Below are positions 1 to 29,058 of a DNA stretch of 29,058 nt, piece by piece. Numbering within the stretch: the stretch's first letter is position 1; each line of letters opens with the position of its first letter. The stretch is taken from the NCBI GenBank assembly GCA_964600535.1, contig CAZRLI010000001.1:1-29058 (forward strand), given 5' to 3'. A program made the position numbers and the translations under genes. Below the pieces are notes generated by a model that made no database searches, had not been told where the DNA came from, and saw only the letters and a list, made by a program, of their open reading frames with translations. The stretch is from an uncultured Steroidobacteraceae bacterium. GTDB taxonomy: Bacteria > Pseudomonadota > Gammaproteobacteria > Steroidobacterales > Steroidobacteraceae.

Positions 1-2
1 TC

Positions 3-263
3 CTCTTCAAGAAGGGCATCCCGGAAGAAGTGCACATCGAGGACGTCAAGCAGGTCAACGGCCAGTGGTACGTCGCCGGCACTTCGGGCGTGGTGCTGGT
101 CGTCTGCGGTCTCGGCTCGACGATGCGCCAGGCGCAGGCCCAGGCCTATGCCCGCATCCGCAACATCATGATCCCCGACATGTACTATCGCGACGACATC
201 GGCGAGCGCTGGTTCGAGGACCACGATCGCCTGCACACCTGGGGCTACCTGCGCGAAGTGTGA
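3..263 (+). CDS. 5'-truncated phosphoribosylamine-glycine ligase (PurD/GARS)-like ATP-grasp protein, C-terminal domain
   Basis: Frame is open from the window edge (LFKKGIPEEVHIED...). The C-terminus VLVVCGLGSTMRQAQAQAYARIRNIMIPDMYYRDDIG resembles the GARS_C ending (…A…AY……YRxDIG). Stop TGA overlaps the next ATG (TGATG). Confidence 0.65.
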   Translation, partial: LFKKGIPEEVHIEDVKQVNGQWYVAGTSGVVLVVCGLGSTMRQAQAQAYARIRNIMIPDMYYRDDIGERWFEDHDRLHTWGYLREV

Positions 264-865
264 TGAGCGGCCGCTTCGATCGCGCCTACTACGAGCGCTA
301 CTACCGCGACCCTGCGAGCAGCGTCACCTCGCGCGCCGAGATGAATGCCCGTGGCCGGCTGATCGGCGCCTGTGCGCAGCACATCGGCCTGCCGGTGAAG
401 CGCATGCTCGATGCCGGTTGCGGCGTGGGGCTGCTGCGCGCACCGCTCCGGCGTGCGCTGCCGCAGGCGGTGTACACCGGCATCGACGTGAGCCCGTACC
501 TCTGCGGCCGGTACGGCTGGACGCAATCCTCGATCGAGGGTTACCGGCCGACGCGGCCATTCGACCTCGTCGTCTGCTACGACGTGCTGCAATACCTCGA
601 CGACGCGCAGGCGCCGCGCGCGCTCGCGAACCTGGCGCGCCTGTGCCGTGGCCTGCTCTACTTCAGCGCACTCACGGCCGCCGACTGGCGCCAGAACTGC
701 GACCAGTCGCGCACCGACCGCGCCGTGCACCTGCGGCGCGGCGAGTGGTACCGGGCACGCCTGCGGCGCCATTTTCGCGAGATTGGCGCCGGCTTCTGGC
801 TGCGAAGGACTGCACCGCTGCCGCTGTGGGAGCTCGAAACCGCGGGCCCGCCGGCACGCGGGTGA
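263..865 (+). CDS. Class I SAM-dependent methyltransferase (200 aa)
   Basis: ATG at 263 overlaps the upstream stop. Motif I MLDAGCGVG, then GIDVS and FDLVVCYDVLQYL. The ORF-track start at 65 is an upstream extension inside the previous gene. Confidence 0.85.
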   Translation: MSGRFDRAYYERYYRDPASSVTSRAEMNARGRLIGACAQHIGLPVKRMLDAGCGVGLLRAPLRRALPQAVYTGIDVSPYLCGRYGWTQSSIEGYRPTRPFDLVVCYDVLQYLDDAQAPRALANLARLCRGLLYFSALTAADWRQNCDQSRTDRAVHLRRGEWYRARLRRHFREIGAGFWLRRTAPLPLWELETAGPPARG

Positions 866-869
866 TGGC

Positions 870-1310
870 TCACGTCGCCGTGAGGCCGAGTATCGCGCAG
901 TAGCGCTCGTTGCAATCGGCGCAGCGGCCCTGCGAGCTGCACCAGCGCAGGCTCTTGCCGTCGACGCGACCCCAGAAGTGGCCGGCTTCGTCCGCGTCGA
1001 GCTCGCGCAGCAGCGCGAGGAAGCTGCGGTTCGGCCCGCCGCCGACGGCGCGCCAGTGACCGGCCTCGTCAAGGGCATGGATCCGCCAGTCGCCGTGGGC
1101 CGCGTTGAAGCGGAACTGCGCGATGGCGAGCAGCGAGTGCGTACCGGGCACGCCGCAAAAAGGCCGGATCTCGCATACGGTGACCCGATCCGCCTCGATG
1201 CGGTAGCCTAGCTGCACCGGATGGCGCGCACGGGGCGGGCAGATGCGCGCGCAGTACCGTGCCAGCAACCGGTCCACGAGGCGAGCAGTGTGCAGCGGGA
1301 TGTGCGTCAC
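870..1310 (-). CDS. DUF3024-like protein with Cys-rich C-terminal extension (146 aa)
   Basis: GTG start inferred at 1310 (MTHIPLHTARLVDRLL). The pattern RYCARICPP..QLGYRIE..IAQFRF..W..LLRELDAD..FWG matches my recollection of DUF3024. The tail carries four Cys. Confidence 0.65.
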   Translation of the reverse strand: MTHIPLHTARLVDRLLARYCARICPPRARHPVQLGYRIEADRVTVCEIRPFCGVPGTHSLLAIAQFRFNAAHGDWRIHALDEAGHWRAVGGGPNRSFLALLRELDADEAGHFWGRVDGKSLRWCSSQGRCADCNERYCAILGLTAT

Positions 1311-1317
1311 GACCGCG

Positions 1318-1327
1318 AATTTAACGT
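1318..1327. promoter_or_regulatory. Overlapping back-to-back -10-like hexamers (TAAATT on minus, TAACGT on plus) in a 36-bp divergent spacer
   Basis: AT-rich patch gaatttaacgtcatt lies between the divergent starts at 1310 and 1347. Both hexamers fit TAnnnT. Confidence 0.45.
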
Positions 1328-1346
1328 CATTCCGGGCTGGAGGGGG

Positions 1347-1925
1347 ATGCTCCTGGCCGGCGCGGTGCTGCTGGCCGGCTACCAGTGGGCGCAGTCGCGC
1401 CCGATCGAGCGTCGCCCCGGCGTGATCGCAGCCGACGAGCCCGCGCAGACGGTGCTCGACGCGATCGAGTCCCTCGATGCAGGCCACGACTATCGCCTGA
1501 CACCGCGTGCGCGCTTCAGTGCGGTCGTACGCGTGCTCGCACGCGAGCGCTACTACATCGATGCGCTGGCGCCGGTCGCGCCGGTGGACCTCGCGGTCGG
1601 CTGGGGGCCGATGTCGGACAGCAGGGTCCTTGCGGCGATCGAGATCTCGCAGTCAAACCGCTTCTACTACTGGCACGCCGATGAATTGCCCCTGCCACGG
1701 GGCGAAATCGAATCGCATTCGGCGAACTGGCACATCGTGCCGGCCAGCGCGGCCGTCAACCGGGTGCTGCGGGGCGTGCGCGTGGGGGACGTGGTGCGGA
1801 TCGAAGGCGAGCTCGTCGACGTGGACGGGCCCGACGGGGGCGCCGCGCGCACCTCGCTGCGGCGCGATGACACCGGCGCCGGTGCCTGCGAGATCATCCT
1901 CGCGCGGTCGCTTGCGATATCCTAG
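1347..1925 (+). CDS. Conserved hypothetical membrane-anchored/exported protein (192 aa)
   Basis: ATG follows GGAGGGGG. Hydrophobic N-terminus MLLAGAVLLAGYQW. Protein-like motifs WGPMSD, QSNRFYYW, SHSANWHIVPA and host-like codon usage. Confidence 0.75.
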   Translation: MLLAGAVLLAGYQWAQSRPIERRPGVIAADEPAQTVLDAIESLDAGHDYRLTPRARFSAVVRVLARERYYIDALAPVAPVDLAVGWGPMSDSRVLAAIEISQSNRFYYWHADELPLPRGEIESHSANWHIVPASAAVNRVLRGVRVGDVVRIEGELVDVDGPDGGAARTSLRRDDTGAGACEIILARSLAIS

Positions 1926-1929
1926 CCGC

Positions 1930-2319
1930 ATGATCGCCAGCCTTTCGGGCGTGCAGGCCCTCAGGCCCGTGACCGGACCCCTCAACCTGGTCCTCCAGGG
2001 TCGCGAAGTCGGCACCTGCTCGAACGCGACCGAGGTCGCATTCGCGGGCGCCGCCGGCGACGTACCCGACGACCTCGAGTACGCTGAAATCCAGCCCGCT
2101 GGCGCAGCGGCAGGCGCGTGGTCGGTGCGCACCGCACGCGGCGAGTTCATCGTGCACGCGCGCAGCATGCACCTGCACCGCGACGTGTCGATCGCGCTGC
2201 GAACCCTGTTGCCGCGCCAGGAACCGCCGCGGCTGCGCCGGCTCGCCTGGAGGTGGTTGCCGGCCATCGCCGGCTCGCCGGTTGGCCGCCGGCTGCTGCT
2301 CGCGGTGCGAGGGCGCTGA
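1930..2319 (+). CDS. Hypothetical protein (129 aa) with basic amphipathic C-terminus
   Basis: ATG 4 nt after the previous stop, in the frame of track ORF 1507..2319. Natural amino-acid composition, unlike the upstream extension. Confidence 0.6.
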   Translation: MIASLSGVQALRPVTGPLNLVLQGREVGTCSNATEVAFAGAAGDVPDDLEYAEIQPAGAAAGAWSVRTARGEFIVHARSMHLHRDVSIALRTLLPRQEPPRLRRLAWRWLPAIAGSPVGRRLLLAVRGR

Positions 2320-2410
2320 CACGCCGGCAACATCTGGTGCGCCAGGCATCCTCAATCGAACCGAGTACTCATCCTTGTTACTCTCCTGACGCCTGGGGAC
2401 CTGGCCGGAT

Positions 2411-2445
2411 CCATTCGCCAGGGAAGTGCCGAGGTCGGCGAATGG
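2411..2445. repeat. Inverted repeat/hairpin (9-bp perfect stem, 17-nt loop) upstream of the aldolase operon
   Basis: CCATTCGCC (2411-2419) and GGCGAATGG (2437-2445) are exact reverse complements. Confidence 0.6.
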
Positions 2446-2554
2446 TCGTGGTGACCGCGGAATTCCCCGGCGCGGGTTGGCAGACGGCGGAGCGAATTCG
2501 GGGTGTCATGACCCGGTTCCCCGGGGCAGCTTGAACGACTGAAGGCAATGCGCC

Positions 2555-3508
2555 ATGAAATACAGCAAGCGCGACGCGAAGGATCATGCGCGCCGATACC
2601 TGAAAGGGATCTGGGCCGCGGCCCTGACGCCGTTTGGCGCTGATCTTCGGCTGAGTGAAGAGGGCTTTCGCCGGAATCTTCGGCACTGGATCGACGATCT
2701 CGAGATCGATGGCTTCTTCGTCGCCGGCAAGCAGGGCGAATTCTTTTCCCTGAGCGTCGCGGAACGGAAGCGCACGTTCGAGCTGGCCGTGGAGGAAACC
2801 AGGGGCCGCGCGCGCACCATCATGTCCTGTTCCGACCAGAACCTCGATGTCGTGCTCGATCTCGCCAGGCACGCCAAGGCCGTCGGCGCCGATTTCATCG
2901 TGGTCCACGCCCCGGTGCTGCATTTCGTCACGCTGCCGGATGACACCCTCTACGAGTACTACAAGTACATCAGCGAACAGATCGATATCGGCATTGCCAT
3001 GTGGAGCCACCCGGACAGCGGGTACCTGATGTCGCCTGAGCTGTGTGCGCGAATCGCCGAGCTGCCCAATATCGTGGCGATCAAGTACAGCGTGCCCCGC
3101 GACATGTACAAGCAGCTGACGGAAATTGCCGGAGACAGGCTCATCGTAAGCAGCTCCTCGGAAGAGGAGTGGCTCGACAATATCCTGGAGCTCGGCTGGA
3201 GCGTCTACCTGTGCTCGAGCCCGCCGTACCTGTTGCAGAGCGCCAAAGACAAGAGAATGCGGCAGTACACCGATCTGGCCATGAGTGGCAGGGGCGAGGA
3301 GGCCAGGAGGGTAAGAGATAGCCTGGCGCCGGTTCGCCAGGCGCTGCGGGATTCGCGCCCGGGTGGCAAGGCCCACGCGCAGCAGAAATACTGGCAGGAA
3401 CTGCTGGGACAGGCCGGCGGCCCGGTGAGGCGACCCCTGCTGCAGCTCACGGACGAAGAGCGCGAGCGCATTCGCCACGCATTCAACAACTGCGGCCTCA
3501 GGGTGTAA
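2555..3508 (+). CDS. Dihydrodipicolinate synthase/N-acetylneuraminate lyase (class I aldolase) family protein, not canonical DapA
   Basis: TPF near the N-terminus, GKQGEF (GxxGE motif), Schiff-base Lys in IVAIKYS. SD-like GAAGG upstream. Confidence 0.88.
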   Translation: MKYSKRDAKDHARRYLKGIWAAALTPFGADLRLSEEGFRRNLRHWIDDLEIDGFFVAGKQGEFFSLSVAERKRTFELAVEETRGRARTIMSCSDQNLDVVLDLARHAKAVGADFIVVHAPVLHFVTLPDDTLYEYYKYISEQIDIGIAMWSHPDSGYLMSPELCARIAELPNIVAIKYSVPRDMYKQLTEIAGDRLIVSSSSEEEWLDNILELGWSVYLCSSPPYLLQSAKDKRMRQYTDLAMSGRGEEARRVRDSLAPVRQALRDSRPGGKAHAQQKYWQELLGQAGGPVRRPLLQLTDEERERIRHAFNNCGLRV

Positions 3509-3554
3509 CTTTCTCGACGCGGGTCGCCTCCAGTGGACCCCGAGGAATTGAGCC

Positions 3555-4118
3555 ATGAACCTGAAGTACGGACTGCCCAGGAACCTGCTGGGCTGGGTTG
3601 ACGCCAACCGCGCCCGCCTCAAGCCGCCGGTCAACAACGCCGCGCTCTACCCGGACGGCAACTACATCATCAACATGGTGGGCGGCGGTAACACGCGCAC
3701 CGACTTTCACCACAATCCGACCGAGGAGATCTTTCACCAGATCAAGGGTACGGCCTACATCGAGATCTGGGATCGCGGCAAGTTCGACCGCGTCGACCTC
3801 AGGGAAGGTGATGTCTGGCTGATGGAGGCAAACCTGCATCACTCGCCGCAGCGCCCCGACCCGAACGGGCTGTGCTTCCTGGTCGAGCTCAGGCGCCCCA
3901 AGGGCGTGCTGGATTCATTCAACTGGTATTGCCCGCGCTGTGCGACCCTGGTGTGGGGCAGCAGCGTGGAGCTGCAGGACCTCGTGGCGGACCTGCCGCG
4001 TACCTTCGAGGTCTTTTATGCCCTGAATGACACCGAGCGCACCTGCCGGCACTGCGGCACCGTTCACCCGGGGCGCGACTACGCTGCCTGGCATGCCATC
4101 CGCACAGCCAACCCCTGA
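3555..4118 (+). CDS. nbaC: 3-hydroxyanthranilate 3,4-dioxygenase
   Basis: LKPPVNN, GGGNTRTDFHHNPTEE (Arg plus Fe ligands His/Glu), HSPQR, and the rubredoxin-like site WYCPRC...TCRHCG. SD GAGGA. Confidence 0.92.
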   Translation: MNLKYGLPRNLLGWVDANRARLKPPVNNAALYPDGNYIINMVGGGNTRTDFHHNPTEEIFHQIKGTAYIEIWDRGKFDRVDLREGDVWLMEANLHHSPQRPDPNGLCFLVELRRPKGVLDSFNWYCPRCATLVWGSSVELQDLVADLPRTFEVFYALNDTERTCRHCGTVHPGRDYAAWHAIRTANP

Positions 4119-4136
4119 GAACGGGCCCTGGGGCCG

Positions 4137-4970
4137 GTGAGCGACACCCAACGACAGTCCGGCAGCACCGTGCACAAGGATGTGGTGCTGGTCGGGTGCG
4201 GCGCGATGGCCCGCTTCGTCTTGCGCGGCGTCGCGGGCGATGCCGCTATCCGCATCTCGAAGGTACTGGTCAGGCCGGAGAGCCTGGCTGTCGCCAGGGG
4301 CCTTCTGCCGTCCGGTACGGCTGCCATCACTTCCCTGGACGAGCTGCAGGTTGCCCCGGACCTCCTTCTCGAGCTCGCCAGCCACGCTGCAGTGGCTGCA
4401 ATCATTCCCCAGGCGCTCGAGCGAGGATTTCGAGTGGTCATCGCATCCACCGGTGCACTGGCGGATGATCGACTACGGGAGCAGGTGATCCGCAGCGCGT
4501 GCCGCGGCGGTACGCAACTGGGGCTCTTGCCGGGCGCCATCGGCGCCCTGGACGTGCTCTCGGCGCACCGGGAAGCGGGGCTTGAAAGCGTTCTCTACAC
4601 GGGCACCAAGCAGCCGACGGCGTGGCGAAACACGCCTGCGGCCGACCGGCTGGACCTCGGGCGGATCGAGTCGCCGGTGACGATTTTCGAAGGCACAGCC
4701 CGGGATGCGGCCTTGCTTTACCCCCGGAATGCGAACGTGGCCGCAACCCTGGCCCTTGCAGGCATGGGTTTCGATCTAACGCGGGTACGGCTGGTTGCCG
4801 ATCCGGGCGCAAGCGCGAGCATCCACAGAATAGAGGCGACTTCCGCGGCGGGAAGGTTCTCCGTTGAGCTGGCCAGCGAACCCCTTCCGGACAACCCCAG
4901 GACTTCCGCCGTGACCGCTTACAGCGCCCTGCGCTTGCTGCGAAATCTCGTGGAACCGCTCTGCCTCTGA
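4137..4970 (+). CDS. nadX: L-aspartate dehydrogenase (NadX) family protein (alternative GTG start at 4170)
   Basis: Rossmann motif VGCGAMA, GAIGALD, YTGTKQP, FEGTARDAA..YPRNANVAAT, IHRIEA, PDNPRTSA. Confidence 0.88.
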   Translation: MSDTQRQSGSTVHKDVVLVGCGAMARFVLRGVAGDAAIRISKVLVRPESLAVARGLLPSGTAAITSLDELQVAPDLLLELASHAAVAAIIPQALERGFRVVIASTGALADDRLREQVIRSACRGGTQLGLLPGAIGALDVLSAHREAGLESVLYTGTKQPTAWRNTPAADRLDLGRIESPVTIFEGTARDAALLYPRNANVAATLALAGMGFDLTRVRLVADPGASASIHRIEATSAAGRFSVELASEPLPDNPRTSAVTAYSALRLLRNLVEPLCL

Positions 4971-4984
4971 GCCCTGCCTTGCGC

Positions 4985-5941
4985 CTACGCCGGGTGGCGT
5001 GCCGCGATGTTCCTGCCGACGGTCCTCAGGCAGCCCAGGAAAGCGGCCGCGGCCGGGGGTAATGTGCCCGTCGCGCGCATGATCACTCCCACCGGACGTA
5101 CCGTCCCCTTGAGCCTCACGGGCAGGATGGATATGAGACCGTGGTCCACGTCATCCAGCGCAACCTGCATCGGCAGTACGCCGATGTAGTCCGTCTGCCT
5201 GATGAGTGACCGGTTCGCGGTGGTCGACATGGATTCGATGACGTTGAGCGGCAATGGCAGTCCCGCCGCATCGAACGCCCTCTCGACTTGCCGCCGCAAT
5301 GCCGTCTCCGACACCGGCATCAGCCAGGGTTCGTCATAGAGGTCCCGCAGTGCGAGGCGCTTCCTCTTCGTGAGCGGATGCCCGGAGCGGACGACCAGGC
5401 AAGCGGGTTCCGAATAGAAGCGTTCGTAACGCAGGTAGCGCGTTCTTCCGACTTCCGGAAGCCGCCCCAACACGAAGTCGATATCTCCTGCGGTCAGTGC
5501 AGGCAGCAGCACATCATAGGTTCCCTCGAGGACGGTGATCGCGATCCTGGGGCGGTCCTTCTTCAGCATCGCCATCGCCTCCGGCAGCAGCCGTGCCGAG
5601 CCCGACAACAGAGTGCCCACGTAGACGTGACCACTGTATCCGCTACTCAGGTTGTCCAGTTCTTCGGCGCAATGGCGCAGCTGCGCCAGGATGATCTTCG
5701 CGTGCCGACTGAATATTTCGCCGTAAGGTGTCGCGTTCAATCCGCGATTGGTCCGCTCGAAGAGGGGCAGGCCGAGCGTCCCCTCGATATCCTTCAACGA
5801 CTTCGTGACGGCGGGCTGGGTCAGGTTCAGGTGGCGCGCCGCCTTCAGGATGCTGCGCTGGTCGTAGACCTTCGCCACCAGTTCCAGATGGCGGAGGCGA
5901 AGCTTCCGGGCAATCCAGCGCTCGAGTCGTTGATTTGACAT
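4985..5941 (-). CDS. LysR-type transcriptional regulator (GbpR/GalR/PcaQ-like), 318 aa
   Basis: HTH LRLRHLELV..SILKAARHLNLTQPAVTKSLKDIE..LFERTNRG..TPYG, followed by a substrate-binding domain. Start inferred at MSNQRLER. Confidence 0.93.
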   Translation of the reverse strand: MSNQRLERWIARKLRLRHLELVAKVYDQRSILKAARHLNLTQPAVTKSLKDIEGTLGLPLFERTNRGLNATPYGEIFSRHAKIILAQLRHCAEELDNLSSGYSGHVYVGTLLSGSARLLPEAMAMLKKDRPRIAITVLEGTYDVLLPALTAGDIDFVLGRLPEVGRTRYLRYERFYSEPACLVVRSGHPLTKRKRLALRDLYDEPWLMPVSETALRRQVERAFDAAGLPLPLNVIESMSTTANRSLIRQTDYIGVLPMQVALDDVDHGLISILPVRLKGTVRPVGVIMRATGTLPPAAAAFLGCLRTVGRNIAARHPA

Positions 5942-6142
5942 CCTGGGTACTTGCGATCGCCCATCTTCTTCGACGGAGCCCCGCAACCTGGCGAGGTATC
6001 GTCCGCTGCCGGCGGCGGAGCGGGAAACGCCCGCGCAGGGCCCGTGAAGCCACATTGTTGTGGCGGCGGGATCGCCCGTCAAACATCCTGGCTGGCCCGA
6101 AGCGCGGCAGTCCCGTGCAGGACAGCGCACGTCCGCAGCCCG

Positions 6143-6169
6143 GCTGGTATCACTGTCTCCCATACCAGC
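6143..6169. promoter_or_regulatory. Candidate LysR operator: 8-bp inverted repeat GCTGGTAT-N11-ATACCAGC
   Basis: Perfect IR containing a T-N11-A core (T6150/A6162), in the divergent lysR/ALDH spacer and next to an AT-rich patch (gggtttaattcatt). Confidence 0.5.
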
Positions 6170-6246
6170 GCGGGTTTAATTCATTGGATCCTGTCGTCGC
6201 CGCGTGCAAGTCTGGCGGCCTGAAGTCCGGAGCCGCGAGGCGAGCG

Positions 6247-7683
6247 ATGAATGCCTATCCGGAGTTGCGCCTGTACATCGACGGGCAATGGCGCACGGCC
6301 CGCAATGAACTGCCGGTCCTGAACCCGGCAACGGAAGAGGAGATCGGGCGTGTCCCTCATGCCGATGAGGGCGACCTCGACGATGCACTGGAGGCCGCCG
6401 CAAGGGGGCTCAGGACATGGCGCCAGGCTCCTCCATCCGAGCGCGCCGGGGTCCTGCGGAAGGCCGCTGCGCTCATGCGCAAGCGACAGGAGGAAATCGC
6501 GTCGGCGATTACCGCAGAGCACGGCAAGCCGCTGGGCGAAGCCAGGCTCGAGGTCATCCGTGGCTGTGAATTCCTGGAATGGGATGCGGGCGAAGCGACC
6601 CGCACCTATGGGCGCGTGATACCCAGCGCACCGGGCATCAAGTACATCGTGCACCACGAGCCCATCGGGACAGTGGCCGCCTTTTCGCCCTGGAACTTCC
6701 CGATGAGCCAACCTTGCCGGAAGATCTCGGCTGCGATCGCCGCCGGTTGCTCCATCATCCAGAAGCCTGCCGAAGAGACGCCTGCCGGTGCCCTGCACAT
6801 TGCGAGGGCGCTCCACGATGCGGGCCTCCCCCCGGGCGTGTTGAACATGGTGTTCGGCTCGCCCGGGCAGATCTCGGAGTATCTGATCAGACAGGACCAG
6901 GTGCGGCTGGTTGCATTCACCGGCTCCACGGCAGTCGGCAAGCATCTCAGTACCCTGGCCGCGCAACACATGACCCCCGTGTTGATGGAGCTGGGTGGCC
7001 ACGCACCGGTGGTCGTGTGCGAAGACACCGATGTCCAGCCCGCAGCCATCAGCAGCGCGGAAAGAAAGATGCGCAATGCGGGCCAGGTCTGTACTTCGCC
7101 GACCCGCTTCTTCGTGCACGAATCCATATTCGAGGAGTACACGGACGCATTCGTGCGCCGTGCCGCGGGCTTGACCGTCGGCAACGGAGCGGGCGCCGGC
7201 GTGGAGATGGGCCCGCTCGCCAATCACCGCAGGATCGAAGCGCTCACCGAACTCGTGGAGAACGCGCGACAGTGCGGTGCCGAGGTCAGGACGGGCGGTC
7301 GCAGGATAGGCAACAAGGGCTACTTCTTTGAGCCAACGGTCCTGGCCAATGTGCCCGACGCTGCCCGGGTGATGCAGGTCGAGCCCTTCGGGCCGCTGGC
7401 GGTCATCAATCCCGTGGCGTCCCTGGACGAAGCCATCGAGAAGGCGAACTCCGTACCTTATGGCCTGGCCGCCTATGCTTTCACGAACCGGGTCGACTAC
7501 GTCGACCGGATCGTCGACGGCCTGGAAGCCGGCAACGTGTCGATCAACACATTGGAGGCCTCGCTACCGGAAACACCCTTTGGTGGCGTCAAGTCCAGCG
7601 GTTATGGGCGTGAAGGCGGCATGGAAGGCCTGAGCCACTACATGATCGTCAAGAACGTCTCGCACAGCGTCTCGATTGTCTAG
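6247..7683 (+). CDS. NAD(P)-dependent aldehyde dehydrogenase, SSADH/alpha-ketoglutaric semialdehyde dehydrogenase (AraE-like) family, 478 aa
   Basis: PWNFP, KPAEETP, FTGST, MELGGHAP, catalytic NAGQVCTS, EPFGP, PFGGVKSSG. Start inferred at MNAYPELRLYIDG. Confidence 0.93.
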   Translation: MNAYPELRLYIDGQWRTARNELPVLNPATEEEIGRVPHADEGDLDDALEAAARGLRTWRQAPPSERAGVLRKAAALMRKRQEEIASAITAEHGKPLGEARLEVIRGCEFLEWDAGEATRTYGRVIPSAPGIKYIVHHEPIGTVAAFSPWNFPMSQPCRKISAAIAAGCSIIQKPAEETPAGALHIARALHDAGLPPGVLNMVFGSPGQISEYLIRQDQVRLVAFTGSTAVGKHLSTLAAQHMTPVLMELGGHAPVVVCEDTDVQPAAISSAERKMRNAGQVCTSPTRFFVHESIFEEYTDAFVRRAAGLTVGNGAGAGVEMGPLANHRRIEALTELVENARQCGAEVRTGGRRIGNKGYFFEPTVLANVPDAARVMQVEPFGPLAVINPVASLDEAIEKANSVPYGLAAYAFTNRVDYVDRIVDGLEAGNVSINTLEASLPETPFGGVKSSGYGREGGMEGLSHYMIVKNVSHSVSIV

Positions 7684-9197
7684 CCGGTCGGCATCGAGTA
7701 ATCGGCTCCCGCGCGGATGCCGGTGGGCCAGCGCGAGGTGACGGTCTTCAGCCGGCTGTAGAAGCGCACCCCTTCCATGCCATACATGGAGGTATCGCCG
7801 AACAGGGAGCGCTTCCAGCCACCGAAACTGTGGAATGCGAGCGGCACTGGAATCGGTACGTTGATTCCGACCATGCCAACCTGGATCCTGGACGCGAACG
7901 TCCGGGCCGAGTCGCCGTCGCGCGTGAAGATGGCCGTGCCGTTGCCGAACTCGTGCGCATTGACCAGCTTCACCGCGGCATCAAACGTCGGCACGCGCGT
8001 GATCGTCAGCACCGGACCGAAGATCTCTTCACGATACACGCGCATGTTCACGGTGGCATTGTCGAACAGCGTGGGACCGAGGAAGTACCCGGGCGCGCGC
8101 GCCATTTCATGCTGCCGCCCGTCAACCAGCAATGTCGCGCCTTCCTTGACGCCCAGCTCGATGTACGCGCGCACTTTCTCGCGATGCTCGGCAGTGATCA
8201 GGGGTCCCATGTCATTGCTGTTGTCCGATCCCGGCCCGACCTTCAATCCGGCAATCCGTGGCAAGAGCCTTTCGAGCAGCGGTTCCGCGGAATGGCCGAC
8301 CGCCACCACCGCCGATATCGCCATGCACCGCTCACCGGCGGAGCCGTAGCCCGCACCCAGCAGCGCATCGGCGACCTGATCCATGTCGGCATCCGGCATG
8401 ACGACGAGGTGATTCTTGGCGCCGCCCAGCGCCTGCACCCGCTTGCCGTGTTGTGAGGCCGTGCGATAAACGTGCTCGGCCACCGGTGTCGAGCCGACAA
8501 AGCTGACCGCGGCGACGCGCGGGTCGCAGAGCAGCGCATTGACGGCCACATGATCGCCCTGCACCACGTTGAAGACGCCGGGCGGCAGCCCGGCCTCGCG
8601 CAGCAGCTCCGCCAGCTTGATCGAGCAACCCGGATCCTTCTCCGACGCCTTGAGGATGAATGTATTGCCGCAGGCAAGCGCCACCGGAAACATCCAGAGA
8701 GGCACCATTGCGGGGAAATTGAAGGGTGTGATGCCCACACAGACCCCCACCGGCTGCCGCATCGAATAGCAATCGACGCCGGTGCCGACCTGGTCCGAAT
8801 ATTCACCCTTGAGCAGATGTGGAATGCCGCAGGCGAAGTCAACGACCTCGAGCCCGCGCTGCAGCTCGCCCTTCGCATCGTGCAGGACCTTGCCGTGCTC
8901 CTCGGTGATGAGCGCTGCGATCTCGTCACGATCGCGCTCGATGAGGTTGCGCAGCCGGAACATGACCTGCGCACGCCGCGTCACCGGCGTCTGCGACCAC
9001 GCCACGAATGCCGCCTCCGCTGCGGCCACTGCCGCGGCGACATCCGCTTCGTCGGACATGGCGACCTCGGCACACTGCGCGCCCGAGGAGGAGTCGAATA
9101 CCGTGCCGGTTCGCCCGGATGACGACGGCTGTCGCTCGTCGTTGATCCAGTTCGCAACCAGCCGTGTGGGCTTCAATGCCTGTGCTTTCCCGGCCAT
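7680..9197 (-). CDS. mmsA: CoA-acylating (methyl)malonate-semialdehyde dehydrogenase, 505 aa
   Basis: TPFNFPAMVPLWMFP, KASEKDP, GGAKNH, AGERCMA, EIFGP, GINVPIPVP, FGGWKRSLFGD. SD GGAAGGAAG before ATG 9197. Confidence 0.95.
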   Translation of the reverse strand: MAGKAQALKPTRLVANWINDERQPSSSGRTGTVFDSSSGAQCAEVAMSDEADVAAAVAAAEAAFVAWSQTPVTRRAQVMFRLRNLIERDRDEIAALITEEHGKVLHDAKGELQRGLEVVDFACGIPHLLKGEYSDQVGTGVDCYSMRQPVGVCVGITPFNFPAMVPLWMFPVALACGNTFILKASEKDPGCSIKLAELLREAGLPPGVFNVVQGDHVAVNALLCDPRVAAVSFVGSTPVAEHVYRTASQHGKRVQALGGAKNHLVVMPDADMDQVADALLGAGYGSAGERCMAISAVVAVGHSAEPLLERLLPRIAGLKVGPGSDNSNDMGPLITAEHREKVRAYIELGVKEGATLLVDGRQHEMARAPGYFLGPTLFDNATVNMRVYREEIFGPVLTITRVPTFDAAVKLVNAHEFGNGTAIFTRDGDSARTFASRIQVGMVGINVPIPVPLAFHSFGGWKRSLFGDTSMYGMEGVRFYSRLKTVTSRWPTGIRAGADYSMPTG

Positions 9198-9606
9198 GCT
9201 TCCTTCCGATTGCAGGCTCGGGTCGCCCCCTGGGGTGGAACCATCCGCGCAACGGGCTGATTGCCTGCACGATGCGATAGTCACCGTGCCCCCGGGACCG
9301 ACTCGAATGCCTCCTGGGTGAAATCGAATCCCGGCCCTTGTAGCACTACGGGACTCGATGGTCGAGGCGGACTGCAGGTGTCGATACCCGGATCGGCCGG
9401 CCCCCGGCCCGACCGGGAGGCATGCTGACTTCCTGCCAGGATGCCGGATGAACGCGAGAGAGCCGATCGACCCGCTGCAGTGGTACGATCACGAGCGCGC
9501 CCGCGTGCAGTCAACAATGATGGCCCGTGCAACCTGGCGGCCGTTGGTCAGCAGCTGGCCGGCGCCACTGGGCGGGTATCGCGCGGCTGACGGAACGAAC
9601 ACAGGC

Positions 9607-10983
9607 ATGACGACTCCCCGCATCCCGGTCACGGTGCTCACCGGCTTCCTCGGCGCCGGCAAGACGACCCTCCTCAACCGCATCCTTACGGAGCGCCACG
9701 GCAAGCGCATCGCCGTCATCGAGAACGAGTTCGGCGAGGTCGGCGTCGACCAGGCGCTCGTCATCGGCGCCGAGGAAGAGCTCTTCGAGACCAGCAACGG
9801 CTGCATCTGCTGCACGGTGCGCGGCGACCTGCTGCGCATCCTCGGCCAGCTCATGCGCCGCCGCGACAAGTTCGACTATGTGCTGATCGAGACGACTGGG
9901 CTCGCCGACCCCGGTCCCGTCGCTCAGACCTTCTTCCTCGACGACGAGCTGCGCGAGCAGTTCGTGCTCGATGCGATCGTCACGCTGGTCGATGCGCGCC
10001 ACTTCGAGGGCCAGCTCGCGAGCGCGCGCGAGGCAGCCGAGCAGGTTGCGTTCGCCGACGTGATCGTGCTCAACAAGACGGATCTCGTTGACGAGGCGAC
10101 GCTCGCGCGCATCGAGTCGCAGGTGCGCGGCATGAATGCCACGGCGCAGGTGCATCGCGCACGCAATGCCGACGTGCCGATCGGGCGCCTGCTCGGTCTC
10201 GGTGCGTTCGACCTGTCGCGCGCGCTCGCCGTCGACGAGTCGTTCCTCGAGCCGCAGTACCCGTTCGAATGGGCCGGCGTGTACGAGCTGGCGGCGGGCA
10301 GGCACGCGCTGCGGGCGGGAGCCGCGCACGATCACGGTCATGATCATGATCACGCGCACGCGCATGAACCCGAACATGACCACGGCCACGCAGGCGTCGC
10401 CGCGGCGCTGCTGGCCGTGGCCGCGGCGACCCGCGAGGCGCTCGACGCAGCGGTCGAGGATGCGGTGCGCGCGTTCGCCGAGCCCGCTGTCCCGGTCCCC
10501 TGCGGTGGTGCGCTGCGGCCTGCACCACACCGCTACCGGCTCGATCTTGCCCACGACGGTGCGCTGGCTACGCTCGAGATTCCGGCCGCTGGAGCCTACG
10601 CGCTCTTCCTGGAGCACAACCCGGCACACGGCCTGGCGCTCAGCCCCGCGCCCCGTGCGCAGCGCGCTTTCGCGTCCCATTCCCACGCCGCCGGCATCGC
10701 CTCGATCGGCATCGACGACCTGCGCGCGCTCGACGCCACGAAGCTCAACGACTGGCTCTCCTACCTGCTGCAGAGCCGCGGCCAGGACATCTTCCGCATG
10801 AAGGGCGTGCTGAGCATCCAGGGCGAGGATCGCCAGTATGTCTTCCACGGCGTGCACATGATGTTCGACGGCCGCGCGGGTCGTGCATGGGGCGCGCAGG
10901 AGCGGCGCAACCGGCTCGTCTTCATCGGCCGCAACCTCGACCGCGCGGAGCTCGAGGCCGGGTTCGAGTCGGCGGTGGCGTGA
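9607..10983 (+). CDS. COG0523/CobW-family G3E P-loop GTPase metallochaperone, 458 aa
   Basis: [22 protein letters not shown] (CxCC), [12 protein letters not shown], His-rich tract, and CobW_C ([20 protein letters not shown]). Confidence 0.95.
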
Positions 10984-12005
10984 CGGCGAAGCAGGCGCCC
11001 GCGCGGCTCGACGCGCTGTGGACCGTCGACATCGGCGACTTCCCGACCGCGCTTGCGTGGTTGCCCGACGGTTCGCAGCTTGCCGTGGGTGCCGCATCCG
11101 GCGAAGTCAGCCTGCTCGCGGCGGCCGGTGGCGCGCGGCGCGTGATCGGGCGGCACGAGAACGGCGTGCTCGCCGTGGCCGTTCGCGGTGACGGCGCCCG
11201 CCTTGCGTCGGCCGGCCAGGATCGCGAGATCGCGCAATGGCGCCTGCCGGATGGCGAGCCGCTGCATCGCTCGGCGCCTCGCAAGGCCTGGGTCGAGCAC
11301 CTCGCCTACCAGCCGGGCGGCCGGCTGCTCGCCTCGTCCGCCGGCCGGGCCGTCGAGCTCTGGTCCGAAACCGGGGAGTGCCTGCATCGCTTGGAGGATC
11401 ACGGCGGCGTGGTCGCCGCGATCGCATGGGACGGCGCAAGGCGCCTCGGCGCAGCCGCGTTCGGCGGCCTTTGGCTGCACTCGATTGGCCCGGGTGACTA
11501 CTCGACCGAGCTGCTGCCCTGGAAGGGCGCACCGCTCACGCTCGCGTGGAGCCCCAACGGCAAGGTGATCGCCTGCGGCATGCAGGATGCGAGCGTGCAT
11601 TTCTGGCGCCGCCCGGGCGGGCACCATTCGCAGATGTCGGGCTATGCGACCAAGGTGCGCGAGGCGAGCTGGAGTGCCAACAGCCGCTGGCTCGCGACCG
11701 GCGGCGGACAATCGGTGGTGTTGTGGGACTTCGGCGGCAAGGGGCCCGAGGGGACGCGCCCGGTGCAGCTCGAGGGACACACCGACCGCATCACCGCACT
11801 CGCCTTCCAGCGCGAGGGCGGGCACCTGGTCTCCGGCGGGCGCGACTGGCGACTGTCGCTGTGGCGCCCGGCGGGCAGCACGCAGGCCCTCGATGCGCAT
11901 CTGCTGGGCGCACCGCTGTGTGCGCTGGCCTGGTCGCCCGACAGCCGCCGCTTGGCCGCGGCGAGCGACAACGGCGAGATCGCCCTTTACGCGCTCGCCA
12001 CCTGA
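10980..12005 (+). CDS. WD40-repeat beta-propeller protein, 341 aa
   Basis: GTG overlaps the upstream TGA. Repeated units ([42 protein letters not shown]). Confidence 0.9.
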
Positions 12006-13108
12006 GGCGCGGTCACGCGGGCCCGCACGCCGAGCGAGGCGTAGGTCGCCAGCTGCGCCTGGAAGGCCTGCGTCCAGCTGAGGCGCAGCGCGCGCGCGCG
12101 CGCCGCGCGGCCGAGCGCGTCCATGTCCCGCCCGTAGACCGCGGCCACCGCATCCGCAAAACTCGCGGCGTCGCCCGGCTCGGCGAGGAGCCCCACCTGT
12201 TCGTCGACGAGCTCGGGGATCGCACCCGCGCGTGTCGCAACGACTGGCCGCCCGCAGGCAAGCGCCTCCACGATCACGAGGCCGAAGGTTTCGCGGGTGC
12301 CGGCGTGCACGAGCGCGTCGCAGGAGGCGATCCAGCGCGCCAGCTCGGCGCTGTCGCGCCGATAGGGAATCGCGGTGACGTTGGGCGCGAACTGCTTCGC
12401 CTCGCCGCCGCCGATCAGCAGCAGGTGGTAAGGCTTGCCGAGGCGCGCGAAGGCATCGAACAGGACCGGCAGGTTCTTCTCGCCGGAAAACCGCCCGGCA
12501 TAGACCAGCAGCCGCGCATCGTCCCGCAGGCCGAGCTCGCGCCGCAGGTCGAGCGTGCGCTGCCCCGGGTGGAAGGTATCGGTGTCCACGCCGAGCGGCT
12601 GGCATGCGACGCGCGAGATGCCGAGGTCGCGGAGGTAGTCGCGCATGAAACGGCTGGGCGCGAGCACCGCATCGAAGCGCGCATAAAGCCAGCGCACGTA
12701 GCGCGCAAAGCCCCCACCGATCACGCTGCCCATGCGTTGCGTCACGAGTTGCGGCAGGTTCGAGTGGAAGAAGGCGACCAGCGGGATGCCACGGCGCTGC
12801 GCGACCTGCGCCGCGCACCAGGCCGGGTGGAACGCGTCGCCCACCTCGATCAGGTCGGGCTCGAGCGCGGCGAGCATCGCGGACCAGCGCGGCGGCTCGA
12901 GCGGCAGCCGGTAGTTGAACGTGCCCGGCACCCGGATGCCGCGCAGCGTCGAGAGGCCGCCGGGCTCCAGCTGATCACGTTCGCCGGGCACGAGCAGCGT
13001 GTGCCGCCACGGCGTGTGCGCCGCGTACCACGCGTGCTTGGCGGTCAGGTAGCGCCTGACGCCGCCGCTCGTCGGCGAGAAGAAAACGGTTGTGTCGACG
13101 ACATGCAT
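11987..13108 (-). CDS. GT4-family (GT-B) glycosyltransferase, 373 aa
   Basis: MHVVDTT.F.P.SGGVRRYL, LVYAGRFSGEKN, and ETFGLVIVEALACG (Ex7E motif). Confidence 0.92.
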   Translation of the reverse strand: MHVVDTTVFFSPTSGGVRRYLTAKHAWYAAHTPWRHTLLVPGERDQLEPGGLSTLRGIRVPGTFNYRLPLEPPRWSAMLAALEPDLIEVGDAFHPAWCAAQVAQRRGIPLVAFFHSNLPQLVTQRMGSVIGGGFARYVRWLYARFDAVLAPSRFMRDYLRDLGISRVACQPLGVDTDTFHPGQRTLDLRRELGLRDDARLLVYAGRFSGEKNLPVLFDAFARLGKPYHLLLIGGGEAKQFAPNVTAIPYRRDSAELARWIASCDALVHAGTRETFGLVIVEALACGRPVVATRAGAIPELVDEQVGLLAEPGDAASFADAVAAVYGRDMDALGRAARARALRLSWTQAFQAQLATYASLGVRARVTAPQVASA

Positions 13109-13154
13109 GGTCGTGATCGAGCTGAACCGCCCCGCACCCCTGCCGGGCCTGCCG

Positions 13155-13183
13155 ATTGCACCCGCCTGCCGCAGATGTGTCAA
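13155..13183 (-). promoter_or_regulatory. Sigma70-like promoter for the glycosyltransferase gene (TTGACA-17-TGCAAT)
   Basis: The minus strand reads TTGACA (13183-13178), a 17-nt spacer, then TGCAAT (13160-13155). Confidence 0.5.
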
Positions 13184-13192
13184 GCTTCGGCA

Positions 13193-14503
13193 ATGAGAAC
13201 GATTCCGGTGACCCTCGCCGCGGTCGTCGTGGCGGCCATCGGCCCTGCGGCGCACGCGGACCCCGGCGATGCCGCCATCGCCGCGCTCGTCGCGCAGGAG
13301 ACGCCGCGCGTGGTCCAGTGGCGGCGCGACTTCCACCAGCACCCGGAACTGTCGAATCACGAGGTGCGCACGGCGGGCATCGTCGCGCAACACCTGCGGC
13401 GGCTCGGCCTCGACGTTCGGACGGGCGTCGCCAAGACCGGCGTCGTCGCGGTGCTCGAGGGTGCCCGCCCCGGACCGACCGTCGCATTGCGCGCCGACAT
13501 GGACGCGTTGCCGGTCATCGAGCGGACCGACGTGCCGTTTCGCTCCACGGCCACCGCGACCTACCGTGGCGAGACGGTGGGCGTCATGCACGCCTGCGGC
13601 CACGATGCGCACACCGCGATCCTGATGGGCGTCGCGGAAATCCTCGCGGGCATGCGCGCCGACCTGCCGGGAAAGGTGATGTTCCTTTTCCAGCCTGCGG
13701 AGGAAGGGCCGCCCGAGGGCGAGGACGGCGGCGCGCCGCTGATGCTGAAGGAAGGCGTGTTTGCGAAGCTCAGGCCCGACGCCCTCTTCGGCCTGCATGT
13801 CTTCTCGACACTGCCTGCGGGCGAGATCGGCTATAGGCCCGGCGCATTCATGGCGGGTTCCGATGGTTTCCGCCTGGTCGTCGACGGACGCCAGACGCAC
13901 GGCGCGCGGCCCTGGGCGGGCATTGACCCGATCGTCGTGTCGTCGCAGATCGTGTCGGCCCTGCAGTCGGTCGTGAGCCGGCAGGTGGATCTCACGCTGA
14001 ATCCGGCGATCGTCACCGTCGGCACGATCCGCGGCGGCACGCGCGGCAACATCATCCCGGATGCGGTGGAAATGACGGGTACGATTCGCAGCTACGATCC
14101 CGCGCAGCGCAGTGACGTGCTCGCGCGCGTGGAGCGCACGGCGGTGCATATCGCGCAGGCGAGCGGCGCGACGGCGAAGTTCACTCTTTCGGGACGCCCG
14201 AACCCGGTCACCTGGAACGATCCCGCGCTGACCCGGCGCGCGGTGCCGACACTCACGCGCGTGGCCGGCGAGGGCCGGATCCGCGAGATCGGGCTGCAGA
14301 CACCGTCGGAGGATTTCTCCTATTTCGCGCGCGAGGTGCCGAGCCTCTTCTTCTTCGTCGGCGTGGCGAAACCGGGCGTGCCGGCTGCCGAGGTGGCCGA
14401 CAACCATTCACCGCTCTTCTACGTCGACGAAAGCGCGCTGCCGGTGGGCGTGCGCGCGCTCACGCAGCTCGCGGTCGATTACCTCACAGGGCGGATGCAA
14501 TAG
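13193..14503 (+). CDS. M20D-family amidohydrolase with signal peptide, 436 aa
   Basis: [47 protein letters not shown]-terminal signal ending AAHA. Confidence 0.93.
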
Positions 14504-16628
14504 GCAGGCGGCGGATGCGCTTGCCGGTCGCGGCGAAGATCGCGTTGACGACCGCCGGCGCCACGGGCGGCACGCCCGGTTCGCCGGCGCCGCCCATTGG
14601 CCCGTCGCTCGCGACGATGAGCGTGTCGACGAACGGCATCTCGTCGATCCGCAGCAGCCGGTAGTCGTCGAAGTTCGATTGCACCGCGCCGCCCCGCTCG
14701 AGGCCGATCTCGCCGTAGAGCGCCGCGGACAGGCCGAAGACCACCGCGCTCTCCATCTGCGCGATCACGCCGGCCGGGTTCACCGCCAGTCCGCAGTCGA
14801 TCGCGCAGGTCATGCGGTGCACGCGCAGCGCGCCGTCCTCGACCGACACTTCCGCCACCTGCGCGACGATGCTGCCGAAGGACTCCTGCAGCGCGATGCC
14901 GAGATGCCGGCCCCGCGCGCGCGGCTGGCCCCAACGTGCGCGCCGGGCCGCGGCGTCCAGCACCGCGAGATGGCGCGGCTTGCCGGCGAGCAGCGCGCGG
15001 CGCAGCTCGAGCGGGTCGCGGCCGCCGAGCTGCGCGAGTTCATCGAGCACGCCATTGACCACGAAGCCCGTATGCGAATGGCCCACCGAGCGCCACCACT
15101 GCACCGGCACCGGTGACGCGGCCTCGTGTACCTCGACGCGCAGGTTCGGGATCGCCCACGGCATGTCGTCGGCGCCTTCCGCGACGGTCGGATCCGGCTG
15201 GCCGGCGCGAATGAAGCCCTCGAATGGCGAGCCGCGCAGCACGGGTTGCGCGGCGATCGTGTGATGCCAGGCAACGGGCAGGCCCGACGCGTCGATCGCG
15301 GCGCGCACGCGGGAGAGGCCGAAGGGCCGGTACCAGCCACCGCGCATGTCATCCTCGCGCGTCCAGGTGACCTTGACGGGGCGACCCGCGGACTGCGCGA
15401 GCTCGACGGCCTCGAGGACGAAATCCGAGCGCGGATTGCCGCGGCGACCGAACCCGCCGCCGAGGAAAGTGGTGTGGATCCGCACCTGCCCGGGCGCCAT
15501 CCCGAGCAGCGCGGCGGCGGCGTTGCGATCGGCCGTCTGCATCTGCGTGCCGGTCCAGATCTCGCAGCCTTCCGCGGTCACGTGCGCGACGCAGTTGAGC
15601 GGCTCCATGCAGGCGTGCGCGAGATAGGGCAATTCGTACTCGACGTCGAGGCGGCGGGTGAGGTTGCCGAGCGTGGCGACGGCATCCCCGGTGTTCCTCG
15701 TGGTCGCGCCGGGCGTGCGCAACAGCGCCCGGTAGCGCGTGCGCAGCGCATCGAGCGAGAGATCCGGCTCGGGGCCCGGTGCCCAGTCGATCACCAGGGC
15801 ATCGCGCCCCTGGCGCGCCGCCCAGGTGTTGCTGGCGAGCACCGCGACGCCGGCCGAGATCTTCCTGACATCGAGCACCCCGGCGATGGCGCGGGCTGCG
15901 CGCTCGTCGACCGAGCGCACGCTGCCGCCAAACATCGGCGCACGCGCGATCACGGCATGGGCCATGTCGGGGCGAATCACGTCGATGCCGAAGAGCGCCC
16001 GGCCGGTCACCTTGGGTGGCGTGTCGAGGCGTCGCAGCGGGCGGCCGATGTAGCGGAACTTCGCGGGGTCCTTGAGCGCGACGTCCCGCGGCGGCGCGAG
16101 CCGGCCCGCGTCGACCGCGAGCTCGCCGTACCTGGCGCGCCGACCGTCGCCCACGACCACGCCGTCCGCGGCCTCGAGCCCGGCGGCCGCCACGCCCCAG
16201 CGATGCGCCGCGGCCGCGACCAGCATGGTGCGGGCGGTCGCACCCGCCTTGCGCAGCTGCTCGTAGCTCGAATTCGTGCTCATGCTGCCACCCGTGAACT
16301 GCATCGGCACGGCGGGGTGGTTGAAGGCGGCATCGACCGGCGCAAACTCGACCTTGATGCGCCGCGGGTCGACGTCGAGCTCCTCGCCGAGGATCTGCGT
16401 GAGGCCCGTATAGATGCCCTGGCCCATCTCCGACTTGGCGAGCCACACGGTCACGGTGTCGTCGGGCGCGACATGCACGAATGCATTCGGCGAGAGGCCG
16501 GGGCCGCGCCCGGTCGCCATGGCGCCCGCCGGCCCTCCGCGCCCCGCGAAGTACCAGGGCACGATGAGGCCCGTCGCGACGACTCCGCCGCCGACCAGGA
16601 ACATGCGCCGGCTGGTTGGCGCGCTCAT
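14484..16628 (-). CDS. iorB: Isoquinoline 1-oxidoreductase beta-like molybdopterin subunit (xanthine oxidase family), 714 aa
   Basis: Tat-like SRRMFL plus hydrophobic stretch, [42 protein letters not shown]. Confidence 0.9.
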
Positions 16629-17089
16629 CGCGGCGACTCGAGCAGCTCGGAGGCGCGCTTGATCGCGGCCCGGATGCGCTGGTAAGTGCCGCAACGACAG
16701 AGGTTCCCGCGCATCGCGGCGTCGATGTCGGCATCGGTGGGCCTGGGCGTGTCGGCCAGCAGTGCCGCCGCCGACATGATCTGCCCGGACTGGCAGTAGC
16801 CGCATTGCACGACATCGAGCTCGGCCCACGCGCGTTGCACGGGATGGCTGCCGTCGTCCGACAGGCCTTCGATGGTCGTGACGCGGCGACCCGCCACCGC
16901 GGCGAGCGGCGTGACGCAGGCGCGCGCCGGCGCGCCATCGAGGTGGATGGTGCAGGCCCCGCACAGCGCCTTGCCGCAGCCGTACTTCGTGCCGGTCAGG
17001 CCGGCGAGGTCGCGCAGCGCCCAGAGCAGCGGCATGGCGGGATCGGCGTCCAGCTCGTGGCGCACGCCGTTGATTTCGAGTGCAATCAT
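16625..17089 (-). CDS. iorA: [2Fe-2S]-binding small subunit (IorA/CoxS-like), 154 aa
   Basis: [15 protein letters not shown] and [25 protein letters not shown] overlap with iorB. Confidence 0.93.
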
Positions 17090-17140
17090 GGCGCCGATGT
17101 TACGAGGTTGGCTATGCTGGCAGCAAAAGGGGAGCAGCTG

Positions 17141-17935
17141 ATGCGAATCATGCAGGTCAGGGGTCTCGCGGGAGCGTGGGTGTGTGCTGCCATGGCCGTG
17201 CTGCTCGCCGGCTGCGCGGGCGGAGCTGGCCGGCCTGATGCGCCGGCGAAGGCCGGAACCCTGCTCGTGGCCGGCGCGACCGGCGGTACCGGGCGCGAGG
17301 TCGTGGCGCTCGCGCTCGAGCGGGGCTACACGGTGCGCGTCCTGGTGCGCGACGAGGCGCGGGCGCGGGCCCTGTTCGGCGATCGCGTCAGCTATGTGGT
17401 GGCAGACGTGCGCAACAGCGCGGCGCTGCCCGCCGCGGTCGCGGGCGCCGAGTACGTGATCAGCGTGCTGGGCTCCAACAGCCGGCGCGAGCCCGACAAC
17501 AAGCCGGAGCTGATCGACTTCGGCGCGGTGAAGGCCCTGGCGCAAAGCGCGCAAGCGGCCGGCGTCCGCCACTTCGTGCTGCAGTCCTCGATGGGTGTCA
17601 CCGATCCCGACCACATGCTCAACAAGATCCTCGACAACGTGCTGGTCTGGAAGCTGCGGGGCGAGGATGCGCTGCGCGCCTCCGGCGTGCCGTACACGAT
17701 CGTGCGCCCGGGCGGGTTGCAGGATGGACCGGGGGGCAGCGGCGGCTTCAAGGTGATGCAGGGCGACCCGAAGGTGCTGGGGCTGACCACGCGCGCTGAC
17801 GTTGCCTCGATCCTGGTGAACGCGCTCGGTCGCAAGGACGCACTCGGCAAGACCTTCGAAGTGGTCGCCGATCCGAATGGCACGCCACCCGACTGGAACC
17901 GCTTCTTCCGGCCATTGAAGCCCGATGCGCGCTGA
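17141..17935 (+). CDS. Atypical SDR / NAD(P)H-binding protein (Tic62/At5g02240-like) with lipoprotein signal peptide, 264 aa
   Basis: SD AAGGGGAG, lipobox LAGC (Cys25), [38 protein letters not shown]. Confidence 0.85.
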
Positions 17936-19259
17936 CACCGCGCGGCAGGCTTCCCCGCTGGTGCGCTTCCTCGGCCGCGTCGCGCGCGTCGAGCCGCGCG
18001 AGGCGCCCGCCGTGATCACGGCATTCCTGCTCTTCTTCTGCGTGCTCGGTGGCTATTTCGCCGTGCGTCCGCTGCGCGAGACCATCGCGACCATCCTCGG
18101 CGGCGATCGCGTTGCCGACGTATGGGTAGTCACCTCGATCGGTGCGGTCGCCATCGTGCCGCTCTACGGCTGGCTCGTCGGCCGCGTGCGCCGCTCGCTG
18201 CTGATGCCGTCGATCTACGGTTTCGTCGCGGTTTCGCTCGCGACCTTCGGCCTGCTGTTCCGCGCGCATCCCGAGGACATGGCGGTCGGCTCCACCTTCT
18301 ACGTGTGGATCAGCGTGCTGAACCTCATGCTCGTGTCGGTGTTCTGGAGCTTCCTGCTCGAGCTCTTCGACAGCGCCCAGGCGAAGCGGCTGTTCGGTTT
18401 CATCGCCGCGGGCGGCACCACCGGCGCGCTCGTCGGGCCGTTGCTCACCGACCTCACGGTGCAGCACATCGGCAATGCGGGCGTGCTGTTCATCGGCGCG
18501 ACGCTGTTCGTCGGCGCGATCGTCGCACAGCGCGTGCTGGTCTCGATCTGGAAGGCGGGGCGCGCCGGGCAGGCCGCGCCGGTCGATCGCGGCCTCGGCG
18601 GCAACCCGTTCGCGGGATTCGCGATCGTGCTGCGCTCGCCTTACCTGCTGATGCTCGCGCTGTTCGTCGTGCTGCTCTCGAGCGTCAACACGTTCCTCTA
18701 TTTCGAGCAGCTCAACATCGTGCGCGAGACCTTCCCGGACGTCGCGCGCCGCACGCAGGTCTTTGCGCGCATCGATTACGTGGTGCAGGCGCTGACGGTA
18801 CTGTCGCAGGTCTTCCTGACCGGCCGCATCGCGGCGACTTTCGGCGTGCGCGCGCTGCTCGTCACGGTCCCGCTGATGATGGTGGCGGGCTTCCTCGCGC
18901 TCGCAGCGATCGGCGGTTTCGCGGTGCTGGCCGGGGCGATGATCCTGCGCCGCTGGGGCGAGTACGCGTTCATCCGCCCGGGTCGCGAGATGCTGTTCAG
19001 CCGCCTCGACACCGAATCGAAGTACAAGGCGAAGAACCTGATCGACGTACCGGTCTACCGTGGCGCCGACCTGCTGGTCGCGCAATTGCAGAGCGCGCTC
19101 AAGCAGGGTGGGCTCTCGAGCGCCGGCGCCGCGCTGCTCGGCGCCGGTGCCGCGCTCGCCTGGGCAGCGGTGGGACTGTGGCTCGGACGGCGAGCCGAGG
19201 GCGGCGGCGCGCCCGCCCCGCGCCCGCAGGCGGGCGAGGGGGGTGCGGGCGGTCGCTAG
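17925..19259 (+). CDS. MFS-fold transporter related to nucleotide (ATP/ADP) translocases, COG3202-like
   Basis: About 12 hydrophobic segments. Motifs [43 protein letters not shown]. Overlaps the SDR stop. Confidence 0.8.
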
Positions 19260-20659
19260 AGCGTCGCGGCGATTGCCGCGTGCGACGCACTCTCCGGGTC
19301 CGCCGGCGCGGAGGTGCTGCCTGCACCCTCTGCACCCGGCAGCGCCGCGAGCAGTTCCTCGGCGCTCGCGTAGCGCAGGCCCGGCGCCTTCGCGAGCAGC
19401 TTGTTGACCAGGGGCTGCAGCGCCGCGTGTTCGGCCGGCAATCGCGGCACGGGCGCCGACACGTGCTCCTGCAGCACTTCGATCGCCGTTGCACCCGTGA
19501 AGGGCTTGCGGCCGCTCAGCATCTCGTGCAGCACGATGCCGAGGCTGTAGAGGTCGCTGCGCGCGTCGAGGGTCGCGCCCTGCGCCTGCTCGGGGCTCAT
19601 GTAGTAGGGTGAGCCACGCAACATCCCGGTGTGCGTCGTGGTCGTTTCGGCACACATCGGCCGGGCGAGGCCGAAGTCGATCAGCACGATCTCGTCGTTT
19701 TCGCGCAGCATCACGTTCGGCGGCTTCAGGTCCCGGTGCACGAGGCCGGCAGCGTGCACGACCGCGAGCGCGCGCGCGATCTTGCGCACGTAGTCGAGCG
19801 CCTCACCGGCCGCCATCGGGCGCTGCAGCCGTGCCTTGAGGTCGCCGCGCGGGAAATACTCCATCGCGAGGTATTCGAGGCCCTCGTGGACCCCATAGTC
19901 GTAGATATCGATGATCGACGGGTCGTGGATCGAGGACAGGACCTCGTACTCGCGCGCAAACGGCTGCCGTGCGGCGTGCTGCAGCGCCGCGTCCTCGCCG
20001 CCGGTCGGCGCGTCCGCTTCATCGACGCGCGTCACCTTGAGCGCGACCAGGGCGTCGAGCTCGAAGCTCGTCGCGAGGTAGACCACCGCGCGATCGGACT
20101 CGCCGAGGACGTCGAGGATCGCGTAACGCGGAATCAGGTTGCGCGGCAATCGCGCGCGCGCGGCCGGCGCGCCTCCGACTGCCGGCGTGCGCGACGGCGG
20201 GAGCGCTTCGGCCTTGCGTTCGCGCTCACTGAGGCGGCGGCGCTCGACCAGCCGCAGCGCGATCTTGATCGAGGTGCCGAGGCGCGCCGGCGTGAGCAGG
20301 TGTTTCGGCAGGTAGTCGCTGGCGCCGAGGCGGATCGCGCGCACCGCGGTCAGCTCGTTGCCGCCGGATGCGATCGCGATGATCGGCGGCAGCAGCGTCT
20401 GGTCGCGCAGCCGGCGCAGCCAGCCGAGGCCATCCGCCGTCGCATCGTCGACGCTCTCGCCGAAGTTCATGGCGAGCAGCAGTGCGTCCCAGTCGCGGAA
20501 CTGCACGCGCTCCCGGCGACGCTCGAACTCGCGCACGTCGATGAATTCGACTTGCGCGTCCGGCAACACCGCGCCGACGTGGGCCGTGAGCCAGGCACCG
20601 TAGCGGGCGTCGTCGTCGATGATCAGGATCCGCTGGGACATGCTGGTCACGCCGCTCAC
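19256..20659 (-). CDS. Receiver-like domain fused to a Hanks-type Ser/Thr protein kinase, cytoplasmic (alternative ATG at 20641)
   Basis: REC: IIDDD, GASDYLPK. Kinase: VALK, HRDLKPPN, DFG, GSPYYMSPE, DLYSLG. No TM segment. GTGA overlap with the upstream gene. Confidence 0.9.
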   Translation of the reverse strand: MSGVTSMSQRILIIDDDARYGAWLTAHVGAVLPDAQVEFIDVREFERRRERVQFRDWDALLLAMNFGESVDDATADGLGWLRRLRDQTLLPPIIAIASGGNELTAVRAIRLGASDYLPKHLLTPARLGTSIKIALRLVERRRLSERERKAEALPPSRTPAVGGAPAARARLPRNLIPRYAILDVLGESDRAVVYLATSFELDALVALKVTRVDEADAPTGGEDAALQHAARQPFAREYEVLSSIHDPSIIDIYDYGVHEGLEYLAMEYFPRGDLKARLQRPMAAGEALDYVRKIARALAVVHAAGLVHRDLKPPNVMLRENDEIVLIDFGLARPMCAETTTTHTGMLRGSPYYMSPEQAQGATLDARSDLYSLGIVLHEMLSGRKPFTGATAIEVLQEHVSAPVPRLPAEHAALQPLVNKLLAKAPGLRYASAEELLAALPGAEGAGSTSAPADPESASHAAIAATL

Positions 20660-22566
20660 TGCAGGTCGAAGCGGATGCGCAGCTTCGCGCGCTGCGCAAC
20701 CGGGACGCCGTTGCGTTCGACGGGCCTGAAGCGCCAGCGCGCGATCGCGTCCGAGGCGGCCTGGTCGAAGACGCCTGCGGGCGTCGCGGCGATGACGCGC
20801 ACGTCGCCGACCGTGCCCTTGGGCGACACGGTGAACTCGAGGTCCACCCAGCCAGACTGGCCGCGGGCCTGCGCGTCCGCCGGGTACTGCGGCTCGACCT
20901 TGCGCACCAGCGACAGCCGGCTGGCCGGCACCACTTCGTTCGCGCGACCCTCGAGGGCGCGCTGGGTCGCGATGTCCCGCCGCGCGTTCGTGATGTCGGT
21001 TCCGCCGGGGCCGATGGCCTCGGCCTCCGCCACCCAGCGCTCCGCGCCCTCGGGGTCGGTGCGCGCGAGCGCGCCGCGCGCTTCGGCGATCATTGCCTTG
21101 CCGAGTGCATCACGGGCGGCCAGCGTCGCGGGGGCCTGCGGGTCCGTGTCGCGCATGCGCAGGTACCAGGCGCGGGCGCTGTCCGTGGCGGGGTCGACCA
21201 GGCGGTTCTGCTGCAGTCGTTCGTTGAACTGCTGCGCGAGGGTGTCGAGGGCCGCGGCCCTGTTCTCGATGCGCGCGCCCTGCAGCGCGCGCCGCAGCTC
21301 CGCGAGGTCCGCCCGCGTGACGCCGCCTTCTTCGCTGGCGGCGATCCAGCGTTCGGCCGCGGCGAGGTCGCCGGCACCGATCGCCGTGTTCGCCGCACCC
21401 ACCAGCGCCGACCGCAGCGCGTCCTCGGCGGCTGGCAGGCCGGCGGCCTCGGGTGCGAGCGCGCGCGCGGACTCGATGTAGAAGCGCGCGTTGTCCTGCG
21501 CCGGCTCGAGCAACGCCCCCGAGCCGATGCGCGCCCGGGCGAGTGCGAGGAAGCCGCCGGCCTGCTGTTGCGCTTCCTGCTGCTGCAGTTCGCGCTTGGC
21601 GGCACCGATCAGCTCGGATCCGGTGGCGGACCCGCTCTCGAGCACGGCAATGGCGCGCTCGAGGTTGCCGTCCGCGGCGGCCTTGCGCGCGGCGGCGAGC
21701 AGTTGACGTTCACGCTCCTTGCCAACCTGGGTCGCGACGAAGGCGACGCGCGGATGATCGGGCCGCAGGTCACGGGCCATCGTCACGAGACGCGCCGCCT
21801 CATCGACCTTTTCCGAGAGCAGCGCCTTCTCGGCATCCTCGAGCAGGCGATCGATCGCCGCATCGGGGCCGGCGGCAGCGGCGCGCGCGGGCGGGGCCTG
21901 CGGCGCGGAGCGTGCACTGCCAGGCGCCGTCGCGACCGTGGATGGCGTGGCAGCCGCTGCGACCGGCCGGGCCGCCGGGACCGGGGGTGCCCGGCGAGTC
22001 GACCAAGCGATCGCCACGGCCGTGGCGATCGCAAGGGCGAGGCCACCGGCCGCGAGCGCGGCCGGCGGGCGCTTGCGGGGCGCACGCGCCGGTGCGGCGG
22101 GGAGTGCCACGGCGGGCGGCGTCGAGGTATCGCTGCGGCGGAAGGCCGATTCCACGAACAGTTTCACGCGCTGCGCGGAAACGGGCTTGTGCAGGAAGCG
22201 ATACACGCGCCCGTCGGTGATCTGCGAAGCGAGCGAGCCCTGGTCAGAGACCGTGCCCGCAACCACGAGCACGAGGTCGGGAAACTGGTTGCGGAGGCGA
22301 TCGGTGAACTGCGCGATCGGTTGATGGCAAGCGGCGCTGTCGATCAGCACCGCGCGCACCTGGCTCGCGAGCAGACGGTCGATCAGCGCGGTGTCGGTGG
22401 CGACGACCGCGACGTGATGCCCGGCGTCGACGGCGGCGCGCAGCGTGTCGACGAGTGCGGCATCCTGGGTGAGGGCCAGCATGCCCGGCGCGGGCGACGC
22501 AGGCGCGAAGCCGGAGCGATGGGCCGGCTTTTCCTCGCGGGGTCTCTGTGCAGGGCTTTCCGCCAC
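20656..22566 (-). CDS. Receiver domain - TM - helical repeats - TonB C-terminal domain protein, 636 aa
   Basis: N-terminal REC (VLIDS…YRFLHKP), Pro/Ala linker, TM (ALAAGGLALAIATAVAIAW), TPR-like helices, and TonB_C (PQYPADA…GWVDLEFTV..G.V…FDQAA..AIARWRF.P). SD GGAG. Confidence 0.87.
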   Translation of the reverse strand: MAESPAQRPREEKPAHRSGFAPASPAPGMLALTQDAALVDTLRAAVDAGHHVAVVATDTALIDRLLASQVRAVLIDSAACHQPIAQFTDRLRNQFPDLVLVVAGTVSDQGSLASQITDGRVYRFLHKPVSAQRVKLFVESAFRRSDTSTPPAVALPAAPARAPRKRPPAALAAGGLALAIATAVAIAWSTRRAPPVPAARPVAAAATPSTVATAPGSARSAPQAPPARAAAAGPDAAIDRLLEDAEKALLSEKVDEAARLVTMARDLRPDHPRVAFVATQVGKERERQLLAAARKAAADGNLERAIAVLESGSATGSELIGAAKRELQQQEAQQQAGGFLALARARIGSGALLEPAQDNARFYIESARALAPEAAGLPAAEDALRSALVGAANTAIGAGDLAAAERWIAASEEGGVTRADLAELRRALQGARIENRAAALDTLAQQFNERLQQNRLVDPATDSARAWYLRMRDTDPQAPATLAARDALGKAMIAEARGALARTDPEGAERWVAEAEAIGPGGTDITNARRDIATQRALEGRANEVVPASRLSLVRKVEPQYPADAQARGQSGWVDLEFTVSPKGTVGDVRVIAATPAGVFDQAASDAIARWRFRPVERNGVPVAQRAKLRIRFDLQ

Positions 22567-22645
22567 GGCTCGCTCCGTTCCAATAGGGCGGATTTACAGG
22601 GGTTTATGGCAATTTTCTGTGACCCTGGTCCTTCCCGGGGATTCC

Positions 22646-22673
22646 CCGACCGTCGCCCGCGGGCGACGGTCGG
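22646..22673. repeat. Perfect 28-bp palindrome CCGACCGTCGCCCG|CGGGCGACGGTCGG
   Basis: Exact reverse-complement halves with no spacer, in the divergent intergenic region 22567-22719. Confidence 0.9.
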
Positions 22674-22684
22674 ATATGCGAACC

Positions 22685-22713
22685 GTGTCACACTCGAGGT
22701 GGCCGGCTATCAT
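22685..22713 (+). promoter_or_regulatory. Sigma70-like promoter GTGTCA-17-TATCAT, predicted +1 at the A of ATG 22720
   Basis: Hexamer spacing counted from the sequence. No SD upstream of 22720 or 22726. Confidence 0.45.
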
Positions 22714-22719
22714 CGGCCG

Positions 22720-23664
22720 ATGGCCATGCGAACGCGATTCCTGCCGGCTCTCATCGCCCTGCTCGCGCTGTGCTGCCAGCCGCTGGCTGCGAACGCGGGC
22801 GTGAGCGGTGCGCAGGAGCGCGCCGCCCAGGAGTTCCTCGCCGCGATGGCCTCGGGCAGCCCGCAGGCGGTGGCCGAGGCGCTGCATCCCGACGACCTGC
22901 ATCGCCTGCGCGTGGCGATCACGGCGCGCCTGCGGGCGGACGCAGCGGTCGGCGACCACGCGGTGCGCGAGCGCCTGTTCGGCGAGGCGTCAAACCTCGG
23001 CGAAATCGAGCGCCTCACCGATGTCAGCTTCTTTGCGGCGTTCGGCAGCCGCCTGCGCTACCCGGGCCGCGTGTTCTCGAAAGTGGATGGCCTCGAAGCG
23101 GTGCGCGACGGCGACAAGCAGGTGCACGTGGTGGTCCGGGGTACCCAGCCCGAGGGTCGCGGCAAGACGCGCGTCGTGCGGCTGGTGACGCTGCTGCCGT
23201 ATGGCAAGGAATGGAAGGCGGCGGTGCCGAGCGAGATCGAGGCGCAGGTCGAGGATCTGCTCGATGGCCGCGAGGCCTCGACCGGCCTCACGCCGCGACG
23301 GGTGGCCGCGCCTGCCGGCGCCGCCGCGGCGCCCGCGGCCAACTCGCCCGGGATGCGCGCGATGCTGGTCGATGCCGCGCGCGCGCTGGTCGACGGGCAC
23401 TGCGACGACTACTACGGGAAGTACATGAGCCCGGGCTTTCGACGCGAGACCTCGGCGCAGGCGCTGGCCACGCTGGTCAGGAGCTGCGAGCGCAGCGACT
23501 CGCTGCGCGAAACGCTGATCACGGCGCTGCGCATCGTGCACGATTCGGTGCCGGTGTTCGATCGCGGCGGCAACCGCGCGAGCTACGACACCACCGGGCG
23601 CGGCCTGCCCTTCGACCACTTCGTGCTCGAGCGCGACGGCGACCGCTGGTACATCGCGGAATGA
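22720..23664 (+). CDS. Secreted hypothetical protein, probably two small alpha/beta (NTF2-like?) domains (alternative ATG at 22726)
   Basis: Signal peptide MRTRFLPALIALLALCCQPLAANA. Two segments beginning AAQEFLAAM and ARALVDG are separated by an Ala/Pro linker. Stop overlaps the GNAT start (ATGA). Confidence 0.75.
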   Translation: MAMRTRFLPALIALLALCCQPLAANAGVSGAQERAAQEFLAAMASGSPQAVAEALHPDDLHRLRVAITARLRADAAVGDHAVRERLFGEASNLGEIERLTDVSFFAAFGSRLRYPGRVFSKVDGLEAVRDGDKQVHVVVRGTQPEGRGKTRVVRLVTLLPYGKEWKAAVPSEIEAQVEDLLDGREASTGLTPRRVAAPAGAAAAPAANSPGMRAMLVDAARALVDGHCDDYYGKYMSPGFRRETSAQALATLVRSCERSDSLRETLITALRIVHDSVPVFDRGGNRASYDTTGRGLPFDHFVLERDGDRWYIAE

Positions 23665-24170
23665 GCGAACTGACGATCCGGGCCGCCGGCGCCGCCGATG
23701 CCGCGCTGCTGCTTTCGCTGATCCGCGGCCTCGCCGAGTACGAGAAGCTCGCGCACGAGATGGTCGCCACCGAAGCACAACTCGCGGCCGAGCTCGCCGC
23801 CGCGCGGCCCGTCGTGCACGCGCTGGTCGCCGAGCGCGCCGGGCGTGCCGTGGGCTTCGCGCTCTACTTCTTCAGCTTCTCGACCTTCCTCGCGCGCCAG
23901 GGCCTGTACCTCGAGGACCTCTACGTGCTGCCCGGGGAGCGCGGCGGCGGTGTCGGGCGCGCGCTGCTTGGCGAGCTCGCGCGCCGTGCGGCGCAACGGG
24001 GCTGCGGGCGCATGGAATGGTCGGTACTGGACTGGAACACGGACGCGCAGCGCTTCTACCGCGGCATCGGCGCGCGGCCGATGGACGAATGGACCGTCTG
24101 GCGCCTCGATCGCGCAGGCATCACGGCGCTAGGCTACGATCGGAAACCAGACAGGAGGAGCAAATCATGA
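23661..24170 (+). CDS. GNAT N-acetyltransferase (SSAT/diamine acetyltransferase-like), 169 aa
   Basis: LAEYEK, GFALYF..FSTF..GLYLEDLYV…RGGGVG, MEWSVLDWN..A..FY. Confidence 0.9.
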   Translation: MSELTIRAAGAADAALLLSLIRGLAEYEKLAHEMVATEAQLAAELAAARPVVHALVAERAGRAVGFALYFFSFSTFLARQGLYLEDLYVLPGERGGGVGRALLGELARRAAQRGCGRMEWSVLDWNTDAQRFYRGIGARPMDEWTVWRLDRAGITALGYDRKPDRRSKS

Positions 24171-24367
24171 CGGTAGCCAAGGTCAGCGAGATCATCGCGA
24201 GCTCCACGAAGGGATTTGACGACGCGATCGCAAGCGGCGTGAAGCGCGCGACCAAGACCCTGAAGGGCGTCCAGTCGGCCTGGGTGGCCGACCAGGAAGT
24301 GCTCGTGAAGAACGACAAGGTGATCGAGTATCGCGTGCGCCTCAAGGTCACGTTCGTGCTCAAGTAG
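24167..24367 (+). CDS. Dodecin-family protein, 66 aa
   Basis: Strong SD AGGAGG. KVSEII.SS..FDDAI..G..RA.KTL…W…YRV.LKVTF. Confidence 0.9.
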   Translation: MTVAKVSEIIASSTKGFDDAIASGVKRATKTLKGVQSAWVADQEVLVKNDKVIEYRVRLKVTFVLK

Positions 24368-24373
24368 CCGGTC

Positions 24374-26164
24374 TCAGGCGGGCGGCAGGTATTCCTGCAC
24401 GCCGACCACGAGCATGCCGGGGCCGCCGTGCACGCCGAGCGCGGGGCCGAGCGGGGTGAGATAGCCCGACTCGAGCCGCGGTATCGCGGCCCGCAAGGCC
24501 GCCAGCAGGCGCTGGCCCTCGAGCTCCGCTTCGGCGTGTCCCACCACGACGCGGTAGGTCGCCCCCGCGCGCAGCCGCCGTACGACGAAGCGCGCGAAGC
24601 GCGCCGTGAGGTCGCCGCGGCCGAAGAGGGCGCCGCCCGGCCCGATCCGGCCGTCGGGGTGGTTGGTGAGCACGGGCGAGCAGCGCAGCAGCTGCGACAG
24701 CGTGCGCACGAAGGCGGGCACGCGGCCGCCGCGCACCGCGTAGTCGAGGCCGGCGAGCAGTCCCCAGGTGCGGGTCTTCGTGCGCATCGCCGCGGTGGCC
24801 GCGGCGATGCGCGGGCCGTCGAAGCCCGCCAGCGCGCACTCCGCGGCATACATCGCCAGCAGTCCCTGCCCGAGCGAAACATTGCGGCTGTCGAGCACCT
24901 GGACCTTGCCGCCCGCGACGCGCGCGGCGGCGCCCTTCGCCGCCGCGTAGGTGCCGCTCACGCGCGCCGTCAGCGCGATCGACACGACGTGCTGGTAGTG
25001 CGAGGCGAGGAATTCGTACAGGCGGCGAAAGTCGCCGGGTGGCGGCTGCGAGGTCTGCGGGTGCACGCTGCCCGCCGCCAGCTCCTGGTAGAACTCCTGC
25101 GGCGTGAGCGACACCTTGTCGAGGTAGCTGCGCGAGCCGAAGTGCACGCGCACCGGCACGACGTGCACGGCGAGCCTCTCGAGCAGCTCCTCCGGAATAT
25201 CCGCGGCGGAGTCGGTGACGATCGCGGTGCTGGCGCGCGCGTGATGCGCGGCGAGGGCCTGGCGGTGCATGTCGTCGGCCTTGTGCGCGTCGAGCACGCC
25301 GAAGCACGCTGCCGCCTCGAACACCCGGGCGGGTTCGTTGGTGTGGACGTGGATGCGCGCCTTGCGGCGCGATCCGGCGACCACCAGGCTCGAGCCGAGC
25401 GGCGCGAGCGCCTCGCGCAGGCGCCGGTGGTCGATGCCCGCGCCGCTGACGACGCACTCCGTGCAGAAACGGTGCTCGCCCGCGCTGCCGCCGATCGCCA
25501 TGGGCCCGGCGGCTTCGTGTGGTGGCGCGCAGGGCTCGCCGACCTGCCCCGTCTGGAGGTACGCCAGCATGCCCTCGAGCAGCTCGACGAAGCCGGCCGC
25601 GCCCGCATCGACCACGTTGGCCGCGCGCAGCACGTCGAGCGTGGTGCGCGTGCGTTCGAGCGCGGCGCGCACCCGGGGCAGGCTGGCACCGAGCAGTTGC
25701 GCGAGGTCCGCCGCCCCGCCGGCCTCGCTGATGCGCCGTGCTTCCACGGCGAAGGCCTCGAGCACCGTCAGCAGCGTGCCGTCGCGCGGTTCGATGACGG
25801 CATCGCGTGCGTAGCGCGCGCCGGCTGCCGCCGCTGCCGCGAACTGCGGCGCATCGAGGGTTGCGTGGCCCTCGGCCGAGTCGGCGACGCCGAGCAGGAA
25901 CTGCGCGAGGATCGCGCCGGAATTGCCGCGCGCGCCGTCGATGGCCGCGTCCGCGATCCGTGCCAGGAGCAGGCCGGCGTGCTTGGCATCCGCCGCACCC
26001 AGGGCGCCGAGCACCGCCGACATCGTCATCGCCATGTTGGTGCCGGTATCGCCATCCGGCACCGGGGACACGTTGATCCTGTTCAGGTGGTCGGTGCGCG
26101 CGAAGAGCCGGTAGATGCCGGCGCGCAAGGCGTCGGCGAGGGCGGTGCCGTCACTCGCGCTCAA
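24374..26164 (-). CDS. DAK2 (FakA-like kinase) - DegV (FakB-like fatty-acid-binding) fusion protein, 596 aa
   Basis: LNRINVSPVPDGDTGTNM, GARGNSGAIL, DGTLLTV, VVDAGAAG, FCTE, IHVHT. Then IVTDSAAD, TSQP, SGTY, DSRNVSLGQG, GVHGGPG. TTG is the only in-frame start available. Confidence 0.9.
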   Translation of the reverse strand: MSASDGTALADALRAGIYRLFARTDHLNRINVSPVPDGDTGTNMAMTMSAVLGALGAADAKHAGLLLARIADAAIDGARGNSGAILAQFLLGVADSAEGHATLDAPQFAAAAAAGARYARDAVIEPRDGTLLTVLEAFAVEARRISEAGGAADLAQLLGASLPRVRAALERTRTTLDVLRAANVVDAGAAGFVELLEGMLAYLQTGQVGEPCAPPHEAAGPMAIGGSAGEHRFCTECVVSGAGIDHRRLREALAPLGSSLVVAGSRRKARIHVHTNEPARVFEAAACFGVLDAHKADDMHRQALAAHHARASTAIVTDSAADIPEELLERLAVHVVPVRVHFGSRSYLDKVSLTPQEFYQELAAGSVHPQTSQPPPGDFRRLYEFLASHYQHVVSIALTARVSGTYAAAKGAAARVAGGKVQVLDSRNVSLGQGLLAMYAAECALAGFDGPRIAAATAAMRTKTRTWGLLAGLDYAVRGGRVPAFVRTLSQLLRCSPVLTNHPDGRIGPGGALFGRGDLTARFARFVVRRLRAGATYRVVVGHAEAELEGQRLLAALRAAIPRLESGYLTPLGPALGVHGGPGMLVVGVQEYLPPA

Positions 26165-26837
26165 GCTGGAACCGCGTGCCCCGGAAAGCCATCACGACGC
26201 CGGTGGGCGTGATCCGCTCGACGCGCACGCCGTCGCGCGTGGCGTCGCCCTCGCGCAAGCGCTGCATGTTCACGAGCACGAAGCGGTCCGCCGGCCGGGT
26301 CGCATAGACGTGCATGTCGAGGTGCAGCTGTGGCAGCTGGTTGCCGATCGATGCCGGCAGCTGCTCGAGCGTCGGCACCATGTCGCTGCCCGGCGCGGTG
26401 GTGGCCGGGCCTGCCTGCGCGGCAACCGGCGCGTCGTGCGCCGGGGGCGCGCTCCCCTGCGGCAACGCTGCCACGTAGTCGGCAGGGTTGTCCGATTCCT
26501 CCGCGACGGCCGGCTTCCCGGCGGCCTGCCGCGGCGGCAGTACCGGCGCCTGCGCCGCCGGCGCGCGGCGGGTGTCCGGGGCGGGTTCCGAGGCCGGCGC
26601 GAGCGCCACCTTGGCGGGCGTGGCAGGCGTCGCGGCCGCATCCGCAGGTGGCGTACGCGAGCGCGTCACGAACCAGCCGAGCGCCACGATGTTGATGACC
26701 AGGAGGACGCCGAGCACCAGCGCCCAGGCCGGCAGGGCGCCACGGGGCGCGGCGCTGCGGACCTCGAGCAGGGCCGGCCCCGCCTGCCGCTGTCGCTCGC
26801 TGTCGGATTTCTTCAGCGCATCGAGTATGAAGGACAT
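26151..26837 (-). CDS. gspB: General secretion pathway protein B (ExeB/GspB)
   Basis: MSFILDALKKSDSER, one TM, Pro/Ala linker, and a C-terminal T2SSB-like domain (HVYA…RFVLVN..LREGD…I.P.GVV). Confidence 0.88.
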   Translation of the reverse strand: MSFILDALKKSDSERQRQAGPALLEVRSAAPRGALPAWALVLGVLLVINIVALGWFVTRSRTPPADAAATPATPAKVALAPASEPAPDTRRAPAAQAPVLPPRQAAGKPAVAEESDNPADYVAALPQGSAPPAHDAPVAAQAGPATTAPGSDMVPTLEQLPASIGNQLPQLHLDMHVYATRPADRFVLVNMQRLREGDATRDGVRVERITPTGVVMAFRGTRFQLERE

Positions 26838-26840
26838 CGC

Positions 26841-28511
26841 TCAGCTTCCCTGTGCGGCCACGAGGCGTGGCGTGCCCGCGGCCGGCGCGGCGGCGTCGAG
26901 CGCCAGCTGTGTCTGCGGGCCGGCGATGCCGTCGACGTCGAGGCGCCGCTGGCGCTGGAACTCCTCGACGAGCTGCACGAGCGAATCGTCATACCGGTCG
27001 CCCCGCCCGCCCGGGCTCGCGATGCCCGCGAGGCGCTCGAGATGCTGGCGCAGCTGCAGCACCTCGTCACCCGACATGCCGGGCGTCAGGGCCCTGACCG
27101 GCACGGCAACGGGCTTCCACAGCAGCACGAAATCCCCGAACCAGTAGCGCGCCAGGTCCGTGATGCGCACCGTGTGTTCGCTGCCGCCGATGTCGAGGCG
27201 TGCGTCGTCGTCGCCGAGCGCCACGAGCACCACCTGGTGCGCGCCGCCCTGGTCGTCGCCCAGCGCCAGCATGGCGGGGCGATCATAGAGGCGCAGCTGC
27301 GCATAGGAACCGCGCTGCGCGACGCATTGCAGGCCGGCCTGCGCGGCCTGCGTGCAGCCATCGCCCGCGCCGGGCACGAAGGGTGCGCCCCAGTGCGCGA
27401 GCAGGCGCGCGAACGCGGCCTCCTGCGTCGTCACTGCGGCGTTGTCCGCCAGCAGCTTCGCCAGCGAGTCGCGGGCGGGCGGCAGCGCCGCGGGTACGCC
27501 CGCGGCCGTCGCAACGCGCGCGCCGGTGGCATCCGGGGTCGACGCGCGTGCCGGGTCCGCAGCGGCCACCGCGGGCACCGGCGCCGCGGCCGGCGCACCG
27601 TGATCGAACGCGCCGGCCCGCCACAGCGCCAGGACTGCGAGTACCGCCACGGCGCCGCCGCCGAGGCCGGCCACCCACGGCAGCCAGCGCGGCGTGACGC
27701 GCCGATCGAATACTTCGCTGGCGGAGCTGCGGATGATGGCGGCAGTCACGCGGTGGCGGTCCTGCGTGTAGGCGCCGAGCAGGGCGCGGTCCGCGATCAC
27801 GTTGATGAGCCGTGGAATGCCGCCCGACTGGCGATACAGCTCCGCGAGCGCGCCGTTCGTCAGGATGTCGGAAGTCGCACCCGCCACGCGCAGGCGGTGC
27901 CTGGCATAAGCGGCGGTTTCGGCAGCGGACAGCGGATCGAGGTGGTAACGGCCGGTGATGCGCTGTGCGAGCTGGCGCAGCTCGGGGCGGGCCAGCATCT
28001 CGCGCAGCTCCGGCTGGCCGATCAGGATGATCTGCAGCAGCTTCTGCGTCGGGGTCTCGAGGTTCGTCAGGAGCCGCACCTGCTCGAGCACCGCCGGGGC
28101 AAGGTTCTGTGCCTCGTCGACCAGCAGCACGACGCGCCGCCCGTCGGCGTGCGCGCGCAGCAGGTAGTGGTTGAGTATGTCGACGAGGTCCTTGAGGCTC
28201 GCGACCGCGCGGTCCGGCAGTCCGATGCCGAGTTCCTCGCAGATCGTCAGCATGAACTCGGGTGCGGTCATGCGCGGATTGAGGATCAGCGCGATCTCGG
28301 CGTTCTTCGGGATCTGGCCGAGCAGCGACCTGACGATGGTGGTCTTGCCGGTGCCCACTTCGCCGGTGAGCTGCACGAAGCCGCCCGCTTCGCTCACGCC
28401 GTACAGGAGGTGCGCGAGCGCCTCGGCGTGCCGCTCGCTCAGGTAGAGGTAGCGCGGGTCGGGCGTGATCGAGAAGGGCTTCTCGTTGAGTCCGAAGAAC
28501 GGCAGGTACAT
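26841..28511 (-). CDS. gspA: General secretion pathway protein A (ExeA/GspA): AAA ATPase, TM and peptidoglycan-binding domain
   Basis: MY..FFGL.EKPFSITPDP, Walker A GEVGTGKT, VDEAQNL, LTNLET, GQPEL, GGIPRLIN, and C-terminal FQ…LDVDGIAGPQT. Confidence 0.93.
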   Translation of the reverse strand: MYLPFFGLNEKPFSITPDPRYLYLSERHAEALAHLLYGVSEAGGFVQLTGEVGTGKTTIVRSLLGQIPKNAEIALILNPRMTAPEFMLTICEELGIGLPDRAVASLKDLVDILNHYLLRAHADGRRVVLLVDEAQNLAPAVLEQVRLLTNLETPTQKLLQIILIGQPELREMLARPELRQLAQRITGRYHLDPLSAAETAAYARHRLRVAGATSDILTNGALAELYRQSGGIPRLINVIADRALLGAYTQDRHRVTAAIIRSSASEVFDRRVTPRWLPWVAGLGGGAVAVLAVLALWRAGAFDHGAPAAAPVPAVAAADPARASTPDATGARVATAAGVPAALPPARDSLAKLLADNAAVTTQEAAFARLLAHWGAPFVPGAGDGCTQAAQAGLQCVAQRGSYAQLRLYDRPAMLALGDDQGGAHQVVLVALGDDDARLDIGGSEHTVRITDLARYWFGDFVLLWKPVAVPVRALTPGMSGDEVLQLRQHLERLAGIASPGGRGDRYDDSLVQLVEEFQRQRRLDVDGIAGPQTQLALDAAAPAAGTPRLVAAQGS

Positions 28512-28533
28512 CGCGCGCGCCCCGTCGCCTGCC

Positions 28534-29058
28534 TCAAACGACCTCGAAGAGCCCCGCCGCGCCCATCCCGCCGCCGACGCACATGGTCGTAACGACGTAC
28601 TTCACGCCGCGCCGCTTGCCCTCGATCAGCGCGTGGCCGACGAGCCGCGTGCCCGAGACGCCGTAGGGATGGCCGACCGCGATCGCGCCGCCGTCGACAT
28701 TCAGGAGTTCGTCCGCAATGCCGAGCTTGTCGCGGCAGTAGATGACCTGCACCGCGAACGCCTCGTTCAGCTCCCACAGGCCGATGTCACCGACCGCAAG
28801 CCCGGCGCGCTCGAGCAGGCGCGGCACGGCGAATACCGGCCCGATGCCCATCTCGTCGGGCTCGCAACCCGCGATCGTGAAGCCGCGGAAAATGCCGAGC
28901 GGCGTGATGCCGCGCCGCTCCGCGAGCCTGGCATCCATCACGACGCAGGCCGCCGCGCCGTCGGAGAACTGGCTCGCATTGCCGGCGGCGATCACGCCGC
29001 CGGGTATCGCGTGCCTGATCTTCGACACGCCCTCGATGGTGGGGTCGGCGCGGATGCC
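28534..29058 (-). CDS. Acetyl-CoA C-acyltransferase (thiolase), 5'-truncated by the window edge
   Basis: [45 protein letters not shown]. Frame is open to position 29058. Confidence 0.93.

What the first reader, a model, noticed from the sequence alone, without database searches (positions are those of the whole stretch)
2555..9197. Candidate new 3-hydroxyanthranilate pathway that bypasses ACMS decarboxylase (C7 to C4 + C3 by a hydratase-aldolase)
Seen: aldolase-nbaC-nadX operon, LysR, KGSADH-like ALDH and CoA-acylating MmsA in one compositionally distinct block. Known: NbaC makes 2-amino-3-carboxymuconate semialdehyde (ACMS). The described catabolic route then needs ACMSD (NbaD), 2-aminomuconate deaminase and the 2-oxopent-4-enoate enzymes, none of which is in this window. 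NAL-family hydratase-aldolases (NahE, PhdJ) cleave 2-oxo-3-enoates through a Lys Schiff base. Inference, in which every enzyme has a role: (1) ALDH oxidises ACMS to 2-amino-3-carboxymuconate, which also prevents cyclisation to quinolinate. (2) The aldolase hydrates and cleaves C3-C4, giving iminoaspartate/oxaloacetate plus malonate semialdehyde. (3) MmsA converts the latter to acetyl-CoA and CO2. (4) NadX reduces iminoaspartate to L-aspartate, retaining the nitrogen. In an alternative order, cleavage comes first and ALDH oxidises malondialdehyde. The true substrate could be a substituted 3-HAA. I do not recall this route being described.
Basis: inference. Interest (0 to 1): 0.85.

Follow-up and report, generated by a model that had tools for sequence, protein, structure and literature searches.

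The report
ACMSD-independent 3-hydroxyanthranilate breakdown gene island
A 7-kb horizontally acquired island carries a widely conserved but uncharacterised enzyme set that appears to dispose of the ring-opened product of 3-hydroxyanthranilate, a tryptophan breakdown intermediate, without the textbook decarboxylase ACMSD.

Summary
Window 2343-9575 is a low-GC 7.2-kb insertion that five same-genus genomes lack. It carries six genes:
- a DHDPS-superfamily lyase (ALD);
- a bona fide 3-hydroxyanthranilate dioxygenase (HAO);
- an AspDH/NadX-family dehydrogenase;
- a LysR regulator;
- a KGSADH/SSADH-like ALDH;
- a second, foreign copy of MmsA.

ALD, HAO, NadX and an aldehyde oxidiser form a conserved module. 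The oxidiser is either this ALDH or a molybdenum oxidoreductase, never both.
- Of 34 ALD-bearing genomes, 34 have NadX and 33 have HAO. Background in 301 Alphaproteobacteria is 2% and 6%.
- No locus holds ACMSD.
- 15 of 26 proteobacterial carriers have no ACMSD homologue at all.
- 30 of 35 lack a DmpG-type aldolase.
- Related clusters add TDO, KMO, kynureninase, a formamidase and importers.

The general reading, an ACMSD-independent fate for ACMS, is well supported. The specific C7 to C4 + C3 chemistry is the most parsimonious scheme but remains inference.

MmsA is not part of the conserved module. It joins it here and in one other genome.

I found no paper describing the route. This scan has already flagged the same module on other DNA, including one follow-up (e1-3216977).

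The parts
2343..9575 (.). 7.2-kb genomic island, an insertion relative to same-genus genomes, with lower GC
   Evidence: in G001, G002, G003, G005 and G009, window 1-2342 and 9576-13000 are adjacent, about 0.4 kb apart. GC 0.63-0.66 against 0.69-0.75. ALD not found in 11 same-genus and 7 same-family genomes.
2555..3508 (+). ALD: DHDPS/NAL-superfamily Schiff-base enzyme of an uncharacterised subfamily. It has K177, and W150-S-H152 in place of the catalytic Tyr. G-K59-Q60-G-E replaces G-S/T-T-G-E.
   Evidence: these residues are invariant in 80 orthologues; model pLDDT 92; best PDB matches are DHDPS, NAL and KdgD at 21-26% identity.
3555..4118 (+). 3-hydroxyanthranilate 3,4-dioxygenase (HAO/NbaC), of a betaproteobacterial-type lineage
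   Evidence: TIGR03037 over cut-off. E = 6e-57 to Cupriavidus HAO 1YFU. R47, H51, E57, H95, R99, E110 and the Cys4 site are kept; the nearest relatives (65-78%) sit in canonical deaminase-HAO-ACMSD clusters.
4137..4970 (+). AspDH/NadX-family NAD(P) dehydrogenase
   Evidence: NF009827 and NF009828 over cut-off; the catalytic His is at the prokaryotic AspDH position in all 24 module-linked homologues; genome-level co-occurrence with ALD in 34 of 34 genomes.
4985..5941 (-). LysR-family regulator (PcaQ-like), divergent from the ALDH
   Evidence: A LysR gene is present in 39 of 80 related loci.
6146..6166 (.). GGTAT-N11-ATACC palindrome, a candidate LysR box in the LysR-ALDH intergenic region
   Evidence: single occurrence in the window, with 0.01 expected by chance. 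Function is inferred.
6247..7683 (+). NAD(P)-dependent aldehyde dehydrogenase, KGSADH/SSADH-like
   Evidence: nearest solved structures are 9ZH8, A. brasilense KGSADH 5X5T and SSADH 5VBF, E about 1e-150; orthologues at 61-77% identity occur in 15 of the 80 loci plus G030 and G057, and never together with the MoCo enzyme.
7680..9197 (-). CoA-acylating (methyl)malonate-semialdehyde dehydrogenase MmsA, an extra foreign copy inside the island
   Evidence: TIGR01722, 676 bits; it is 64-66% identical to the genus orthologues, whereas a second copy on contig C257 is 81-84% identical to them.

Best explanation
The island encodes a horizontally acquired catabolic module that takes 2-amino-3-carboxymuconate semialdehyde (ACMS), the product of HAO acting on 3-hydroxyanthranilate, to central metabolites without ACMS decarboxylase.

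Shown:
- The four activities travel together across genomes: HAO, ALD, NadX-like, and an aldehyde oxidiser (ALDH or a molybdenum enzyme).
- They are linked to tryptophan/kynurenine genes and to importers.
- They occur in genomes that mostly lack both ACMSD and the lower meta-cleavage aldolase.

Inferred mechanism:
1. The Schiff-base enzyme ALD works at the C3-C4 bond of the 2-imino/2-oxo acid, the regiochemistry seen in this superfamily's lyases (my own knowledge, not tested here). It hydrates and cleaves ACMS, or its oxidised form, into a C4 fragment (iminoaspartate/oxaloacetate) and a C3 aldehyde (malondialdehyde or malonate semialdehyde).
2. The AspDH-type NadX reduces the C4 imine to L-aspartate.
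3. The ALDH, or elsewhere the Mo enzyme, oxidises the aldehyde.
4. In this island a dedicated MmsA converts malonate semialdehyde to acetyl-CoA and CO2.

I slightly favour cleavage before oxidation. ALD and HAO are the tightest gene pair, and the ALDH resembles small-semialdehyde dehydrogenases.
For: Locus counts and genome co-occurrence:
- In 80 ALD loci from different genomes, HAO occurs in 51, LysR in 39, NadX in 21, MoCo in 23 and the ALDH orthologue in 15. MoCo and ALDH never occur together. ACMSD occurs in none.
- Of 34 ALD genomes, 34 have NadX and 33 have HAO.
- In an even sample of 301 Alphaproteobacteria, HAO occurs in 19, NadX in 6 and ALD in 3. Only the 3 ALD genomes combine HAO with NadX.
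- The other HAO genomes show canonical ALDH-deaminase-HAO-ACMSD-kynU clusters.

Missing canonical enzymes:
- No ACMSD homologue at E <= 1e-10 in 15 of 26 proteobacterial carriers.
- A DmpG-type aldolase in only 5 of 35.

Link to tryptophan catabolism:
- G028 has TDO-KMO-kynU-HAO / LysR / NadX / MoCo-ALD.
- G030 has TDO next to a NadX-ALDH-MmsA operon that is divergent from ALD.
- G025 has ALD-MoCo / NadX-LysR-TDO.

Enzyme-level evidence:
- HAO residues are intact. Two different HAO lineages serve the module.
- NadX keeps the AspDH His and scores over the AspDH cut-offs.
- The MoCo protein's best named family is an aldehyde (glyceraldehyde) dehydrogenase alpha subunit.
- MmsA in the window is an extra foreign copy inside the insertion.
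- The own genome has nadA, nadB and nadC, so the island is not needed for NAD synthesis.
Against: - There are no biochemical data. ALD lacks the superfamily's catalytic Tyr (Trp150) and the Ser/Thr-Thr carboxylate motif, so its chemistry cannot be read from relatives.
- ALD is not specifically similar to known hydratase-aldolases.
- A Lys Schiff base at C2 would expel ammonia and give oxaloacetate, not iminoaspartate. NadX would then have to aminate oxaloacetate.
- MmsA sits beside the module in only 2 of about 85 loci. No orthologue was found in 8 Binatia carriers at E <= 1e-120.
- In Binatia the module genes are dispersed.
- The MoCo protein has no adjacent Fe-S or FAD subunit genes.
- No KMO was found in the own genome, which is 66% complete, so the local source of 3-HAA is open.
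- Human ASPDH reduces 2-aminomuconate (bioRxiv 10.64898/2026.06.05.730449), which offers a different role for NadX.
Confidence: 0.45

Rival explanations
1. AMR-like route. The ALDH or Mo enzyme first oxidises ACMS to 2-amino-3-carboxymuconate. The NadX-like enzyme then reduces this dehydro-amino acid with NAD(P)H, as human ASPDH reduces 2-aminomuconate, giving a 3-carboxylated amino-hexenedioate. ALD processes that product or its keto form by decarboxylation, deamination or cleavage.
For: Human ASPDH, a NadX homologue, is a 2-aminomuconate reductase in the kynurenine pathway and has no AspDH activity (bioRxiv 10.64898/2026.06.05.730449). NadX co-occurs strictly with HAO and ALD, which marks it as a core step rather than an accessory. 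2-Amino-3-carboxymuconate is formally a 3-substituted iminoaspartate.
Against: All 24 module-linked NadX proteins keep His at the prokaryotic AspDH position, not shifted two residues upstream as in the metazoan reductase. The window protein scores over the AspDH equivalog cut-off. A saturated amino acid has no carbonyl for ALD's Schiff-base Lys, so ALD would be left without an obvious role. The ALDH resembles KGSADH/SSADH rather than muconate-semialdehyde dehydrogenases.
Confidence: 0.25
2. ALD replaces ACMSD and the deaminase as a KdgD-like Schiff-base deaminase/decarboxylase. It would convert ACMS or its acid to 2-hydroxymuconate semialdehyde or 4-oxalocrotonate, which generic meta-cleavage enzymes encoded elsewhere then degrade. 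NadX would merely re-assimilate ammonia.
For: The best NCBIfam hits of ALD and some of its best PDB hits are the decarboxylating dehydratase KdgD. DHDPS-family enzymes paired with a KGSADH-like ALDH are a classic combination in sugar-acid and hydroxyproline pathways (my own knowledge). The C3 carboxylate of ACMS is beta to the C2 imine, so it is chemically prone to Schiff-base decarboxylation.
Against: 30 of 35 carrier genomes have no DmpG-type 4-hydroxy-2-oxovalerate aldolase. None of the frequent neighbour families (at least 4 loci) that were annotated in the 80 loci is a lower-pathway enzyme. The scheme gives no reason for the 34 of 34 co-occurrence of NadX.
Confidence: 0.12
3. NAD-related role. 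HAO (through ACMS) and NadX (through iminoaspartate) both feed quinolinate synthesis, and the neighbouring genes are accessory or regulate flux to NAD.
For: HAO and AspDH are entry enzymes of the two de novo routes. G030 and Bosea G338 have nadC but no detectable nadA, so HAO may be their quinolinate source.
Against: The own genome has nadA-nadB and nadC natively, and the island is absent from congeners. The module sits with high-capacity ABC or TRAP importers, LysR regulators and aldehyde oxidisers. No nadA or nadC was identified in the module loci examined. Oxidising ACMS would prevent quinolinate formation.
Confidence: 0.05
4. Fortuitous neighbours: unrelated genes that happen to lie together in an island.
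For: MmsA and LysR are common genes. No shared operator was found in front of the ALD operon and the ALDH.
Against: The adjacency recurs across Alpha- and Gammaproteobacteria in several gene orders, and in Binatia as genome-level co-occurrence. Genome-level co-occurrence is near-perfect against backgrounds of 1-6%.
Confidence: 0.02

Closest known systems
Canonical bacterial 3-hydroxyanthranilate/2-nitrobenzoate pathway (nbaC-nbaD-nbaE-nbaF..., Burkholderia/Cupriavidus kynurenine catabolic cluster)
   Same: It starts with the same enzyme, HAO making ACMS. It is linked to TDO, KMO and kynureninase. It includes an aldehyde dehydrogenase.
   Different: The module has no ACMSD, no RidA-type 2-aminomuconate deaminase, and no 4-oxalocrotonate decarboxylase, hydratase or DmpFG. 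A DHDPS-superfamily enzyme and an AspDH-family dehydrogenase are present instead.
Metazoan kynurenine branch with ASPDH as 2-aminomuconate reductase (bioRxiv 10.64898/2026.06.05.730449)
   Same: A NadX/ASPDH-family enzyme is functionally coupled to HAO-derived dehydro-amino acids.
   Different: The bacterial proteins keep the AspDH-type His position. ACMSD is absent, so the substrate would carry the 3-carboxylate. A DHDPS-like partner is present.
Protocatechuate 4,5-cleavage / gallate pathway (LigC, LigJ, LigK)
   Same: The logic is the same: an extradiol product with an extra carboxylate is oxidised, hydrated and aldol-cleaved to oxaloacetate plus a C3 unit. This is my own knowledge of the pathway.
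   Different: The enzyme families are unrelated (class II aldolase, amidohydrolase-type hydratase) and the substrate has no amino group.
DHDPS/NAL-superfamily enzymes paired with KGSADH (KdgD, L-KDA dehydratase, pyrroline-4-hydroxy-2-carboxylate deaminase) and hydratase-aldolases (NahE/PhdJ)
   Same: TIM-barrel fold, a Schiff-base Lys, and partnership with a KGSADH-like ALDH.
   Different: Identity is at most 26%. The catalytic Tyr is replaced by Trp and the Ser/Thr-Thr motif by Lys-Gln, both invariant in 80 orthologues.

Membership tests
3-hydroxyanthranilate 3,4-dioxygenase (PF06052 / TIGR03037) | HMM score over the curated cut-off | tested here: met
   TIGR03037 scores 178.7 bits against a cut-off of 145.95. 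NF009763 scores 204 bits, below its cut-off of 220.
3-hydroxyanthranilate 3,4-dioxygenase (PF06052 / TIGR03037) | Fe ligands His51/Glu57/His95, substrate residues Arg47/Arg99/Glu110, and the rubredoxin-like Cys4 site (Cupriavidus numbering) | tested here: met
   All are conserved in the alignment to 1YFU and in 46 of 46 module HAOs.
DHDPS/NAL class I aldolase superfamily (PF00701) | TIM-barrel fold and Schiff-base lysine | tested here: met
   PF00701 scores 110 bits. K177 aligns with NAL Lys165 and KdgD Lys166. The model has TM 0.8-0.9 to DHDPS and NAL structures.
DHDPS/NAL class I aldolase superfamily (PF00701) | Catalytic Tyr (DHDPS Tyr133 / NAL Tyr137) and the G-S/T-T-G-E carboxylate motif | tested here: not met
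   Trp150 (W-S-H-P-D) and G-K-Q-G-E take their places, invariant in 80 orthologues.
NahE/PhdJ-type hydratase-aldolases | Specific sequence or fold similarity beyond the superfamily level | tested here: not met
   No NahE or PhdJ entry appears among the 60 best sequence matches or the 50 best fold matches. The best hits are DHDPS, NAL and KdgD at 21-26% identity.
L-aspartate dehydrogenase (NadX; NF009827, PF01958) | HMM score over cut-off and catalytic His at the AspDH position | tested here: met
   NF009827 scores 253 bits against a cut-off of 226. The His aligns with those of T. maritima and A. fulgidus AspDH and is invariant in 24 module homologues.
L-aspartate dehydrogenase (NadX; NF009827, PF01958) | Aspartate/oxaloacetate as the physiological substrate | not testable with these tools
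   This needs an enzyme assay.
Metazoan 2-aminomuconate reductase (ASPDH/AMR) | Catalytic His displaced two residues upstream of the AspDH His | tested here: not met
   The position two residues upstream is Ser in the window and Asn in 23 other homologues. The feature is taken from bioRxiv 10.64898/2026.06.05.730449.
CoA-acylating methylmalonate/malonate-semialdehyde dehydrogenase (TIGR01722) | HMM score over cut-off | tested here: met
   675.8 bits against a cut-off of 448.5.
Canonical nba/ACMSD 3-HAA pathway | ACMSD (Amidohydro_2) and RidA-type 2-aminomuconate deaminase adjacent to HAO | tested here: not met
   ACMSD is absent from the window and from all 80 ALD loci; a single locus (L028) has a RidA-type deaminase-like hit. 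No ACMSD homologue was found in G000 or in 15 of 26 proteobacterial carriers. Both genes are present in canonical clusters used as positive controls.
alpha-Ketoglutarate/succinate semialdehyde dehydrogenases | Equivalog HMM score over cut-off | tested here: not met
   The best hit, TIGR01780, scores 427 bits against a cut-off of 646. GucD scores 356 against 770. The nearest solved structure is KGSADH 5X5T.

The most novel reading that the evidence does not exclude
A widespread and so far undescribed bacterial branch of the kynurenine pathway. A rewired DHDPS-fold enzyme with Lys and Trp-Ser-His in place of the catalytic Tyr splits the HAO product at C3-C4. A true aspartate dehydrogenase captures the resulting iminoaspartate as L-aspartate. 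Overall, 3-hydroxyanthranilate would yield aspartate plus a C3 aldehyde that ends as acetyl-CoA. This would give mesophilic bacterial 'AspDH' its physiological role and would be the evolutionary antecedent of the metazoan HAO-ASPDH link.
Probability: 0.35. Interest if true: 0.85.

Novelty: new variant of a known kind. Interest (0 to 1): 0.75.

Why it matters
The fate of ACMS decides between NAD synthesis and tryptophan carbon and nitrogen catabolism. ACMSD is the only enzyme I know to be established at this branch point.

A second, ACMSD-independent solution found in hundreds of Alpha- and Gammaproteobacteria and Binatia would do three things:
- revise pathway reconstructions for tryptophan and 3-hydroxyanthranilate use in soil and marine bacteria;
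- assign functions to a large DHDPS-like subfamily and to bacterial 'aspartate dehydrogenases';
- give an evolutionary context for the 2026 report that human ASPDH acts in the kynurenine pathway.

It is directly testable with four soluble enzymes and a commercially available substrate.

Tried and rejected
- Literature: four full-text searches found no description of the bacterial module. They found only the ASPDH preprint.
- MmsA lineage: 80 metagenome loci holding relatives of the island's MmsA never carry the module. A lineage-wide MmsA link is therefore rejected.
None was found. There is only one GGTAT-N11-ATACC box, upstream of the ALDH.
- Island borders: no flanking direct repeats, tRNA or integrase were seen.
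- Fold search: the ALD model matched only generic DHDPS, NAL and KdgD structures.
- Own-genome Amidohydro_2 fragments: the three PF04909 fragments (C209, C391, C119) matched no NCBIfam family and did not match a verified ACMSD at E <= 1e-10.
- Exact look-up of a Bosea ALD in the contig index failed.
- NAD-biosynthesis reading: rejected for this genome because nadA, nadB and nadC are native.

Full report
**Observation**

The window is high-GC (0.69-0.75) except for about 2300-9500, where GC is 0.63-0.66. Pfam, NCBIfam and public gene calls place six genes there:
- a DHDPS-family protein, ALD, at 2555-3508 (+);
- 3-hydroxyanthranilate 3,4-dioxygenase, HAO, at 3555-4118 (+);
- an aspartate-dehydrogenase-family protein, NadX, at 4137-4970 (+);
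- a PcaQ-like LysR regulator at 4985-5941 (-);
- an aldehyde dehydrogenase at 6247-7683 (+);
- a CoA-acylating (methyl)malonate-semialdehyde dehydrogenase, MmsA, at 7680-9197 (-).

The flanks are housekeeping genes such as glmS and purD, a MiaB-like gene and a CobW-type GTPase. Only the LysR and ALDH starts needed trimming.

**The block is an island**

The assembly is a 2.48-Mb, 66%-complete alphaproteobacterial MAG.
- In five same-genus genomes, window 1-2342 and 9576-13000 lie about 0.4 kb apart.
- ALD was not found in 11 same-genus or 7 same-family genomes.
- All congeners have one MmsA that is only 64-66% identical to the window copy. The MAG has a second MmsA on contig C257 that is 81-84% identical to those orthologues.

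The island's MmsA is therefore an extra, foreign copy that arrived within the 7.2-kb insertion.

**The core is a conserved module**

A scan of one genome per species returned 580 or more ALD relatives. The 80 best are 68-76% identical and come from Alphaproteobacteria, Gammaproteobacteria and Binatia. I analysed them with up to 10 kb of flank.
- HAO occurs in 51 loci, usually directly downstream of ALD.
- LysR occurs in 39 and NadX in 21.
- An orthologue of the window ALDH (61-69% identical) occurs in 15.
- A roughly 780-aa molybdopterin oxidoreductase large subunit, directly upstream of ALD, occurs in 23.
- ALDH and the Mo enzyme never occur together.
- Liv-type ABC importers occur in 23 loci and TRAP transporters in 6.
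- An alpha/beta hydrolase resembling eukaryote-type kynurenine formamidase occurs in 13.

The best named family for the Mo enzyme is the glyceraldehyde dehydrogenase alpha subunit. This suggests non-orthologous replacement of an aldehyde-oxidising step. No locus holds ACMSD.

**Link to tryptophan catabolism**

Three genomes of the window's own order tie the module to tryptophan.
- G028 has TDO-KMO-kynureninase-HAO / LysR / NadX / MoCo-ALD.
- G025 has ALD-MoCo / NadX-LysR-TDO.
- G030 has TDO next to a NadX-ALDH-MmsA operon that is divergent from ALD.

**Genome-level co-occurrence**

Among 34 ALD-bearing genomes, the NadX family is present in 34 and HAO in 33. This includes Binatia, where the genes are dispersed.

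In an evenly drawn sample of 301 Alphaproteobacteria:
- HAO occurs in 19 genomes, NadX in 6 and ALD in 3.
- The only genomes combining HAO with NadX are the three with ALD.
- This tally includes one unpublished genome, G067. No conclusion depends on it.

The other HAO genomes mostly show the canonical ALDH / RidA-deaminase / HAO / ACMSD / kynureninase arrangement. That gave me a verified ACMSD query, with E = 1e-127 to human ACMSD. With it:
- 15 of 26 proteobacterial carriers have no homologue at E <= 1e-10;
- the rest have only paralogues at 41% identity or less;
- G000 has none.

A DmpG-type 4-hydroxy-2-oxovalerate aldolase is present in only 5 of 35 carriers. The classic lower pathway is therefore generally unavailable.

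**The enzymes**

HAO:
- It aligns with Cupriavidus HAO (1YFU) at E = 6e-57, roughly half of the aligned residues being identical, and keeps all Fe, substrate and Cys4 residues. So do 46 module HAOs.
- It is only 36-42% identical to the usual module HAO.
- Its nearest relatives (65-78%) are betaproteobacterial genes in canonical deaminase-HAO-ACMSD clusters.
- Two HAO lineages thus serve the same module. This argues that genuine 3-HAO activity is what selection maintains.

NadX:
- It scores over the AspDH cut-offs.
- Like all 24 module-linked homologues, it keeps the catalytic His at the prokaryotic AspDH position.
- This differs from the two-residue shift reported for human ASPDH. That enzyme is a 2-aminomuconate reductase in the kynurenine pathway (bioRxiv 10.64898/2026.06.05.730449).

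ALD:
- It has the Schiff-base Lys (K177).
- The superfamily's catalytic Tyr is replaced by Trp within an invariant W-S-H-P-D motif. The Ser/Thr-Thr motif is replaced by Lys-Gln.
- A confident model (pLDDT 92) matches DHDPS, NAL and KdgD equally, at 21-26% identity.

ALDH:
- Its nearest solved relatives are alpha-ketoglutarate and succinate semialdehyde dehydrogenases.

**Interpretation**

The well-supported conclusion, which I put at about 0.75-0.8, is that the module is an ACMSD-independent way of metabolising ACMS.

The chemistry is inferred.
- As far as I know, the lyases of this superfamily act at C3-C4 of a 2-oxo or 2-imino acid.
- Applied to ACMS or its acid, that gives an aspartate-skeleton C4 unit plus a C3 aldehyde.
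- This gives every conserved enzyme a role. NadX reduces iminoaspartate to aspartate. ALDH or the Mo enzyme oxidises the aldehyde.
- It explains why MmsA has twice been drawn into the module.
- It requires no missing lower pathway.

The close ALD-HAO pairing and the small-semialdehyde character of the ALDH slightly favour cleavage before oxidation.

The main rival is an AMR-like scheme in which NadX reduces 2-amino-3-carboxymuconate. A KdgD-like deaminating decarboxylase role for ALD is weakened by the absence of DmpG and by the unexplained NadX requirement. A role in NAD biosynthesis is unlikely here, because nadA-nadB and nadC are native. However, G030 and a Bosea genome have nadC without nadA, so in those genomes HAO may also feed NAD.

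**MmsA and LysR**

MmsA is not part of the conserved module.
- It is absent from the 80 loci.
- It is never next to the module in 80 metagenome loci of its own relatives.
- It was not found in 8 Binatia carriers, though it is present somewhere in all 26 proteobacterial carriers.

Its presence as a second, foreign copy inside this island, and in the G030 operon, is suggestive but weak.

The only LysR-type palindrome, GGTAT-N11-ATACC at 6146-6166, lies upstream of the ALDH. No operator is shared with the ALD operon.

**Source of the substrate here**

The MAG has native TDO (C13) and kynB-kynU (C183). No KMO and no importer were found in the island or elsewhere in the assembly. With 34% of the genome missing, this is inconclusive.

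**Prior notes**

This scan has flagged the same module in at least eight other genomes. One follow-up (e1-3216977) reached the same general conclusion. These are AI notes and I do not count them as evidence.

New in this report:
- the demonstration of the insertion;
- the xenologous MmsA copy;
- the ALDH/MoCo exclusivity;
- the HAO lineage swap;
- the ACMSD and DmpG absence tallies;
- the AspDH-type His.

Noticed in passing
L088:7776-10004, L089:7628-9976, L005:3204-5540: The molybdopterin oxidoreductase that replaces the ALDH is a lone large subunit (Ald_Xan_dh_C + MoCoBD_1/2). No adjacent 2Fe-2S or FAD subunit genes are present, so how it passes on electrons is unexplained.
   Followed up: partly
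L009, L010, L013, L018 and other Binatia loci, around 9000-11000: In Binatia the ALD orthologue (about 71% identical) sits next to a YHS-domain (seleno)protein, an OpuAC binding protein and an arylmalonate-decarboxylase-family gene, not next to HAO. These genomes carry 2-3 HAO-family copies and one NadX elsewhere, and no MmsA orthologue was found.
   Followed up: partly
G030 and G338 (genome of L063): Both genomes have nadC but no detectable nadA (TIGR00550). HAO may therefore be their route to quinolinate, which would make the module a branch-point competitor for ACMS.
   Followed up: partly
window 2410-2445: Just inside the left border of the island, upstream of ALD, lies an inverted repeat CCATTCGCC-N17-GGCGAATGG. 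A GAATTC...GAATTC pair follows at 2461-2501. Their function is unknown.
   Followed up: no
L063:16477-17613 and cluster 8 of the Bosea-type operons: An alpha/beta hydrolase (Abhydrolase_3/BD-FAE) lies between the ABC importer and NadX. Its best PDB matches are 2PBL and Drosophila kynurenine formamidase 4E11. It is probably a eukaryote-type formamidase, which hints that the imported substrate may be a formylated precursor.
   Followed up: partly
window 9358-12005: A CobW/COG0523 GTPase with a long insert is followed by a WD40 propeller gene. The sequence upstream of 9576 (the intergenic region and, on the longest reading frame, the CobW N-terminus) does not align with congeners, so the island's right border lies at or just before the CobW start.
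   Followed up: no
G000:C183 (L209) and G000:C13 (L210): The MAG has native-GC kynB (cyclase family)-kynU and a separate TDO gene. These are the usual tryptophan-to-anthranilate trio and are independent of the island.
   Followed up: partly
G057 (L127, L128): In a 2.2-Mb, 44%-GC genome the module is split. DctPQM-HAO-ALDH lies at 1.31 Mb, ALD alone at 0.64 Mb and NadX at 2.12 Mb.
   Followed up: partly

What the first reader, a model, noticed from the sequence alone, without database searches (positions are those of the whole stretch)
19256..22566. Candidate trans-envelope signalling system: REC-TM-repeat-TonB_C protein coupled to a pseudoREC kinase
Seen: a TonB_C protein with a cytoplasmic N-terminal receiver domain, one TM and a long helical periplasmic region, joined by a GTGA overlap to the kinase gene. 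The two RECs are degenerate in complementary ways. The TonB REC has Asp (VLID) and Lys (HKP) but a weak acidic pocket and no Thr/Ser. The kinase REC has the pocket but no Asp. No exbBD, TonB-dependent receptor or histidine kinase is nearby. Known: canonical TonB has only a short N-terminal anchor. Inference: TonB_C engages outer-membrane receptor TonB boxes or peptidoglycan and relays that state through REC-REC contact to the kinase, or phosphorylation switches a specialised TonB on and off. I do not recall this architecture being characterised.
Basis: partly seen in the sequence, partly recalled or inferred. Interest (0 to 1): 0.72.

Follow-up and report, generated by a model that had tools for sequence, protein, structure and literature searches.

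The report
Split receptor kinase with TonB-type arm
A two-gene unit conserved across the soil/water family Steroidobacteraceae pairs a membrane protein (atypical receiver domain inside the cell, TonB-type docking domain in the periplasm) with a soluble Ser/Thr kinase that carries a dead receiver domain; it looks like an unstudied way of linking the outer envelope to cytoplasmic phosphorylation.

Summary
Gene 20656-22566(-) encodes a high-confidence receiver fold, one membrane helix, a 310-residue TPR-like periplasmic domain and a TonB C-terminal domain. Gene 19256-20659(-) encodes a receiver-fold domain that lacks the phospho-acceptor Asp, fused to a catalytically complete Hanks kinase.

The pair is co-conserved. 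The kinase lies directly downstream (gap -7 to +63 bp) in 67 of 77 related loci with room for it. All 80 loci fetched are MAGs, labelled Steroidobacteraceae or more broadly. A sister kinase lineage lies in the same operon as a paralogous TonB-like clade.

The protein fails three of four defining features of an energy-transducing TonB: no conserved polar anchor motif, no proline-rich rod and no ExbBD nearby.

Two new points:
- The periplasmic repeat also forms the region after the single predicted TM helix in single-chain Ser/Thr kinases, where that helix is seen.
- Paralogues of the TonB-like protein sit next to SpoT/RelA or in CheA-like/CheY/CheX operons.

My reading is a split receptor kinase or trans-envelope signalling module. 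Signal direction and REC-REC contact are untested.

I found no paper on this architecture. Earlier scan notes describe a single-chain pseudo-REC/kinase/TM/TonB_C form in Acidobacteriota; I could not verify that here. Novelty: new variant of a known kind.

The parts
20656..22566 (-). Gene for the REC*-TM-TPR-TonB_C protein (636 aa, P0001). The GTG start at 22566 has GGAG 6 nt upstream. An alternative ATG lies at 22482.
22126..22485 (-). Cytoplasmic atypical receiver domain REC* (residues 28-147). D35 and D76 are invariant; K127 is invariant in A1 and K or R in A3. A103 sits at the Thr/Ser switch position.
22000..22062 (-). Single transmembrane helix (residues 169-189). It has no conserved His or Ser motif.
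20941..21870 (-). Periplasmic all-helical TPR-like repeat domain (residues 233-542) with G-x-L-x-E-P-x-x-D-N/S-A motifs.
20662..20934 (-). TonB C-terminal domain (residues 545-635), with the YP motif present.
19256..20659 (-). Gene for the pseudo-receiver Hanks Ser/Thr kinase (467 aa, P0002). An alternative ATG start lies at 20641.
20207..20632 (-). Pseudo-receiver domain of the kinase (residues 10-151). It has no Asp at the acceptor position, and its alpha4-beta5-alpha5 segment is the most conserved part.
19352..20125 (-). Protein kinase domain (residues 179-436). K208, HRD (D310) and DFG (D328) are invariant; the Gly-rich loop is degenerate (G-E-S-x-x-A-x-V-Y).
22567..22769 (.). Divergent intergenic region between the operon and the c4 gene. 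It holds a perfect 12-bp hairpin (22646-22673) and one promoter-like site on the + strand.

Best explanation
The two genes encode a split receptor kinase.

Shown:
- Subunit 1 is a bitopic inner-membrane protein. Its periplasmic part is a TPR-like repeat domain ending in a TonB C-terminal domain. Its cytoplasmic part is an atypical receiver domain (REC*) close to the membrane.
- Subunit 2 is a soluble, catalytically complete Hanks Ser/Thr kinase whose N-terminal regulatory domain is a pseudo-receiver.
- The genes are tightly coupled and co-inherited.
- The same repeat type occurs after the single predicted TM helix in single-chain Ser/Thr kinases.

Inferred:
- The TonB_C/TPR arm docks on an envelope partner. 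This could be a TonB-box-bearing outer-membrane barrel, bound by strand addition as in TonB-receptor complexes, or peptidoglycan.
- Occupancy or oligomeric state passes through the single helix to REC*.
- REC* binds or releases the kinase's pseudo-receiver, probably through the conserved alpha4-beta5-alpha5 faces, and so sets kinase activity or location.
- The kinase then phosphorylates cytoplasmic targets, possibly including REC* itself. Hanks kinases are known to phosphorylate receiver domains.
- The protein is not an ExbBD-energised transport TonB.
For: - Architecture: REC*, TM, TPR, TonB_C; pseudo-REC plus an intact kinase.
- Co-conservation: the kinase is directly downstream in 21 of the 30 best family loci, in 16 of 16 orthologous 20-kb loci, and in 67 of 77 loci with room among 80 species representatives. 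TonB-like identity falls to 33-40% across these. Only the nearest flanking genes are shared by most loci.
- Second association: a sister kinase lineage lies in the same operon as members of a different TonB-like clade, directly adjacent in genus g9 and three genes away in g7.
- Rosetta-stone link: the periplasmic repeat profile has 3497 hits at E <= 1e-3. It finds long proteins with an N-terminal Pkinase followed by many copies of the repeat (P0136, P0138, P0142, P0161, P0246). A clear single TM helix just after the kinase domain is predicted for P0142 and P0161.
- Signalling context of paralogues: they sit next to SpoT/RelA, including in the window's own genome, or in CheA-like/CheY/CheX operons.
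- Against a transport TonB: canonical short TonBs next to ExbD occur elsewhere, and none is near this locus.
- Precedent: Hanks kinases phosphorylating receiver domains is established (PMC12189002).
Against: - No physical interaction, phosphorylation or ligand was tested. AlphaFold-Multimer was not available.
- Much of the synteny lies within one bacterial family, so vertical inheritance contributes to the counts.
- In genus g7 the syntenic TonB-like gene has no adjacent kinase. A convergent LytS-type histidine kinase plus LytTR regulator sits there instead, and REC* is equally conserved. The TonB-like protein can therefore work without an adjacent kinase.
- D76 is invariant at the phospho-acceptor position, and paralogues carry a canonical receiver. 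This fits input from the cytoplasm (inside-out) as well as outside-in signalling.
- No single-chain kinase-TM-repeat-TonB_C form was found here.
Confidence: 0.45

Rival explanations
1. Inside-out control. The TonB-like protein is a membrane-anchored response-regulator-like effector. The kinase phosphorylates REC* on Ser/Thr, or a histidine kinase phosphorylates D76. This switches the periplasmic TPR/TonB_C arm between docked and undocked states, regulating an outer-membrane receptor or a tether to the wall.
For: - Receiver domains are normally input domains, and D76 is invariant, with K127 kept as K or R.
- Class-2 paralogues add a canonical receiver in front of REC*. Class-3 paralogues sit in CheA-like/CheY/CheX operons, which supply phosphoryl donors.
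- Hanks kinases are known to phosphorylate receiver domains.
Against: - Both canonical Mg-binding Asp positions and the Thr/Ser switch residue are missing in REC*.
- The same repeat lies after the single predicted TM helix in single-chain Ser/Thr kinases (P0142, P0161), the position an ectodomain would occupy and where a sensor role is the usual logic.
- No histidine kinase lies near class-1 loci.
Confidence: 0.22
2. A specialised energy-transducing TonB. It uses one of the genome's ExbBD pairs to power particular TonB-dependent transporters, and the receiver domain and kinase only tune its activity.
For: - The TonB_C domain is strong, with the YP motif and a fold match to TonB bound to FoxA, BtuB and FhuA.
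- Sister genomes encode several ExbD homologues and many TonB_C proteins.
Against: - The transmembrane helix has no conserved polar (Ser/His) motif.
- The Pro-rich rod is replaced by a TPR domain.
- No ExbB/ExbD match lies on the target contigs of the three sister genomes, and none was seen among the called genes of the 29-kb window that were scanned with Pfam. Short canonical TonBs next to ExbD exist elsewhere.
Confidence: 0.1
3. Envelope-anchored scaffold or landmark, analogous in logic to FimV/HubP. TonB_C binds peptidoglycan, the TPR domain and REC* recruit partners, and the kinase is one of several clients. No signal crosses the membrane.
For: - TPR and pseudo-receiver domains are typical protein-recruitment modules. 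FrzS is a precedent for an atypical receiver that controls localisation (PMC1974792, listed).
- Several different cytoplasmic partners occur across the paralogues.
Against: - No localisation data.
- No motility or secretion genes lie in the operon.
- GspA/GspB lie upstream, separated by other genes including divergently transcribed ones.
Confidence: 0.13
4. Neighbours only. The two genes are co-inherited in one bacterial family but act independently.
For: - All loci come from one family-level lineage.
- The nearest flanking genes (MFS transporter, GspA/GspB) are also widely syntenic.
- Genus g7 lacks the adjacent kinase.
Against: - The junction stays at -7 to +63 bp on the same strand in 67 of 77 loci, while more distant flanks vary.
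- A sister kinase lineage lies in the same operon as a different TonB-like clade.
- The repeat type is also fused to kinases elsewhere.
Confidence: 0.1

Closest known systems
TonB (E. coli / P. aeruginosa energy transducer, with ExbB-ExbD)
   Same: - The C-terminal TonB_C domain matches by sequence (E 1e-21) and by fold (TM 0.89 to the P. aeruginosa TonB domain bound to FoxA).
- It is a bitopic inner-membrane protein that reaches into the periplasm.
   Different: - A 120-residue cytoplasmic receiver domain replaces the short N-terminus.
- The anchor has no conserved polar motif.
- A TPR-like domain replaces the Pro-rich rod.
- There is no ExbBD linkage.
- The partner gene is a Ser/Thr kinase.
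Bitopic receptor Ser/Thr kinases (PknB/StkP/PrkC type; also the Pkinase-TM-repeat proteins P0142, P0161 and P0246 found here)
   Same: - A Hanks kinase inside the cell is coupled to an extracytoplasmic repeat sensor across a single helix.
- The repeat in P0142, P0161 and P0246 is the same family as the periplasmic domain here.
   Different: - Here the sensor and the kinase are separate polypeptides, each with a receiver-fold domain at the presumed junction.
- The sensor ends in TonB_C rather than PASTA or an FGE-sulfatase domain.
Atypical / pseudo-receiver proteins (FrzS, HupR, RitR-type regulators targeted by Hanks kinases)
   Same: - Receiver folds lacking parts of the phosphorylation site are used as interaction or regulatory modules.
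- Cross-talk between Ser/Thr kinases and receiver domains is documented.
   Different: None of these is tethered by a membrane helix to a periplasmic TonB_C domain.
Fec-type cell-surface signalling (FecA-FecR-FecI)
   Same: The concept is shared: the state of an outer-membrane, TonB-box-bearing receptor is relayed across the inner membrane.
   Different: - No signalling transporter, anti-sigma factor or ECF sigma gene is nearby.
- The relay would end in Ser/Thr phosphorylation, not sigma-factor release.
Single-chain pseudo-REC / Ser/Thr kinase / TM / TonB_C proteins of Acidobacteriota (earlier scan notes e1-2804099, e1-1234323, e1-5149597; unchecked here)
   Same: The same four building blocks occur, fused in one chain. 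If real, this is the fused counterpart of the pair described here.
   Different: - One polypeptide, in a different phylum.
- No TPR-like repeat is reported.
- I could not recover these proteins with the searches left to me.

Membership tests
TonB energy transducer | C-terminal TonB_C domain with the YP motif | tested here: met
   Pfam 77 bits and TIGR01352 65 bits. PDB profile and Foldseek matches.
TonB energy transducer | N-terminal signal-anchor helix with a conserved Ser/His (SHLS-type) motif that couples to ExbBD | tested here: not met
   The helix at 169-189 has no His. The alignment consensus for the helix shows only conserved small residues and a Trp.
TonB energy transducer | Proline-rich periplasmic spacer | tested here: not met
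   Residues 233-542 are modelled at high confidence as a TPR-like helical domain.
TonB energy transducer | Genetic linkage or dependence on ExbB/ExbD | tested here: not met
   No ExbB/ExbD was seen among the called genes of the window that were scanned with Pfam, and no ExbD match lies on the target contigs of the three sister genomes. ExbD lies next to short TonBs elsewhere. Functional dependence is not testable here.
Response-regulator receiver domain (TonB-like protein) | (beta-alpha)5 CheY-like fold | tested here: met
   AF2 pLDDT above 90. Foldseek TM 0.72-0.80 to HupR, 3hv2 and NtrX. Profile E 8e-8 to 3kcn.
Response-regulator receiver domain (TonB-like protein) | Complete phosphorylation site (two pocket Asp, acceptor Asp, Thr/Ser, Lys) | tested here: not met
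   The acceptor Asp D76 is invariant and the Lys position K127 is K or R. The pocket positions are T33/Q34 (with D35 one residue later) and the switch residue is A103.
Response-regulator receiver domain (kinase N-terminus) | Fold plus acceptor Asp | tested here: not met
   The fold is met (Pfam 28.5 bits against a 30.2 cut-off). The acceptor position is Ala here and is A, T, S, H or D in orthologues. The pocket is not conserved.
Hanks-type Ser/Thr protein kinase | Catalytic Lys, alphaC Glu, HRD, DFG and an SPE-type activation segment | tested here: met
   K208, E237, H308-R309-D310, D328-F329-G330 and S355-P356 are invariant in 16 orthologues. Pkinase E 5e-40. The Gly-rich loop is degenerate.
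Fec-type cell-surface signalling | Signalling TonB-dependent transducer plus FecR-like anti-sigma factor plus ECF sigma factor in the locus | tested here: not met
   None was seen among the called genes scanned in the window or in the recurring neighbour families of 20 related loci of about 20 kb.
Single-chain receptor Ser/Thr kinase | Kinase, TM and ectodomain in one polypeptide | tested here: not met
   Two genes at every class-1 locus examined that carries the kinase. No longer fused form was found. The same repeat is fused to kinases in other proteins.

The most novel reading that the evidence does not exclude
Receiver-headed, TonB_C-tailed bitopic proteins may form a general class of trans-envelope transducers. 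They would connect the state of outer-membrane TonB-box proteins (or the wall) to three different cytoplasmic signalling chemistries:
- Ser/Thr phosphorylation (this pair).
- A receptor-free CheA-like/CheY/CheX phosphorelay.
- SpoT/RelA-type (p)ppGpp metabolism.

REC-REC docking would be the common connector. The single-chain kinase/TonB_C proteins noted in Acidobacteriota would be the fused version.
Probability: 0.25. Interest if true: 0.85.

Novelty: new variant of a known kind. Interest (0 to 1): 0.62.

Why it matters
TonB C-terminal domains are known almost only as the business end of an energy transducer. Bacterial Ser/Thr kinases are known mainly with PASTA-type or unknown sensors.

This locus uses a TonB-type docking domain as the outer arm of a kinase-linked membrane protein. 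Its sister loci couple the same arm to a CheA-like phosphorelay and to SpoT.

If the arm really reads outer-membrane receptors, this would be a route for sensing nutrient-receptor or envelope state that needs no sigma/anti-sigma pair. It would occur in a lineage (Steroidobacteraceae) that is abundant in soils and sediments and rich in TonB-dependent transporters.

It also offers a tractable case of receiver domains used as protein-protein connectors between a sensor and a Hanks kinase.

Tried and rejected
I took neighbourhoods from the genome search, the fetch from genomes and the search for related loci instead.
- My first GC3-only gene caller picked the antisense ORF over the TonB-like gene. 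I replaced it with a codon log-odds model trained on the genome.
- Fused forms:
  - Proteins longer than 1113 aa related to P0001: none found (weak evidence).
  - Proteins longer than 818 aa related to the kinase: the 120 best matched through the kinase domain only, and none carried TonB_C.
  - TonB_C proteins of 830-930 aa with the repeat turned out to be REC-REC*-TM-repeat-TonB_C, not kinase fusions.
- The class-wide genome search with the non-TonB_C part found only 2 weak partial matches in 400 Gammaproteobacteria. Only 3 candidates per genome were scored, so this is a floor.
- Literature searches for TonB-like plus receiver domain plus kinase, for response regulator plus TonB C-terminal, and for the two Pfam names found nothing relevant.
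- I considered and rejected a functional link to the GspA/GspB pair upstream. It is separated by a fatty-acid-kinase-like gene and divergent genes, and several class-1 loci (e.g. L038, L042, L045) show no GspA/GspB among the seven genes listed upstream.
- I considered the conserved divergent gene c4 (no Pfam hit). It is on the opposite strand, in an operon with an EEP-family gene and a GNAT gene, so I left it out.
Full report
**Setting**

The window is the whole of contig C1 of a fragmentary MAG (2.48 Mb, 502 contigs, 66% complete, about 70% G+C). Names attached to homologues and to related contigs place it in Steroidobacteraceae, Gammaproteobacteria.

A codon log-odds gene model trained on the genome, together with Pfam, gives the following local map:

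| Coordinates | Strand | Content |
|---|---|---|
| 14484-16628 | - | molybdopterin oxidoreductase, large subunit |
| 16625-17089 | - | [2Fe-2S] subunit |
| 17192-17935 | + | NAD(P)-binding protein |
| 17925-19259 | + | MFS/TLC-like transporter |
| 19256-20659 | - | kinase |
| 20656-22566 | - | TonB-like gene |
| 22567-22769 | . | 200-bp divergent intergenic region |
| 22770-23661 | + | unknown gene c4 |
| to 24170 | + | GNAT |
| 24374-26164 | - | DAK2-DegV fusion |
| 26151-28511 | - | GspB and GspA |
| 28534-29058 | - | thiolase |

P0001 (636 aa):
- TonB_C at 558-635, E 1.2e-21.
- AF2 on a 54-sequence alignment gives mean pLDDT 86.7. It shows a (beta-alpha)5 domain at 28-147, a helix at 176-189 within the hydrophobic stretch 169-187, an all-helical domain at 233-542 and a TonB_C fold at 545-633.
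- Foldseek against the PDB returns three things separately: TonB C-terminal domains (6i97_D, TM 0.89), receiver domains (HupR, 3hv2, NtrX; TM 0.72-0.80) and TPR superhelices.
- A profile of the N-terminal 170 residues reaches receiver structures by sequence alone (3kcn E 8e-8, 3hv2 E 9e-6).
- That alignment places D76 at the phospho-acceptor position, A103 at the Thr/Ser switch position and K127-P128 at the conserved Lys-Pro. T33 and Q34 fall at the two pocket Asp positions.
- D35 and D76 are invariant, and K127 is invariant in A1 and K or R in A3, together with the whole beta4-alpha4-beta5-alpha5 stretch.
- The GTG at 22566 has GGAG 6 nt upstream, so I keep it as the start.

P0002 (467 aa):
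- A complete Hanks kinase (Pkinase E 5e-40). K208, E237, HRD and DFG are invariant in 16 orthologues. The Gly-rich loop is degenerate.
- In front of the kinase is a receiver fold at 10-151. Pfam Response_reg scores 28.5 bits, just under the cut-off.
- The acceptor position is Ala here and varies among orthologues. The acidic pocket is not conserved either. The segment G-N-E-L-T-A-V-R ... D-Y-L-P-K (alpha4-beta5) is nearly invariant.

The GTGA overlap is present. An ATG 18 nt downstream is the start that most orthologues support. No terminator-like site lies between or inside the two genes.

**Co-conservation**

- P0001 has at least 328 relatives at E <= 0.001; the 120 best listed are mostly full-length, 37-66% identical and 518-703 aa (one near-identical record aside).
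- In a sample of its own family it is found in 109 of 151 genomes and 32 of 40 genera. This tally includes one unpublished genome, G119; no other claim rests on it.
- A sampled class-wide search gave only two weak partial matches in 400 other Gammaproteobacteria. That count is a floor.
- The kinase is directly downstream in:
  - 21 of the 30 best loci;
  - all 16 orthologous 20-kb loci drawn from about a dozen genera;
  - 67 of 77 loci with room among the 80 best species representatives, at a gap of -7 to +63 bp.
- All of those 80 contigs are MAGs.
- Neighbours are ordinary housekeeping genes (EEP-family hydrolase, permease, DinB, M20 peptidase and others). They vary more than the pair does.

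**Not a standard TonB**

- The anchor helix has no conserved polar motif.
- The rod is a TPR domain.
- No ExbD match lies on the target contigs of the three sister genomes, and no ExbBD was seen among the window genes scanned with Pfam.
- Sister genomes hold short TonBs (open frames of about 210-300 aa) next to ExbD elsewhere, for example G020 contig 3.

**A larger family with signalling partners**

A tree of the shared periplasmic part separates three clades.

- **Class 1** is the present gene with its kinase.
  - In genus g7 the syntenic class-1 gene lacks the kinase.
  - It faces a convergent LytS-type histidine kinase plus LytTR regulator instead.
- **Class 2** carries a canonical receiver in front of REC*.
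  - It lies directly after a SpoT/RelA homologue.
  - This holds in the window's own genome too (contig C246).
- **Class 3** lies in operons with a CheA-like kinase (Hpt plus CheA-type ATPase), a CheY and a CheX.
  - In genera g7 and g9 this operon also contains a pseudo-REC kinase.
  - Those kinases form a sister lineage to the class-1 kinases (support 90/88 and 92/93; the G008 branch is long, so this needs care).

The kinase/TonB-like association therefore appears in two paralogous pairs. That is hard to explain by inherited synteny alone.

REC* keeps the T/S-x-D motif and the acceptor Asp in all three classes. The Lys is lost in some class-3 members.

**The periplasmic repeat links to kinases**

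- A profile of residues 230-545 found 3497 cluster representatives at E <= 1e-3 and 274 at E <= 1e-30 among 1.84 billion.
- Among the best are proteins of 1100-2500 aa with up to 12 copies of the repeat.
- Four of the six long proteins tested have an N-terminal Pkinase domain, as does the 836-aa P0246 tested later. P0142 and P0161 also show a clear single TM helix just after the kinase domain, followed by the repeat (motif G-x-L-x-x-P-x-x-x-N-A-x-x-x-Y/F). One ends in an FGE-sulfatase domain.
- So the sensor-like part of P0001 is the same module that lies after the kinase and its predicted TM helix in these single-chain kinases.
- I did not find a chain that joins kinase, repeat and TonB_C.

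**Interpretation**

The best-supported reading is a split receptor kinase (about 0.45):
- The TPR/TonB_C arm engages an envelope partner.
- REC* at the inner face of the membrane couples to the kinase's pseudo-receiver.
- The kinase signals onward.

The steps beyond architecture, gene coupling and the repeat-kinase link are inference.

The main rival is the reverse direction, inside-out control of the arm by phosphorylation of REC* (0.22). It is favoured by the invariant D76 and by the canonical receivers and phosphorelay partners of the paralogues. A true ExbBD-driven TonB, a passive scaffold, and mere neighbours are less likely (0.10-0.13 each).

**Known or new**

- Full-text searches found no paper on a receiver/TonB_C protein or on this gene pair.
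- NCBIfam has only domain-level models for it.
- Phosphorylation of receiver domains by Hanks kinases is established (PMC12189002).
- Earlier notes of this scan describe the class-3 operon in another Steroidobacteraceae genome (e1-4386380). I found it independently.
- They also describe single-chain pseudo-REC/kinase/TM/TonB_C proteins in Acidobacteriota (e1-2804099, e1-1234323, e1-5149597). I could not check these.

I rate the finding a new variant of a known kind (receptor Ser/Thr kinase or trans-envelope signalling built from known domains), with interest 0.62.

Noticed in passing
window 22770-24170 (+): A single 466-aa ORF joins the conserved unknown gene c4 in frame to the GNAT acetyltransferase. 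The c4 part is 79% identical to its same-genus homologue, whose alignment ends at 23661. In relatives these are two separate genes of about 303 and 169 aa. This may be a lost stop codon or a real fusion.
   Followed up: partly
window 22646-22673: A perfect 12-bp inverted repeat with a 4-nt loop lies in the divergent intergenic region upstream of the TonB-like gene. It has no T-run, so it is not a terminator. It could be an operator or a repeat element.
   Followed up: no
G000 contig C246 (L070:190-3615): The window's own genome has a SpoT/RelA homologue immediately followed by a 659-aa REC-REC*-TM-TPR-TonB_C paralogue. The same pairing occurs in genera g7 and g21 (L046, L047, L055).
   Followed up: partly
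L067 (G124:C8), L068 (G006:C17), L063, L054, L062: There are receptor-free CheA-like (Hpt plus CheA-type ATPase) / CheY / CheX operons, each with a TonB-like paralogue at one end. Some also contain a pseudo-REC Ser/Thr kinase.
   Followed up: partly
L048 (G076:C14), L050 (G102:C12): In genus g7 the syntenic class-1 TonB-like gene has no kinase. It is faced by a convergent LytS-type histidine kinase (PF06580) and a LytTR response regulator.
   Followed up: partly
proteins P0136, P0138, P0142, P0161, P0246: A large, unnamed periplasmic repeat family (G-x-L-x-x-P-x-x-x-N-A-x-x-x-Y/F; 3497 cluster representatives at E <= 1e-3) follows the kinase domain, and a single predicted TM helix where one is seen, in long Ser/Thr kinases. 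They carry up to 12 copies, and one ends in an FGE-sulfatase domain.
   Followed up: partly
window 26151-28511 (-): A GspB (T2SSB) and GspA (AAA_22 plus PG_binding_1) pair stands without other type II secretion genes in the window. It is syntenic with the locus in 13-14 of 20 related loci.
   Followed up: no
window 19256-19259: The kinase gene and the convergent MFS/TLC-like transporter gene end on overlapping stop codons, a 4-bp convergent overlap.
   Followed up: no
window 24374-26164 (-): DAK2, a FakA-like middle domain and DegV occur in one 596-aa ORF, a single-chain fatty-acid-kinase-like protein. It is conserved in 12 of 20 related loci.
   Followed up: no
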